Source of the DNA: a virus | Lineage: Duplodnaviria; Caudoviricetes | DNA length: 63,847 nucleotides | Reading direction: 5' to 3' (one strand) | Virus record (IMG/VR): IMGVR_UViG_3300005832_000038 | Span: 1 to 63,847 of that record | Part shown: positions 1-63,847 of the stretch, piece by piece | How the letters are laid out: the number at the start of each line of letters is the position of its first letter | Numbering within the stretch: the stretch's first letter is position 1 | Notes under the pieces: model-generated | The model's database searches: none | What the model saw: the letters and a program-made list of their open reading frames with translations, nothing else | Told to the model about the DNA's origin: nothing | Made by a program: the position numbers and the translations under genes

Positions 1-20
1 ATAAGCTGGATACGGACACG

Positions 21-335
21 ATGTCCAGCGCAGTCAATGACTTGGTAAGGAACAATTTTTTACCCGAGAAAGTGGAACAAAACATGGAGGTTATCCGGGC
101 AGCGGCGACAGCCGAAACTGACATCGCAAAAGTCTTTGCTTCATTACGAAAGACTAATAAGATGACTAAAGCAGAAATCAAAGAAGTGACGGAACTCTAT
201 AACAGCCCGGAAGTCGAGTTATTGCCTCCAGGGAATAATTTGTGGCGGGCGAGCAATGCTATTAGCTTGTTTGCGCAGAAACAAGATGATAAGCGAGAAT
301 ACGAGCTACAAACAATAGCAGGGGATTTGCTCTAA
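21..335 (+). CDS. C-terminal part of a DUF932-like phage protein (probably 5' truncated by the window)
   Basis: NLWRASNAIS followed by a C-terminal helix resembles the DUF932 C-terminus. Confidence 0.35.
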   Translation: MSSAVNDLVRNNFLPEKVEQNMEVIRAAATAETDIAKVFASLRKTNKMTKAEIKEVTELYNSPEVELLPPGNNLWRASNAISLFAQKQDDKREYELQTIAGDLL

Positions 336-350
336 TTCGTAATTTCGTTT

Positions 351-381
351 CAACGTACGCTCGGGGAAAGGGCGTACGTTG
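351..381 (+). promoter_or_regulatory. Intergenic hairpin (possible processing or regulatory site)
   Basis: CAACGTACGC-N11-GCGTACGTTG perfect 10-bp stem, imperfectly extendable; no U-tract. Confidence 0.45.
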
Positions 382-410
382 GCGCGAGAATATGAAAGAA
401 GGGAAAAACG

Positions 411-629
411 ATGGACAAAGAAGCTTTTAAACTACTACAACAACTAGCAGGCCTCACGAACGGGGAAACAGCCGATACGCTGGGCGTGTCGGAGGTAACT
501 ATTGAAAAATGGAGATCGGGGGAAAGAACCGTGTCGCCGATGACGGTTCAACAGTTCCTCGATGTTGTAAGGGAAGACATTACGGAGAAAGTGGGGCAAT
601 TTCATGCTATTAATCGAAAGTACAGATAG
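411..629 (+). CDS. Small helix-turn-helix (XRE/Cro-like) DNA-binding protein
   Basis: GLTNGETADTLGVSEVTIEKWRSGER HTH pattern; purine-rich RBS. Confidence 0.8.
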   Translation: MDKEAFKLLQQLAGLTNGETADTLGVSEVTIEKWRSGERTVSPMTVQQFLDVVREDITEKVGQFHAINRKYR

Positions 630-945
630 GCTGTACTGGGATGGCGAAAGTTTTGGCCCGGTACAGAAGGCCGTTTCATTTCGAACGGTCGAAGATTTGC
701 CGTTAATGATCAAAAACAATCACGACGCAGTGTTGTGCGTCCAGGTAATAAATGAATACCTACCAATCGTTTGCTATCACAATTTTGGGGATGGCATAGG
801 CGCGTTGGCTGTGCCGGACAATAATGTAACCCTGGTTACTGCTAGCGCGGTTATGTGTCCAAACTGCGACGGTGATATGTTGTTGTATCAAATCGGGGAT
901 AGGGCCATGCGGTTCTGTTTGTGCGAATACTGCGAGGAGGTTTAG
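604..945 (+). CDS. Hypothetical protein with C-terminal Cys cluster
   Basis: CPNC...CLCEYC; tightly packed with neighbours. Confidence 0.55.
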   Translation: MLLIESTDRLYWDGESFGPVQKAVSFRTVEDLPLMIKNNHDAVLCVQVINEYLPIVCYHNFGDGIGALAVPDNNVTLVTASAVMCPNCDGDMLLYQIGDRAMRFCLCEYCEEV

Positions 946-946
946 T

Positions 947-1570
947 GTGCGAAAAAGAATAGTGAGTGGGATGCAAAGTTTATATGCTCATATGGACAGG
1001 ACATTAACGCTTATTAGATCGTTTATGAGTGCTCCATGTAAGGCCGGATGCGATCATTGTTGTTACCAATACGTCTCGGTTTCCGCCCTCGAGGTTTTTG
1101 GGCTCGTGGACGTTATCAGAAAAGACGCCGCGTTAAAAAGGTATTTTGAATCTAAAATTGTTGTGCTCCAAGAACAGGTAGAGATACTGCGAGAGCCTGA
1201 TATGACCAATTACAAGTGGTTCGATAGGCGGGTTCCATGTGTATTTTTGGAGGATCATAAATGCATGGTATATGCCGATAGGCCCTTGGTGTGTCGGACG
1301 CATTTGGTTATAGAAGATTCGGCCGATGGTTGTAGGCATCAAAAGGATTTACCGAAAATAAAGATATTGGATAAATCCCTTTTCGTAAAAGCTATGGTGG
1401 ACAAATCCATGCGGCTAGGGGAAGAAGCCGGTATATCGTGGGGTTGGCGTCCTTTGCAATTAGCGCTACTAGACGCATGGGATATTTTAGAAAATGGAAA
1501 AGAGCCTGTGAAGCTTTCTAGGGATGAAGAGATCAAGGCAATGCTGGTTTGGTCGCAAATAGAGCAATGA
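947..1570 (+). CDS. YkgJ-family (CxxCxxCC) Zn/Fe-chelating cysteine-cluster protein
   Basis: CKAGCDHCC...PCVFLEDHKCMVYADRPLVCR; GAGGAGG 6 nt before GTG 947. Confidence 0.8.
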   Translation: MRKRIVSGMQSLYAHMDRTLTLIRSFMSAPCKAGCDHCCYQYVSVSALEVFGLVDVIRKDAALKRYFESKIVVLQEQVEILREPDMTNYKWFDRRVPCVFLEDHKCMVYADRPLVCRTHLVIEDSADGCRHQKDLPKIKILDKSLFVKAMVDKSMRLGEEAGISWGWRPLQLALLDAWDILENGKEPVKLSRDEEIKAMLVWSQIEQ

Positions 1571-1585
1571 AGAGAGGGAAACAAA

Positions 1586-1816
1586 ATGAAAAAGATCACG
1601 GTACAAAGTAACTTCCATAATACAGAGGCGACGTTTTACGTGCCGGAATCGATTACCTACACGGGTGATGCGTTTCACTGGTTGTGGGATGAGGGCGAGA
1701 AGGAGCGTGACAAGAGCGGTCGTTACGGGCCAGCCCGTAAACGCTACTTGGAAACGCGCCGCAAGCTGTGCACAGATAGCGCTTGTACTTGCGGCGTGAA
1801 ATCGGAAAAGTGTTGA
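1586..1816 (+). CDS. Hypothetical protein
   Basis: RBS; LCxxxxCxCG C-terminus typical of small phage proteins. Confidence 0.6.
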   Translation: MKKITVQSNFHNTEATFYVPESITYTGDAFHWLWDEGEKERDKSGRYGPARKRYLETRRKLCTDSACTCGVKSEKC

Positions 1817-1851
1817 ATAAGGGTAATGGGGGAGAAAGCGGCGGGAGTAAT

Positions 1852-2028
1852 ATGAAAGTAATTTTGATTTTTGCTTTGTTGGCCCTCGGTTGCGCGGGGA
1901 AAGCTCGGGAATGCACTACGGAGGCGGAAGAATTACAGGAAACTATTGACGCTCTAGTGGAATGCGAGGAAGAGTTAGATCGAATGACAGAAAATTGTTT
2001 TCAGGGGAAGGTGAAAGGTGGGCGATGA
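1852..2028 (+). CDS. Small putative lipoprotein
   Basis: MKVILIFALLALG-C lipobox-like signal peptide; GGGAG RBS. Confidence 0.5.
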   Translation: MKVILIFALLALGCAGKARECTTEAEELQETIDALVECEEELDRMTENCFQGKVKGGR

Positions 2029-2288
2029 ATCCCGAAGCAAATAAGTTTGAGAAACTATTCGACAAAGATGACCTAGAGCAATTAAAAAGACACAACACAG
2101 AACTTGAACAAGCGATTTTACAGCGTACGCTTGTTCGCCCAAACGGCGAACCGGTGCCCAGACATTGGATGATATTGACTGAGGGGGAACACGTTGCTGT
2201 CAAAGATTACACATTTAAAGTGGTGCATATTGGCGAGAGCTATCTAGTGCTCGAGCCGGTTGGTTTGGTAGAGATAGGGAAGAAATGA
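2025..2288 (+). CDS. Hypothetical protein
   Basis: ATGA overlap with upstream gene. Confidence 0.6.
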   Translation: MNPEANKFEKLFDKDDLEQLKRHNTELEQAILQRTLVRPNGEPVPRHWMILTEGEHVAVKDYTFKVVHIGESYLVLEPVGLVEIGKK

Positions 2289-2770
2289 TCAAATGCCCTA
2301 GATGCAAAGGACGTGGATTTTCCACGGCAAAGAATGTGTGCGGTGTTTTGTTGGATAAGAAAGACTGTCGGCATTGCGATGGTGCAGGAACAGTAGGATA
2401 TGGTCAAATTTGGCGGTGTTGGATTTGGGAATCGTGGGGAGGGCACCAAGCGGTGTTATCGAGAGGGCGTGGGTGTTGGGTAATGGTAACTCGTGGTTTG
2501 AACGGATCAGAAGAGATCGAAGACGCGGTAGTAGAACCTATGGCCCGCATGAAGGAGATGAAAATTGAAAAATTATCCAAAGTCAGGAGAACAGCCATGA
2601 AACGGGATGAAGTGATAGATCGTTGGGCGAAAATAATCTATGAGTGGGCGTATCAATGCGCGGTGGATTTGTTGCGAGCTAAGAAAGAGGACATGGTACC
2701 CTGGCGAGTTTTCCCAGCCAAAGACGCCTACTTAAAGGTAGCCGAGAAATTGTGGGAGGAAATCGGTTAA
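2285..2770 (+). CDS. Hypothetical protein with DnaJ-type zinc-finger repeats
   Basis: CPRCKGRG and CRHCDGAG motifs. Confidence 0.55.
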   Translation: MIKCPRCKGRGFSTAKNVCGVLLDKKDCRHCDGAGTVGYGQIWRCWIWESWGGHQAVLSRGRGCWVMVTRGLNGSEEIEDAVVEPMARMKEMKIEKLSKVRRTAMKRDEVIDRWAKIIYEWAYQCAVDLLRAKKEDMVPWRVFPAKDAYLKVAEKLWEEIG

Positions 2771-2832
2771 TTTTGGCTTGACGTTTCTCGAGGTGTCGTA
2801 TACGCCCTAAAGGCGTACAGAAAGGGGAAATC

Positions 2833-3114
2833 GTGTACCGAGTAAATATTATTTTTGGCCCCGAAACAATTGAGGTGGACACCCACGGGGTGGGTAATTC
2901 CGAAGCATTCTTGGATTTTATTGCCCTGCTAGGACCGATGATCCCACGATATATCGTGGATTTTTTCGAGGAACACGTAAAAGAAGAGCACTTGGACAAG
3001 TTTTTAACGAATTTCCTAATGACGTTTATTCGGGAATATTTGGACGTGACGGGCTTAGAGCTAAAGGATTTAGCTAAATGGGTGACTGGATCCCCGGAAG
3101 GGACGGTCCACTAA
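2833..3114 (+). CDS. Hypothetical protein
   Basis: RBS AAGGGG; coupled to next gene. Confidence 0.55.
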   Translation: MYRVNIIFGPETIEVDTHGVGNSEAFLDFIALLGPMIPRYIVDFFEEHVKEEHLDKFLTNFLMTFIREYLDVTGLELKDLAKWVTGSPEGTVH

Positions 3115-3326
3115 TGGCTTTTAAAATTGAAAATTGCCGTATTCTGCTACGACGAAAAAAGGGGCAAACTATCACTGCTTTGCTAGTGTCTGCTCCATTT
3201 TTTGGTGGTGAGGACGAGTGGATACCGTGGGCCTGTGTTCATGATAATTCGGAAATATATCGAGAAGGCGAGGTGGGTACGTTGTTGGTAACGGATAGTT
3301 GGGCGGAGAAAAAAGGCTGGGAGTAA
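3114..3326 (+). CDS. Hypothetical phage protein
   Basis: TAATG overlap; WIPxxxV..GTLLVTxxWAxKKG resembles a common small phage family. Confidence 0.6.
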   Translation: MAFKIENCRILLRRKKGQTITALLVSAPFFGGEDEWIPWACVHDNSEIYREGEVGTLLVTDSWAEKKGWE

Positions 3327-3625
3327 TGGGGAAAACGGTTAATATGCTGCGCGAGGCCTTGGCAATGCGCGCAAACGCGGAGCAGTTGCCTATTTTGATT
3401 TGCGGTGCCAATTATCGGCATTGCAATATTTTGGCCCAAGAGTTTGTGCGGTTAGCCGGGGAAGTTGCGATAATCACTTTTCCCAGGCAATGCATGGTAT
3501 TGCTTGATGGTACGGATCAATATGAGTTTCGGAGTTTTTCAGCCAATGCTGAACTATTGCAGGGGAAAGAGTATTCCCATGTTTTTATTGATCACTACGC
3601 GTTAGAACAAACATATTCGAGGTAA
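3326..3625 (+). CDS. Hypothetical protein (degenerate P-loop-like)
   Basis: TAATG overlap; MGKT...VFIDH. Confidence 0.5.
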   Translation: MGKTVNMLREALAMRANAEQLPILICGANYRHCNILAQEFVRLAGEVAIITFPRQCMVLLDGTDQYEFRSFSANAELLQGKEYSHVFIDHYALEQTYSR

Positions 3626-3629
3626 CTCA

Positions 3630-3962
3630 ATGCCGAAAACGTTGTACAATATTAGTCTTTCGGAAGCCAAGGCCAACATACCCGATTTGGTGACGTTCGG
3701 GGACGGGAATATGTGGAAACTGTTGTGTAAGGTTTCCTCGAAAAAAGAGGGTTGGATGAAATCCACTAAGGCCCTCCAGATAGACGGTGTTGGGTGTTTG
3801 GTCCAGGTGACTACCCAGCAGGGGGACAACGTGGCGGAGGCTGTGACGTTCATCCCAGGCGTGCGCGTGGTAGGGAAAGGCCCTCATAGGATACTACAAG
3901 CTACGGGTTCTTACGGTACGCGTTCGACGAGGGGGATTCCCCCTATTTACGGTGACGATTGA
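3630..3962 (+). CDS. Conserved phage hypothetical protein
   Basis: GWMKSTKA..GVGCLVQVTTQQ..VAEAVTFIPGV signature. Confidence 0.65.
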   Translation: MPKTLYNISLSEAKANIPDLVTFGDGNMWKLLCKVSSKKEGWMKSTKALQIDGVGCLVQVTTQQGDNVAEAVTFIPGVRVVGKGPHRILQATGSYGTRSTRGIPPIYGDD

Positions 3963-3969
3963 GGGTTTT

Positions 3970-4106
3970 CCTCGGATGGCGGAATGGTAGACGCGAGGAA
4001 CTATGTTCCTTTTGCCAGGAAACGGAGCGTTCAAGTTTGGGTTGACGGTTTCCCCTTCTCTAAACGAAAGACGCGGCAAGTGTTAGTTCGAATCTAACTC
4101 CGGGGA
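3970..4106 (+). ncRNA. Class-II (Leu-like) tRNA-like RNA with 5-nt anticodon loop and ~70-nt branched variable arm
   Basis: Acceptor CCTCGGA/TCCGGGG plus discriminator A; U8; D-arm GCG-GAATGGTAGA-CGC; T-arm GTTAG-TTCGAAT-CTAAC; AGGAA-CTATG-TTCCT; intergenic. Confidence 0.75.
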
Positions 4107-4132
4107 CACGAGAATGTAATGGAGGGGTATGA

Positions 4133-4357
4133 ATGAGGGTATTTGTCCACGAAACCAAGCAGACACTTCATCTCACTAAAAAAGAAGTCATCGAGTTATT
4201 GCGTCAATATTCGGAAAGACATATCAAATTTTTAAAGAAAATCGTGGGATATTCGAACCATTTTGTGGTGACGGATGACAACGGAAAAGAGATTAAAGCC
4301 AATCCTGAAATAACGATTGATTGGAAAATAGATGGCTATTCGAAAAAAGACGATTGA
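4133..4357 (+). CDS. Hypothetical protein
   Basis: GGAGG RBS. Confidence 0.55.
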   Translation: MRVFVHETKQTLHLTKKEVIELLRQYSERHIKFLKKIVGYSNHFVVTDDNGKEIKANPEITIDWKIDGYSKKDD

Positions 4358-4706
4358 AGAGATCAAGAAATTGGCGTTCGCAACGGCCAAGGGCGAAGTG
4401 TTCACAAGTGAGATGATTTCTAAGGATGAGGTTGTAACGGTTCTACAAAAAATATTTGTACCGTTGTGGGTGTTGAGCGCGGGGCAGATAGCCGAGATAA
4501 AAGAGTACCAGCCGGTAATGTTCTATGAGTATTTATCGGAAGCGGCCCCACAACAAAGTGTAAATGGTTATCCGATATTTTATTCGATGCGCATGTTGAA
4601 TGCTTCGGAGTTTACCCAGTTTCGACGTTGGGTCAAAGCGTATGAACGGGCAGTGAAAGTAATGCACCAAGTCCTAGATGGCTTGGAAATGGATGAAGGA
4701 GAATGA
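4332..4706 (+). CDS. Conserved phage hypothetical protein
   Basis: YEYLSEAAP..SVNGYPIFYS motif. Confidence 0.6.
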   Translation: MAIRKKTIEEIKKLAFATAKGEVFTSEMISKDEVVTVLQKIFVPLWVLSAGQIAEIKEYQPVMFYEYLSEAAPQQSVNGYPIFYSMRMLNASEFTQFRRWVKAYERAVKVMHQVLDGLEMDEGE

Positions 4707-4709
4707 ATA

Positions 4710-7173
4710 ATGGCTAACGGTATGAGAATTTCAGTGAAGCAAATCAAACAGAGTTTAGAAACACAGGTAGCCTTGGATAAGGTAAATCTCGAGCAATATC
4801 AGCACGCATCGCCTAGTTTGGATAGTATGCGAGAGATGGAGCATTCCCGTGCTCGCTTGAAGTTATGCCGGGAATACTTGATGCATTTTTGGGGGGATGA
4901 GCCCGAAGTGGCACAGGCTACCGGTGAGGATGTGGGGGCGAAGAAAAAATATGAGGTAACGAGGTGCAAATCGAAAAAAGGGAAGTTGCTTTCAAAAACA
5001 AAGAGGGCGAATACATCACGATAAATAAAGAATCTTTACAAGTTGCTGTAAAATACTTTGCAAAGGATTTGGAAACGGGCGAAGTAGTGGAAGTTGACGA
5101 AACAACGTGGATACGTGGCAAGAATACGAGGTGGTGCCCAAGGGGGCACCTACCAAAGGATAAACGTTACGAATCATTCGGTTCCAGGGTGCAGTAAGGG
5201 TTAATGTTGGTTTTAGCGTTTAAGTATTTCCCGAGCGATTGGTAGCTGGGCATGGAGGATAGGAAAATGTACTGCGAGATTTGCGGCCAAAGGATAGAAA
5301 AGGGAGAAGCCTTTTCTATTTTATGCTCGGAATGCGAGAGCAAGTTAGAATTGTTTAAGGCGTATGAATTAGAAATCACGTTTTGTCGATATTGCATTTA
5401 CGGAACACTTTCGGATTATTCAGAAAAAGTAGAATGCCATCGGCACGCGCCGAGTGTAAATTCAAACATATTAAAAGGGAATAAATGGCCTGTGCTCGAA
5501 AAATCGGATTGGTGCGGGGAGGGCAAAAAGCGATGATAAAACTGATTAAGGAGAAGAACTAAAAATGCAATACTATTTCAGAAGTGATCAAACCGGGCCA
5601 GGATTATTCGAATTCGAATCGGGTGAAACAGATCATCATGCCCTCGCAGAAGAGATCGGTTTAGTAATTCATTCCGATTATACCGGTTTAGACGATGGGA
5701 TGACTTTTGAATTGGAGGTAGAAGATCAAGATCATAAACCTCTTTTCAAGGCCGAAGTTTATGTCGAATTTTCTGAACCTAATTTTTCCGCCGTAATCAA
5801 AGAATAAGGTGGGCCATGGGCCAATTAACGGAAGATTTGAGCAAAATTATTGAGTTATTCGTTGATCCTCACGTATACGCTACCGCGTTCGTGGAAATGG
5901 TTATGGAATTAGAGCAGTTGCGGGAACGGCGCAAAGCTGGTTTACTTTTGATTGAGCAGTATCGAGCGGAAAATGCAGCGTTGAGGAAAGAGTTAGACGA
6001 GGCAAGAAATGGTCAAGGAAAGTCATAGGGCGACGTGGGCAATCCATTTGTTCACCCAGTGCCCGAATTGTGATGAGGACGTGGATTTACTGGATTTCGC
6101 GGATTTTTGGACGGATAATCCCAATTTAGGTATGGGGGAGCATGGCACGCCTACGTCTACCGACATAACGGCCGTGTGCCCGGAGTGTGAGGTGGAGTTT
6201 CTAGTCACCTTGGAGTATTGACGGCGAGGAAGGATGCGTATTCTAGGCATATTGATCCTGTTCATTTTGGTAGTACTGGCCTGCGTTTATTTGTCGGAAG
6301 TAAGTAAGCCTAAGCCCGTGAAGTGCTCGCCTTGCGCGGAATGTCGCTGCAAAGATTGCTCTAAAGAAGTCGAAGCTTACAAGGAATTAGCCGAGAGTTG
6401 TATTAACGATAAGCAGAAAGTGAAAAGCCGATGATAGAGATGATTCAGATGGACGAGGAGGATTTCCGGGAGGCGGCGGAAGATTTTATGGGGTGGTGCA
6501 CGTTGTGTAACGCGTTTACGCGGCCGCATACCGAACCCGACGCAGAGGATTACGATTGCCCCTGTTGCGGGCATGATACCGTAATGGGCGCTGAAAACGC
6601 TTTATTCGAGGGGTTGATTTGCTTTTAAGGTGAACGCGATGGGCATGTATAGAAAAAAACCAGTCGTAATCGAGGCGGAGCTATGGTTAACTTTTGACGA
6701 TTCCAATAGTATTCTGAAAGAGGTGAAGCAAGTTAGAGATAGGGCAGCACATGAGGGAAGGTGTAACCAGTGCGGGAAACGTCATTCCGAGCACGGTTGG
6801 CTAGACATGACGGGTGAAAGAAGCAAGATAGCGGGGTACATCATTTGCCCAGGCGATTGGATAGTGCGCGGCGAAAAAGGGAATCTTTATCCAGTCAAGG
6901 CGACCGTGTTTGATGTTTTGTATGAAGAGGTTGGGTATGAGTAACGAACCCGCGTTCAGACATAAGTGCGTGTCTGACAGAATTGAAATTGAATTTAGAT
7001 GGGATATTGCGGACGAAAAAGTTACTAAAACTTTTATGCTGAAAGACGACGTTGTGTTGTACGGGGGAGGCCCCGAAGAGGTTTGCGCTATAGCGACCCG
7101 GTATGATTTGTCGTTTGTGGTTTATCCAGTCGAAGATTATGAGACATTAAAAGCGCGTTTAATGAATGAGTAG
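4710..7173 (+). other. Cluster of ~10 small co-oriented hypothetical genes (4710-5024, 4964-5197, 5252-5536, 5565-5807, 5816-6028, 6009-6221, 6234-6434, 6431-6628, 6630-6944, 6937-7173)
   Basis: Tight packing with RBS/overlaps; several CxxC proteins; 6630-6944 has YRKKPVVIEA..CPGDWIV..YPVK (PGDYG-like phage family). Confidence 0.6.
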
Positions 7174-7199
7174 GGTATAGCAATACGCAAAGGCAATTC

Positions 7200-7460
7200 A
7201 TGGTAGAAGTGCTTGAAAGTTTTAATACGGTTGAGTTTGCTTTTGTCGTGGGGTTGATAGCGGCGGTAATTGCTATCGCAATATTAAGTGTAGCAGTGAT
7301 AAGAAGAACGAAAGAATGCGATCAGGCGCAACAGGAAATAATAGAATTGCACGGGGAAATGGTAGCACTACGGGCAGAAGTATTTGCCTTGGAAACACTA
7401 ACGAGCACGCTTAAACGTGTGGTAAGGAGATTGGAGAATGCTAAAACACATCCGGGATGA
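7200..7460 (+). CDS. Membrane-anchored coiled-coil protein
   Basis: N-terminal hydrophobic helix followed by a heptad-rich segment. Confidence 0.55.
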   Translation: MVEVLESFNTVEFAFVVGLIAAVIAIAILSVAVIRRTKECDQAQQEIIELHGEMVALRAEVFALETLTSTLKRVVRRLENAKTHPG

Positions 7461-7866
7461 GTTACTTGGTATCGGGGCAGACTTTCACTTTCAGAAATAC
7501 GTAAGAATTTACGGAAATACTTTAGAGGTGAAACATCATTTAACCGCGACGTTTAGCGAAGATCCGAAAGAAGCAGAGTTTGAAGAGGTATTGAAGGCGT
7601 TGGAAGGGGGATTAATTGTGGAATCCCGTAGTGAGATATTAGATACGGCGTTAGAGATTCTCGTTGGGGGCATGGATCCACGGGTTAGGTTTACGCGGTA
7701 TGATGGAAACAGGCCGTTTATCTATTACGATAAATTGGATAATGAGCTAGTGATTAAGGCCTTGGATTACGAATCCGCGAACCGATATTTAAAGATGATA
7801 TTGCGAGAAGTGACAACGATTTCCGAAGAAGGTAATACCGTGGGTACGGAAATATTTACAGAATGA
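7438..7866 (+). CDS. Hypothetical protein upstream of terminase
   Basis: ATGA overlap with terL. Confidence 0.55.
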   Translation: MLKHIRDELLGIGADFHFQKYVRIYGNTLEVKHHLTATFSEDPKEAEFEEVLKALEGGLIVESRSEILDTALEILVGGMDPRVRFTRYDGNRPFIYYDKLDNELVIKALDYESANRYLKMILREVTTISEEGNTVGTEIFTE

Positions 7867-10800
7867 CGCAGCGGGAGCAAATCCATGACGATAAACCTCT
7901 AAGGGTTCAGATTCCCCACGTTCGTATTCCGCCTAAAAAGCCAAAATTACTCGAAGAAAGTACTGAGCCTATCGAAACCCCGGTACAACCGACCGTCCCG
8001 AAAGTTGTCGGGGATATAATCGGGAAACAGCCTATAAATTGGGGTAAAACGACCGCTAAATTGACCAAAGTTAGTTGCGCGTTTACGGCCCAGGAATTGT
8101 TAATGGGGCCTTCCGAACCACCTTACAATGGGAAGTTTTTTATAGGGGATCACCATTTAGCGTGGGATGAACTAATAGCCAAGTACAATCGGTTATGCAT
8201 ACTCGCGCCCAGGGATCACGGGAAGTGCGTACGGGGAAACCATACGATAATAACCGGTAACGGCAGTCGGGTAAAAGCGCAAGACTGGCAAGGCGGCGAG
8301 TTATTGGCGTACGACGTTGAGCGAGCCCGGTACGTGGCCGTACATTGTCCGCCGGTAGTCGAAAACGGGGTAAAGCCTATCTTCGAAATTACGACGGCGA
8401 CGGGCCGCGTGTTGGGCGTCACCGAGGAACACCCATTACTTCAATACCACGGGTGGGTGCACGCAAAAGACATTAAGGTAGGGGATCGTGTCGCGGTAGT
8501 GAACGGTATCGGGGATTTGGGTAAAAGAAAATTAGAAAGCCCGTGGTTACTCGGATTACTCATAGGTGATGGTAGTTTTAGAGCTAAATCTACCGTATCG
8601 ATTACTACCACGTACGCATCGATATTAGAAAATCTAATAACAGAATGCGAAATTCGCGGTTGGCGTTTAACGGGTGAGGGGGTGCATTATCGGATACCAG
8701 TTAAAGGTGTGCCTCATGATAAAAGATGTGATGCGTGGTTAAAGGGGTTGGGTTTATGGGGTAAGCGATCTTCTGAAAAGTTTGTGCCAGAGCAAGTATT
8801 CGAGGCAAGGGATTCTGATATAGCCGAGTTTTTGGCGGGTTATTTTGATGCGGATGGCGGTATCGAAAGAGACGTTATTAAGGCGAGTAGTACGAGTCAC
8901 CAATTACTTAAAGACGTGCAAAGTCTCCTAGCTCGTTTAGGGATTATTTCAGTGGTACGCAAAAAGAAAAAATCCCAATACAAGGGGGAGCTTTACGCTT
9001 TTTTCGAATTAGCCATTAATAACGGGAGTACTGTCCAGTTTCACCGGTGTATTCCGTTGCGAAGTCATAAGGCGCTAGCGCTAATTGACTTGTTGCGGCG
9101 AAATGAGCAAAAAGATGTTTCCAGGGGGAAAAGTTTAAAGGGGCCTGTATTTTGGGATGAGGTGGTAAAGGTAGAAGTTAAACCATCGGAAATGACTTAC
9201 GCTATACAAGTACCGGAATACCATACGTATATATCCGAGGACGTTATAAATCATAATACGTTTTTCTTTGATTTCGCGTATCCGATTTGGAAAGCGATAA
9301 ACAATCCGGGGAAAGTCGGTTTTATATTCTCGGCGACGCAACCGATGGCCGAAAGAATTCTCGGGGATATAAAAGAGGAGTTGGAAAACAACCCGAAACT
9401 AAATTGGCTAGTACCGACTAAAAAGGAACATTGGAGGGTATCCAGTATTAAATGTAGTAACGGGCATAAGATTTACGCACGCGGACTGGGAACCAAAATT
9501 CGAGGGGCTCATCCAATTTGGATCGTAGTCGACGACGCTTTGTCAGACGATACGGCTTATAGCGAGTTAACGCGTAGGAAACAAATTGATTATTTCTATA
9601 CGGCTATAACCAATATGATTACGCCGGGTGGACAAATAATCGTGGTAGGCACCCCGTTCGCGAAAGAGGATTTATACGGGAAGTTAAAAAAGAATCGCGA
9701 GTATAAATTCGTTAAGTACCAGGCGCTAGACGAACGAGGTAAAGCGCTTTGGACTGAACGATATAGTAAGAAAGCGTTAGTGCAGCGTAAAAGGGAAATA
9801 GGTAGTATTCGATTTTCCCGTGAATTCCTTTGTTGTAAGGGAAATACATACGTGGAAACAATCGCCGGGCATGTACCGATTGAAAGCGTAAAAGTAGGTA
9901 CGTTGGTATTAACGCACAAAAATAGGTGGAAGAAAGTAACGCGTGTATTCGAAAGTGATTACTTCGGAAACTTAATACGGATAAAGGATGTTTTAGAAGT
10001 AACCCCGAATCATAACGTGCTCACCCAGGACGGTTGGATAGAGGCGGGTTATTTAACACCTACGGACTTTATAATGTATCCAACGGAACATGGCGAGGAT
10101 TGGATAGAGGTGGTGGATATACAAATAACGTTCCACGAGGGTAAAGTTTACAATTTGGAAGTAGAGGGGGATAATTCTTACATAGCGGATGGTATAGCCG
10201 TACATAATTGCAATCCGATAGATGATAGTTCTAGCTTCTTCCCGAAACGATTATTCCAGGGCGACCCCGTAGAACAATACGGGTTGACACTGGGAATGTC
10301 GAAAGAGTTTTGGGAGGATAAGGGTGTACAAATTTACATGGGCGTGGACTTCGCTATGAGCACGAGTATTCAGGCGGACTATTTAGTTGTTTGGGTAATG
10401 GGGAAAGATTCATTTGGAAATAGGTGGCTAATTGATATTCACAGGCATAAGGGTATGCCTTTTCAGGAGCAATTAAGCCTGATAAATGAGTTAGGGCGGA
10501 AGTACGATCCCGCGTTGATTTACCTCGAAAGTAATCAAATGCAGAGGATATTTGGAGATGAATTAATCAGGACAAGCGACTTGCCTATTACCAAATTTAC
10601 CACCGGAATACAGAAACACTCTTTAGAGAATGGTTTGCCAAGTTTGCGTATTCTCTTGGAAAACGGGAAATTCAGGATTCCGAGGGGGGATGCTAAGAGC
10701 GTGGAGGTGACAAACTTGTGGATCGAAGAGATGGCCAATTTTACCTTTGAAAACGGAAAGTTGTCGAGCGTTGGGGCGCATGATGACATGCCTATGGCCT

Positions 10801-11117
10801 GCTGGATCTGCAATGAGGCAATAAAGAAAGGGGGATTCGCGTTTTCGTTTGGCGACGCAGAAGGGGAACAAATGAGCAGCGAGGAAATCCTAGCCGAGCT
10901 TACGGAAGCCCGATCCGAGCTATTAGGGGGCAAGTTGAAACCGGAACCCGCCAAGGGGAACGGGAACGGGAAGGCGAAACCGGGGAACGGTTCGCAGACT
11001 GTGAAGACTCCGACCAACGGGAACGGGAAGGCGGCAATTAATAGTAATACGTCAGTCAATCTCGTAGACGACAATGATTTACTACATTCCTTGCCGAAAG
11101 TACTGCAATGGTATTAG
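7863..11117 (+). CDS. terL: Terminase large subunit with two inteins
   Basis: Walker A PRDHGK/T, Walker B IVVDD, motif III VVGTP, RNase-H nuclease MGVDFA ... HDDMPMA. Confidence 0.95.
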   Translation: MTQREQIHDDKPLRVQIPHVRIPPKKPKLLEESTEPIETPVQPTVPKVVGDIIGKQPINWGKTTAKLTKVSCAFTAQELLMGPSEPPYNGKFFIGDHHLAWDELIAKYNRLCILAPRDHGKCVRGNHTIITGNGSRVKAQDWQGGELLAYDVERARYVAVHCPPVVENGVKPIFEITTATGRVLGVTEEHPLLQYHGWVHAKDIKVGDRVAVVNGIGDLGKRKLESPWLLGLLIGDGSFRAKSTVSITTTYASILENLITECEIRGWRLTGEGVHYRIPVKGVPHDKRCDAWLKGLGLWGKRSSEKFVPEQVFEARDSDIAEFLAGYFDADGGIERDVIKASSTSHQLLKDVQSLLARLGIISVVRKKKKSQYKGELYAFFELAINNGSTVQFHRCIPLRSHKALALIDLLRRNEQKDVSRGKSLKGPVFWDEVVKVEVKPSEMTYAIQVPEYHTYISEDVINHNTFFFDFAYPIWKAINNPGKVGFIFSATQPMAERILGDIKEELENNPKLNWLVPTKKEHWRVSSIKCSNGHKIYARGLGTKIRGAHPIWIVVDDALSDDTAYSELTRRKQIDYFYTAITNMITPGGQIIVVGTPFAKEDLYGKLKKNREYKFVKYQALDERGKALWTERYSKKALVQRKREIGSIRFSREFLCCKGNTYVETIAGHVPIESVKVGTLVLTHKNRWKKVTRVFESDYFGNLIRIKDVLEVTPNHNVLTQDGWIEAGYLTPTDFIMYPTEHGEDWIEVVDIQITFHEGKVYNLEVEGDNSYIADGIAVHNCNPIDDSSSFFPKRLFQGDPVEQYGLTLGMSKEFWEDKGVQIYMGVDFAMSTSIQADYLVVWVMGKDSFGNRWLIDIHRHKGMPFQEQLSLINELGRKYDPALIYLESNQMQRIFGDELIRTSDLPITKFTTGIQKHSLENGLPSLRILLENGKFRIPRGDAKSVEVTNLWIEEMANFTFENGKLSSVGAHDDMPMACWICNEAIKKGGFAFSFGDAEGEQMSSEEILAELTEARSELLGGKLKPEPAKGNGNGKAKPGNGSQTVKTPTNGNGKAAINSNTSVNLVDDNDLLHSLPKVLQWY
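8226..9257 (+). mobile_element. Intein 1 (344 aa) with LAGLIDADG homing endonuclease, inserted in Walker A
   Basis: Starts at Cys after HGK; block B VTEEHP; LGLLIGDGS and LAGYFDADGG; ends HN followed by Thr. Confidence 0.93.
9831..10208 (+). mobile_element. Intein 2, mini-intein (126 aa)
   Basis: REFL|CCKGNTYVET ... VTPNH ... VYNLEVEGDNSYIADGIAVHN|C; no endonuclease. Confidence 0.9.
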
Positions 11118-11201
11118 GTTTCCCTTATCGGTGGCCGTAGCAGTTAAGGGGTTCGCTCTCTCACTCTACGGCCCCGATACCTTGAACAGGGAGCAAAATA
11201 A

Positions 11202-12260
11202 GTGCCATCGAACATAGTCAAACCAGGGCAAGAGGCGGCGTGGGAGCGGGCGAAAAAGAAAGCGGCCGAGCAGGGGCACGAAAAGGACTGGCCGTATATC
11301 GTCGCGATTTTCAAGAAAATGCGAAAGTCTTTTGCCAAGAGCGTGACATCCGGGAAAAAGAGGCCCGACGTGGGCGATGAATTCTTGTTGCGGCAAGCCA
11401 AGGCGGAAGCCAAGGCGCTAGGGCGCGGCGACGATTGGGCGTTTATCACGACGCTTTACCAGCGCATGAAAAAATCCCTGGTCAAGGGCTACGTGGTACC
11501 GGTACCGCACAACCAGGCGCGCACGCCGGGGCAAGTGCCTGGACGCGAGCGATTACCGCGGGAGTTGCGGCGATTGACGGACAAGCCTCCCGAGCTATCT
11601 CAGGCGCGGCTCGAGCGTTATGATGACATACCCGTGTTGCGGCCGGAAGCGGCGGTAAGGGGCCTAGGGTTCAACGCGCAAGAGGCGAGCAGGTGGGCGG
11701 GATTCATCGCTCAGACTGCGCGCACAGCGGCAAACGAATTGACTTTCCGACAAATAGCGCTCGACAAATTTCGAGAGGAAAAATTGCCCGTGGAGGTGAC
11801 CAAGGCGCTATTGCAACGAGGCCTCGCGTACTGGCGACAAATCCAAAAATCTTTCGTGTACGTGGAGGCTGTGACGGTTGACGAGTTGTCCAAGGCCGTG
11901 CCTCGAGGCGGGAAATACCATAGACGGGTTCCTAAGCCCGGAGGGGGTTACAATTACGTGTACGATGAGGCGAGTTACCAGAAACGCCAGGACGCCCATG
12001 TAGACGGCGAAGCGGCGAACGTAGCCTACGTTACGAACCAAGTTGTGAAGTGCGTACAGGCGGCGGGAGAGGGCGGATGTCGGCCGAGCGCGCTCAAACC
12101 CTTAGTCCAGAAATTTGGGGCGGATAAGGTGGCCAAAATTCTAGAAGACGGAGCGGGCGGGAAAATCAGTTTTAAGGGAGGAAAATTCAAGCTTAAGAAA
12201 GAGCCTGATAGCGATAAAGGGGGTAGCAGTGAAAAAATACAACGAGGACGAGGTAATTGA
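11202..12260 (+). CDS. Putative internal head (cargo) polyprotein
   Basis: Two tandem WxxAKxxA..DWxxIxxxxxxMxKS repeats; several K|S/A sites; GGKYHRRVP..GYNYVY tag. Confidence 0.6.
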   Translation: MPSNIVKPGQEAAWERAKKKAAEQGHEKDWPYIVAIFKKMRKSFAKSVTSGKKRPDVGDEFLLRQAKAEAKALGRGDDWAFITTLYQRMKKSLVKGYVVPVPHNQARTPGQVPGRERLPRELRRLTDKPPELSQARLERYDDIPVLRPEAAVRGLGFNAQEASRWAGFIAQTARTAANELTFRQIALDKFREEKLPVEVTKALLQRGLAYWRQIQKSFVYVEAVTVDELSKAVPRGGKYHRRVPKPGGGYNYVYDEASYQKRQDAHVDGEAANVAYVTNQVVKCVQAAGEGGCRPSALKPLVQKFGADKVAKILEDGAGGKISFKGGKFKLKKEPDSDKGGSSEKIQRGRGN

Positions 12261-12477
12261 TATTTCGGCGTGGGCTAATGCTGGGAGCAATCATTTATCG
12301 ATTGAAACGTCGGGCATGGATTATTTGTGCAGCAAAGCATTGGTAAGGGACGTGCAAAGAATGGCAAAAAAATATCCCGGAATACGCTTTCGGGTTGAGG
12401 CGTGGCGAGAAGGCTCTATGCGGGATATTCTTTCAAGACTGAGGGATCAAAAACCAGAGGCGGAAAATGATGATTAG
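12229..12477 (+). CDS. Hypothetical protein
   Basis: Fills the gap between neighbours; RBS GGGGG before GTG. Confidence 0.45.
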   Translation: MKKYNEDEVIDISAWANAGSNHLSIETSGMDYLCSKALVRDVQRMAKKYPGIRFRVEAWREGSMRDILSRLRDQKPEAENDD

Positions 12478-13516
12478 AGAGCAATTCGTAATCCCAGTAA
12501 CGGCGTTGGATGAGTACCTCGAAAAAGCCGGGCCGCACAAGTACACTTCCAAGAAAATGGTTCAAGGAAAATGGGTTTACGAATATAAAGACGAGGCGGT
12601 AACACGCATCGCAAATTCTCTACTTGATTTTTTAGCCAATCCCAAACGTACCATAACCCTCGCGCAGGTATCGCGGTCATTTCGCCTCGATAAGGCGAAG
12701 GCGAAAGAGGTTATCGATACGTTGGCCAGGCAAGGCAATATTACTGGTTCTACTGAACCGGGCGGCGTGACCACGTATAAACGCAATCCCAGACAAAAGG
12801 CTGGTACCGAAAAGCCTAAGCTCGTGATCCCAGAAACACCAAAGCCCGAAGAGAAACCCGTTGAAAAGCCCCTAAAGACTGAATTGACTGAGAAGGAAAA
12901 GAAACAAGTCGATGAAAATAGATATAGGGGCAAGGCTGAATTACTTCGGTTATTCGAAAAGAAGGGGACGGTTTGGCTAGATCAACACCCTAATATTAAA
13001 CAATCTGATTTGACCGATATGGCAGTGAGCCATTACGTGGAAAGAGTAACCGATTTTGCGGGGGAAACAGCCGATGAAGGTTTTAGAGTTGGCTATCGGT
13101 TAACGGGTACAGGCGAACGAGCTATTAATAATATGAATAATGAGCAGCGCAAGGAACTACAAAAGCAGCAATACGAGCAAAAGAAAAAGAAAATTCCCCC
13201 TAAAAAAGATCAACCGAAATTAGCAAAAGAAGCGGTATTGAATTGGTTCCAACCACAAGGCCCGAATGTCGGTATAAACGCCGTGGGCATGACACAACAT
13301 TTTGCGTACAATCTCGGGTTGCATATACCCAGTGATACTATTTTATCGGCAATGAATAAGCTCGTGAAAGATGGGGTATTAACTCGGGAAGGTGAGGGGC
13401 ATACGGCGACGTTTAAAAAGGTAAAGCCGAAAACAAATAGCGATTATAAACCACAAAAGCAAGGCCAGTTGTCTTTCGAATTCAACAAGGCGCGATTCAT
13501 CGTAAAGGCGGGTTGA
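12467..13516 (+). CDS. Putative internal head protein with winged-helix modules
   Basis: Leader ALDEYLEKA|GPHKY..GKWVYEY; wHTH-like LxxxGxI/L plus wing patterns. Confidence 0.6.
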   Translation: MMIREQFVIPVTALDEYLEKAGPHKYTSKKMVQGKWVYEYKDEAVTRIANSLLDFLANPKRTITLAQVSRSFRLDKAKAKEVIDTLARQGNITGSTEPGGVTTYKRNPRQKAGTEKPKLVIPETPKPEEKPVEKPLKTELTEKEKKQVDENRYRGKAELLRLFEKKGTVWLDQHPNIKQSDLTDMAVSHYVERVTDFAGETADEGFRVGYRLTGTGERAINNMNNEQRKELQKQQYEQKKKKIPPKKDQPKLAKEAVLNWFQPQGPNVGINAVGMTQHFAYNLGLHIPSDTILSAMNKLVKDGVLTREGEGHTATFKKVKPKTNSDYKPQKQGQLSFEFNKARFIVKAG

Positions 13517-13517
13517 G

Positions 13518-16500
13518 ATGACTATTGAAGCACTAGACGAGTTTGCGAAGGGCGGCCCGTACTACGGACCACGAGGCGGTAAATGGAAAGATCCACAACA
13601 CAAAATTCCATGGGATGACAAAGAGCCCAAAGGCGGGGGCAAAAAGGCCGCGGTAGATAAAAGCGTTAAGGCCTCTATTCTGGGCATGTTGTCGGAGCAT
13701 CGAGCTATTGATTTAACGAGGTTATCAGTATCCGACGCCGCGAAAAAGGCGATAAAAGAAGCGTTGCCAGCGTTGAAGGCCGAAGGACTAATAGAGGATG
13801 CTAAGATCCAAACGATGTCGGGTTCTATCCCAGGTTTTAAGTTAACTCCAAAGGGAGCTAAGGCGTCTCAAGGTCTGGACAAAGAAGTAAAAGAAGAGAA
13901 GAAACAGGCCGATCCCAGGCAGCTAGGCCTAGACTTTACCATACCGGCCAAGAAACCGGAGCCGAAACAAGAGCCCCAAACGAAAGCCGAAAAGGCTAAG
14001 GCGAATAAAGAAGCGAAGCTTCGCACAGCTATTTCGACGGAAGACGGGTTGAAAGAAGTGTTCGCCAAGTTTGCCTTGAAACGCGGCAATCAAAGTTTTT
14101 ACGCGGATGATCTCCCCAAATTGATAGGTGTGGCCAAAGAAGATAGCGCGGGATTGGTTCAAAAGTTGGAAGACAAGGGATTAATCACGAGCAAGAAATT
14201 TCAGATAGGCCCGAAAGGTAGCGCGCCCACGAAGCTTTACCAGGTAGCAGATAAAGGCCGGGAAGCGAGGGAGGATTATTTCACGGGAAAGACGTCGAAG
14301 CGAAAAGACAAAGAGGCCCCACAAAAGAGAACCAGCGTGCAAAACTATGCAATGGGGAGTTTGCTTGATCGGGACAATATGTCAGTTAATGCGTTGGTTA
14401 ACGCCTCGGGTAAATCCGAGGCGGAAATAAAAGAGGCCATGGGGGGATTGGTCAAGCAGGGTTTAGTAAAAGAGACGCAGGTTTCTACCGGTGGGAAGTA
14501 CAAAGATCCGGGATACGCGATAACAGATAAAGGGAAAAGTCAGTTAAAAGCCGAGCGCGAAAAAACTTATAAGAAAATGGAAACGGGACAAAAGCCCGCG
14601 GCGAAAAAACAAGAGGCCAGCGAGAAGCCAGTTTCGCCGGAACCGAAAGTGAGCACGCCTACTTATAGCGAGCTACGGGCGGGTAAATTGTTGGGGAAAG
14701 ATCCCGCTACCGGTAACGAATTTAAGCGTGTTGGGGATACGGTGTGGTCTGTTAGTAGTCATGGTATTACTAATAGGGGTTCCTATGCTGATTTTGAGAA
14801 ACAAGTGAAAGAGGGGAAGTATCATTCTCGGATTAAATTTACCGGTCTAGATGAGGGGGAAAAGAAAAAACAAGTACTCGAGAGTCCACAATACGACGTG
14901 GATTTCAGCGAGGGGTTTAAAGCGGGTAAGGCGGCCCACGATAAGGATCCGTATACCGATGCTTCGCACGCCAAGGCAGCCTATGAAAAGGTGAGCGGTA
15001 AACACGGTAGTTATTACGAAGACGGGTTCAAGGCGGCGATTGATCACAAAAGAGGCCTATACGCCGGGGATAATTTGAAGATTGCTCGACATTTGGGTTT
15101 GGTGCCTCCGCCTACTTTGGATTGGAAACCGGAAGACGAGCCCTTGAACATCCAAAAATCAATAGACACGCTCGATGACTTCGCGAAAGGTGGCCCTTAT
15201 TACGGGCCTCGAGGGGGGAAATGGGCAGATCCGCAGCACAAAATCCCGTGGCAAGAGTCAAAGAAGAAACCCAGTAAAAAGAAGCCTACGGAAAAGAAGC
15301 CCGAGAAAGAAACGTCATTGCGTCATTGGGTGTCCACAGTAGACGTGGGGTTGCCTGCCCAAACCATAAACAAGTACAAAGGCCCGAACGGATATACCCC
15401 AGAGCGTAAAAGGCTACATTCGGCGATTATCAGTAAATTTGTTGATCACGTTCCTAGCGTGCCTAGCGATCAAAGGCCTGTGGCTATCGTAATGATGGGA
15501 GGCGGGGGAGCTGGTAAAGGAACCATCGTGCGACACGTTATGGGCGATGAGCACGATTTCGTGAACGTCAATTCCGATGATTGCAAAGAGGAGTTGCCGG
15601 AATATCAGCAGGCCTTGGATCTCGGCAAGAAAGACGGGAAAACTATCAGCGCGAGGGACGCCGCATGGATGGCTCACGAAGAGAGTTCGGATATCGCCAA
15701 GGACATATTGCAAATAGCCATCGCAGATCGCAAAAATCTGATTATGGACGGCACGGGTTCAAATTCTGATAAGTATCAGGGCAAAATCCAAAAGCTCAAA
15801 GACGCCGGGTATCATGTGCGCGTAATGATGCCTCACATTTCGTTAGACGAGGCGAAGCGGCGCGCCGACATGCGGGCGGAGCGCTCAGGGCGCTATGTGC
15901 CCCACGAAATACTCGAACAGGCGCACCATTTAATCCCAGGCAATTTCGAAAAAATTGCGCGGACAGCCGATGAGTTTGCGTTGTTCGATAATTCGGGAAG
16001 GCCTCCAAGACCGGTTTGGTCGTTTAACGGGGAAAAGGAAACCGTGTTAGATCCTAAATTCGTAAACGATTTTAAGAAATTGGGGAAGGAAAGGCACGCC
16101 GTAGCACGCGCAAAAGGTTGGATGAAGTCATTACAGGAATGGCTTGAGATGAGAAAGGCGGAGGGGATGAAAGTGTCACTATCGATGGAAGACATGTTGA
16201 AACGAATGGAAACAAAGCGCGACGAGGTTTTAGATACCGCATCGATGCTCGACGATTTCGCGCCCGAAATGGAAAAGCATTTAGAGGACATGGCGAAAAA
16301 ATCAATGGGAGAAAACGAAATGAACGGAATAGACGCACTGGATGAGTTTGCGAAGGGTAACGGGGCCATGCCTTCGGGGGAGCCGAAACTAGGCGGTAAC
16401 GGGGAAGAACAAGGCGGCAAGCTCGCCGGGGTAGGAAAAACCGGGGGTTCGGGCGACTCGGCGAGCGGTCCGCCTATCGCCGCACCAAACCCCACGAAGG

Positions 16501-17012
16501 ACAAACTATCAGAAGACGATGCGGAAGACGAAAAAGCCATGAAGGAGCACAAGAAGCCAATCGAGAAGACGGCGAAGGCCTCGAAGAGTTTCCGCGACAC
16601 AACCCCGCAGGGGATTCGGGACGCGTACGCGCTCGAACACGCCCAGTACGTATCCAAGCTGAAAAAGGGTGAACCCGACGAGCGGGTGGGAATACCGGGG
16701 GTTCCTAGGCAGCAACCGGAGCCGGAGCCGATGGCAAAATCTCGAGAGTGGGGATATGATCGGGAATCTCGCGTGGTGTATTCCACGGGGACGGATGAAT
16801 TCACGGCGAAAATGGCCAAGTCGGATTCATTCTATCACGGGGTATCAGCTCCCAGATTGTCACCTCACATCGGGATAATGCACATCGTACGGTGCAAGGC
16901 GTGCGGGGACAAGATGTCCAAGGCGTTGACTGCGTGTCCACATTGTGGAGAGGGTACGGCCGAGCGTGGGGTGGTTTACGTGGACGAGGGCCGGTACGTA
17001 GACGATAAATAA
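13518..17012 (+). CDS. Multidomain cargo polyprotein: 3 wHTH-like modules, zeta-toxin-like P-loop kinase, C-terminal Zn ribbon
   Basis: Three LD[ED]FAKG leaders; MGGGGAGKGT, NSDDCK, HEESS, IMDGT, LFDNS zeta motifs; CKAC..CPHC. Confidence 0.8.
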   Translation: MTIEALDEFAKGGPYYGPRGGKWKDPQHKIPWDDKEPKGGGKKAAVDKSVKASILGMLSEHRAIDLTRLSVSDAAKKAIKEALPALKAEGLIEDAKIQTMSGSIPGFKLTPKGAKASQGLDKEVKEEKKQADPRQLGLDFTIPAKKPEPKQEPQTKAEKAKANKEAKLRTAISTEDGLKEVFAKFALKRGNQSFYADDLPKLIGVAKEDSAGLVQKLEDKGLITSKKFQIGPKGSAPTKLYQVADKGREAREDYFTGKTSKRKDKEAPQKRTSVQNYAMGSLLDRDNMSVNALVNASGKSEAEIKEAMGGLVKQGLVKETQVSTGGKYKDPGYAITDKGKSQLKAEREKTYKKMETGQKPAAKKQEASEKPVSPEPKVSTPTYSELRAGKLLGKDPATGNEFKRVGDTVWSVSSHGITNRGSYADFEKQVKEGKYHSRIKFTGLDEGEKKKQVLESPQYDVDFSEGFKAGKAAHDKDPYTDASHAKAAYEKVSGKHGSYYEDGFKAAIDHKRGLYAGDNLKIARHLGLVPPPTLDWKPEDEPLNIQKSIDTLDDFAKGGPYYGPRGGKWADPQHKIPWQESKKKPSKKKPTEKKPEKETSLRHWVSTVDVGLPAQTINKYKGPNGYTPERKRLHSAIISKFVDHVPSVPSDQRPVAIVMMGGGGAGKGTIVRHVMGDEHDFVNVNSDDCKEELPEYQQALDLGKKDGKTISARDAAWMAHEESSDIAKDILQIAIADRKNLIMDGTGSNSDKYQGKIQKLKDAGYHVRVMMPHISLDEAKRRADMRAERSGRYVPHEILEQAHHLIPGNFEKIARTADEFALFDNSGRPPRPVWSFNGEKETVLDPKFVNDFKKLGKERHAVARAKGWMKSLQEWLEMRKAEGMKVSLSMEDMLKRMETKRDEVLDTASMLDDFAPEMEKHLEDMAKKSMGENEMNGIDALDEFAKGNGAMPSGEPKLGGNGEEQGGKLAGVGKTGGSGDSASGPPIAAPNPTKDKLSEDDAEDEKAMKEHKKPIEKTAKASKSFRDTTPQGIRDAYALEHAQYVSKLKKGEPDERVGIPGVPRQQPEPEPMAKSREWGYDRESRVVYSTGTDEFTAKMAKSDSFYHGVSAPRLSPHIGIMHIVRCKACGDKMSKALTACPHCGEGTAERGVVYVDEGRYVDDK

Positions 17013-17028
17013 TGCAAGCGGATATAAT
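16999..17028 (+). promoter_or_regulatory. Possible sigma70-type promoter upstream of portal
   Basis: TAGACG-N18-TATAAT. Confidence 0.35.
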
Positions 17029-17060
17029 GTAGGCCAGCATAACGCGGCGAGAGGTTACCA

Positions 17061-18731
17061 ATGGGCATTAGAGATAGTATCGGCCGACTAGGTAAAACGG
17101 CTTTGGGCGCGTTTGGGGAGGTACTCACAGAGTACGCGGGGGAGCCTCTAGCGAAGGCGAAGAGAGACGATAAGGACGAGGAAAAGGAGCCCAAAGCCGA
17201 CAAGGAATTAACCAGGGGCATGGTTCCTATCGAGAAAGCGACTGACGATCCCAAGTCGCTTTTTTGGGATCCCTACGCAATCATTGAACAGTTAGGATAC
17301 AAAGACCGGCCATCGATGGTTACGTACGGGACGTTGCGAGCTATGACTTGGAAAATGCCTATCGTCCAGGCCATAATCCAAACACGCCTAAATCAGTTAG
17401 CCGCGTTTTGTACTCCGCAGCATGATCGGTATCAGTTGGGATTTCGCCTTAGTTTACGGGACAGTGAGAAGGAGCCGACCAAGGCCGAGATGAAATGGAT
17501 TAGGGACATGGAATCCATTTTCATGCGGACGGGCGTTACGGATAATATCCGGGGCCGGGACGGATTAGAAGATTTCATGCGGAAAGTCATGTATGACTCG
17601 ATGGTTCTCGACCAAATGACTTTCGAGGTGGTTCCCAATCGCAAGGGGACGCCCGCAGAATGGTACGCGGTAGACGCCTCGACCATTCGGCTCGCCGATA
17701 CCGCCTCGACGCACAAAAACGAGGATTTGAAAAAAGAAATTCGGTATGTCCAAATTTACGACGGGATGATCATTTCCGAGTATACCCAAGACGAGCTTTG
17801 CTTTGGGGTACGGAATCCCCGTACTGATTTACGGCTTTACGGGTACGGCGTGAGCGAGTTGGAAATGTTAATTCCAATTATCACTAGTTTGCTCTTTTCG
17901 TTTCAGTACAATCAAAATTTCTTTACGCAGGGATCGGCGGCAAAGGGAATTATCAATTTCAAGGGAACGGTGCCAGAGCGTCAATTGCAGTCGTTCAGGC
18001 GGCAATGGTACCAGATGATTTCGGGCGTAGAGAATAGCTGGCGAACGCCGATTACTAACAGTGAGGATTTGCAATACATAAACTTGCAGCAGTCAGCCCG
18101 AGATATGGAATTTTCGGCTTGGATGGATTTCTTGATCAAAGTGACTTGCAGTTGTTTCAGCATTGATCCGGTGGAAGTCAATTTTCAGTATGGAAATTCA
18201 GGACAGAAAGCAAGTTTAGTAGAAGCGAGCAACAAAGAAAAAATTACGGAAAGTAAAGAACGCGGGTTGCGGCCGTTAATGAGTTTCTTTGCAAGGGCGA
18301 TGAACAAATACATCGTTTGGCCGATAAACGAAAATTTCGAATTCGAGTTTGTAGGCCTCGATTCCACGACGCACTCGGAAACGGCCGATTTGGCGACCAA
18401 GCAGGTAAAGAGCTACAAGACGGTAGACGAGATTAGAGCCGGGGAAGATTTACCGCCATTGCCGGAGGGCAAGGGGGAGATAATCCTCGATCCGGTCTGG
18501 ATGCAAAACCACATGGCCAGCCAGCAGGGCGAGGAGGGGATGCCCGAAGAAGGCGGGGAAGAAGGCGGCGCGGGATTCCCTCCCGGTGAAGAAGAGAACC
18601 AAGGCAAAGAAGGCGGCGAAGCAAAGAATAAGCCGGTAGACTTCCAAACGCTGTTATCCCAGTACGAAGAGGACGAGAACGAGGGCGAAACGGAAAAAAG
18701 CCTGACGCGTAGTTGGGTTGTAGAACTATGA
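17061..18731 (+). CDS. Portal protein
   Basis: YGYGVSELE, NFFTQG..KGII, DMEF..W, IDPVEVNF, ESKERGLRPL, TVDEIRA..DLPPL; SPO1/Twort-type portal pattern. Confidence 0.93.
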   Translation: MGIRDSIGRLGKTALGAFGEVLTEYAGEPLAKAKRDDKDEEKEPKADKELTRGMVPIEKATDDPKSLFWDPYAIIEQLGYKDRPSMVTYGTLRAMTWKMPIVQAIIQTRLNQLAAFCTPQHDRYQLGFRLSLRDSEKEPTKAEMKWIRDMESIFMRTGVTDNIRGRDGLEDFMRKVMYDSMVLDQMTFEVVPNRKGTPAEWYAVDASTIRLADTASTHKNEDLKKEIRYVQIYDGMIISEYTQDELCFGVRNPRTDLRLYGYGVSELEMLIPIITSLLFSFQYNQNFFTQGSAAKGIINFKGTVPERQLQSFRRQWYQMISGVENSWRTPITNSEDLQYINLQQSARDMEFSAWMDFLIKVTCSCFSIDPVEVNFQYGNSGQKASLVEASNKEKITESKERGLRPLMSFFARAMNKYIVWPINENFEFEFVGLDSTTHSETADLATKQVKSYKTVDEIRAGEDLPPLPEGKGEIILDPVWMQNHMASQQGEEGMPEEGGEEGGAGFPPGEEENQGKEGGEAKNKPVDFQTLLSQYEEDENEGETEKSLTRSWVVEL

Positions 18732-18738
18732 GGGAAAA

Positions 18739-19128
18739 ATGAGAATTAAACACAAAGTGAATGTGCGAATAGCGGACGACGCGGATTTCAAAAATTTTCT
18801 TTTCGCGCCCGACGATGCGTTATCCGAGGTAGTGATTGATTCGTATTACAGGCAGACTTCCGGTAAATTCAAAATTTTGATGAATACCGATGAGGATTTG
18901 GCCCTAGGCGATATTTCCGCAGTGAAGGGTATTTTCATCAAAGTGAATAAAGACGCCGTGGTGACGTTGAACGGGGGAGCGGAAACAATCCAACTACGTC
19001 GATCCGGGGCCACGTCTAGCGATTACGCAAAGCTGTTTCTCGAGGCCGATATTACGGCTGTGAATATCGCCGCGCCAGTTACGGAAGACATGGAAGGTCT
19101 GTTTTGCGCGTGGGGAGATACGGCGTAG
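18739..19128 (+). CDS. Putative virion structural protein
   Basis: Beta-rich 129 aa in head module. Confidence 0.55.
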   Translation: MRIKHKVNVRIADDADFKNFLFAPDDALSEVVIDSYYRQTSGKFKILMNTDEDLALGDISAVKGIFIKVNKDAVVTLNGGAETIQLRRSGATSSDYAKLFLEADITAVNIAAPVTEDMEGLFCAWGDTA

Positions 19129-19138
19129 AGGGGGAAAC

Positions 19139-19393
19139 ATGCGTTTAGAATTGAAGGCAACCGAACGGGAGCTAGCCGAAAAGTCTACCGAACTTGTTTC
19201 CCAGTTGGAAGCGTTATTCCGAAACGTCGCGCCCGATACGGCCGAGCTATTGAGGAAAGCTTTGCCTGAAAAAGCAGTGACGTTGCGTCACCCAGCGCTT
19301 CATGATCTGCATAAACAAACAAGCGTTTTATACAAAGATCACATCGACAGAATGTTGGCGGCCATCGGTAGGGTTATGGATCGCAGTCTATGA
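19139..19393 (+). CDS. Small helical protein with LRKA/EKA sites
   Basis: RBS; head module. Confidence 0.55.
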   Translation: MRLELKATERELAEKSTELVSQLEALFRNVAPDTAELLRKALPEKAVTLRHPALHDLHKQTSVLYKDHIDRMLAAIGRVMDRSL

Positions 19394-19590
19394 CGCAAGA
19401 CACAATCAAGCCAGGGCAAATCTATTTTGACGTAATAGCCATGGACGGTTGGCGATACGTCAAGGTGGTTTCGGTGTCTAAAAACTTTGTCGAAGTAGAA
19501 TTCTTAGAACCAAAATCTTATTGGGGATTGGTCTATGGCACGCTCACTAAAGACGAGATATTAACACGGTACCGATTAGCCGAATGGTAG
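19390..19590 (+). CDS. Small SH3/KOW-like hypothetical protein
   Basis: ATGA overlap; IKPGQ..VKVVSV..VEVEF. Confidence 0.5.
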   Translation: MTQDTIKPGQIYFDVIAMDGWRYVKVVSVSKNFVEVEFLEPKSYWGLVYGTLTKDEILTRYRLAEW

Positions 19591-19600
19591 GGGTGATACA

Positions 19601-22600
19601 ATGTTGTTTACCGCAGCACAGCTACACGAAATAAAAGAAATCATAAAGGACTACCACGACGCGTTCATTATCAACGCGGTAGACGACAAAGCATTACCAG
19701 AAGAAATCATAAAACGGTTAAAGGAAAAGGGCCTAATCGATCCCCAAGTCAATTCGATAAAAGACGCCTATTTGTACGGGCAAGTATTGGCCATGCTCGA
19801 GACCAAGCAAATAGCCGATATGTCGTATCCAGAATTCAAGGCGTACGTGAAGAAAAACCCGATACCGCTAACAGCGGTCGAGCGCCAGGCGGCACAAATG
19901 GCGGCGTTGCACGCGGGCCAGTATTGCCAGGGTTTAGGGAACAAGATCGGGGCAACAGTAGGTAGTGATTTAATTGAGGCGGATTCAAAATTGCGTGCAC
20001 GATTAGAAACGGATATTCGCACGGCGACCGCCGAAAACATAGTGAAACGCGAAACCGTAAAACAGCTTAAAACTGATTTGGGTTGGAAAACAAAGGACTG
20101 GGCGCGGGACTGGGATAGAATCGCGGTAACAGAAAAACAAACGGCGATGCAAGAGGGCGTAGCCGACGGGATACGCAAAGAGCACGGGGGAGAGGCCTAC
20201 GTGTCCAAGATCCCGCAACCGGGCGCTTGTAACCATTGCCTACGCCTTCACGTTGGTCCAGACGGGAACCCAAGAATTTTCAAGCTCTCTACCCTGGAAA
20301 ATAACGGAACTAATTTTGGGAAGAAAGCGCAAGACTGGGATCCGGTAGTGGGGGCAGTTCATCCCAATTGTCAATGTACATTAGTGAGGGTTCCCAAGGG
20401 TTGGGGGTACGATGAAGAGGGAATTCTAGTACCAGGGGGAAAAGGCGGAGTCAAGTACGAAGACGAGCAAGCGATGTCCCGAGCAGTGAAGGCCGAAGAT
20501 GATCTACAGAAGTCGTTAGCGCAATTTGACATTCAATTTACGAAATCCGGCTCGAATGGCTTGGGGAGTAACATTGTACTTGGCGGCGATTTCTTGGAGC
20601 GTAACGCCTTGGTGGTAAAGGGTGATTGCTTTTTCTCTTGGCCAGAGGCGGCGCGAACGATTATTTCTAGTTGGGCGTGTGATCGGGAGACCATGATTAA
20701 GAAAGACTTTTCGGACGCCTGTTTGCGTCGCTCCCAATCTACGGGCAATTTCACCGATGCATTGACCTTCATTCCAGAGGAGAACAGCTTTATCCAGATC
20801 CCACATGCGAGGACCCCAATGTTCCCTACGGTGTTCCGTGGGTGTTTTGATCTCCAAGTTGGAGATCGCGTTATTAAGGCCGTTCCCGTCTTTGTGGTGG
20901 ACCAACTCGGAGGAAAGGAGTGGGCGGCGCAAATGGCGCTCCATAATAACCCTATGTTCAAGGCGTTGTCGGCCATTATCCCAGATAAGCCGGTATTGTG
21001 TTTTGGCATTAGGGAATTGTCTGATGTGTCCGCCTTTAAATCGCATGAAGCCCAAGATATACTTGGAGACAATAAAAGGCAAGGGATTGCTAATACTAAA
21101 CCAAAAACCGGGGAAATGGGCAAGTCGGGAATCAAGCTCGTACTCCCGGTGGAAGACACCTTATTGAAGGCGGGGAAAGTCGGCGGGAAGTACATCCGGC
21201 GGGTGCCGTATACCGACAAAAACGGCAAACAACGATACCGGTATTTTTACGCAGAGTCAGCGGTTGCGCGGGACGTGAAGGCGGGGGAATCAATCCGATT
21301 AGGCGAAGATTTGGTTCAAGTCGAGAAGGTGGAACCGAACGGCACGGTGCACTTGCGCTCGAAAAACCAAACGTTCGTTATAAAGGGCCACCAATGGTCT
21401 ACCTTTGTTTCAGAATTTTACGGCCAGGCTTATTTCAAGTGGGCCGAAAAACGAGCTATGCAATCCGTCAACGCGGTATTGCAGCACGTTCCACGGGAAT
21501 TGCTCGGGGAGCTAAAGGGATCTACTGATAAGGCTCGACTAGCCGATCTGAAAAAGCGCGTACCGGACGTTTACACGAAACTGCAAAAGTCTTTCTCCAG
21601 GGCCGGGGTGAACCCTTTCCGAGCAAAAGAGGTGATCGGGGCCGCGCTCGAGCGGAGGGGTTGGGAAGTGGAGGCCAGGGCGGCGGTAATCGGAGACGTG
21701 ATTACCAAGCGTAACAATGATTACCGCACAACAATTCGGGCAGCGGAAAACCTCGCGGGCGGGAAAGTCGTTAAGCTCGGCCATGTCGCAGCGGTAACCG
21801 AGATTAGACGGGAAATGCAAGCGGTCGAGCCGGAGCCCACGAAAGAGCCACCAAAGAAACGGGCGAAGGGTAAAAAGAGGGCAAAGGAAAAGCCCAAAGA
21901 AGAGCCTAAAGATCCTATCGCCGAGGTGGCCGAGAAGGCCGAAAAAGAAATCTCAAAGTTGAGCGCTTTGCTCGAACAAGCTCGTGGAGGGACGGCCGAG
22001 GACGCGGCGCAAACCCTGGCAACCGCTCTTTCATCGGAATCGATTCAAAAACTTTTGTTGATTGCGAAGGCTTTCCCAGGCCTCGCCGACAAGGCGATAG
22101 AACCGGCCCGCGAAGTCATGCTCCAAGTGCCCAGCGTAGCCACGGTCAGCGAGCCGAAAGCGGTAGGTAGCTCGACAACGGTATTTGTTGCCGGGGAAGC
22201 AGGCCAGGCTAAGGGCCTCACAGCGCGTTACAAATTAATGGAAGCCGACGACGTGATAGCGAGTCACGATCCACGGTCGTTTAACCAAAGGAAAGATTAT
22301 CCCGAGGGAATTCAGGAACGCGCCTATCATCGAGATAAAATGGAACAAGCAAAAGTCATGCGCAACGCGCAAAGACTATCGCCGGAATTCGTGGTCAATA
22401 CCAATCCCGACGCTGTGAATGGTCCGCCGATTATGAGCGCGGACGGGGTAGTGCTCGGGGGTAACAGCCGAACGATGTCTATGCAGTTGGCGTACGCGAA
22501 ACACCCCGAGAAAGCAGACCAGTTGCGGGCATACTTGGCCGAGCACGCGCACGAAACAGGATTCTCGCCGGAAGACGTGAAGGCTTTCAAAAACCCGATC

Positions 22601-24976
22601 CTGGTACGAGTAGTTGACGAGGGTGGGAATACCAAAACAGAAAAACAGCTCCTCGTACGGCAAATGAATGAATCGTTCACGCAGAGCATGGACCCCAGGA
22701 CAATGCAGGTTGCCATGGGTAGAAAATTAACCGATACGGCGGTAGAAGCACTGGGTGAGGCCATGGACGCCGACGAAACATTGGGCGCGTTTTTGGGGAA
22801 GAAAAAAGCAGATCCGTTTATTACCGAGCTTCGAAACGTGGGTTTGATAGACCAACGCAACGCTAATCAGTATTTCGATAAAGACGGCACGATGAACGCG
22901 GACGGGAAAACCTTGGTTTCCCGTGTCCTGGTAGGCCGGATGATTGGTGACGCTGATTTATTAAGCGCCACAAGACCGTCAATTATAGAAAATCTAGCGC
23001 AAAGCGTGCCGTACATGGCACAAGCCCAGAAAAACGGCAAAGGGTACGATTTAGGCGATGATATACGGGTATCCTTGGACGCCTACAATTACCTGCAAAA
23101 TCAAATTGATAGAGGAACGGCAAAGGCATTAAAGCCTGATATGTCTTCGCAGGACTTCAAAAACTTGTTTGCCCAGATGGGCCTTGGGGCCGTCGAAGAG
23201 GAACACCCCGTAACGAAAAATTCCCGAGCGATGAGTTTACTCGAAGTAATGATTAGGCGTCCGGGCAAAAATCAAATTTCAAAACTGTTTAGGGGCTATG
23301 CTGCGGTAGCGAAAGAAAATCCCGAAGGCCAGGCGGGTTTATTGGGTGCGGCGCGTACACCTATCGAAGTATTCAACGAGGTAGTTCAAAGGCACCTAAA
23401 AAGCACCGGACCAAAGAAAGCGAAACCGACGGAAACCCCGGAGCAAGAAGCGGCGGGGAGTTTGTTTATGAGTGTAGAGCCCAGTCGACCACTTAGGCAA
23501 CCGTCATTCGCAGTCGATAGCCTTAGAAAGGCCGGGCCTTTTATTGGTCCGCGTGGGGGTAAATGGGCGGACGCCAAAATGACGATCCCCTGGAAAGAGG
23601 AAAAGAAATCCCCGTTAATTGGGTTGAAATTAGAGATTAAACCCCACGAAAAAATGGGCATGTACGACGTTACGTTCCATGTAGTGGACGCGAAAGACGG
23701 CAAGGTTCGTCTTTCGAAGGATAAGGACGGGGAATTCGGGCCATGGGTTCCCGAGGAGTCTTTGTCTCATCTAAAAAATGACTTAGAGGGTAAAGTTGAT
23801 TTACCGGTAAGGTCGAAAAATGAAACCGTAAATGCAGTGCTCGACGGCAAAGCGGAATTTTTGGGGAAGGGTGACGACGGGTTAGCTTTTCGCGTAGGCG
23901 ATAAAGTTGTGAAGGTATCAACGCCCGTGCCGTATCATCCAGAAAATAATATGTATTTAACGCCGGAAAAAGCGGTGGATCGCTTAAGAAAGCAAGCAGA
24001 AGTAGGCAACGAATTGGCGGACATAAAAGGGGTACAACGATCCGAGTTCATTTCGGGCCACGGTAAGGGGTTTCAAATAAAAGATTGGGTAGAGATACCG
24101 AAGAAATTCACACGCGAACAATTAGACCAGATTCAAAAAACGGTTATCGAGATACACAAACGAGGGTACTCGATAAACGATACCATCCAGCCAGGGTTAG
24201 ATAAAAACGGTGAACCGGTTTTGTTCGATATTGGCAAGGCGGACAAAGCGCGTGGTACGGGAATGATGTCAGATAAAGAATCTGATATGAGCAATTTGTC
24301 ATTATTGTACCGAGATAGCGGGGAGCATTTTGTTAGGTTGGACGTAGACAAAACAAAGCAAGCTTGGCAACATTTCGAAGGTATGTTGAAGCATTATTTG
24401 GAAACAGAATCATTTGATTACGCACGAAAGAAATTAGATAAAGCCGTAGCAAAGAGGGAAAAAGATATTCGAGCAAAGTACAAAGGGAAAGAGCTAAAAG
24501 CAGAGCTGGATCTGCTAGACTTTGAAAAAGACGATTTGATGTTCGATATTGAGCACGCGGAAAAGAAGGCGGGGAAGCCCGAGCTTACCAAGGGACTGAA
24601 CGCGACGATAGCGACGGCGGGTACGTACTCCGGGGACAAGTCGCCGGGCCCAGGTTTGGGTGTGAACTACGCAATCAAAACGCCCTCGAAAAAGAAGCCC
24701 AAGAGAAAGCAGATTAAGGATGAGGACGATCCCACGGGGATGAAAAGGGCGCTGAAAAACCCGAATCCTAGAGCTACGCAAACCGTGACTATCGATAAAG
24801 CTACTTACACCGGTTTCAGGGGGGTAAATACCGTACACAAATACGTCCTACCGGAACAAGCCCGCCGGGATGGTATCGCCGATGAAATTTCGAGAAACCG
24901 GGGACACCTTGAACGGGAAATCGAGCGCCACCAAACGCCGGGAAACAGGGTGAATATTAAACGGGAGCAAGAGTAA
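19601..24976 (+). CDS. MuF (phage head morphogenesis) polyvalent polyprotein: MuF, antisense-HNH spacer, helical region, ddrB-type ParB-like domain, kinase-like domain
   Basis: RIAVTE, ACNHC..HPNCQC (MuF); SHD..QER..GPPI..GVVLGGNSR (ParB-like); LGKGDDGLAF..VVKV..DIG (kinase fold). Confidence 0.8.
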   Translation: MLFTAAQLHEIKEIIKDYHDAFIINAVDDKALPEEIIKRLKEKGLIDPQVNSIKDAYLYGQVLAMLETKQIADMSYPEFKAYVKKNPIPLTAVERQAAQMAALHAGQYCQGLGNKIGATVGSDLIEADSKLRARLETDIRTATAENIVKRETVKQLKTDLGWKTKDWARDWDRIAVTEKQTAMQEGVADGIRKEHGGEAYVSKIPQPGACNHCLRLHVGPDGNPRIFKLSTLENNGTNFGKKAQDWDPVVGAVHPNCQCTLVRVPKGWGYDEEGILVPGGKGGVKYEDEQAMSRAVKAEDDLQKSLAQFDIQFTKSGSNGLGSNIVLGGDFLERNALVVKGDCFFSWPEAARTIISSWACDRETMIKKDFSDACLRRSQSTGNFTDALTFIPEENSFIQIPHARTPMFPTVFRGCFDLQVGDRVIKAVPVFVVDQLGGKEWAAQMALHNNPMFKALSAIIPDKPVLCFGIRELSDVSAFKSHEAQDILGDNKRQGIANTKPKTGEMGKSGIKLVLPVEDTLLKAGKVGGKYIRRVPYTDKNGKQRYRYFYAESAVARDVKAGESIRLGEDLVQVEKVEPNGTVHLRSKNQTFVIKGHQWSTFVSEFYGQAYFKWAEKRAMQSVNAVLQHVPRELLGELKGSTDKARLADLKKRVPDVYTKLQKSFSRAGVNPFRAKEVIGAALERRGWEVEARAAVIGDVITKRNNDYRTTIRAAENLAGGKVVKLGHVAAVTEIRREMQAVEPEPTKEPPKKRAKGKKRAKEKPKEEPKDPIAEVAEKAEKEISKLSALLEQARGGTAEDAAQTLATALSSESIQKLLLIAKAFPGLADKAIEPAREVMLQVPSVATVSEPKAVGSSTTVFVAGEAGQAKGLTARYKLMEADDVIASHDPRSFNQRKDYPEGIQERAYHRDKMEQAKVMRNAQRLSPEFVVNTNPDAVNGPPIMSADGVVLGGNSRTMSMQLAYAKHPEKADQLRAYLAEHAHETGFSPEDVKAFKNPILVRVVDEGGNTKTEKQLLVRQMNESFTQSMDPRTMQVAMGRKLTDTAVEALGEAMDADETLGAFLGKKKADPFITELRNVGLIDQRNANQYFDKDGTMNADGKTLVSRVLVGRMIGDADLLSATRPSIIENLAQSVPYMAQAQKNGKGYDLGDDIRVSLDAYNYLQNQIDRGTAKALKPDMSSQDFKNLFAQMGLGAVEEEHPVTKNSRAMSLLEVMIRRPGKNQISKLFRGYAAVAKENPEGQAGLLGAARTPIEVFNEVVQRHLKSTGPKKAKPTETPEQEAAGSLFMSVEPSRPLRQPSFAVDSLRKAGPFIGPRGGKWADAKMTIPWKEEKKSPLIGLKLEIKPHEKMGMYDVTFHVVDAKDGKVRLSKDKDGEFGPWVPEESLSHLKNDLEGKVDLPVRSKNETVNAVLDGKAEFLGKGDDGLAFRVGDKVVKVSTPVPYHPENNMYLTPEKAVDRLRKQAEVGNELADIKGVQRSEFISGHGKGFQIKDWVEIPKKFTREQLDQIQKTVIEIHKRGYSINDTIQPGLDKNGEPVLFDIGKADKARGTGMMSDKESDMSNLSLLYRDSGEHFVRLDVDKTKQAWQHFEGMLKHYLETESFDYARKKLDKAVAKREKDIRAKYKGKELKAELDLLDFEKDDLMFDIEHAEKKAGKPELTKGLNATIATAGTYSGDKSPGPGLGVNYAIKTPSKKKPKRKQIKDEDDPTGMKRALKNPNPRATQTVTIDKATYTGFRGVNTVHKYVLPEQARRDGIADEISRNRGHLEREIERHQTPGNRVNIKREQE
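20516..21046 (-). CDS. HNH endonuclease with two C-terminal HTH domains, nested antisense in the MuF gene
   Basis: EHRVIMERHLRRPL..VHHKDGNGLNNAISNL..EH (HNH_3); IGEIARRLGAT and LQEIAAKYNVT; own promoter. Confidence 0.9.
   Translation of the reverse strand: MRFKGGHIRQFPNAKTQYRLIWDNGRQRLEHRVIMERHLRRPLLSSELVHHKDGNGLNNAISNLEIKTPTEHRREHWGPRMWDLDKAVLLWNEGQCIGEIARRLGATQTGVRKVFLNHGLPITRPTRNNRSRRLWPREKAITLYHQGVTLQEIAAKYNVTPQAIRAGFRKLNVKLR
21054..21082 (-). promoter_or_regulatory. Sigma70-type promoter for the antisense HNH gene (likely leaderless mRNA)
   Basis: Minus strand reads TTGCCT-N17-TATCTT-N7-ATG. Confidence 0.6.
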
Positions 24977-24986
24977 AAGGGGTATC

Positions 24987-25184
24987 ATGCGTTGTCCCGA
25001 ATGCGGTAATCATTTACTCCAAAAGTCTGGGAAACGTACTCGATTGCGGGTTAAAGGCCCGCTGTTTTTCGAAGATGACAAGTGCCAGACACAGTGTTTT
25101 TGGTGTAAGGCGTGGGTTATTGTTCCCGTGCAATTAGACGGGGGAATACTCGTCCAAAATGAGCAGTTTTTGTTAAAGCGTTAG
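24987..25184 (+). CDS. Small zinc-ribbon protein
   Basis: CPEC...CFWC; LLQKS motif. Confidence 0.7.
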   Translation: MRCPECGNHLLQKSGKRTRLRVKGPLFFEDDKCQTQCFWCKAWVIVPVQLDGGILVQNEQFLLKR

Positions 25185-25189
25185 AAAGC

Positions 25190-25217
25190 TTGACTAATCC
25201 CTAAATTCCTTTAGTTT
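25190..25217 (+). promoter_or_regulatory. Possible promoter for the protease-scaffold-capsid operon
   Basis: TTGACT-N16-TAGTTT in an intergenic gap. Confidence 0.35.
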
Positions 25218-25317
25218 CAGTTGTAGCACGGTAATACTACGGTAGGCTCGTTACAGGGATTTATCCCGCTTGGAGCGAACGTAAAAACAAGGCGTTCGCT
25301 TTTTTCGCGGGGTAAAC

Positions 25318-26130
25318 ATGAATTTTGATTTCGAAGTACCAGTAAGTTTTTTCCAAAAAGCAGAGGCGGACCAGGGTAGACAAAGACGTATCGGCGGGAT
25401 CATTTCGTGCGAAACGCGGGATAGACAAAAAGAGGTTATCCTAGCTAAAGGCCTAGAACTAAACGATTTTCTAAGCAACGGTTGGTTCAATGACAACCAT
25501 TCTAAGAAAACCGTTGATATTTTGGGTTATCCCGAATTGACGCGCTACGTGGAAAAGGGTTCGCAACTCCCAGACGGGCGTATGGCCAAGGCCAACGGGC
25601 ATTGGGTGGAAGGCTATCTTCTCGATACGCCGGAAGCCGACAAGGTGTGGGAGCTAGGCAAAGCACTGCAAAAGACGCATCGACGTTTAGGTTTTTCCGT
25701 CGAGGGAAAAATCCTAAGACGTGAAGGCGAAGACAAGCGGATCATAGCGAAAGCGATGGTACGTAACGTCGCCATTACGAACTGTCCAGTTAATACCGAC
25801 TCACGTATGGAAATACTCGCGAAGAGTTTAGCGGCCATGGAGCAGGCCGAACCAAACGGGCTCGAGAAAACGCTTGGTATGGGTGATTGCTCGAGCAATG
25901 AATCCCCGGTAGGCGTGAAAACTGGTATGGGCGCGGGTCAAGTCTTGGCCGAAGAGGATTTGGAACAAGACGTAAAGGACCAAAACGAGAAAAAGAAAAA
26001 GAAGACAAAGAAGTCTTTAACAGCAAATGAGGCATTCGGCTACGTAAAAGCCCGTTTACCGAATGCTACAGACGAGCAAATCGGGCGATTGTTAACCTTG
26101 ACCAGCCGTGCAAAACGGCGGGTTGATTAA
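25318..26130 (+). CDS. Prohead (capsid maturation) protease, HK97/herpes-like fold
   Basis: DRQKEVI..G, NDNH, LGFSVEG, VAITNCPVN; upstream of scaffold and MCP. Confidence 0.88.
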   Translation: MNFDFEVPVSFFQKAEADQGRQRRIGGIISCETRDRQKEVILAKGLELNDFLSNGWFNDNHSKKTVDILGYPELTRYVEKGSQLPDGRMAKANGHWVEGYLLDTPEADKVWELGKALQKTHRRLGFSVEGKILRREGEDKRIIAKAMVRNVAITNCPVNTDSRMEILAKSLAAMEQAEPNGLEKTLGMGDCSSNESPVGVKTGMGAGQVLAEEDLEQDVKDQNEKKKKKTKKSLTANEAFGYVKARLPNATDEQIGRLLTLTSRAKRRVD

Positions 26131-26146
26131 ACAAGGAGTAGACGAA

Positions 26147-26962
26147 ATGTCTCAGGCACAAAGGGACGAGCTTTTGAAAGCTAAATCGGCCCCGAAGGAC
26201 GAAGAGGACGCGGAAGATGAGGGACAAGACGGGGGCGAAGACGAGGGCGAGGATATGGAAGAGTCTTCCGATCTGACAGAAGACGATCTCGAAAAGTCTT
26301 TGGTGCGTTTGCAGAGTCTTGTTGACGCCGAGGATCCTGTTTCGAGAAAACAATTTTTGCTCGAAAAGGCTCAAAAAGAAACACTCGAGAAATCCGAGCA
26401 AAAGGAATTGTTCGAGCTGCTCGGCCAGGGCGAATCCGAGAAGGAAAGCTTTGTTGAAGAGGTGACCAAAGGCCTCGAAGAAAACGACACGCTGCAAAAA
26501 GCGCTCGACGTCAGCGATTTTCTTCAAGAGCAACACGCCGAACTGGTCAAGTCTCTGGGTATGCTCGCCGAGTACCAGGAAAGATCCGACTCGCGCCAGC
26601 ACGCATTCAACTTGATTCTGGCCAAGGCAGTCGCCGACGAGGGTCGGTTGATCAAGAGTATCGCCGAACGAATTTCGGTAATCGAGGAACAACCTGTACG
26701 CGGGCCGAAAAGCAAGGGCGTAGCCGCGCTCGAGAAATCTTTCGCCGGAACCCCTCCCCCATCAAACCAGCTTGGAAAATCGGATGCGCTTAACGGCCTC
26801 ATGGGATTGCTTGAAGAGAGCATGACCAAGGGCATGGAAGGCCGAACCGAGGAGGGGATCGACATCGCCAGCGCTATCACGAAATGCGAATTGTTCGGCA
26901 CAGTCGATCCCAGGCTAGCATCCAAAATTCGGGAAAAAAGAAACGGCGCGACAACTCACTAA
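26147..26962 (+). CDS. Capsid scaffolding protein
   Basis: Acidic and helical, between protease and MCP; ~12 [LVM]xK[SAG] motifs; AAGGAG RBS before ATG 26147. Confidence 0.75.
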   Translation: MSQAQRDELLKAKSAPKDEEDAEDEGQDGGEDEGEDMEESSDLTEDDLEKSLVRLQSLVDAEDPVSRKQFLLEKAQKETLEKSEQKELFELLGQGESEKESFVEEVTKGLEENDTLQKALDVSDFLQEQHAELVKSLGMLAEYQERSDSRQHAFNLILAKAVADEGRLIKSIAERISVIEEQPVRGPKSKGVAALEKSFAGTPPPSNQLGKSDALNGLMGLLEESMTKGMEGRTEEGIDIASAITKCELFGTVDPRLASKIREKRNGATTH

Positions 26963-27022
26963 AGGGGCGCGCTTTGTTAATTAATTGCCCCACTTAAGGG
27001 GGGTAAAAAGGAGAAAAAGAAA

Positions 27023-28459
27023 ATGTCAGATCAAGTGAGTTGGAAAGATTATGAAGGGGTTGAGGGATTCGGCGCGGCAACCCAACAAGACGTCGACAAT
27101 CTGAACAAGGCCTTGACGGCCGGGGCGGATATAAATGCCCCCGGTTCAGTTGTGGCGGGTGACGGATTCAGTTTACGTGTGGAAAGTTTGGAATCCACTT
27201 TAAAAGTGACTACTTACAAGATGGACCACATACGCCTCTGGAAAGCCATTCCGAAGCTACCCGCATATAATACGGTAGAAGAGTACAATCAGCTACAAGA
27301 ATACGGCTCAAACTCTGATTCGGCGTTTATTGCGGAAGGAAATCTTCCAGAATCCGATGATAGTTCGTATCAGAGAAAATACGCGGTCGTAAAGTTCATG
27401 GGAACGACTCGATCCGTCACGCATCCAATGACCCTAGTTACAAGTGCGATCGGTCCCGTCATTGCGCAAGAAACGATCAACGGGACGATGCACCTTCTTA
27501 AGCAATTGGAAAGCGCATTGTTCTACGGTGATTCATCGCTCATCTCCGTTCAATTCGACGGTTACGAGAAGTTGATCACTGACAATTCACCCGCAACGAA
27601 CATTATCGATCAGCGGGGCCTTCCCCTTTCGGAAGACATTCTCACCGATGCGGCGTTGACTTTGCAGGACAGCCCGAACTATGCGCAACCAACTAACATG
27701 CATTTGAACCCCAAAGTCAAAGCCGATCTCGTGAAAACGTTTTTCCCGAAGGAGCGGCACGATACGTTCGCGGGAAACAAGAACGGGATGATCGGGACGG
27801 ATATTCGCGGTTTCACGTCGCCTGCGGGAGACATCGCCTTTGACGCCAATACGTTCATTACGGACGGTGGCGGGCCAAATGCAGCGGCAATTGGCGATTC
27901 CACGAAACGTCCGGGCACGCCCACGATTTCGACATCGGCGACGACTCCCGCCGATGCAGCGGCGATGTTCACAGCGGACGATGCCGGGGATTATTTCTAC
28001 AGCGTGGTTGCCGTCAACCGGTACGGACGCAGTATCAAGGTAGCAGTGGACGCGAGCGCGATTGCCGTTGCAGCGGGCGACCGTATGACTTTCGGCGTAA
28101 CGCCTGGCGGTACAACCGCAGTTGAGTACTATGCGCTTTATCGCTCCCAGAAAAACGGACTGGTTGGGAATCAGCGACTCATTAAGCGCGTAGCCAATGC
28201 GGCGGGCGCGGGAGCTTCGACGGTAATCGATCAAAACTTCAATCTTCCCTATTGTACATCCGCCTTTATTTTCCAGCAAAATTTGGAGTGCATGTCATTC
28301 AAACAACTGGCCCCATTGATCAAAATCCCACTTGCAACCATTGACACAAGTATCAGGTGGGCTCAATTGCTTTATGGGGTACCTTTGTTATATTGTCCAG
28401 GAAAAGTTTTGATGATCAAAAATATAGGGAGAGCTAGCGGCTACGTAGGTGCACCATAA
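27023..28459 (+). CDS. Major capsid protein (SPO1/Twort-type)
   Basis: NLNKA|LTAG, SLRVESLE..LK..T, AYNTVEEY, FYGDS..QFDG, KQLAPLIKIPLA, LYGVP. Confidence 0.92.
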   Translation: MSDQVSWKDYEGVEGFGAATQQDVDNLNKALTAGADINAPGSVVAGDGFSLRVESLESTLKVTTYKMDHIRLWKAIPKLPAYNTVEEYNQLQEYGSNSDSAFIAEGNLPESDDSSYQRKYAVVKFMGTTRSVTHPMTLVTSAIGPVIAQETINGTMHLLKQLESALFYGDSSLISVQFDGYEKLITDNSPATNIIDQRGLPLSEDILTDAALTLQDSPNYAQPTNMHLNPKVKADLVKTFFPKERHDTFAGNKNGMIGTDIRGFTSPAGDIAFDANTFITDGGGPNAAAIGDSTKRPGTPTISTSATTPADAAAMFTADDAGDYFYSVVAVNRYGRSIKVAVDASAIAVAAGDRMTFGVTPGGTTAVEYYALYRSQKNGLVGNQRLIKRVANAAGAGASTVIDQNFNLPYCTSAFIFQQNLECMSFKQLAPLIKIPLATIDTSIRWAQLLYGVPLLYCPGKVLMIKNIGRASGYVGAP

Positions 28460-28476
28460 GCGATAATTCACGGATG

Positions 28477-28506
28477 TTCCCCCTGATTTTTATCGGGGGG
28501 AATTTT
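28477..28506 (+). terminator. Rho-independent terminator after MCP
   Basis: TTCCCCCTGAT-TTTT-ATCGGGGGGAA followed by TTTT. Confidence 0.75.
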
Positions 28507-28532
28507 CTCGTTTTAAAATGGAGTAGGTTTTT

Positions 28533-29027
28533 ATGACGACATTACGAAACAAATTACCGCACATGGCCGGGCAGAGCGTGACGGTGAATGGCCAAAGGTA
28601 TCAAATTGATTCCACGGGTATCGCGGAAATAGATGATCCCTTGGCTGTGGACAAGCTGGTACAAAATAGGGAGGCGTGGTCTTTGGTAACTACCGAGACA
28701 CCAAAGAAGGCAGAAAAAACTCAAAAAAGCGAAGCCCCGAAGGCCGTAGAGATCCCAAAAAAAGTCGAAGCTCCTACGCCTGCTAAAACGATTGTGCGGG
28801 AACCGATTGTAGAAAAAGAGAAAACGGAATCTAAAGAAAAAACAGACGCAACAACCGAGGATGGTTGGGTGGATTGGCCAGATCCAGATCCAACCATGTC
28901 TATCGGTTACCTGCGACAAATGGCCGATGCGTACCCGTCAGTAAATTACACGATCAAAACTCCCAAGTCGGAATTGATTAAACGTATTTACGCGGCGATG
29001 TACGACACGGTAGACGAGGACGAATAA
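28533..29027 (+). CDS. Hypothetical protein with C-terminal Rho-N/HeH-like helix pair
   Basis: MSIGYLRQMA..KSELIKRI; low-complexity linker. Confidence 0.6.
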   Translation: MTTLRNKLPHMAGQSVTVNGQRYQIDSTGIAEIDDPLAVDKLVQNREAWSLVTTETPKKAEKTQKSEAPKAVEIPKKVEAPTPAKTIVREPIVEKEKTESKEKTDATTEDGWVDWPDPDPTMSIGYLRQMADAYPSVNYTIKTPKSELIKRIYAAMYDTVDEDE

Positions 29028-30291
29028 TGTCTGGTAAAGATATGAAAGATTACATGCCAATTTTGGCAGACCAGGGCATCCCCAATCTCGCGGGCGCGTA
29101 CGCTCGGGGGATTGCCATTCAGTACTTTCGGGCGGCGATGCCTTCCGATGGGGTGATTTCTTTCGCGAGCGTGGGGGCCTCGGATATGGCCAGCGCTTCT
29201 TACGGAATTTTCGTGCACAACCATACCGGAGCGGTCCAAGGAACGGTAGCAGGGACGGCAACGGGGATCACCGTAACCGGGCCGACGGAAGACGACGTAT
29301 TAGACGTTTTTATTGTTGGGCAATTGAAGGGCCAGCAAGTGTAATTTCGTAGCGTCGGTAGAGAGGTGAAACATGAGTGTATTGGAAGGGCGGGGTGGTT
29401 ATCCACATGTATTTCGTGGAACAATAACTACGGCCGGTAGAGCGCACCAATTCCCGTTCGTTACGAAATTTCTAAAAGTGCGGGCGGCCACGAATGCATG
29501 TCAGTTGTATTTTACGGAAGCGGATTTTACGAATGGCGAGAACTACGTAGTAGTTCCCGTAGCAGCGGCCGAAACGCCTTATGGTGAGTGGGAAGGCCCG
29601 GTGGAAGTTTCCAAGGTGTGGCTAAAGGGGTTGGTAGGATCAAGCGAAGTAGAATTGGTGGCTTTCCAGCGAAGAGGTTAAGAGGTGTTGAGTGTCGCCC
29701 AGACAATTACTACGCCTATTCGAAACACGCCCGAGTGAGTCTTTTGATGATCAAAAGACTCCCGCTGAAATTCAAACATCCGAAATTGTATCCGAAAACC
29801 AACAACAGTTTTTAGATTACGTATTGTCGCAAATCAGGCAAATACTGGGTACTGATAATTGGCATGATGTTGTACCCACCAATCTAACAAACGTCGTTTC
29901 CACATTCGAATCTGAACATACGTTTTTGGCGGATTGTTTAGCAACGGATATGGTGGGGGATTGTATTTATAATACAGCCGATCCCATTGGTGGGATTTAC
30001 CAGGTAACGAAATGCAATCCGTATACGTTTGCAACATTGCCATCGATTGGTATTATTCGAAACAAAATTACGGATACGCGTTGTGAGGTGCAATACTCCG
30101 GTGAGATGGCCGGAGTATATGGGGGTTTAGATATATCTAAACCTTTGTTCGTAGGTTTTGACGGTGGATTAACGCAGGTTGTACCGGCCCCTAATGGAGG
30201 GCCGGTTTGGGTTCAACAAATGGGTAAACCGTTGGGGCAATCAATCGTATTGGTGCGCCCTAATGACTTGTTAACGAAAAGGGTTTCGTAA
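29027..30291 (+). other. Three small putative virion genes (29027-29344, 29373-29681, 29692-30291)
   Basis: Co-oriented and beta-rich; the last has a capsid-cement-like C-terminus (GII..G..GL..PLFVG..G.LT). Confidence 0.6.
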
Positions 30292-30316
30292 CAAATAAAG
30301 TAGAGAGCGAGGAACA

Positions 30317-30877
30317 ATGACTGAAAATTTAAGAAAACCAACTGAGGGTGAAACTTCCCCTATTATCTCCCAGCCAAAAATGTCGATAGTACAAGAAGAG
30401 GGAGAAATAACGGAAGCGGTGGAACCGACAACGGAAGGCGGCGGGGAGCAACCAGCAGAGCAACCAGCAGAGCAACCAGCAGAGCAAGTGGGGGCAGTGG
30501 TAAAACCGAAACGTAAACGACGTGGTAGAAAACCAAAGCTTGTTATCCCGAATCAGCTATCGTTGACTCCCATGGAGCTTATGTCTTTGGATTTGAATCA
30601 AGCACGCGTTGATATGCAAGTAACTGTCCTTCAAAACCTGCAAATGAAGGAGCGTATTTTAAACGGGGAATACGCGCAACAACGTGACGTTTTGAAAGCA
30701 AAGCAACGGGATACAATCGCCAGCATGGAGCAATGCAAAGAGGCCTACAATCAAGAACGCGCAAAAATAGAGAAGAGGCTAGGCATTTCTTTGGATTCTT
30801 GCACTGTGCGACAAGACGGCGTTGTTATCCAAATAGATAAAGACGGTAATCCCGAATACGTCGGGGACGGCAGCTAA
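30317..30877 (+). CDS. Coiled-coil hypothetical protein (possible chaperone)
   Basis: EQPA repeat linker, basic patch, coiled coil. Confidence 0.6.
   Translation: MTENLRKPTEGETSPIISQPKMSIVQEEGEITEAVEPTTEGGGEQPAEQPAEQPAEQVGAVVKPKRKRRGRKPKLVIPNQLSLTPMELMSLDLNQARVDMQVTVLQNLQMKERILNGEYAQQRDVLKAKQRDTIASMEQCKEAYNQERAKIEKRLGISLDSCTVRQDGVVIQIDKDGNPEYVGDGS
30446..30487 (+). repeat. 12-bp tandem repeat GAGCAACCAGCA x3.5
   Basis: Seen directly; encodes EQPA repeats. Confidence 0.9.
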
Positions 30878-30913
30878 ACATCGCTGGGATAGGCCAGCAT
30901 ACGGAGGCAAGAA

Positions 30914-32605
30914 ATGACTGAAAGAAAAATACTCTACATGGATCCCACGTACGGATTTCACTCTGAGCAGGACACTGTTTCGGATACCTGGAATCTTTTT
31001 GGCGTGACCGTAGGTGCTGGCAATTTGGCGATGGGCAGTAACCGGATCACGGGAGTGCCCGATACACCTACGGCGGGAACCGACGCAGTTAACCAAAACT
31101 ACGTCGATTCTCGTTTGACTGGTCTCGGGTGGACAGATCCGGTCAATACCCCAATGTTGCTGGGTAACGTGGATTGCATGAGCCTCGTTGGCAACGCGGC
31201 GGCATCGGTAATCGAGGCCTTGTCGGTTGAGGGGGATGCCTACGTCGTGACGGCGGCGGACGGTGTTGGGGCCTTGGCGTCGGCCACGGTCGGCGATGTG
31301 TGGCAGTATGTGTCGTCAACCTGGGTAAAGCTCGCCACGGGTTCGGGTGGGTTTGTTCCTGCTGGATTCTATGCGCTACTGTCCACGACAACCGCCCTCA
31401 TCGCTCCCTACACGGATGCGACTGACGACGGTAAACGAGCCGATTTCGCGGGCTCGAGTTTGACGGGTTCCCTGGTTACTCCCGATTCGGGGCACGCCTA
31501 CGTTATCGATGGCTCGGGTGCGAAATACGAGGGCGATATTCGGGAATGGTCGGGTACCGCGTGGGTTCAGCTCGAGGCCGCTTCGGGTGGTTTTGTTGCG
31601 GCGGGTGTGCGAGCAATTCTCGCCTTGACTCCTTCGGAGACGTTGCTTGCTCCCTACACGGAAGCCTCGGACGACGGGAAGATTGTCGAATTCTCGGGTT
31701 CGAGCAACACGGGTGCTGATACCGGCGACGCAATCAATTCCGCCGCATGTCTGGTCCAGGATACCGCGAATGTGGGTTATTACGATAACCTGGGCTACAC
31801 GTTCTCGGGTTCCACGCCAACCGGTTCGTGGGTACTTTTTACCGGAGCAGGGCAAATTTTGGCCGGTGATGGGCTCACGAAAACATTCAACACAATCGAT
31901 GTGGGCGCGGGCGACGGTATCGCGGTTGCGGCGGATTCCGTAGCCGTGAGCCTTGCCGCTACGCCAGGTTTGGAGTTTTCCTCGGGCTCATTGCGCGCCA
32001 AGGTGGACGGGGCGCACGGTATCGTTCTCGGGGCAAGCGGCCTCGAATTGGAGCTTGACGAGACACCAGACACACTGGACGTTGACGCGGACGGTCTAAA
32101 GGTCGTTGGTCTCCCGAGCTTGTTCAAGATCAACGGTACGGCCGTGGGTGTGGGTGTTACCGCAGCAAACCTCGATGACTTGACGGATGGTAGCAATGCA
32201 GATTCGTTGCATACGCACGCGAGCGCAACGGCAACGGAAGCCCCGAAGGTTGAAGACACTCACCTAAACAACGTCGTTATCGCGGCGGGCGACGTGGTGT
32301 GTTGGAGCGCGACAGCGGACGAATTGGCGATTGCGGACAACAGCGGGACGGAAACATCTCGCGTAATCGGTATCGCCCGCACTGGCGGCGCGGCGAATCC
32401 GGGAACTTCCGAGGTGGTAAAGCACGGTGTATGCACGGGTTGTCTGTCCGGCGCAACAGTACGTACGCCGTATTTCTTGGGAGCAACGGGCGCACGCGTG
32501 GTGTTTGGATCGATTCCGACGCCGGGGCGCGTGATTAGGTTGGGATTCGCGAAGAATGCGACGGATCTCGACGTCCAAGTGATGGATTTGGGCTACAAGC
32601 GCTAG
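30914..32605 (+). CDS. Head fibre / long decoration protein
   Basis: Gly/Ala/Thr-rich; DAVNQNYVD and AGDGL fibre motifs; internal repeat (SGGFV..APYTxAxDDGK); cement-like C-terminus. Confidence 0.7.
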   Translation: MTERKILYMDPTYGFHSEQDTVSDTWNLFGVTVGAGNLAMGSNRITGVPDTPTAGTDAVNQNYVDSRLTGLGWTDPVNTPMLLGNVDCMSLVGNAAASVIEALSVEGDAYVVTAADGVGALASATVGDVWQYVSSTWVKLATGSGGFVPAGFYALLSTTTALIAPYTDATDDGKRADFAGSSLTGSLVTPDSGHAYVIDGSGAKYEGDIREWSGTAWVQLEAASGGFVAAGVRAILALTPSETLLAPYTEASDDGKIVEFSGSSNTGADTGDAINSAACLVQDTANVGYYDNLGYTFSGSTPTGSWVLFTGAGQILAGDGLTKTFNTIDVGAGDGIAVAADSVAVSLAATPGLEFSSGSLRAKVDGAHGIVLGASGLELELDETPDTLDVDADGLKVVGLPSLFKINGTAVGVGVTAANLDDLTDGSNADSLHTHASATATEAPKVEDTHLNNVVIAAGDVVCWSATADELAIADNSGTETSRVIGIARTGGAANPGTSEVVKHGVCTGCLSGATVRTPYFLGATGARVVFGSIPTPGRVIRLGFAKNATDLDVQVMDLGYKR

Positions 32606-32695
32606 GGCTAGGGCTAGCGGTATGGTCGAGGCCCCAACAGTAACGCGTTAACGGATAGCGGTATTGTTGGGGCCAAGGCCTTTAAAGGCGGGTAA

Positions 32696-35600
32696 ATGGC
32701 GGATCGTGTCCAAAGTATAAAATGGGAATCTCCTTCGGGGGGAGGTACCCAAACTGACACAGTGCCAACGGAAATCAATCCAAACGAAGACGGGTTGGAT
32801 GCCCGAAGTTTGTTTCTGCAAAATGATTCAAGCGCAGATAGCACGGTAGAAGTTTCTAGGGATGCTTCCGACAACATGACGTTTAAAGACGGTGTTGTCA
32901 CGGGAACAAAAACGCTCACGGAATTATTAGCCGGGGACGGCGGTCTTACCGCAGAATCGCATAAAGTGCTTCGACAATTAATTCATTTTATTGACGATGG
33001 GCCAGCGGATGGTTTTGCAAGTGGCGCGTATAGAGAAATAAGCGGAACAATTTTTCCAACAACAATTATTTGGTACATTGATTCTGGTAAAACAGACAAA
33101 ATTGTAGAAAAAGATATTACGTGGACAGGAATAAATCCAACAACAATAATTTGGAAAATTTATGATACCGACGGTTCAACGGTTCTTTTGACGGTTACGG
33201 ATACAGTTACGTATAGCGGAATTTATGAGACAAATAGGGTGAGGGCGATTGCATGACTGAGACATTAGCTAGAGTTTTATTTGATTCTAATGGAAATGCG
33301 ATCAAAGTCACGCAAGATGGGAGTGACTATAAATATGAGTTTCTCGGCAAACTTCGAAATGCAGCAGGAACTATCGTCAATCCCGCAACCGAAGATACGC
33401 TAACATCGGCCGATACAAAATTAGGAACAATCGATGGTGTTCTTGATAGCATCAAAGACACTGACGGTATCAAGAAAATTACCGATGAATTGCCAGCGGG
33501 AACACAGGAGATAGGTTTAGTTGGGCAGGGAACGAAGGCGTCTGCGTCGGGAGCATGGCCTACGGTCTTGTACGATGCGAGTGGCAACCCAATCGGCGTC
33601 GTATTGGACGGATCAGTGTATCGACTTGAAACTAGGACACGGTTAAGCGATGGCACGAATTATCAAGATTTCATCCAAGACACAGACAACGGCAATGTAT
33701 GGAGGGCGCAAACAGAAGCTCTTATCGCCCCAGGGTCAACCGTAAATATCGGGACAGGCATTCCTTCAAATCCAGCAGACCTTGTTATCGGTTTTTGCTT
33801 AAATGGGTCTTCTAAAAATATGTTGGTAGATGGCAGCGGCACTGCGGTAAATTTTGATTTTGGGCCTTCTGGTTCTGACATCTATGCTATCCAGGAACTA
33901 CTATTGGTGTTTACAGCCGACGACTTTGAGTTTGATGGATTGTCGTTTGGCCCTAATGTTGCGTTAACTACTGGGATAAATGTGCAAACTGTTATTGATA
34001 GCAATGTGACTATCCTTTCCAACGTTAGCTCTAATGAGGATTTTTTGCGATTTCCAGGTCGTCCACCAATTGTGAATAATACCGGACCAAAAGATTTGCT
34101 GGCAGCGTCTTTGGGGTTTGGTGGGCTAGTGAAACTTTACGGGGCGGACGGCGACTCAATTCGGGTAACGATAAACGACGATTTGACCAGCGTGAAATTT
34201 AAGTATTTGACGGGAACCGTTTTCGCGACAAAGGGGGCTTGACGTGGGCTATACTACGGCGGCTGATGGAACCAGACTTTTCGCTGAACGTAATTTGATT
34301 TTAGGGCAAGACGCGTTCAAAAGAACTGACAATAACTCAGAGCAAATGGCTGTTGATGGCGTTGCTTCCGGGACTGCGGTTATTGTTTGGAATGGAACCG
34401 GCGCTAGTGATACTGGCGGGGATTGGTCGCGCTCGGGTGTGGGTTCAGAATCGGCGGGGGCAATGCACGCGGGAACGAACGGATTAGATACCGGTGTTAC
34501 CGCGAAAGATGATGAGTCAGTTTATGATAACGGTTCAACTGTGGACGTAAACGGAACGTACGCTACTATAAGCTTTTGGTTGCAACCAAAAGCATTCCCA
34601 AGCAAGTCAGAGCTTACTGTACAATTTAGGAATGCGGTAAATAGCAGAATAGGCGCATTGCTAAACGTAGCAAACTACGTGACTAATATGGATTTGGATG
34701 TTTGGCAAAAAGTAGAGATACCGATTACTGATTTTCTGCTAACTGCGGACGTCCAGAAGTTCGTATTTAAATGTGAAAAGAGTGCCGGACAGCAATTTTA
34801 TATTGACGATATTGAATTAGTTTCTTCTGGCGGAAGTGGGCCGTATATCTTTCAGGTGAAAGCACCGGACACGTCTGTCCAGTACCACGTGTCCATGTTG
34901 GTTTTAATGATTGCAGAAATAGAAACCGGTTGGGACGACAACAAGTTTGCGAATATAACCGCGTTGACGAGTGGATTGCTTCTTAGGCAAAGAGATTTGT
35001 CTCTTGGAGAGGACAGCGTTATTTGGAAATTTAACAGTAAAGATAATGTGGATTTATTTGGTCGGTATCACCCACAAGAAAGTTTTATATTTGCAAACGG
35101 CAAATTGCTTGTGGGATTCATGGTCAAACCGGGCGCGGCATCTATTGTAGTAACGGATCAAAGAGTTTTAGAATTTGTTGTGCGAGATGATTTGTCCACA
35201 ATAGACAATATCAGAGCGTTCGCACATTACGGGATTGAGGATGTTACCTGATGGTTGATTTTAGAACACAGAGAAAATCGCGTGATGGGAATACGGTTAT
35301 CGCGCCTACTTTTGAAGATACGATGGGTTTGTATCCTGAATGGTCTGGACATCTCTACACAGCGACAGCGGGCGCGACGAGTATTTTTGATGAATTGGTT
35401 ACTGTAGAAAAACAATTACGTGGTGGTTGGTATGAACTATTCGATGAAAACGCGGTTCAAGGGGATTATATCGAGTTTTCCGTTGTTGATAAAGATGACG
35501 TTCTTGGGTTGTTTGCAATGTTAGGATACACGGTTGGGGAAGACGTCCTTGAATTAAAAAAATATGTGAAGACTGACTACATAAACGTGTTGAAAAGAGA

Positions 35601-35724
35601 TCGTCAAATATTCATGGCAAACTCAACGTTTGTCGTGACGGCCGGTTTGTATATTCGCACAATTTATGTATCAGTTGGTGAAACCGACGTGACTTTCAAG
35701 GTGGTGGTGCATGTCTTCGAATAA
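32696..35724 (+). other. Four putative structural genes (32696-33256, 33253-34242, 34244-35251, 35251-35724)
   Basis: Overlapping stop/start codons; 34244 has a carbohydrate-binding-module-like segment (WQKVEIP..FYIDDIEL). Confidence 0.65.
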
Positions 35725-35829
35725 AAAAATTTTCGTAAATGGAAAAGAAGAAAAGCCGATCAAGAAGAGGAAATTGCCAAGGGATATTGACTGGCAAAAG
35801 ATAATAAAAGAGAAAAACGAAAAAAATAA

Positions 35830-36372
35830 ATGACGGAAGATCCAAAAGTCTTGGTAGTGCTAGCAACCTCGAATAGATTGTATGCCAGGTTTTTACGTTA
35901 TCTTATGGGCTCAAGATTCCATCATGCTTTTATCGTTGTGAATATATCTGAATTGGGTGGATGGCTAGCTATCGATGTTGATAGAAATGGCCCGCATATG
36001 ATTAGTACTCGAAAAGCGTTCGAAGAGATAACAGATTTCGAGTGTATCCGGGCCAAAGAAAACTTGTTCAAGGGGATCGCTGTTTGCCGCGATTACATGG
36101 GTTCGGGATATGATCATAAAGGAGCATGGTTCGGTGTGCTCATACTATGCCTAAAAAGATTGTTTGGTATTAAACCAAAAAATACGGCGCAAGATCCTTT
36201 TAAAATGTACTGCATTGAGTACGTCGCTTCAGTATTTCGTTATTCCGATGTGCGTTCCTTCAAAGATTTAAATGTTTCCAATTTATCAACTTTAGATTTT
36301 CACGATTTAGTTGAAAGTGATCCGACGTTGACCATATTCACTATTTCGAAAAAGGAGCTGTTAAATGGGTAA
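35830..36372 (+). CDS. Permuted papain-like (NlpC/P60, YaeF/YiiX-type) protein
   Basis: N-terminal FHHAFI His, GYD, later YCIEYV Cys. Confidence 0.65.
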   Translation: MTEDPKVLVVLATSNRLYARFLRYLMGSRFHHAFIVVNISELGGWLAIDVDRNGPHMISTRKAFEEITDFECIRAKENLFKGIAVCRDYMGSGYDHKGAWFGVLILCLKRLFGIKPKNTAQDPFKMYCIEYVASVFRYSDVRSFKDLNVSNLSTLDFHDLVESDPTLTIFTISKKELLNG

Positions 36373-36413
36373 GTGTTTTTGGTTTGGCGGAATGCCTCGC
36401 ACGCGGGGAAGAT

Positions 36414-36938
36414 GTGTCCACTAAAACATCTATTCCGCCGCCCTCAACGGGTTATTGGGCATGGGTTCGCGACGAGCTAAAGGTAAAGGCGGATGAGAAA
36501 TGGGTTATCTCGGAATTAAATTCTTTGAGACGTAGTTTTGACGATACAAAAATGACGGCTACGGACGCACGACGGGCAGCGGAAAAGCCTTACGTTTGCA
36601 CGCAGGAAAAGGAAATCGAAAAGATGAAAACGTGGCAAGAAAAAGTCACTAACTGGAAAATTCCGGTGATTATTTCGATTATCATTTTGATACTGAGCGC
36701 GGCCGGGCAGTATTTCAGTTTGAAAGATAGCGTGGAAGACGGCAACCAAGCTCGAGAAGAAATTCAAGAGACACTAAAAAAGATAGAACAAAAGCAGATA
36801 GAAGCTTCCAAAGTTGTTGAGGAAATAAAACAGCGCGACAAGCAAAACGAGGAAATACGCAAAAGAGAATTGAAGGCATTGCTAAAAGAAGTAGTTTCCG
36901 AGTCAAAAGGGGACACGTCGACACGGCGAAACCGATAA
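36414..36938 (+). CDS. Single-TM coiled-coil membrane protein (possible lysis accessory)
   Basis: IPVIISIIILILSAAG transmembrane segment flanked by coiled coils; start uncertain. Confidence 0.5.
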   Translation: MSTKTSIPPPSTGYWAWVRDELKVKADEKWVISELNSLRRSFDDTKMTATDARRAAEKPYVCTQEKEIEKMKTWQEKVTNWKIPVIISIIILILSAAGQYFSLKDSVEDGNQAREEIQETLKKIEQKQIEASKVVEEIKQRDKQNEEIRKRELKALLKEVVSESKGDTSTRRNR

Positions 36939-36939
36939 C

Positions 36940-37613
36940 ATGGGGGTAAAAGTGGTCAAAAACGCAATAAAGGAAACACTCACGCCGGAGCCCGATAGCG
37001 TTAACGTCGATTTTGAAACCTCAGTCGCCTACAAATATAATACGGTTTCGGTTTGGCAAAATGGTATTCGGTTAATCCAGGATTGGGATGACGGGTTTAT
37101 GGAATTGGGCGGAACCGCAATTCGTTTCAGCGAGGCACCGTTAATCGGGGATACGCTACAGGCGGAATACGAGCCTATATGATTCGATTGAAAGAAACGG
37201 CGGGGGATACCCTAATAGGCGCGGTAAACGGCGTCAATACGGTGTATACCACGTCGTTTGCTTTTGATCCGGGGACGGTGAACGTATACGTTAACGGTAG
37301 GTTGAAAGTACGTGATCTCGACGACGGGTTCACCCCACAAGCTCCCCGGACTGTGATTCTTAAAGAGGCCTTGCTAATCGGCGACTCGTTGGAGGTGGAA
37401 TACAAATCCGATGTTGCCACGGGAGGGGGAGCCGACGGCGGGTGTCCTCCTCCCCCGCAGGTAGTGATTTCTAAACCGAGGACGGAAAGCGAGGAGTATC
37501 GTCCGGGGATAGCAACGGATGATCTAGATCCGGCCCTTGTTTCAGACGAATTGCGTTTATCCGTAATAACAGATAAATTACAGCCAGTAATTATAACGCC
37601 AGAAGAGGGGTAA
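36940..37613 (+). other. Two paralogous small beta-sandwich structural genes (36940-37182, 37179-37613)
   Basis: Shared KET..N..TS..TVxVxxNG....DxDDGF..EAxLIGDxLxxEY pattern. Confidence 0.7.
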
Positions 37614-37615
37614 CA

Positions 37616-38638
37616 ATGAGCGTAATCACATTAAAACTGGTAGTGAATAATTTAGACGCAGTGCGCGCATCGTTTACCCATATTAAGGTGTATCGAAGCA
37701 TTACCGGACTTACCGGGGTGTACTCTGAAATTACCGATGTAGCAACGCGTATCCCGTTGGAGGCTGGCCACATTGTTTACGATTTCACCGATGAGGCGGG
37801 CGATCCTGATTATTATTACAAGTCGAGTTACTATCACACGGTTTCCGGGCTCGAGTCTTCGAAGTCTGACGCGCAGCAGGGGGAGGGGGACGCGGCTCTA
37901 GACATCATTTCTGTGAGCGAGTTGAAAATAAATTATCTGTTCGGTTTGGATTTAACGGACGACACGGGGACGGAATATCCTGATACGTTGTACCAATGGT
38001 TTATCAAGTCGGCTGTGAGTTGGCTAGAAGTGAAACTGGATTTAGCGATTCGAACAAGATCGATAACGGATGAACGACACGATTTTTTCAAAGAAGATTA
38101 CGAAAAGTACATATGGTTGAAATTGAAACATCACCCAGTGGTTGACGTGGAATCGGTTTCAATGGTTCTGCCTGGCGAACAGGTAGTCCAGGAATTCGAT
38201 AGGGATTGGTTGCATGTCCAAAAGGATTCGGGGCAGGTAAACATAGTGCCGGGAACAGCCGGAGCGGGAACAATTCTCATGGGATCGGGCGGCGCGTGGT
38301 TACCCTTTGTTTACGGGAGGCACAGGCATATCCCAGACGTATTCCGCGTGAATTATACGGCGGGGTTTGCAACGGGAGAAGTACCGGACATTATCAGGGA
38401 CGCTGTAGGAAAGGTTGCGTCGTTCGGCCCATTGAATATAGCCGGTGACCTACTTGGTGGCGCCGGTATTGCCAGCGCCTCGATTGGGATTGACGGATTG
38501 TCACAAACGTACTCCACAACTTCAAGCGCCACCAATTCGGGATTTGGTTCACGTTTGTTACAATACAGAATGGAATTGAAGGACGTTTTAGGAACCATAC
38601 GTCGTTACTATACTGGCGTTGGTTTTGTAATAGGCTAA
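37616..38638 (+). CDS. Head-tail adaptor (neck) protein
   Basis: AVSWLEVKL, VNYTAGF..P, SIGIDGLSQT..TT.SA motifs; synteny. Confidence 0.75.
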   Translation: MSVITLKLVVNNLDAVRASFTHIKVYRSITGLTGVYSEITDVATRIPLEAGHIVYDFTDEAGDPDYYYKSSYYHTVSGLESSKSDAQQGEGDAALDIISVSELKINYLFGLDLTDDTGTEYPDTLYQWFIKSAVSWLEVKLDLAIRTRSITDERHDFFKEDYEKYIWLKLKHHPVVDVESVSMVLPGEQVVQEFDRDWLHVQKDSGQVNIVPGTAGAGTILMGSGGAWLPFVYGRHRHIPDVFRVNYTAGFATGEVPDIIRDAVGKVASFGPLNIAGDLLGGAGIASASIGIDGLSQTYSTTSSATNSGFGSRLLQYRMELKDVLGTIRRYYTGVGFVIG

Positions 38639-38647
38639 GGGGTAATA

Positions 38648-39469
38648 ATGGCGGGAACGATTACAATGCCCGAGTTTCCAGTGTTGGGGATCCCAGCCGG
38701 AATGAAACAGACTGGACAACGGGTGGACTTTAAACCCGATCAATTTGACTTGGCCATAGAAACCAAGGGGTACTTACTTTCGTGGGAACGTGCCGCGCTT
38801 TGTCCTTGCGCGCCGATAGTCGCACAAACTGAACAGCCGGATCCAAATTGCGAATTGTGCAAGGGTTCGGGTTGGCTGTATTTCGGAGCGCCGGAAACGC
38901 AGGATGTAAGTGATTACGAATTGGATTCTATCCAACAAGCAATCGTAAGCGATAATAACGGTATGCTTATTCGCGGAATCGTGACGGGCGCGCAAACACA
39001 GCCGGATCCATACGACGTGGTTATGCGTCGTACTCCCGGTTTAATGAACGTCACGGTGCGACGGCAAAATAAACTAGGGTACTATGATAAGATAACGGCG
39101 TTGGACGCGGAAATTGTTTTTTCCGAAATAGTAGAGGCCACGGGGACGGAATTTTTAGAAGCTCGTTACAAAATTACGGGTGTTAATTACGTACGTTCAA
39201 GGGCTTTAACGTATAAGGCGGATGTACATTTCGAATTGTACCAAGGCAAAATAAAATGGTTTCCAGCCAGTATACCGGCCTCGGGTACGCGATTAGCGAT
39301 TCATTATCTTTGTCACCCAACATGGCTGGTCGTGGAACATCCGCACGCGGCACGGGTGACACTGAATCTATTCAAAAATCCTAATCCAAAATCGCCTACG
39401 GGGGATCCACGGTTTTTGCCCGTGCAAGCGGTGGTACGTTATGAGTTTTTACCGGAGGCGACCTTATGA
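38648..39469 (+). CDS. Head closure / neck protein
   Basis: WERAALCPC..CELCKGSGW, typical of SPO1/Twort neck; synteny. Confidence 0.75.
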   Translation: MAGTITMPEFPVLGIPAGMKQTGQRVDFKPDQFDLAIETKGYLLSWERAALCPCAPIVAQTEQPDPNCELCKGSGWLYFGAPETQDVSDYELDSIQQAIVSDNNGMLIRGIVTGAQTQPDPYDVVMRRTPGLMNVTVRRQNKLGYYDKITALDAEIVFSEIVEATGTEFLEARYKITGVNYVRSRALTYKADVHFELYQGKIKWFPASIPASGTRLAIHYLCHPTWLVVEHPHAARVTLNLFKNPNPKSPTGDPRFLPVQAVVRYEFLPEATL

Positions 39470-40305
39470 TCGTCATCCGAGACATAGGCGTGCTAATCCC
39501 TCCAGAAGTTTTCGCCAAATTGAAACCCGATATGATTAGGGCGGTAGTGCGTGACATAGCGGACGGGGCCAGAAAAAAATGGTTGGATTTAGCGGCAAAG
39601 GACAAATCGGTTTTTAAAAAAGCTTATATCGATGGAATTCAAGAGGTTAAGTTTACAAAAAACCTGGCAATAATTTCCTTGGTGGGAGAAGTGCCTCACA
39701 TGTTGGAAGACGGCGCGCCGTCGGTAGACATGCGCAAATTTTTATTGGGGCCGGGGGTGCCCGTAGTACCCCTAGGGGAGCGGGGGAAGCACAAAAACTC
39801 GAGCGGGGGTTACTATCGAGCAATTCCTTTCAGACATTCCACCCCTGGTACTGGGCAAGTTGTGGGGCAAGCTATGGGCTCGGCGTATGCGGGCCATGAC
39901 GCGGTGCGCTCGGCTCGAAATTTGGGGGATTTGATTTACAAGGCGGCAAAGAAGTTGTCGGCGACAACAAGTAATCCCTACGGCAAGTCAACGTGGGGCG
40001 GGCGGTTGGACACTAATAAACTGAGAACCTATGGTACGGTAATCGGGCCGGGCCCAATGATTCCACTATTAAAGCCCCATCACAAAACCGATATTTATCA
40101 GGGGATGATTCGCCAGGAAAAAGTTTACGAGAAAGCAAAGCAGGGACAATACACGACGTTTAGAACGATTTCCACGACGGGGGGAGATCCCGACAGTTGG
40201 ATAAGAAAACCGATTGAGGCGAGGCATTACGCTAGCCAGGTGGACGCCTACATACAAAAAGTTGCGCCAATGGCGTTAATGGCTTTTTTAGAGGGACAGA
40301 AATGA
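39466..40305 (+). CDS. Neck / tail completion protein
   Basis: LEDG..DM, YxxIPFRH, YTTFRTIS..SWI motifs; synteny. Confidence 0.7.
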   Translation: MIVIRDIGVLIPPEVFAKLKPDMIRAVVRDIADGARKKWLDLAAKDKSVFKKAYIDGIQEVKFTKNLAIISLVGEVPHMLEDGAPSVDMRKFLLGPGVPVVPLGERGKHKNSSGGYYRAIPFRHSTPGTGQVVGQAMGSAYAGHDAVRSARNLGDLIYKAAKKLSATTSNPYGKSTWGGRLDTNKLRTYGTVIGPGPMIPLLKPHHKTDIYQGMIRQEKVYEKAKQGQYTTFRTISTTGGDPDSWIRKPIEARHYASQVDAYIQKVAPMALMAFLEGQK

Positions 40306-40973
40306 TTCATCGATTATTGCATTCAATTTTAACGTCCGGCCTCAATATCATAAACGACGACATTACGTTGTTGGATGATCTGTTCGATAGAAATTTTGCA
40401 CTGGAAGAGGCGGAGGTTTCCGCGATTAAGGAATATTTTTTAGCGCATACCCCGGAGGTAGTTAACGGTTATGCTCGCAAAGATTCTAATTTTCCCTTGA
40501 TAGCGATTGTGTTAGCAACCGAGGGGGAATCCGAAACATTTTTAGGGGATGACGCGGGCCAAATTATGGACGAGGACGATCCATATTTACACTCGGATAT
40601 TTCAAGTTCCATTTGGACGCATACGTTCAATTTTCTGATTTATACCGATCACCCCGATATTACTATTTACTATTACGAGATCGTGAAATTGATTCTTATA
40701 GGCGGGCTTCCCGTTTTAGTGGACGATGGTTGTTTCGAGTTTTCGCTTTCGGGTGGGGATCTTGCGCCGGATCCGAAGTATTTACCAGAGCATTTATTTG
40801 GTAGGCAGTTAACTTTTACTACCCAGCGCGAAATGCAAATTATTGATCGAGAATCAAGATTATCGAAGGCGTTTAGGGTTGGGGGCATATACGTTGACAG
40901 TAGTGGGAGTAACAGCGATGTTGGGGAAGTTAGGACAAACGTAATACCGTACGGAGTGGGGAACGATGAGTAA
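40302..40973 (+). CDS. Tail terminator / completion protein
   Basis: FPLIAIVL..E.E..LG; located before the sheath. Confidence 0.65.
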   Translation: MIHRLLHSILTSGLNIINDDITLLDDLFDRNFALEEAEVSAIKEYFLAHTPEVVNGYARKDSNFPLIAIVLATEGESETFLGDDAGQIMDEDDPYLHSDISSSIWTHTFNFLIYTDHPDITIYYYEIVKLILIGGLPVLVDDGCFEFSLSGGDLAPDPKYLPEHLFGRQLTFTTQREMQIIDRESRLSKAFRVGGIYVDSSGSNSDVGEVRTNVIPYGVGNDE

Positions 40974-41274
40974 ATCAAAAGTAATCGGCGACTCGTTGAA
41001 CGAACAAGAAATCGACGTGATAACGGAAACCGTTAAACCAGTTGCCATAAAAAAAGAAAATATCGAAATAACGGAAACTGCTAAACCGGTTATCGTAAAC
41101 ACTGAACCGGGGAAACCAGTTGTACCGTTAAAGGTGTTTTTACAAATTTTTGGGAAGAAGTGGGATCAACTGGCGGGTTTTAAACACTACGCGACTATAA
41201 ACCATTTGGGGCCGTTGACGGTGCCGGAATGGCGCAAGGCGTTTACCGATTTTATGAATCGTCCTACTGTTTAG
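40966..41274 (+). CDS. Small protein preceding tail sheath
   Basis: Synteny; AGFK..EW..F..RP. Confidence 0.6.
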   Translation: MSKSKVIGDSLNEQEIDVITETVKPVAIKKENIEITETAKPVIVNTEPGKPVVPLKVFLQIFGKKWDQLAGFKHYATINHLGPLTVPEWRKAFTDFMNRPTV

Positions 41275-41286
41275 GAGGAAAAATCA

Positions 41287-43599
41287 ATGGCAAGCAGCAC
41301 AATTTTCTTTAACGGCAGAACTATCTCAAGGCCTGGATCCTATTCCGAATTAGATGCATCCAGCCTTGAATCGGTAGGACTGGGGGCAACCGGTATCGTC
41401 GGCGTCTTGGGCACTTCCGAAGGGGGTACGCCGGTTACCGCAATGACTGAACCCGCAGATTTCATGCGTATCACCAAACCGGAGCAGGCGAGGACTTTGT
41501 TTCGAAGTGGTGATTTGCGCGAGGTGGCCGATCTGCTTTTCGCGCCGGGAAAAGATCCCGATATTCTCGGGGGAGCGGTCCAAGTCATACCAATGAAAGT
41601 TAATCCCGCGCTGCAAAGCGCGGCCACGTTGGCCAATGCGTACGGGGATTCGATTGTCTTTACCTCGAAAGACTATGGTGCGTTTACCTCGCAAATCAAC
41701 GTGTCACTGGCGGACGGTACAACGCAGGGCAAATTGCTTTCGATTACTTTTGAGGACACCGTGGAATCGGTAGACGATCTCGGCGGTGACATCATGTTCA
41801 ACCTCAAGTACGAAAAACCTACGGGTGGGTGGGATGCGATTACTTCGGAGGTGGAATCCGGGGGGCATGTCGTAACCAATGCTACGCGGGCGTTGGCGGG
41901 ATTGGACAGCGACATTACCCTACAAATGGCGGGTAACTCCCTGGTAACCGTGGCTAGCGCGGATGTGGCGGACACAACGCAGCAAGTGGTCATTTACGGG
42001 TTGGACGCATCCGGGGCCGCGCAAAAAGAGACAATCAATCTGAACGGGACGACCACGGTTTCGGGACTGCTCACATTCTCAAAAGTCTACGGGGCACGCG
42101 TCATCGGCACAGTCGCCGGGGCGATTACCGTAGCCGATACCGTACCGGCAACCATTCTCACAATCGCGGCGGGTGCAAATACGACAAAGGGTTTAGCGGT
42201 CGGCGTGGCGATGTATCTGAGCAATTCGGCTTTGTCCGTCGTTGCCGATGGCGCAACAACGAAAATCCTCGTTGTTGCTGGATACAGCGCTACGGGAGCC
42301 GCGCAGCTAGAAAAATTCATCCTTACCGGGGCCACAACTGTTGTCGGTACCGGCAATTTTTCCGAGATTACTTTCGTCGCCCTCGGGGATGTTGAGGCGG
42401 CGCGCACGCTCACGTTTTCGGCGGAATCAAGCAGGGCAAACGCAGCGGTCCAAAACACGCTGCAAAAAGTCGCAGACTACTACAATGCGCGTTACGTGGC
42501 CTCTACGGGCGGGTTCGTTTTCACCCTAGTAACAGGGTTGACGTCTTTCAATCCGGCGAATCTCGACGTGACCACGGGAGCGGGCGGGGCTGTGAGCTGT
42601 TTATCCCCAGCCAATCCCGCGTATTACGCGGATTTGTGGGCGATAATTGACTGGGTGAACAACAATTCGCAATACACGACGGCGGCGAAGGCGACGGGCG
42701 CGATTGGCGGAGCCCCGTCGAACACTACCGCACCCGCATTTTTGGCGGGTGGGAGCGAGGGCACTACGCTATTCGCCAATTGGCAAGCGGGCCTAAACTT
42801 GTTGAAAAAAGTGCGGGTGAATACCATTGTCGCCTTGTCTTCCGATCCCGCAGTACACGCGGCGGTAGAAGCCCATTGCGCGTATATGTGCGGTGTGGGG
42901 CGAAACGAGCGTGACGGATTTGTCGGCCTACAGAATACGGGTATGACGGACGTTCCAACGAAAACGGAAGCAAAAACGCAGATAATCGCGCTCAATTCCC
43001 GTCATGTTCGAGCTATCGCCCAGGCGTGCGAGCGGTACAATACCGCAGGGGAGCGCCAAGAGTTTCCACCTTATTTCACAGCGGCGATTTTGGCGGGTAT
43101 GCAAGCGGGTTCGGTAGTGGGTACACCCCTGACGAACAAGTATGCAAACATCCTCGCGTTGAGGCAATCGAGCACTTGGAATCCAACTGACGACGCAGAA
43201 GAAATGATTCAAGCTGGCCTATGTTTTCTCGAAAATGTCGACGGCGTAGGTCGCCGAATTGTGCGAAATGTCACGACACATCTAAGCACCTCAAACCTGG
43301 CCTTTACAGAGGGAAGCGTTAACGAGGCTGTGAACACAGTATGTTGGAACTTCCGAACCAACATGGAAATCGCTGTAGGTAAGCGTGGGTTCGCGGGGAC
43401 TGTAAACGCGACAAAAGGCGTTGCCGTAGGTACCCTAGGCCTACTCAAAGACGCGGGGATCATTACCGCGTCCAGAAGTTTGGACGTGGAATTGATTGTC
43501 GATATTCTCGAGGTATCGGTAGAGGTTGCCCCGATCCTTCCCATTAACTTTGTCAAAAATGTAATCCATCTCGTAACAATTCAACAGAGCGCGGAATAG
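41287..43599 (+). CDS. Contractile tail sheath protein
   Basis: FFNG..RPGSY, SGDL, SKDYG, LAGG.EG, TPLTNK, PILPINFV. Confidence 0.92.
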   Translation: MASSTIFFNGRTISRPGSYSELDASSLESVGLGATGIVGVLGTSEGGTPVTAMTEPADFMRITKPEQARTLFRSGDLREVADLLFAPGKDPDILGGAVQVIPMKVNPALQSAATLANAYGDSIVFTSKDYGAFTSQINVSLADGTTQGKLLSITFEDTVESVDDLGGDIMFNLKYEKPTGGWDAITSEVESGGHVVTNATRALAGLDSDITLQMAGNSLVTVASADVADTTQQVVIYGLDASGAAQKETINLNGTTTVSGLLTFSKVYGARVIGTVAGAITVADTVPATILTIAAGANTTKGLAVGVAMYLSNSALSVVADGATTKILVVAGYSATGAAQLEKFILTGATTVVGTGNFSEITFVALGDVEAARTLTFSAESSRANAAVQNTLQKVADYYNARYVASTGGFVFTLVTGLTSFNPANLDVTTGAGGAVSCLSPANPAYYADLWAIIDWVNNNSQYTTAAKATGAIGGAPSNTTAPAFLAGGSEGTTLFANWQAGLNLLKKVRVNTIVALSSDPAVHAAVEAHCAYMCGVGRNERDGFVGLQNTGMTDVPTKTEAKTQIIALNSRHVRAIAQACERYNTAGERQEFPPYFTAAILAGMQAGSVVGTPLTNKYANILALRQSSTWNPTDDAEEMIQAGLCFLENVDGVGRRIVRNVTTHLSTSNLAFTEGSVNEAVNTVCWNFRTNMEIAVGKRGFAGTVNATKGVAVGTLGLLKDAGIITASRSLDVELIVDILEVSVEVAPILPINFVKNVIHLVTIQQSAE

Positions 43600-43611
43600 T
43601 GAGGTAAGACC

Positions 43612-44058
43612 ATGGCAGAAAAAGGCAGACTATTTACCGGAGCGCGGGCGCGCTTTTCCATAAACGGTGTAAAGGTGGGATATGCCCGAAACGTGGCCGT
43701 TACTGAACAGGTGGAATATTTCCCGGCCGAATGTTTAGACAACATCGAAGTTGAAGAGCACGTACCCATCGCATATCGTGTTCAATTCACGGCTTCGATG
43801 TTTCGGATCATCGGGGAAACCATAAAGACGCTGGGATTCTTTCCCGAAGTCGGGGGGAATACCGAGGAGCATCTAGCAAATATTCTCGTGAGCGGGGATT
43901 TGGTGGCCACAATCGAGGACACGAAAACCAGTAAGATTTTCGCGACGTTAGAGCAAGTGAAAATCGCTTCGCACTCGTGGGCAATCGACGCGAGGGGGAT
44001 CGTCGGGGAGGATTTGGAATTTGTAGCCACGAGAATTCGTGACGAAAGCGAAATTTAG
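43612..44058 (+). CDS. Tail tube protein
   Basis: 148 aa directly after sheath; TGARA..NGVKVG..EHVP. Confidence 0.88.
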   Translation: MAEKGRLFTGARARFSINGVKVGYARNVAVTEQVEYFPAECLDNIEVEEHVPIAYRVQFTASMFRIIGETIKTLGFFPEVGGNTEEHLANILVSGDLVATIEDTKTSKIFATLEQVKIASHSWAIDARGIVGEDLEFVATRIRDESEI

Positions 44059-44124
44059 CGGTATGTTTTTCTAGTCTGGTCTCCTACTCCATTTTGGCAG
44101 AAAATCCCGTTTCGCACGCGGGTG

Positions 44125-44163
44125 TCCCTTGGGTTGCTCCTTCCCGAACCCAGGGGATTTTTT
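44125..44163 (+). terminator. Rho-independent terminator after tail tube
   Basis: TCCCTTGGGTT/AACCCAGGGGA stem followed by TTTTTT. Confidence 0.65.
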
Positions 44164-44190
44164 ATCTCATACAATTTCTGGCGGATATAG

Positions 44191-44233
44191 AAAAGGGTGC
44201 GGCCGTTACTTAGGGATCGGAACGGCCGCACCC
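44191..44233 (-). terminator. Perfect 13-bp inverted repeat; terminator-like on the minus strand
   Basis: GGGTGCGGCCGTT-N13-AACGGCCGCACCC preceded by AAAA. Confidence 0.5.
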
Positions 44234-44336
44234 AAGGAAAACACTAACCGCTATTTAGGCTACCAATTTTTGAAACGTTGTCAACGAATCGCATTTAGGG
44301 CACGTTGGTTGCATAACAGCAAAGGAGAGCGAACCA

Positions 44337-44834
44337 ATGACTAGTAGCGGTAAAGAAATTTTGGACAGGTTAACCCCGAAACATTTGCAGGAGGAAATCG
44401 AGGACGATACTCGAGCGTTAAAACGGACAATCGAAATGGAAGTAGGGGAAAAAGAGGCCTTGCAAAAACAAATCCAAAAAAATGATCCAAAAATGCAGCC
44501 AAAATACACATTTTCGATCAATTGGACGGACGGCCAAGGTCGGGTTTGGAAAGGCGAGTTTGTTAATAAAATATTGTCTATTCGAGATAGGCAAATGGTG
44601 GGTGTAATGCGCGCCAGACTGGGTAACGCTTTACCCGCAGAATCCCTTGATTTACTAACTCAAGAAATCAATCTGATGATCGCCCATTTGATGTTTTCTT
44701 TGGAAGTGAAGCCAGACTGGGCAGAAGATTTGAGGGATTTGCAGCACGTTGAGCTTCTACAGAATATTTATATGGAGGTAATGGCCCACGAGGCCATGTT
44801 TTTCAGAAGAGAATCACTTACTACAGAAGGCTAG
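44337..44834 (+). CDS. Tail assembly chaperone
   Basis: Between tube and tape measure; ..KPDW..IY.EV..FFR ending. Confidence 0.75.
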   Translation: MTSSGKEILDRLTPKHLQEEIEDDTRALKRTIEMEVGEKEALQKQIQKNDPKMQPKYTFSINWTDGQGRVWKGEFVNKILSIRDRQMVGVMRARLGNALPAESLDLLTQEINLMIAHLMFSLEVKPDWAEDLRDLQHVELLQNIYMEVMAHEAMFFRRESLTTEG

Positions 44835-45153
44835 GGAAACTGTAGAGACGGGATTTAGTCAGGTAAAACGGTGGTGGACGAAAAAATACAAATTGCCAGC
44901 AAATCACGAATTGTTTGTAACGCAAAGCATAGCAGAGCTAACGTTAGAAATGTTCGAGGACATGTTGTTACGAAAACAGGAAATTTTGGATCAATTAAAA
45001 GACTTGGATACAAAGCAATCCAATGAATTGTATGAACAATTAAACGCGATAAACGCAGTGTTGGGAGAAGAAGTCTTGGTGCAGGATGACTTGGTGGATC
45101 GCTGGGAAAGAGAGCTAGAGCAAGGGATTATTCCCGATTTGAACGAAAGGTGA
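44800..45153 (+). CDS. Frameshifted extension of the tail assembly chaperone (+1 frame)
   Basis: +1 frame open from 44782 with no convincing start; RWWTKKYKLP lies upstream of the predicted TTG 44893. Confidence 0.6.
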   Translation, partial: FSEENHLLQKARETVETGFSQVKRWWTKKYKLPANHELFVTQSIAELTLEMFEDMLLRKQEILDQLKDLDTKQSNELYEQLNAINAVLGEEVLVQDDLVDRWERELEQGIIPDLNER

Positions 45154-45157
45154 GGCC

Positions 45158-47338
45158 GTGCCCAAGGACATAAAAACCAATATCGTATTAGGTGTTCAGA
45201 CGAAAGGTATAGACGAGGCCAGCCAAAAAACCACGAAATTCAATAAATCCCTTACAGAAGCGGTAAAAGCCCAGGTAAAAGGATTTGCCGAGGCCGAAAA
45301 GCACATACAAAAATTGTGTCGGGAAACCGAGCGCGCCGGGGAAAAAACGGTACGGGTGACCAAGCGTGTTACCGAGGCCATCAAAAAGAAAACAGCGGCG
45401 GAAAAGGACGCGGAGCGTGCGGCGCGCCGCGCCATACGAGAGGCCGAACGCGAGGCCTCGAAGGTCGGCAGGCAAGCCGAGCGGGACGAGCAAAAGCGTA
45501 GGGGTGCTTTTAAGCAAGGCCTTATTCAGGGCGGGTTTCCCATGCCAGCGGCGTTTATACAACGCGGGCCCGGCATGGGTAGACAAATGGCCGGTATGGC
45601 CGTCGGCGGAGCGGTTGGCGGTACTTTTCGCCGGGGCCTAGGGATAGGGGGAGGCCTCGCGAGTGCCGCGTTTACGGGAATCGGAGGAGTGCAACAAGCG
45701 CTTTCTGGAATACCAATTGTAGGCGGCGCAGCGGCGGGAATGTTGGGCGCAGCAGCGGGGTACGCCCAACAACACATCCAATTTCAACGACAACGTATTG
45801 GCATGGCCCCGATGCTCACGAGCCCCATGGAGAGGCAACGGGTAGCGCAGCGAAACGAGGCCGTGCGAAAATGGCAGAGGGAGCAAGACAAGCTAAGCTC
45901 GCTAGAAGATAAACTCCGGTTCAGTCAGTACAGCCGAGAAGTCGATTTGGGCGGCGGGATGCGTATTGCGCCACCTACGGAAGAAATGTTGAAAAACCCC
46001 TTGTTCGCGGGTGCGGAGTTTAACGAGGATAGGCGGGCTCTACCAGTCGAAAAGGGTCTTAGAAAGCAAATTAAGAAGCAACAAGTGGCTGTTTCGAAAA
46101 TGCAGAAGGGGGCACGGGCAGCGCTTCGCACTGGTTTGGAAAATGTGGGCGGATTGGGATTGCGTTTGATGGGAGTTGGCCGGGAAGAGGCCGAGCAGGC
46201 AGCAGCGGGCATTGTTCAGGCGGGCGGCGGGCGTATGGGGGAAGCACAGCGCCAGGGGATGATAGAGACGGGGTTCGCGGCGAAAACAATGTATGGTGTT
46301 CAAGAGGGGGTTTCGGGCGCGTTTCTTCGGGGTGGACGTCGCGGGGGATTAGAGGGGGCCCGTGGCCAAGCGGGCCGGGCAATGACGGAAGCCATCCAAG
46401 ACGGGTTAAAATTGGGCCTCGAAGGGTCGGAGTTAAACGATTACCTGCAAAGTATTGCATCGGGGATACAGCAGTTCGAAATGACGGGGATTCCGGTAGC
46501 CAAAGAATCCATCGCCGGAATGAGTCAAGCGTTTGCCATTTCTGGGATTGCGGGAACGCGTGCGGCGAGGTTAGGCCAAGGGTTGACGAGTTACGCCCAG
46601 GGCATGGGGACACGCGGGGTTAAAAGCAGTATGGATTTGCTAATGCTCCAAAGACTTGGTGGGTATAAGGGAGGCGGCGCGGAAGAACTACAAGACGCTT
46701 TTATTCGTATGGAGGCCATGAAAGGCCAGGAAACCGGAAAAAGCGTTGGTCAATGGGGAATGCAGAGCGCGACGTCGAATCTTTTACGGGAAGTAATCCA
46801 ACTTAGTGGCGGGGGTAAAGGCGGACAAATGGGTTTGCGCAATGCGTTAGAACGCATGGGAATTAACATGACGCAAACCGAAGTGAGGTTATTGGGAAAA
46901 CGTTTGGTGGGTGGAAAGCTAAGCGAGGCCGAGCAAGCGCAGGCCGATGAAGAGTTAGAGAGGCGTTTAAGCGGGGAAGGCGAAGCAGGGTATATCGGGA
47001 AAAAGGATAAAACTGGGAGAATGATTGGGCTCACGCGTGGGGCCGCGCAGGCGGTAGGGCAATTAGGTCCATCCGCTCGAGCCCAGGCAGCAATCCAAAA
47101 TAGACAATTAGCGATGGGCGGGAAGATGGTAGGCGCGGTCCAATCGCTCGAGCGGTCGGCCATAAACACAAACGAGGCTTTTACAAAATTGGTGGACGGG
47201 CCTTTGAAAAACTTTGGGGGATGGTTGGAGAAAATCACGGGTTCGCTAAAAACCTTGGTTGATAAGGGACAAAAAGGCTCGTTAACGGCCGGGGATGTAA
47301 TAGGGGCCGTGCTGCGCAACCCCGTGGGGACTAATTAA
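45158..47338 (+). CDS. Tape measure protein
   Basis: Ala/Gly-rich and helical; follows the chaperone. Confidence 0.85.
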   Translation: MPKDIKTNIVLGVQTKGIDEASQKTTKFNKSLTEAVKAQVKGFAEAEKHIQKLCRETERAGEKTVRVTKRVTEAIKKKTAAEKDAERAARRAIREAEREASKVGRQAERDEQKRRGAFKQGLIQGGFPMPAAFIQRGPGMGRQMAGMAVGGAVGGTFRRGLGIGGGLASAAFTGIGGVQQALSGIPIVGGAAAGMLGAAAGYAQQHIQFQRQRIGMAPMLTSPMERQRVAQRNEAVRKWQREQDKLSSLEDKLRFSQYSREVDLGGGMRIAPPTEEMLKNPLFAGAEFNEDRRALPVEKGLRKQIKKQQVAVSKMQKGARAALRTGLENVGGLGLRLMGVGREEAEQAAAGIVQAGGGRMGEAQRQGMIETGFAAKTMYGVQEGVSGAFLRGGRRGGLEGARGQAGRAMTEAIQDGLKLGLEGSELNDYLQSIASGIQQFEMTGIPVAKESIAGMSQAFAISGIAGTRAARLGQGLTSYAQGMGTRGVKSSMDLLMLQRLGGYKGGGAEELQDAFIRMEAMKGQETGKSVGQWGMQSATSNLLREVIQLSGGGKGGQMGLRNALERMGINMTQTEVRLLGKRLVGGKLSEAEQAQADEELERRLSGEGEAGYIGKKDKTGRMIGLTRGAAQAVGQLGPSARAQAAIQNRQLAMGGKMVGAVQSLERSAINTNEAFTKLVDGPLKNFGGWLEKITGSLKTLVDKGQKGSLTAGDVIGAVLRNPVGTN

Positions 47339-48859
47339 ATGCCGACAGTAGGAAAAGTAGAGGCTCGCCCAGGGTTCCAGGGATCGGAAACCACGACGGC
47401 GATTTGCACGATTTATCAACATGGCGACGATCCGATAATATTGACGGGAGAGGGGGAAGGTTCCACGAAATTTTCGGGGAAAAAGTCTACCGATCCCGTG
47501 CCTAGTATCATGTCTGTTCAGACGCAAAAAGCGATGGGTGTTGCTTCGGGCAATTTCGTAATCACATTGAAACCATCAAAAGCAGCGGAATCGCTTTTTG
47601 ATTCTATTGTTGACGATGATTGGGTGGACATTTCATTCGGTAGACATGGCAATTCTTGGCATGTACTTCGCGGCTTAATCGACGAAATTCGAGTGTCGAA
47701 AGCAGTTGGGGGAACGGGCGCGACTACAGAAGTGTTTACCATTACCGGTCGGGATTTTGGCCGGATTTGGGAGGGTACGCCGGTTTGGTATAACCCGTAT
47801 GCTTCGCATGAATTCGTTGAAGAAAAAACAATGCGGAATACGTTTAATGGGCTACTGCAAATAGCGAAAGATCCCGGTACGGTAGCGATGGCTTTCTTAA
47901 AGGATTTTCTAGAAGCTATCCAGGACGAAAAGGGCGCAAATTGGAATCCACCGAACGGGATGCCGGGTATCAGCGGCGAAAGTATTAGAGAAAGTATCGA
48001 ATATTCCAAACAATATTATCAAGACTTGCCTCATAGAATAAATTTCAATTTGAATTCGGCTTTGCCCCAAGGGATGTTATGGGATCTGGCTAAGCAGTAT
48101 TCGGATCCGATGTACACTGAATTATACGTGGATGTGCTCCCAGGGGGAGATCCATTTTCGCCTAGAATCGCGGCGGGGGATCCTCTTGATCCGAGTGAAA
48201 CGAAAATGACCGCCGTTATTCGGGATAAACCTTTTCCGATTGTCTACACTGAATTGGATGGTTATTACGCGACGTGGGATAAATTGCCGCTTATCGAAGT
48301 GCAAAGACAAGAAATTTCTACAGCAAATCTAGGGCGCTCAGGCCTCGAAAGATTCAATATATTTTTTGTCGCAGGCCTTCTCACGCAAGAAGAGTTTCCC
48401 GAACACGCGATTACCATGTTGCAACCGTTGTACGATGGCGACAGCATTAGACGCCACGGGATGCGGCGCATGGACATTCAACTCGGCGTGCGGACGAATC
48501 CCGCGTATAGTTTGGACTATACGACTATGGTTAAACACATGAGGTATCTTTTGCGAGATTGGTATTGCTTGAATCCCTATTTGTATTCGGGCACAATCGA
48601 ATTAGCGCACGGGAGGCCAGACATAAAAATCGGATGTCGTGTTCGTATCCCAGGCGCGGCTTTAGCGAATAATCAAGAACAACCTTCGGAAACGTATTAC
48701 GTGGAAACTGTAGACAATATTTGGCAGTTTGGATCCGGGGCTCGCACGATATTAGGTGTAACGCGGGGTTGGCTGGGGACAGATAATTCCTACTTGGATG
48801 CGTTGTCTACAGTAGCCGGTAGGTATCAGTTGGCAGACATAACCGGGGGGATGACCTAA
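47339..48859 (+). CDS. Baseplate hub protein
   Basis: GNFVITL..DWVDI..GLID..ITGRDFG, GTI..GRPDIKIG, YYVE.V. Confidence 0.75.
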   Translation: MPTVGKVEARPGFQGSETTTAICTIYQHGDDPIILTGEGEGSTKFSGKKSTDPVPSIMSVQTQKAMGVASGNFVITLKPSKAAESLFDSIVDDDWVDISFGRHGNSWHVLRGLIDEIRVSKAVGGTGATTEVFTITGRDFGRIWEGTPVWYNPYASHEFVEEKTMRNTFNGLLQIAKDPGTVAMAFLKDFLEAIQDEKGANWNPPNGMPGISGESIRESIEYSKQYYQDLPHRINFNLNSALPQGMLWDLAKQYSDPMYTELYVDVLPGGDPFSPRIAAGDPLDPSETKMTAVIRDKPFPIVYTELDGYYATWDKLPLIEVQRQEISTANLGRSGLERFNIFFVAGLLTQEEFPEHAITMLQPLYDGDSIRRHGMRRMDIQLGVRTNPAYSLDYTTMVKHMRYLLRDWYCLNPYLYSGTIELAHGRPDIKIGCRVRIPGAALANNQEQPSETYYVETVDNIWQFGSGARTILGVTRGWLGTDNSYLDALSTVAGRYQLADITGGMT

Positions 48860-49845
48860 TGTGGGAGAGTTTACGAGTGGGCGCGGGTACGCGTATCCAA
48901 TCGGGTGTACCCGTAAAAAAAGTATCTAGCGATGGAATTCACGCCCGCGGGTTACTTCTTCGGGGTGTCGTGATGGCCACCTACGTAACCGACGATACTA
49001 CGCACCCACAAGCCGATGATTCATTCGGGGTGCCGTCGGCGGTGTATTGCGATGTGCTGGTTTATGCGAGTATCCCAGGCCAGCGGTGGTTTACCCTGGG
49101 AAAGGTTTTGGTTACTCAGAATCGTGGGGGTCTGCATCGAGGGGATTTATGGAAGCCCAGGGCAACGACGGCCAATATCCTAGGAGATTGGAATGAATAC
49201 GAAGGGAGTAACCCAGCATATTTCGACGGTGACCATGTTTTGGTTGGATTCTTGAACGACAGTCTACAACAACCGATCATTTTACGAGGCCTCCCTCACC
49301 CTTCCCGCGACGTGGGGAACGGGGATTACGATATTGGTAAGCGCATGAAATTAAAACTTGTGGACGGGGATCCCGAGTTTTCCAAACACCACGGGGTTTA
49401 TTGGGGCGTTGACGACGGGGGTAATTTCATCGTTGATACGACGTTCGGGAATGACGGAAGCATCGATGGGGACGGTAAAGAGCCGGGGCCCCCAACGAAC
49501 GGTACCCAAGGAAACCAGGTACGCAAAATCCCGGTAGACTCCTCACATGAATTGATTGTGCTCGATATGGCTGATCCTACTTCTCCCGTGGAGGTGGGGA
49601 AGCTCGTTTTCCGGGCAAACGGGGGGAAAGACGACGTGACTTTAAAATTGGGAACGGGCGCGGTATCAGTCGCGATAGCCGATCATTTGGAAACGCTCTA
49701 CACCACGACGTTAACGGGAATTAAGGCGATTTTTGAAACCCATAAACATCCAACGGGAACCGGGCCTAGCGGCGTCTCGGATTTGCAATTACCGGATTGG
49801 GATTCGGCGATCAATTCTGCAAAATTGACAATATCGGATAACTGA
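48859..49845 (+). CDS. Baseplate central spike (gpV/gp5-like)
   Basis: OB-fold GDHVLVGFL..PII; C-terminal HKHPT metal-binding tip. Confidence 0.8.
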   Translation: MWESLRVGAGTRIQSGVPVKKVSSDGIHARGLLLRGVVMATYVTDDTTHPQADDSFGVPSAVYCDVLVYASIPGQRWFTLGKVLVTQNRGGLHRGDLWKPRATTANILGDWNEYEGSNPAYFDGDHVLVGFLNDSLQQPIILRGLPHPSRDVGNGDYDIGKRMKLKLVDGDPEFSKHHGVYWGVDDGGNFIVDTTFGNDGSIDGDGKEPGPPTNGTQGNQVRKIPVDSSHELIVLDMADPTSPVEVGKLVFRANGGKDDVTLKLGTGAVSVAIADHLETLYTTTLTGIKAIFETHKHPTGTGPSGVSDLQLPDWDSAINSAKLTISDN

Positions 49846-49859
49846 CGGAGTTTCACGGT

Positions 49860-50330
49860 ATGACATTATCATCGAGTACACTCGCAACGGAATTAAAGAA
49901 TTTACCGTTATACGATGATGAGGGGGAAGCAGTCACGGGTTTTACAAACGCTTTTGGCACCTATTTCGCGGGCGCGATATCGAACGGTATACCGATTAAC
50001 GCAGCGGCTTTGCTCGCAGCAAAGGAGGCGATGAAGGTGGCAATGTTAGCCTTGTTATCGTCGAACGCGGCTAGTGCCTTGCGCTTAGGGATTCTCGCTT
50101 TCTGGGGTGCGCTCGTACCGGTTACGGCGTGGGCGACGGTGACGGTGATCACGCCTCCCGTATTACTGGCCAACCTCGAAACGGATTTGTTGGTCACGTT
50201 CAATAACAACAAAACGGGGAAATTGAGCAAAGACGTAGCAATGACGGCAATTGCCGCAAAAATCCATACGGATAACGTTGGGGGATTGGCAACCTGGCCT
50301 AGCCCAGTCGGCGCAGTGTTGATCACGTAG
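49860..50330 (+). CDS. Ala-rich baseplate-associated protein
   Basis: Synteny after spike. Confidence 0.55.
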   Translation: MTLSSSTLATELKNLPLYDDEGEAVTGFTNAFGTYFAGAISNGIPINAAALLAAKEAMKVAMLALLSSNAASALRLGILAFWGALVPVTAWATVTVITPPVLLANLETDLLVTFNNNKTGKLSKDVAMTAIAAKIHTDNVGGLATWPSPVGAVLIT

Positions 50331-50339
50331 AGGGAAAGA

Positions 50340-52322
50340 ATGCCTAGCAGTACGATAGAATACATTAGGGAAAAAGCGAGGCAACGCGCCCAACAAGACG
50401 ACAAATTTTTACGGCGCATGTTGTACTTTTTCGAGTTACGTTTGCCTTATTCCCTATTGCAGATAAAAACACAAAGCTTTTTGTTTCCGTTGGTTATCCC
50501 TCCTGAATCCTACTCCATGGACGAGCCGTTTTCGGCGGAAGTAACCCCTACTCAAGGCGGCGGGGTGTACGTCGAGGAAAACGGAATCGTGCAACGGTCT
50601 ATACATTTGCGAGGACACACGGGTTTTAAGCCCAGACCGCTCAAGTCGTATGACTCATTGCCAGCCGGTAATATCCCGGTACCAGCTATTCTGAATCCAA
50701 AGCAAAAATCGTTTTCGCGGGTATTGCCTACGTCGCCAGTACGCCAGGCGATTTCAGGACAGAGGCATTTCCAGTATTTACAGGATTCCGTTTTTCGAAC
50801 GTACGCGGACTTGAAAAGAGATCCCGCTACTTCGGAAGAAACGGTTATGATTTTTCATAACCCGAAAGACGATGAACATTGGATAGTGATTCCCCAAAAA
50901 TTCACGCTCGAGCGCGAAAGTGGGCAACCGTTTCTGTATCGATACAATATCGAACTACTGGCCGTAGACACGGCGGAGGCAAAGGACGCGGATTTTTCGG
51001 AAGATAAAAATATCTTCGACAAAATGAAGGACACTTTGCGCTCGATGAAACGCGGCGTGGATCTAGCCACGGGCGCGTTACATGATTTAACGGCGATACA
51101 GGCGGAGGCAAAGGCCTACATAAACAACGTTTCTCAAATTATTGATTCAGTCACCACGGTATTAAGCGCGGCGTCGGATTTTATCAATGGTGTTACTGAT
51201 TTGATACAAACGCCTCTTTCACATTTAACAGCAACCGTGGCGCTAATCGATGAGGCGGCGGAGTTGGTTAGCACGCACAAAGAATTAGGGGATACCTATT
51301 CCAATTTTCCAGAAGACTATCTTCAAAAATTACGACAAATGGCGGACGGTTTAGAGCAACTAGGGACAATTCCGTCAAGCTGGGAAACTCCTACGGAAGC
51401 GACTCTAAGAAAGATTCGAGATCAACAGGATCTACGTCGGATGATTAGCTCTACCAGAAAATCGGCTTCCCTTTCCCGGAGTATCACAACGTTATCGGAA
51501 GCTCGAGCGCTGGGAACCAATTTGACGGCCGGGGATGTGATGTCCGCCGATGGCACGGTGTCGGCGGGTGACCGTATCCGACGGTATAAAAGTGGGCGGC
51601 AAGTGACGATAAACGAGGGTGATACCCTGGTTTCGTTGGCTTCGCGTTATTTGGGCGATGCGCGATTATGGCAGTATATCGCGATAGCCAATGGATTAAA
51701 GCCACCATTCATAGATAATCAGGCGAATATGCCTCTTGTGTCCAGTATGAGCGATGGGAGCCAAACTTCGGGTTCGGCCACGGGCGCGGACGAGGCCGCG
51801 TTTGATCGCGTCCTGGGCGTAGGTAGCAAAATCGTTATCCCATCGAATACTGTTTCGTCTTTGGATTTGCCTATTCTCCCGGTATTGGGTGCCCGATTGG
51901 AAGAAACAACGGAAGAACAATTCCTGGGTACCGATACAGAATTGGTCGGCGAAAGAAACCTATCGGGTTCGGATCGTGTTTTGTACGATGTGCCGATTGA
52001 CACTGAATTAGGCAGCGTAGACGTTAAACTGGTTTCGGGTATGCAAAACTTGGGGCAAGTTATTCTGACGCGGCTACGCGTCGAGCAGGGTACGGATTTG
52101 CTTTACCAGAGATTCGGTACACAACGAATAGTAGGTTTGGGTATGACGGCCGTTAATTTAGAAAATGCGAGGTTTCGTGTTTTGGAATCGTTGGCAAGTG
52201 ATCCACGGTTAGCCGGTATCACAGACATTAATTTCGATTACGAGAACGATGTTTTTCAGGTAGAAATGTTTGTACAGGTTAGGGGATTTTCTGACGTACG
52301 CCCGTTAAGGGTTTTGTTGTAG
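50340..52322 (+). CDS. Baseplate protein: tube-initiator-like N-terminus, LysM, gp25-like C-terminus
   Basis: GDTLVSLASRYLGDARLWQYIAIANGL (LysM); VSGMQNL.Q..RL..EQG..SDPRL (gp25-like). Confidence 0.75.
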   Translation: MPSSTIEYIREKARQRAQQDDKFLRRMLYFFELRLPYSLLQIKTQSFLFPLVIPPESYSMDEPFSAEVTPTQGGGVYVEENGIVQRSIHLRGHTGFKPRPLKSYDSLPAGNIPVPAILNPKQKSFSRVLPTSPVRQAISGQRHFQYLQDSVFRTYADLKRDPATSEETVMIFHNPKDDEHWIVIPQKFTLERESGQPFLYRYNIELLAVDTAEAKDADFSEDKNIFDKMKDTLRSMKRGVDLATGALHDLTAIQAEAKAYINNVSQIIDSVTTVLSAASDFINGVTDLIQTPLSHLTATVALIDEAAELVSTHKELGDTYSNFPEDYLQKLRQMADGLEQLGTIPSSWETPTEATLRKIRDQQDLRRMISSTRKSASLSRSITTLSEARALGTNLTAGDVMSADGTVSAGDRIRRYKSGRQVTINEGDTLVSLASRYLGDARLWQYIAIANGLKPPFIDNQANMPLVSSMSDGSQTSGSATGADEAAFDRVLGVGSKIVIPSNTVSSLDLPILPVLGARLEETTEEQFLGTDTELVGERNLSGSDRVLYDVPIDTELGSVDVKLVSGMQNLGQVILTRLRVEQGTDLLYQRFGTQRIVGLGMTAVNLENARFRVLESLASDPRLAGITDINFDYENDVFQVEMFVQVRGFSDVRPLRVLL

Positions 52323-52330
52323 AGGTTAAG

Positions 52331-53743
52331 ATGCCACGATTTACGATAAAACGTTATGAGCAGATTCTAACTCAAATGATCGCTAAAGTCGTGACTCGAA
52401 CACGACTAAGCGACATTTCAGACGCGTCAACCTGGAAACACGTACTCGCAGCAGCGGCACGGCAAGACGATGAATTGTATTATCAGATGTCGTTGCTTCT
52501 AAAGCTGTTCTCAATCGATACCGCCAAAGGCGATGATTTGGTGGAACGTGCCAAAGAAATTCAACCGGGACTAGTCACCAAAGACGATCCGGTAAAAGCG
52601 GCCGGTAACGTGGTTTTCTCCAGGGCGGGAACAGTGGGAACGTTGGCGATTCCGATTGGTACGAAAATCAAAACAGCCGGTAATATCATATTCACTACCA
52701 CGGCAGCGGGGAGCATAACGGCCACGAGCCCCGAGCAAATAGCCGGGCATGGTGTTGGTAGGGATTCGGGACTAATCCCAGCGGTGGCAGACATTGCGGG
52801 GGTAACTGGGAACGTAGAAGCGAACACTATTATCAAATTTATATCTAAACCGACCGGAATAGACGAGGTGACGAACCCGTCTAGATTCGCGTATGGGGCA
52901 GACGAGGAAAGCGATGATTCATTTCTAAACAAAATAAAAACCTACGTATCGACGTTAGCGCGTGGCACGGTGGAAGCTTTGGAGTACGCCGTGCTGGGAG
53001 CAGAAGACACTACCACAGGCGCAAAGATTTTGTTCTCGAAAGCAGTAGAAGATTTAGTCAACTTGGGGAACGTCACGGTGTACATTGACGATGGTACCGG
53101 TTCGGCGGAAACGTATGAAGCAGTCGTAGCCGAAAACGTGACGGCCGGTTTGGCCGGGCCTCCCGCCGATTCGGCGGTTGGCGGTGAAACGTACTTGTTC
53201 CTTGATTATAAACCCGTGCGAGTGACGTCACCTTTCACGTTGACTAGCTCAACTCGAGGCGTGCTTGTCCAAGATACCGATTACTATCTGAACGAGGCTT
53301 CGGGGCAAATAAATTTTGCGCCAGCATTGGCAGCGGCGGAGGTGATTACCGCTGATTATACGCGATTTACGGGATTGATAGCAGAGGCACAAAAAATACT
53401 AGACGGGGATCTAAACGACAGAACGAATTACCCAGGAATACGTGCGGGAGGTATAAAGGTTCTCGCGTTAACTCCGCAAATTTTGATACAAAACATTTCA
53501 CTGGGGATCTCGATACTCGAAGGCTATGATCGCGATGAAGTTAAAGCGGCGGTTAAAACCGCCATTAGAGATTACGTGAATACGTTAAATGTTTCCGGGG
53601 ATGTGATTTTGAGCAAATTAATTCAAATAGCCATGACGGTCGCCGGGGTTTATAAAGCAACCATTATATTGCCCGCAAATGATACAATTCTATTAGATGA
53701 CCAATTAGCGAGGACAACGGACGCTAATATTTCCGTAGCGTGA
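52331..53743 (+). CDS. Baseplate wedge protein (gpJ/gp6-like)
   Basis: IDTAKGDDL, IPIGT, G..GNV, VTNP..GADEESDD, YVNTLNV.GDV. Confidence 0.9.
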   Translation: MPRFTIKRYEQILTQMIAKVVTRTRLSDISDASTWKHVLAAAARQDDELYYQMSLLLKLFSIDTAKGDDLVERAKEIQPGLVTKDDPVKAAGNVVFSRAGTVGTLAIPIGTKIKTAGNIIFTTTAAGSITATSPEQIAGHGVGRDSGLIPAVADIAGVTGNVEANTIIKFISKPTGIDEVTNPSRFAYGADEESDDSFLNKIKTYVSTLARGTVEALEYAVLGAEDTTTGAKILFSKAVEDLVNLGNVTVYIDDGTGSAETYEAVVAENVTAGLAGPPADSAVGGETYLFLDYKPVRVTSPFTLTSSTRGVLVQDTDYYLNEASGQINFAPALAAAEVITADYTRFTGLIAEAQKILDGDLNDRTNYPGIRAGGIKVLALTPQILIQNISLGISILEGYDRDEVKAAVKTAIRDYVNTLNVSGDVILSKLIQIAMTVAGVYKATIILPANDTILLDDQLARTTDANISVA

Positions 53744-53751
53744 GGTAAATT

Positions 53752-54159
53752 ATGGCTTTTTCATTGACGTCAATTTCCCCACAAAAAGTGTTTTGCGACG
53801 GTGGGCGTTTGCTTACTGTTACGGGGGTATTCGAATTAAGGCACCGTTACCGCGTGCACGTAGGCAATTCGGAAACAACTTCCGATCCGATTTGTTATTC
53901 TGGGATACCGGGGCAAGGTAATGTCGTGTACCCAACAAATGCAACTACGTTAGTAGCGCGCACACCGTTACTTGTTCCCAGCGTAACCCCGTATTCTGTT
54001 TTAGTCGTAGACTTGGATACAGCGGTAGTACATTCATTGCTAAACGTGCTAACAGCGTTGAATAAGCAATTTTACTCTTTGGTTTATGGTTACAGAAAAG
54101 TTATGCACGGGGATTATAAAGTGGGCCCAAGAAATATCGAATTAGAAGCGCCAGTGTAA
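53752..54159 (+). CDS. Ig-like (IPT/TIG-like) structural protein
   Basis: LTSISP..GG.LLTVTG.F..TTLVARTP. Confidence 0.55.
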   Translation: MAFSLTSISPQKVFCDGGRLLTVTGVFELRHRYRVHVGNSETTSDPICYSGIPGQGNVVYPTNATTLVARTPLLVPSVTPYSVLVVDLDTAVVHSLLNVLTALNKQFYSLVYGYRKVMHGDYKVGPRNIELEAPV

Positions 54160-54171
54160 AGGGTAAAACAA

Positions 54172-55986
54172 ATGATAGAAATAGTAATCGATGTAGCAGG
54201 GGAAGCGGCGGGATCGCCGGGGGTAGCAAGAGAATTCGCGTACGGAAAAATTGACCCTACCCCGCCTTTAGTGACGTGCTCGCTCGACGATGATACGGGG
54301 ATTACCTCCTATTTTTGGGAATTTATTAGCCAGCCCATAGGGGCCTCGGCGTCGTTTTCAAGTAGCAGTGCAGCGGCCCCAACATTTACCCCTACGGTAT
54401 CGGTTTCAGGCACGTATTTGATTCGATGTACGGTAAACGGCGGGGCAGATTTCAACACGAACGCCCTCGCGTTTACAACCGAGAATCGCGCTATTCGAAA
54501 GCCCGCGCCAGGGGAAACAACGCAATTCAGTGACGGTCGCGGCTGGGAAATCGCCATGGCTACCATGATTGACATGGTGGACGCTATATCCTCGGCTACG
54601 CCGGAGTTCGTTAACCAGGTTTGGATTGACGCGGACAACGGAAGTGACATAACCGGGGACGGCACCAAGGCGCTACCGTTCGCAACGTTGGCAGCGGCGG
54701 CAACTTCTATATCCCCGCCAGCCGATTTTGCGGAGTATTCGACGCCGGTTGTGTTTCATGTTGGTCCGGGCACATACGCGGGAGCGGTAGCCTTACCGTA
54801 TCGGATGGACCTAACGGTTATTGGTTATGGTGCTACCATTTCGGGGGCGGTAGCCTGGGATTACAAAATTGAGTATATCTCGCCGCAAAGTAAATACTCT
54901 GTATTTCCCGCGTTGCGTTTGGTGGGGGCGTACACTAATGGTTTAATACTCGGAAATATTACCACAAAGAATGCTGATACCTTGCAAGAGGCTATGTATC
55001 TTCGGATGCTATTTGCCAAAAATTGCGTGCTTGACGGTAATATTTTGAATTTACAATCGGGGGCATCGACGCCAGCAAATATCACGGGAAACTTAACAGT
55101 TTACATTAAAGATTGCCAAAATGCGTATGCGACGCCGGGGACAGTGCGAATTGGTGGGGAACGTGAAACCTCAGACGGTGCGGATACTGCTAATACGCTC
55201 TTTTTGGTGGTGACTAATTCGACGTTAGCGCAAAAAGTTTGCGGGTGTACGGCAATCCGGGAATGCTTTTTTACCGCGTTTATTGGTGGGATTGACTATG
55301 CCATTAATCCTGTTTCGGGCGCGGGATCTTATGCCGGGAATGTGGGTGGATCTGCGGGATCGACGTGCTCTTTCAGAATGTGCTCTTTCGCCAGCCCAAA
55401 AGTATTTGGGTGGGATGGTGTTACTGGTGGGGCAGCTACCGCGTTTAATTTAGACGTGCATTCGTTTACTGCGCTTTCGACGCATACTCTCGATAATGTC
55501 ACTGAGTCCTTATTCGATCAAGCGGTAGGGCTCGCTGTAGATAATTCGGGGTGGGGTGGAAACCTTGGTTCGGAAGAGACTGTCCAAGCGGCGTTGGATA
55601 CGATTGACGGTTTATCTATCCCGACGCTTCCTTCGATTTACGATGATACTACGGTGTTTACCGATGTTGCGGCCACGGGCGGCACGTCTACTGTTCAATT
55701 GGACGTGGGTTCCATAGACGACGGGGTAGTTGAGGCGGTGAAACTAGCCATTACGGCGGGGACATCCGCTGATACAACAATTCAATTGTACGACGGAGAT
55801 CCTACCCTTACGGGGGTTCTCATTTACGAAGCCCCAAGTTTGGATTTGGTAACACAAGCTTTGGATGATCGAAATTGCTGGTATGCTGAGTTTGTTACCA
55901 CGGGGGATCTTTGGGCGAAGATAACCAATGATGGCGCGTCTATTTCTTCTTACAGTTTGCGATTAAGAATCAAAGGCGATGCGTAA
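54172..55986 (+). CDS. Tail fibre/spike-like protein (PKD-like plus beta-helix-like)
   Basis: SYFWEFISQP..PTFTP..GTY; GSDITGDGT..PFATL..A. Confidence 0.65.
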   Translation: MIEIVIDVAGEAAGSPGVAREFAYGKIDPTPPLVTCSLDDDTGITSYFWEFISQPIGASASFSSSSAAAPTFTPTVSVSGTYLIRCTVNGGADFNTNALAFTTENRAIRKPAPGETTQFSDGRGWEIAMATMIDMVDAISSATPEFVNQVWIDADNGSDITGDGTKALPFATLAAAATSISPPADFAEYSTPVVFHVGPGTYAGAVALPYRMDLTVIGYGATISGAVAWDYKIEYISPQSKYSVFPALRLVGAYTNGLILGNITTKNADTLQEAMYLRMLFAKNCVLDGNILNLQSGASTPANITGNLTVYIKDCQNAYATPGTVRIGGERETSDGADTANTLFLVVTNSTLAQKVCGCTAIRECFFTAFIGGIDYAINPVSGAGSYAGNVGGSAGSTCSFRMCSFASPKVFGWDGVTGGAATAFNLDVHSFTALSTHTLDNVTESLFDQAVGLAVDNSGWGGNLGSEETVQAALDTIDGLSIPTLPSIYDDTTVFTDVAATGGTSTVQLDVGSIDDGVVEAVKLAITAGTSADTTIQLYDGDPTLTGVLIYEAPSLDLVTQALDDRNCWYAEFVTTGDLWAKITNDGASISSYSLRLRIKGDA

Positions 55987-55997
55987 GGAGAGGCATT

Positions 55998-57038
55998 ATG
56001 ACACTTGTCTTGGAAAATGGCCCATATATTTTTAACGTTAACAACGCGTTTGCGGAAGGCAGCACTGATAACAAATTTAAGCGTATGTTGCTGGAATTAA
56101 AAAATTGCTTAGTTGATCTTGGTGGCACGGGCGTTATTTGGACGGTAGTTGCGTCAAGCGATAGCGTTTCTGTCAAAAATATCGGGGACGCTGATCCTGA
56201 TTTGTGGCTAGATATAGGGGATATTATAGGGAATCCAGCGGGTACTCAGTCTTGGTGTATCCTAGAAAACTCAACTACGGGCGGACAGTTATTGATAAAT
56301 GCTTACTATATTGCTAGTAATTTTTATCACTACGCCAATATTTTATATTCACCGGCCGGTCTTTTTACGGATGACGGCACAACTACGGTCAAACCTACAG
56401 CAACGGATTCGACGTATGTTGTACCAAACAATGCGGATTTCACTCTGAATAGTAGTGTTTATCTCAATTTCGTATTGCACGTAATGACTTCCGCAGATCA
56501 CAAAACGACTAGATTTTATTTTATGGAACGTGGTTTGGGGTTGCCTGGTATCGGCGGAAAAATGGGTTTGATTGAAGAGGTCGTTAATACTCCTTCTGAA
56601 TGGATTTCGACTAATAAAGTTTGTGTTTTGAATAATAACATTACGCCCGTTTGCAACAGCGAGCCTTATTACGAATATCCTATGATTTATAATTTAGATG
56701 ATATGGATTGGAATGTGTATTTAGAAACGGCGACGCCTTACGCTGGATGGATTGCGACACGAGTGACGGCGGAATGTTATGGTTCGATAGGCTATGCTGG
56801 CGGTGGTCAGGGCAGACCGATTATTCACGTTGGGGGAAATGTAAGTAAAATTGGCTTGTTTCGACCGAACGCAGGAACGTACGGTGGATCGTACGGCCGA
56901 TTACGCGATATATATTGGGGTCCCTATTACAATTATTCAATGACCACTTACCCGGATGATGGTTCTGGGGATTGGATACAGTTAGCCGCTTTTATAATGC
57001 CTTGGAATGGTAGTAAACCGATACCGGTTGAGTACTGA
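55998..57038 (+). CDS. Paralog array member 1 (subtype A), putative virion/receptor-binding protein
   Basis: LENGP, MTSADHK, GRLRDIY, PWNG. Confidence 0.8.
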   Translation: MTLVLENGPYIFNVNNAFAEGSTDNKFKRMLLELKNCLVDLGGTGVIWTVVASSDSVSVKNIGDADPDLWLDIGDIIGNPAGTQSWCILENSTTGGQLLINAYYIASNFYHYANILYSPAGLFTDDGTTTVKPTATDSTYVVPNNADFTLNSSVYLNFVLHVMTSADHKTTRFYFMERGLGLPGIGGKMGLIEEVVNTPSEWISTNKVCVLNNNITPVCNSEPYYEYPMIYNLDDMDWNVYLETATPYAGWIATRVTAECYGSIGYAGGGQGRPIIHVGGNVSKIGLFRPNAGTYGGSYGRLRDIYWGPYYNYSMTTYPDDGSGDWIQLAAFIMPWNGSKPIPVEY

Positions 57039-57049
57039 TAGGAGTTATT

Positions 57050-57265
57050 ATGAGTTTTGAAAATATACCGTATGCGATTGGCGATGTTGTTTTGATTCCA
57101 GGATACACGCAAGGTGAGGGAACGATTACTCGTATTGAGTTTAGGGGGGAAGAAGAACCGCAATGTATCATCGAGGTGACCATGATTAACCCTCTAAACA
57201 TTATGGAATATTGTTTCGGCGAAGACGATGAAATGACAATGCACTTTACCAAGAAAGAAGTTTAG
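57050..57265 (+). CDS. Small hypothetical protein
   Basis: AGGAG RBS. Confidence 0.5.
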   Translation: MSFENIPYAIGDVVLIPGYTQGEGTITRIEFRGEEEPQCIIEVTMINPLNIMEYCFGEDDEMTMHFTKKEV

Positions 57266-57267
57266 TC

Positions 57268-58323
57268 ATGCCCGTTCCTGTATTAGAAAAAGGGCCTTGG
57301 ATATTTAACGTCAACAATTTGTTTACAGAATCCAGTAATATAAACATGGGTAAACGTCACCTATTAGAATTAAAGAATGCTTTGGTTAATTTAGGTGGTG
57401 CGGGTGTTATTTGGACAGTAGTTGCTTCAAGTAATGGCGTTTCCGTTAAGAACATCGGTGACGCTAGTCCCGATTTATGGGTGAATACCGGTGACATACT
57501 TTACGCAACGTCAGTCAACCCTCGTTCATGGTGCATTTTAGAAAATTCAACAACGGGATCTCAGTTGTTGATAAATTATGAAACGCAATCGGGGCTATGG
57601 TATGACGCGAACATGGCGTTTTCGCCGGGAGGGACCTTCGCGGCGGATGGCACAACGTCTTCGCCGCCTACTGGTACTGATTTGCGTACTATGTGGCATC
57701 CCTATTGGCACGTTATGCCGAGTAGTGGTGCCTATTATAAAGTTGTGATTAATGTAATGACTTCCGCAGATCACAAAATAACGCGGTTTTATAATCACAT
57801 TCATTATGAATCAAATGTTTATGTCGGGGGAGTGATAGGACTTATCGAAGAGGTACAAGACACGCCCGCAGAATGGAATTCTGCCATTAAGTATGCGGTT
57901 TCATATAATGGTTGGAACATGAATACTAGCGCTACTGGTTATGACCAATCACCGAGGGGGAGTGATGTTGATAATGGTTCCTCTTTAGTAGCTCGATATG
58001 AAACGGCCGAACCATATGCGGGATGGTTAAACTGTTATCCTACGGTCGAGTGTTACGGCGGCATGGAAGGTGCCTATTCGTCCGCGTTGTCCAGGGTAAA
58101 CGCTAGTCTGGGCATGAGTGGTGGCTACCCAGTATGTCCTATAGGATTATTTCGTGAAACCGGATCATACGGGGGAATGTTGGGGAGATTAGCTGATATT
58201 TATTGGGCTCCTTTAAACCACGCATCGCTTGATAATTATCCAGGGGACGCATCTTACCAATGGGTGAAGTGGGGTTGTTACGTAGTGCCTTGGAACGGCA
58301 CGGAACCACTAGACGCGGTGTAA
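57268..58323 (+). CDS. Paralog array member 2 (subtype B)
   Basis: LEKGP, TPAEWNSAIK, GRLADIY, WVKWGC. Confidence 0.8.
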   Translation: MPVPVLEKGPWIFNVNNLFTESSNINMGKRHLLELKNALVNLGGAGVIWTVVASSNGVSVKNIGDASPDLWVNTGDILYATSVNPRSWCILENSTTGSQLLINYETQSGLWYDANMAFSPGGTFAADGTTSSPPTGTDLRTMWHPYWHVMPSSGAYYKVVINVMTSADHKITRFYNHIHYESNVYVGGVIGLIEEVQDTPAEWNSAIKYAVSYNGWNMNTSATGYDQSPRGSDVDNGSSLVARYETAEPYAGWLNCYPTVECYGGMEGAYSSALSRVNASLGMSGGYPVCPIGLFRETGSYGGMLGRLADIYWAPLNHASLDNYPGDASYQWVKWGCYVVPWNGTEPLDAV

Positions 58324-58333
58324 TGGAGCAAAA

Positions 58334-59380
58334 ATGTCTTTCCCAGCACTAGAAAACGGGCCTTACATTTTCAATGTGAATATTGATTGCGTAGAAGGCA
58401 ACATAACGAATAAGGCAAAACGAATGCTACTAGAGCTGAAAAATGCCCTAGTTGGTTTGGGCGGCGCGAATACTATTTGGACAGTAGTTGCTTCTAGCGA
58501 TGCGACTGATTTTGTGAATAAAGGTGGGAGCGAGCCTTTAGATTTATGGGATAGCATAGCCGATGTTTCTTATGGTACGGGTGCGCATTCATGGTGTATT
58601 CTAGAAAATCTAACAACACATGGCGAGCTTTTAATAGATTGGTACACTAGTGCGTATTATCGGGGAGAAGTTTGCAAGTATTCCCCAGGGGGTCTTTTTA
58701 CAGATACAGGAACGGCTAGCGTTGCGCCCACGGCAACAGATAGTCGCAGTTTAATAGCTGGTAGTGCGGCTTTCGTACCGTACGCAGAGGCTTACAATAG
58801 TTTTGTGTTGCACGTAATGACTTCCGCAGATCACAAAACAACGCGATTTTTTTTAAATGACAGGGCGCAGGGTACAGCACACGTAGGCGTTTGGTGTGGG
58901 TTAATTGAAGAAGTAGTAAACGCGCCTTCGCAATGGACATCGACTAACAAAGTTATGGTTTTGACCCATTATTTAGGCGTGGCGCAAAGCGCCGAACCAA
59001 AAAATCAATGGCCAAAACTTAGTCAAATGTATGATGCACATTGGAACATATATTTAGAAACAGCGGAGCCGTATGCGGGATGGATTAGAACGTATTGTAC
59101 TGCGTTCTGTTACGATGCGGTTGGTTCTGCTAGTTTTCAAGGTAGGCCCGTTATGCTCGCCGACTCTACGGGGGAACTTCCGGCTAGTCCTATCGGTTTG
59201 TACTCGACTAGCGCGGGGATACACGGCGGATCGTTTGGAAGGTTACGCGATATTTATTTCGGGCATGATTTACACAAAACGTTAACAACATACCCAGGGG
59301 ACGGATCGGGCGATTGGATCAAATTTGGTTGCCTAGTTGTTCCTTGGGACGGAAGCGTACCAGTACCAGTACATTATTGA
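58334..59380 (+). CDS. Paralog array member 3 (subtype A)
   Basis: LENGP, APSQWTSTNK, GRLRDIY. Confidence 0.8.
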   Translation: MSFPALENGPYIFNVNIDCVEGNITNKAKRMLLELKNALVGLGGANTIWTVVASSDATDFVNKGGSEPLDLWDSIADVSYGTGAHSWCILENLTTHGELLIDWYTSAYYRGEVCKYSPGGLFTDTGTASVAPTATDSRSLIAGSAAFVPYAEAYNSFVLHVMTSADHKTTRFFLNDRAQGTAHVGVWCGLIEEVVNAPSQWTSTNKVMVLTHYLGVAQSAEPKNQWPKLSQMYDAHWNIYLETAEPYAGWIRTYCTAFCYDAVGSASFQGRPVMLADSTGELPASPIGLYSTSAGIHGGSFGRLRDIYFGHDLHKTLTTYPGDGSGDWIKFGCLVVPWDGSVPVPVHY

Positions 59381-59396
59381 CAGAAAGGTTTGATTT

Positions 59397-60470
59397 ATGG
59401 GAGCGCCGACACTAGAAAAGGGACCGTATATTTTTAACGTCAATAATGCTTTTTCCGAAGTAGACGGGCCCAATAGGTGTAAACGTGAATTGTTAGAATT
59501 GAAAAACGCTTTAGTGGCTTTAGGCGGCGCGGAAACTATTTGGAAGGTGATTGCTTCTTGTGATGGCACGACTGTTTGGAACATTGATCCTGAAGAACCA
59601 AATCGAGATTTATGGGTGGATCTTACCGATATGGTGCACAACTTAAACGGTAACCCGCATTCGTGGTGTATTCTAAAAAACCTAACAACAAATGGCCAAC
59701 TAATAATTGATTATGTCAGAAACACGGCGACAACTTATCCGCACTACGCGGCAATTAGATACTCACCGGGAGGTACTTTTACCGATACGGGAACAACTAG
59801 CGAGGCACCTACGGCCAGTGATGTGGGGACAATATGGAATCAAGCTTATACGTTTACGGATAGTGCCTATTATGCTAATTGTACTGACGTAGTAATAAAC
59901 GTAATGACTTCCGCAGATCACAAAACAACGCGTTGGTATAACCATACTGAATACGGGAACGGGTGGCGTGGTGGCACTATTGGATTTATCGAGGACGTAC
60001 AAGACACCCCCGCAGAATGGAATTCTGCCATAAAAACAGCGGTTACTTCTACTAGTTGGAATTGTGTTATTCAAGCATTCTCCCCGGAAGGCCAATCACC
60101 TCAGTTAACCGAGATCGACGATGGCAACGTATTTTATCCACGGTACGAAACGGCGGAACCGTACGCAGCATGGTTATCGACTTATTTAGGTGTTGAGTGT
60201 TGGGGAAATATTAGCACAAACGCCGGTCGTGGAACGTATTTTAACAACGTACGGCAAGGACCGACAAATGGCTATGCAATAGCCCCTATAAAACTGTTTC
60301 GTGCGTCAACTACTAAAGGCGGCTATTTGGGGAGGTTGGCGGATATTTATATTGCCCAAAGTCCGCATCATACTTTTGATACTTACCCATCGGATGATTC
60401 TAGGTTGTGGGTGAAATGGGGTTGTTTCATCGTACCATGGAACGGCACTGCGCCGATAGCGAGGTTATAA
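59397..60470 (+). CDS. Paralog array member 4 (subtype B)
   Basis: LEKGP, TPAEWNSAIK, GRLADIY. Confidence 0.8.
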   Translation: MGAPTLEKGPYIFNVNNAFSEVDGPNRCKRELLELKNALVALGGAETIWKVIASCDGTTVWNIDPEEPNRDLWVDLTDMVHNLNGNPHSWCILKNLTTNGQLIIDYVRNTATTYPHYAAIRYSPGGTFTDTGTTSEAPTASDVGTIWNQAYTFTDSAYYANCTDVVINVMTSADHKTTRWYNHTEYGNGWRGGTIGFIEDVQDTPAEWNSAIKTAVTSTSWNCVIQAFSPEGQSPQLTEIDDGNVFYPRYETAEPYAAWLSTYLGVECWGNISTNAGRGTYFNNVRQGPTNGYAIAPIKLFRASTTKGGYLGRLADIYIAQSPHHTFDTYPSDDSRLWVKWGCFIVPWNGTAPIARL

Positions 60471-60728
60471 ATGGCATCGTATGACGTAGGTGTATCTGGC
60501 GGCATTGACGTCGAAAGTCGCAAAATGGAAACTTTCCTTTTTGCTCCTAGTTGGGATGTGGTTGCGATAGATGGCTTAGGCACTACGCCTATAAGTGGGG
60601 ATGCTGGCGTAACCGAACAATCTTTTGACGCGAAACCTAGTTGGTCTTTCAGCGCCGAACAAGGAGAAGGGGGCGGTGCGGGTGCAGCAGTGCGCAGCGT
60701 TCCTTTCCTGGTAAGAACAGTAGGGTAA
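60471..60728 (+). CDS. Small hypothetical protein in the array
   Basis: GAGG RBS; C-terminus VRSVPFLVRTV. Confidence 0.6.
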   Translation: MASYDVGVSGGIDVESRKMETFLFAPSWDVVAIDGLGTTPISGDAGVTEQSFDAKPSWSFSAEQGEGGGAGAAVRSVPFLVRTVG

Positions 60729-60731
60729 AAA

Positions 60732-61784
60732 ATGGCATTACCGACACTAGAAAACGGCCCGTACATTTTTAATGTGAATAACGTTTTTTCAGAGGGGTCT
60801 ACGGCAAACGCATCTAAGCGTATGATGCTAGAATTGAAAAACGCTCTAGTTTCTTTGGGTGGCACAGATGTTATTTGGCACGTTGTGGCGTCCAGTAATG
60901 GTTCTGCGGTAATCAACATTTTAGATTTAGACGAGGTACACGATTTATGGGTTAGCATATCAAATGTAATTTACAGCACGGGTGCGCATTCATGGTGTGT
61001 TTTAGCCAATAAAACAACGGGCGCTCAAATGTTGATCGACTACAATACAAACGTCCATTATTACGTCGATATGAAATATTCACCGGCTGGTACGTATGCT
61101 AGTGACGGCACAACGTCAAGTGCGCCAACCGCAACCGATGCGGCAACAATGCAATTGAACAATCAAGCATTTACCATAGATAATGCTGCATATCTTTCCT
61201 TTGTCCTAAGTGTTATGACTTCGGCCGATCATAAAACTACAAGATTTTATTTTCACAAAAAACAGAGTGGCGGTACGTCGGCGGGCGGGTGGATAGGACT
61301 TATTGAGGAGGTAGCTAATGCTCCATCGTTTTGGACGTCAGCAAATAAAACAGCGAAGTTGTATCTTAATACAGCTTTTGGGGTATCCACTACGCCCTCG
61401 TCAAAATCGCCTACATTGGCAAATATGGACAGTAATATTTGGTATATCCGTTTAGAAACGGATGCACCTTACGCTGGCTGGGTTGCTTGTTATCCAACTA
61501 TGGAAAGTTATGGGGCACTTGGCACTGGTCAAGCAGCCGCATTAATACACGTCGATGTTGATTTGGAATTACAAGAGGGTTATCCGATATGTCCTATTGG
61601 TCTGTATAGTGCCTACTCATCCAGTGTGTACGGTGGGCCTATGGGGCGATTACGCGATATTTACTGGGCACCTAATGCGCACGACTCATTAGACACATAC
61701 CCATCGGGGGGCGGAAAAGAGTGGATTAAGTGGGGATGCTTTTTTGTGCCTTGGAATGGTTCTACGCCGGTAGAGGAGCCATAG
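60732..61784 (+). CDS. Paralog array member 5 (subtype A)
   Basis: LENGP, APSFWTSANK, GRLRDIY. Confidence 0.8.
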   Translation: MALPTLENGPYIFNVNNVFSEGSTANASKRMMLELKNALVSLGGTDVIWHVVASSNGSAVINILDLDEVHDLWVSISNVIYSTGAHSWCVLANKTTGAQMLIDYNTNVHYYVDMKYSPAGTYASDGTTSSAPTATDAATMQLNNQAFTIDNAAYLSFVLSVMTSADHKTTRFYFHKKQSGGTSAGGWIGLIEEVANAPSFWTSANKTAKLYLNTAFGVSTTPSSKSPTLANMDSNIWYIRLETDAPYAGWVACYPTMESYGALGTGQAAALIHVDVDLELQEGYPICPIGLYSAYSSSVYGGPMGRLRDIYWAPNAHDSLDTYPSGGGKEWIKWGCFFVPWNGSTPVEEP

Positions 61785-61794
61785 GAGTATAATT

Positions 61795-62844
61795 ATGGGT
61801 TACCCAGCATTGGAAAAAGGACCGTACATTTTTAATGTGAACAACTTGTTTTACGAATCGAACACAACCAATAAGGCAAAGCGCATATTGTTGGAACTGA
61901 AAAACTGCTTAGTGAATTTAGGCGGTGCTAATACGATTTGGACGGTAGTAGCCTCAAGTAATGGTGTTGACTTTGTGAATATAGGTGGCGTGGAACCGTT
62001 AGATTTGTGGAATGATATTTCTGATATTGTAGCTGCGCCAAATGGTACTGCGCATTCTTGGTGTGTTCTACAGAATGTGTTTACCGGGCAACAATTGATT
62101 ATTGCCGCCGATGGCGCAACTGTTGACAAATGTGAATTTTATGTATCCCCAGATGCCACCATTGCGGCGGATGGTACGGTAACAACTAATCCTACGGCTA
62201 CTGATTATGGTGGAATATGGTATTCGGGCACAACATACACGACATTAACTTCGGCATACACAAAATTTGTGATCAATGTGATGACTTCCGCAGATTACAC
62301 AATAACCCGTATCTATGTCCATGAACGCAATAGTACGACGGGTGAAACAGGGGGTAAAACGGCTTTCCTAGAAAACATGCAGCAAACGCCTTCTGCGTGG
62401 AATTCGACAATTAAATTTGTTAGATTAGCAAATAATTATAGTGTTACGTTTGCTTTTGAACCTGTGGACAAAACACCGAAATTAGTAGACTTTGATGGAT
62501 CTAGTATAGCCGTCAAATACCAAACAGCGGAACCGTATGATGAGTGGTTAAGCGCGTACCCTACTTGTGAATGCTACGACAATTTTGTGGGTACAAACGC
62601 AAATCCGTTAATGCAAAATGACGCTATACAAGGTTCGATAGACGGGCACCCAGTAAATCCCATAGGTGTGTTTAAATCGACCAATCCCAAAGGTGGGGCT
62701 CTTGGACGATTGGCCGATATTTATTTAGCGCAGCAAACGCATGACACTTTAGACACGTACCCAGCGGACGGCTCTAGGCTATGGGTAAAATGGGGCTGTT
62801 TCATGGTGCCTTGGAACGGCTCGGTACCGCAGGACGCGGTATAG
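61795..62844 (+). CDS. Paralog array member 6 (subtype B)
   Basis: LEKGP, TPSAWNSTIK, GRLADIY. Confidence 0.8.
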   Translation: MGYPALEKGPYIFNVNNLFYESNTTNKAKRILLELKNCLVNLGGANTIWTVVASSNGVDFVNIGGVEPLDLWNDISDIVAAPNGTAHSWCVLQNVFTGQQLIIAADGATVDKCEFYVSPDATIAADGTVTTNPTATDYGGIWYSGTTYTTLTSAYTKFVINVMTSADYTITRIYVHERNSTTGETGGKTAFLENMQQTPSAWNSTIKFVRLANNYSVTFAFEPVDKTPKLVDFDGSSIAVKYQTAEPYDEWLSAYPTCECYDNFVGTNANPLMQNDAIQGSIDGHPVNPIGVFKSTNPKGGALGRLADIYLAQQTHDTLDTYPADGSRLWVKWGCFMVPWNGSVPQDAV

Positions 62845-62857
62845 AAAGGATACGCAA

Positions 62858-62965
62858 ATGACAGATCGTGATGCTGGTGTATTAAATCCGTTGGCAGAAA
62901 CGCAACCAAGCGGGGGAGTGACGCCAATAAGGACAGTCCCACCATTGGTTCGATCCGTCCCATAG
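62858..62965 (+). CDS. 35-aa micro-ORF related to the C-terminus of 60471-60728
   Basis: AAAGGA RBS; IRTVPPLVRSV versus VRSVPFLVRTV. Confidence 0.55.
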   Translation: MTDRDAGVLNPLAETQPSGGVTPIRTVPPLVRSVP

Positions 62966-62974
62966 GGGGTTTTA

Positions 62975-63847
62975 ATGACTGTGCTTGGCTATGGATTAGG
63001 CGGTTATGGAATTTTAGAACCGTGGGGATCTTCGGAATCGGGGGATGCTACCCCGGAAGCGGTAATCGCGGCGGGGGATTTCCTTGGTATTCTGGAAGCA
63101 ACATCTAGCGCGCTAGGCGAAGAAGACAACGCGATAGGTGGATTGTGCCTCACGAGATCGACATCGGTAATTGACGCAGGCGCGACGACGTTCCCAGTCG
63201 AAACTACGGAAGATTGGGGAGATACCGGGAAAATCTCGATAGACGGTGTGGTGTATTATTATACAGGGAAAACCGACACAACATTTACGGGAATCACGTA
63301 TCGCGCCGGGGGAGTTTTTGTAAACGGTGCGGCGATTCGACATAGGATAGGCAGCACGGTTGTTGACATAAGCCGTACGCGTAGCGCGCTCGAGCGCCTA
63401 CGCAGGGCGATGCTCGTGGAGTATGCGGAAGGCGAGGATCTAAGTGTTATTGGCCGCAATCTGAAAGTCAATAGATTGCCTGTACTTTCCGGGGATGACC
63501 AATTTCGGGAATTAATTAAGGCCATGGCTTATAACCCGAAAGGTACCGTACTAGGAATAACTTTGGTGCTAGAAGCACTTTTGGGTGCGGGGAACGCGGA
63601 GGTTTACGAGGATTTAATCGCCTTCCCCAATATTGTTTTTATTAAAATGGCTAGTGCCGGTTTGTTAAAAACCGTGGCGATTGGATCAGCTTATGTAACC
63701 GGGCATGAATACGACGCTTTGACTGGTTCTGGCGAAACATTGACCCTGGCAACCGAACCCTTGGCCATTGGTGGGGCAAAACTCCTCAGTTTAGGGGAGC
63801 TATTTGAATTTACCGCAGAAAAGCCCAGTGCTTCCCTGTACGCGTAT
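62975..63847 (+). CDS. Baseplate wedge protein (gpI/gp7-like), 3' truncated by the window
   Basis: Manual translation MTVLGYG...AEGEDLSVIGRNL.VNR..DDQFRELIKAMAYNPKGT; no stop seen in the part translated. Confidence 0.7.
   Translation, partial: MTVLGYGLGGYGILEPWGSSESGDATPEAVIAAGDFLGILEATSSALGEEDNAIGGLCLTRSTSVIDAGATTFPVETTEDWGDTGKISIDGVVYYYTGKTDTTFTGITYRAGGVFVNGAAIRHRIGSTVVDISRTRSALERLRRAMLVEYAEGEDLSVIGRNLKVNRLPVLSGDDQFRELIKAMAYNPKGTVLGITLVLEALLGAGNAEVYEDLIAFPNIVFIKMASAGLLKTVAIGSAYVTGHEYDALTGSGETLTLATEPLAIGGAKLLSLGELFEFTAEKPSASLYAY

Follow-up and report, generated by a model that had tools for sequence, protein, structure and literature searches.

How can the gene for a giant virion protein of a phage remain open when an intact endonuclease gene lies within it on the opposite strand? 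We addressed this question at a locus of a virus of the Caudoviricetes (IMG/VR record IMGVR_UViG_3300005832_000038), in which the window, that is, the whole stretch of 63,847 nucleotides that was analysed, carries such an arrangement. The original prediction, made from the sequence alone, was that an HNH endonuclease gene lies antisense and codon-aligned inside a MuF-type polyprotein, between two putative protease sites, and that its antisense filler would be cut out by the phage maturation protease, as a third way, besides RNA and protein splicing, for a homing endonuclease to be neutral inside a gene. As shown below, what had been observed is confirmed, whereas the proposed interpretation is supported only in part. 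The features of the locus are collected in Table 1.

Table 1. Features of the locus, with positions in the window.
Positions	Strand	Feature	Evidence
19601..24976	+	MuF-type polyvalent virion protein ORF, 1791 aa, open across the element	ddrB-ParB (Pfam) at residues 872-1005; collinear with L002/L003; phrog_115 minor head protein on residues 129-292
19601..20515	+	MuF-like N-terminal module, ending in the conserved E-x-x-L-x-K-S motif (LQKS = 20504-20515)	E299, L302 and K304 invariant in 6 of 6 aligned sequences; motif statistics
20516..21085		Mobile element of about 190 codons that replaces the InPase module	Homology to insert-free L002/L003 stops at 20515 and resumes near 21084
20516..21082	-	ORF, 188 aa from TTG	
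20516..21046	-	HNH_3 plus two HTH, predicted homing-endonuclease CDS, 176 aa; ATG at 21046-21044, TAA at 20518-20516	Pfam HNH_3, 27.9 bits (cut-off 24.8), and HTH_23, 27.4 bits; phrog_59, HNH endonuclease, E 1.5e-15
21047..21082	-	HNH upstream region: TTGCCT (21082-21077), 17 nt, TATCTT (21059-21054), 7 nt, ATG; no Shine-Dalgarno; same geometry in L099	Weak: 8 of 12 consensus positions; not listed by the promoter scan, which needs 9
20516..21082	+	Mirror-frame filler, polyprotein residues 306-494; no family match, no confident fold, more hydrophobic than the rest of the protein	0 Pfam or PHROG families; AF2 pLDDT 44.7; GRAVY -0.07 against -0.64
21161..21172	+	LLKA motif (residues 521-524), putative protease site downstream of the filler	Inference only
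25318..26130	+	Prohead serine protease (Peptidase_S78)	Profile matches
26147..26962	+	Scaffold protein with 10 L-x-K-[SA] motifs	Motif counts

We first confirmed the register of the two genes. Since (20516-19601) mod 3 = 0, the codons of both strands coincide, and the HNH stop codon is the plus-strand codon directly after DDLQKS. In this register only three sense codons, TTA, CTA and TCA, give a stop on the other strand, and none of the 19 Leu and 4 Ser codons of the 176-aa CDS is one of them. In the window's other genes TTA and CTA make up 36% of Leu codons and TCA 12.5% of Ser codons, so that the probability of finding no such codon was 1.1e-4 or 1.9e-4 in two calculations. Within the HNH gene itself, A-ending codons are 24 of 28 in AAR/GAR/CAR but 0 of 6 in TTR (Fisher 1.6e-4), and 15 of 67 in other four-fold families but 0 of 17 in CTN+TCN (P 0.03). 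The other two plus frames across the segment carry 4 and 17 stops. However, 3 of 714 stop-free runs in the window's own sense genes exceed 189 codons, and thus the window alone is unusual rather than decisive. All 55 ORFs of 100 aa or more in our greedy gene set lie on the plus strand, and the motifs FTKS, VIKA, MFKA and AFKS, which had been noticed in the filler, are indeed there.

To decide the matter, we turned to related loci, denoted here by number (L002 and so on). Of 17 non-redundant relatives, 16 have zero aligned antisense stops. From the codon usage of each locus, and after dropping L109 for too little flanking sequence, 2.64 of 16 would be expected and 15 of 16 were observed (Poisson-binomial P 1.8e-17). 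Inside the same genes, A-ending codons are 202 of 1105 in other four-fold families and 184 of 370 in AAR/GAR/CAR, but 0 of 313 in CTN+TCN and 0 of 36 in TTR (Fisher 3e-24 and 1.7e-10, respectively). For comparison, of other HNH ORFs of 350 aa or less in the retrieved loci, 14 of 128 have zero such stops, and two of these 14 are short members of this family. The mirror frame is also continuous with the host: in 12 of 17 members it runs on for at least 95 codons on both sides, inside ORFs of 430 to 2373 codons, and L025 and L110 add two more, giving 14 of 19 loci. Read-through as a fusion is nevertheless not universal, since in L007/L008, L108, L109 and L009 the mirror frame is open but not fused to the host ORF. 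L107, with 6 aligned stops and a host ORF that ends at the element, serves as a built-in negative control, as there the codon avoidance is gone.

These data bear on the possibility that the open frame is a chance by-product of the codon bias of the nuclease gene, and that the polyprotein is really two genes, the second restarting near ATG 21116. In favor of this, long stop-free runs do occur in the window, the chance of zero stops in GC-rich loci is 0.1-0.4 per locus, and five family loci are not fused. However, no stop ends the first part, so ribosomes must read through, and the M of GEMGK is also present in L002/L003, which lack the element. Together with the family statistics and the continuity of the frame, this makes the two-gene reading very unlikely.

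We then asked which of the two frames is under selection. In the 14 closest pairs, dN/dS in the HNH frame is 0.08-0.43 where it could be computed, with codon position 3 the most variable, which indicates purifying selection, whereas the mirror frame gives 0.55-1.6. Amino acid identity is always lower in the mirror frame than in the HNH frame, for example 0.51 against 0.82. Residues H50, H51, N55, N58, N59, N63, H72 and H76, which cover the His...Asn...His/Asn motif of HNH (His-Me finger) endonucleases, are invariant in 4 of 4 aligned members, their catalytic role being inferred. A PDB sequence search with the HNH protein gave no hit at E<=0.01. As for the filler, AF2 gave pLDDT 44.7 and pTM 0.15, although this rests on 16 sequences, so that a low score is weak evidence. 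In the L024 model, the two InPase halves reach pLDDT about 90 around a low-confidence insert of about 170 residues. It could still be argued that both strands encode functional proteins, the filler being a real domain: the mirror frame stays open even where it is not fused (L008, L108, L109, L009, L179), in L008 and L108 an ATG or GTG in that frame overlaps the stop of the upstream gene, and one pair (L099/L100) has a mirror-frame dN/dS of 0.55. Given the relaxed mirror frame and the lack of any family match or confident fold, we consider this unlikely. The fairly hydrophobic character of the filler, however, is not what one expects of a harmless linker.

Next, we examined where the element is inserted. 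A point missed in the original prediction is that it does not sit in a linker: in this window it replaces a whole InPase domain that homologs carry at this place. InPase (PF18823) ends 0-16 residues before the filler in 12 loci and is split by it, in one InPase loop, in 2, counted by locus rather than by insertion event, with L111 and L112 showing no InPase and L009, L109 and L179 left out of this test. Presence and absence vary among close relatives, since L002/L003, whose MuF is 84-85% identical, lack the element that the window carries, and L006 (596 aa) lacks the element that L005 (776 aa) carries, as seen in a protein alignment. Inverted and direct repeats at the ends of the element gave nothing convincing, with no sign of an invertible segment or a target-site duplication. 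An alternative is that the HNH is a domesticated phage gene, for example a packaging-associated one, as it lies in the head and packaging module and HNH proteins that assist terminases are known (PMC11855218). Its absence from the closest relatives at this locus, its recurrence at one target domain in otherwise different polyproteins, and its two HTH units, which fit site-specific DNA binding, make this doubtful.

The host protein fits the class of phage polyvalent proteins with an InPase domain (Iyer et al., 2017, PMC5512222): it is a very large protein with a MuF-like N-terminus and a ddrB-ParB domain, portal, protease, scaffold and capsid genes lie beside it, and relatives carry InPase, DarA_C, ART-PolyVal and LPD domains. 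Pfam Phage_Mu_F itself is only weak, with E 0.22 in L006, but reaches 53 bits in the host ORF of L024. In the passages of that paper that we retrieved antisense HNH genes are not described, and HNH occurs once in its text.

Removal of the element by splicing, or by translational bypass, would make the open frame incidental. Group I introns are hard to detect by sequence, and a very divergent intron cannot be excluded on sequence alone. However, an Rfam search at E<=1 gave only an unrelated sRNA hit elsewhere, the RNA fold z-score is -0.16, and the element is filled by the HNH CDS plus about 40 nt, which leaves no room for a ribozyme core. Moreover, a spliced element would not need to stay stop-free, or to keep a length divisible by three, over saturated synonymous divergence (pS 0.54-0.86). 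We therefore regard removal at the RNA level as very improbable. Likewise, Pfam detected no Hint domain in the polyprotein, although it finds two in this window's terminase; the junctions read S/L and Q-G/I (the slash marking the junction), and the whole insert is accounted for by the HNH gene. In two public metatranscriptome runs, each containing 5-6% of the sampled words, we recovered only one 224-nt contig (21097-21320) and one 179-nt contig (19774-19952); neither covers the element, so they say nothing about strand, splicing or expression.

We then evaluated excision by the prohead protease, which would add to, rather than exclude, the explanation given below. The flanking L-x-K-[SA] motifs are credible protease sites: the motif occurs 25 times in 18187 aa of window proteins, of which 10 are in the 271-aa scaffold (0.44 expected), 2 in the protease, 2 in the capsid protein and 5 in this polyprotein. 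LQKS (302-305) and LLKA bracket the filler, and L099, L005, L006 and L004 have a PLEKS or PLKKS motif after the module. However, the same two sites bracket the InPase module in relatives without the element, so they did not evolve for it. In most of the loci designated site B the filler is attached to InPase with no recognizable site between them, and in L024 and L104, as in entries P0014 and P0009, it lies inside the InPase fold. Thus, excision is plausible in this window, yet tentative, as the cleavage specificity is inferred from motif counts alone, and it cannot be the general way in which the element stays neutral.

Based on these results, and with fairly high confidence, we propose that the segment is a mobile HNH homing-endonuclease gene whose family specializes on the InPase module of MuF/polyvalent virion-protein genes. 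In this view the gene is always on the strand opposite to the host gene and in most cases inserted codon-for-codon in frame; as TTA, CTA and TCA all have synonyms, selection on the phage would have removed them without constraining the nuclease. Ribosomes on the host mRNA would then read straight through, making a filler of about 180-190 aa, unconserved and probably unfolded, and the downstream effector modules would stay attached to the MuF packaging module. The nuclease would be made from its own antisense transcript, as suggested by Shine-Dalgarno sequences or promoter-like leaderless starts upstream of the start codon. The arrangement in this window would be derived, from an insertion directly after the InPase C-terminus, as in L102, followed by in-frame loss of InPase. 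The window is, however, a metagenomic contig estimated at 59% complete, and having lost InPase the phage could be defective. What the sequences themselves show is the HNH gene, its purifying selection, its codon-aligned register, the maintained absence of stops and the lack of detectable splicing features; read-through, the antisense transcript, DNA cleavage, homing into insert-free alleles and proteolytic processing are all inferred, in the absence of RNA or protein data.

Precedents exist, and 'a third way' overstates the novelty. First, in the ShiLan domain of mycobacteriophage DNA methylases (Arsenault, Gosselin and Gogarten, 2025, PMC11855218), an HNH gene is hidden in an insertion that adds no stop to the host frame, without intein or intron features, with a patchy distribution among relatives and a product predicted to loop out. 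There, the HNH lies on the same strand in the third frame, whereas here it is on the opposite strand and codon-aligned, and the host is the InPase module of polyvalent proteins rather than a methylase; the words antisense, reverse, opposite strand and complement do not occur in that text. Second, inteins with an antisense-encoded homing endonuclease (LAGLIDADG, VSR-like) have been described (bioRxiv 10.1101/2025.01.02.630785, citing Gorbalenya 1998 and Gogarten 2002). There too the host ORF stays open across the endonuclease gene, but the mirror sequence is removed by protein splicing, while here no Hint domain is detected and there is no room for one. An antisense HNH is not listed there, although the supplements of these two papers may list further hidden or antisense endonucleases. 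Third, free-standing homing endonucleases may split an essential or useful host gene without intron or intein (fragmented nrdA, PMC3045599; 'fractured genes', PMC2677866). L008, L108 and L107 resemble this arrangement, but in the window and 13 other loci the host gene is read through rather than split.

If our reading is correct, the locus shows how a selfish nuclease gene can occupy a coding region at almost no cost with no splicing of any kind, needing only a codon-aligned antisense register and synonymous purging of three codons, and it gives a clean natural example of selection acting on one strand purely to keep the other translatable. It also identifies the InPase module as a homing target, and suggests that polyvalent proteins tolerate large junk insertions, which bears on how they gain and lose modules. 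It is tempting to speculate, as slightly more likely than not, that mirror-frame homing endonucleases are a distinct and widespread lifestyle, hidden systematically by gene callers that report only the long ORF, and that the loose, protease-processed architecture of polyvalent proteins is what makes this niche permissive. Related HNH genes also sit antisense inside terminase inteins (L094 and others).

Finally, we assessed how common the pattern may be. Among GenBank phages, a DNA search found no match, a tblastn search with the window HNH found nothing at E<=1e-8, and one with the L105 HNH found only distant relatives, about 32% identical in the first-listed rows that we inspected, one of which, in a Flavobacterium phage, is an ordinary free-standing gene on the same strand; we thus found no cultured example. 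In contrast, a profile of the fillers finds 4200 protein clusters at E<=1e-3, 424 at <=1e-10 and 39 at <=1e-30. Hundreds to thousands of predicted giant phage proteins appear to contain about 180 residues of non-protein filler, with an equal number of nuclease genes unannotated. A crude InPase-signature pattern matched 12 of the top 150 hits, but was probably too strict, since Pfam on 12 sampled proteins found InPase next to or split by the filler in 5, with 4 carrying other polyvalent-protein domains. Of the top 150, 125 are 300 aa or longer and 99 are 1000 aa or longer.

The window, an IMG/VR viral contig of 63.8 kb estimated to be 59% complete, encodes all 55 ORFs of 100 aa or more in our greedy gene set on the plus strand. 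Its one credible minus-strand gene encodes 188 aa from TTG and 176 aa from ATG 21046, and it matches Pfam HNH_3 (27.9 bits, cut-off 24.8), several HTH models, and PHROG HNH-endonuclease families (best E 1.5e-15). This gene lies inside the 1791-aa plus-strand ORF, with coinciding codon boundaries, since (20516-19601) mod 3 = 0, and its stop codon is the plus-strand codon directly after DDLQKS. None of its 19 Leu and 4 Ser codons is TTA, CTA or TCA, although in the rest of the window these codons make up 36% of Leu and 12.5% of Ser codons, which gives P = 1e-4 to 2e-4. Thus, the original prediction of an intact, codon-aligned antisense HNH gene that leaves the polyprotein frame open was correct in every detail that we could check. 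On its own, however, this observation is not overwhelming, as three stop-free runs longer than 189 codons occur in the window's own genes. The coordinates of this and other features are collected in the table below.

Coordinates of the antisense HNH gene, its host ORF and additional features in the window and in related loci
Sequence	Coordinates	Strand	Feature
Window	20516..21082	minus	HNH plus HTH gene
Window	19601..24976	plus	MuF-type host ORF, 1791 aa
Window	20515 and near 21084		Points where homology to insert-free L002/L003 stops and resumes
Window	7863-11117	plus	Large terminase with two inteins, 1084 aa
Window	13518-17012	plus	Second polyvalent protein, 1164 aa
Window	23500-23600	plus	Variant of the repeated motif, in the MuF polyprotein
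L008	4500-4507 and 3939-3943	host strand	Junctions of the unfused mirror ORF
L108	near 4525-4531		Junction of the unfused mirror ORF
L094	452-3976	minus	ORF containing an antisense HNH gene
L094	2974-3498	plus	HNH ORF
L032	2987-5224	minus	746-codon ORF containing an antisense HNH gene
L032	3839-4489	plus	HNH ORF of a different subfamily
L107	2865-3467	minus	201-codon open frame in a different antisense register

What the original prediction missed is that the element replaces a domain. Five MuF relatives were found in viral contigs, and four of these loci (L002, L003, L004 and L006) carry, after the conserved E-x-x-L-x-K-S/A motif, a domain of about 125-135 aa, which Pfam identifies as InPase, PF18823 (129 bits in L003 and 118 bits in L006). 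The window has no InPase, either here or elsewhere on the contig, and its homology to L002/L003 resumes at IANT, which directly follows the InPase C-terminus KRW in L002. The relative L005, in contrast, keeps InPase and also carries a homologous HNH gene antisense just after it, with its host ORF open across the insert as well; this host protein has 776 aa, against 596 aa for the insert-free L006.

To establish whether this arrangement is a family property, we searched viral, metagenome and genome contigs with an alignment of four HNH proteins, followed by a local tblastn search, which gave 17 non-redundant full-length members. First, 16 of the 17 have no aligned antisense stop, the exception being L107, which has six. 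Second, in 12 of the 17 the mirror frame, that is, the codon-aligned frame of the opposite strand, continues for at least 95 codons on both sides, inside host ORFs of 430 to 2373 codons. Third, two shorter variants with one HTH (L025 and L110) do the same, which makes 14 of 19. From each locus's own codon usage, 2.64 zero-stop genes are expected among 16, whereas 15 are seen (Poisson-binomial P 1.8e-17; L109 was dropped for lack of flanking sequence).

The cleanest control is internal to the genes. In the 16 stop-free genes, A-ending codons are 202 of 1105 in other four-fold families and 184 of 370 in AAR/GAR/CAR, but 0 of 313 in CTN+TCN and 0 of 36 in TTR (Fisher tests, 3e-24 and 1.7e-10). 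In L107, where the host ORF ends at the element, these codons are used normally (5 of 20 and 1 of 2). This member also has an open frame in a different antisense register across the HNH, which at 55-59% GC may be due to chance. Among other HNH ORFs in the retrieved loci, 14 of 128 are stop-free in the aligned antisense frame.

Nei-Gojobori estimates on the 14 closest pairs were then used to determine which strand is selected. In the HNH frame dN/dS is 0.08-0.43 where it could be computed, and codon position 3 is the most variable, whereas in the mirror frame dN/dS is 0.55-1.6. Moreover, mirror-frame amino-acid identity is always lower than HNH-frame identity, for example 0.51 against 0.82 for L109/L009. 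Therefore, the nuclease is the conserved protein, and the filler encoded by the mirror frame is constrained only not to stop. This filler matches no Pfam or PHROG family; with a 16-sequence alignment AF2 gives pLDDT 44.7 and pTM 0.15; and it is more hydrophobic than the rest of the polyprotein (GRAVY -0.07 against -0.64).

With regard to the target, Pfam analysis of the host ORFs places InPase 0-16 residues before the filler in L099, L005, L023, L102, L103, L105, L106, L025, L110, L008, L108 and L107. In L024 and L104 the filler sits in the loop after the V-x-V-x-Q strand inside InPase, and an AF2 model of L024 folds both InPase halves at pLDDT about 90 around a low-confidence insert of about 170 residues. 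No InPase was seen in L111 and L112. The window equals an insertion directly after KRW, as in L102, followed by in-frame loss of InPase.

Fusion to the host ORF is not universal. In L007/L008, L108, L109, L009 and L179 the mirror frame is open for about 200-230 codons but is not continuous with the host ORF. In L008 and L108 an ATG or GTG, respectively, in the mirror frame overlaps the stop codon of the upstream InPase-bearing gene, and in L108 the host stop and the HNH stop share the palindrome TTAA. This hints that the mirror ORF may be translated on its own in these loci, possibly with translational coupling through it. As for expression of the nuclease, the window and L099 share the geometry TTGnnn, 17 nt, TATnnn, 7 nt, ATG, with no Shine-Dalgarno, and L005 is similar but spaced differently, whereas most other members have a Shine-Dalgarno-like purine run before the ATG. 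The promoter-like site of the window is weak and is not listed by a consensus scan.

The possibility that the element is removed by splicing found no support. Rfam gives nothing relevant, the RNA does not fold better than shuffled sequences (z -0.16), there are no convincing flanking repeats, and the element is filled by the HNH gene plus about 40 nt. In addition, a spliced element would not need to stay stop-free while synonymous sites saturate (pS 0.54-0.86). No Hint domain is detected, although Pfam finds two inteins in the large terminase of this window, one with a LAGLIDADG endonuclease and the other a mini Hint domain. Other HNH plus HTH genes lie antisense, in a non-aligned frame, inside ORFs of about 600-1175 codons (L094, L080, L041, L057, L061 and L073, and the related L081, L087, L084, L078, L096 and L098). 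In the first six, the ORF reads by eye alone as a putative terminase large subunit, with the HNH within an intein-like insert that begins with Cys after the Walker A 'GGNR' and ends 'HHN' before 'SGKT'. If these tentative identities are correct, the central region of the intein is the mirror read-through of an HNH gene; the accounts of non-canonical inteins that we consulted do not list an antisense HNH.

The original prediction further proposed that the filler is cut out by the phage maturation protease, an interpretation that our data support only in part. The window encodes an S78 prohead protease, a scaffold protein and a capsid protein just downstream. The motif L-x-K-[SA] occurs 25 times in 18187 aa of window proteins, ten of them in the 271-aa scaffold, against 0.44 expected, and LQK|S and LLK|A bracket the filler. 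The motif is therefore a reasonable guess for the cleavage site, and in this phage the filler may be released as a fragment of about 220 aa. However, the same sites bracket InPase in relatives without the element, and elsewhere the filler is joined to InPase or lies inside it. Protease excision would thus be a local consequence of the modular architecture, and not the principle that makes the element tolerable. Taken together, the gene, its codon signature, the selection on its frame and its association with InPase rest directly on the sequence analyses, whereas translation of the filler, its proteolytic release, and the expression and activity of the nuclease are inferred from sequence.

Other sequences in the window may mark module boundaries. 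The second polyvalent protein has a Zeta_toxin/AAA_33 kinase-like domain, and a motif of the form L-D-[ED]-F-A-K-G-G-P-Y-Y-G-P-R-G-G-K-W...I-P-W occurs in it twice, with a partial third copy, while a variant occurs in the MuF polyprotein.

Full-text literature searches found no report of an antisense HNH in a polyvalent protein or next to InPase, but close precedents exist. The ShiLan domain is a same-strand, third-frame HNH in a read-through insertion of a methylase (PMC11855218); inteins can carry LAGLIDADG or VSR-like endonucleases encoded antisense (bioRxiv 10.1101/2025.01.02.630785); and InPase and polyvalent proteins have been defined previously (Iyer et al., 2017, PMC5512222). Hidden endonuclease genes of this general sort are therefore already known, and what distinguishes the present case is that it is intein-less, antisense, codon-aligned, and backed by a family-wide codon signature. 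An HNH of a different subfamily, with Cys-rich tails, also lies codon-aligned antisense in an ORF of L032 that does not look like a polyvalent protein.

Finally, to assess prevalence, a profile of 16 fillers was searched against 1.84 billion protein representatives, which found 4200 proteins at E<=1e-3, 424 at <=1e-10 and 39 at <=1e-30. Of the top 150, 125 are 300 aa or longer, 99 are 1000 aa or longer and 70 are 2000 aa or longer. Of 12 proteins that we scanned, five have InPase next to or split by the filler, four carry other polyvalent-protein domains (LPD38, ART-PolyVal, LPD37/LPD1, GGDEF) and three have no hit. That an HNH gene lies on the other strand in these cases is inferred from the protein sequences alone. 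Some giant proteins among these matches, namely P0011 (3126 aa), P0030 (4927 aa), P0028 and P0023, match the filler profile in two or three separate stretches, and thus may carry more than one mirror-frame HNH.
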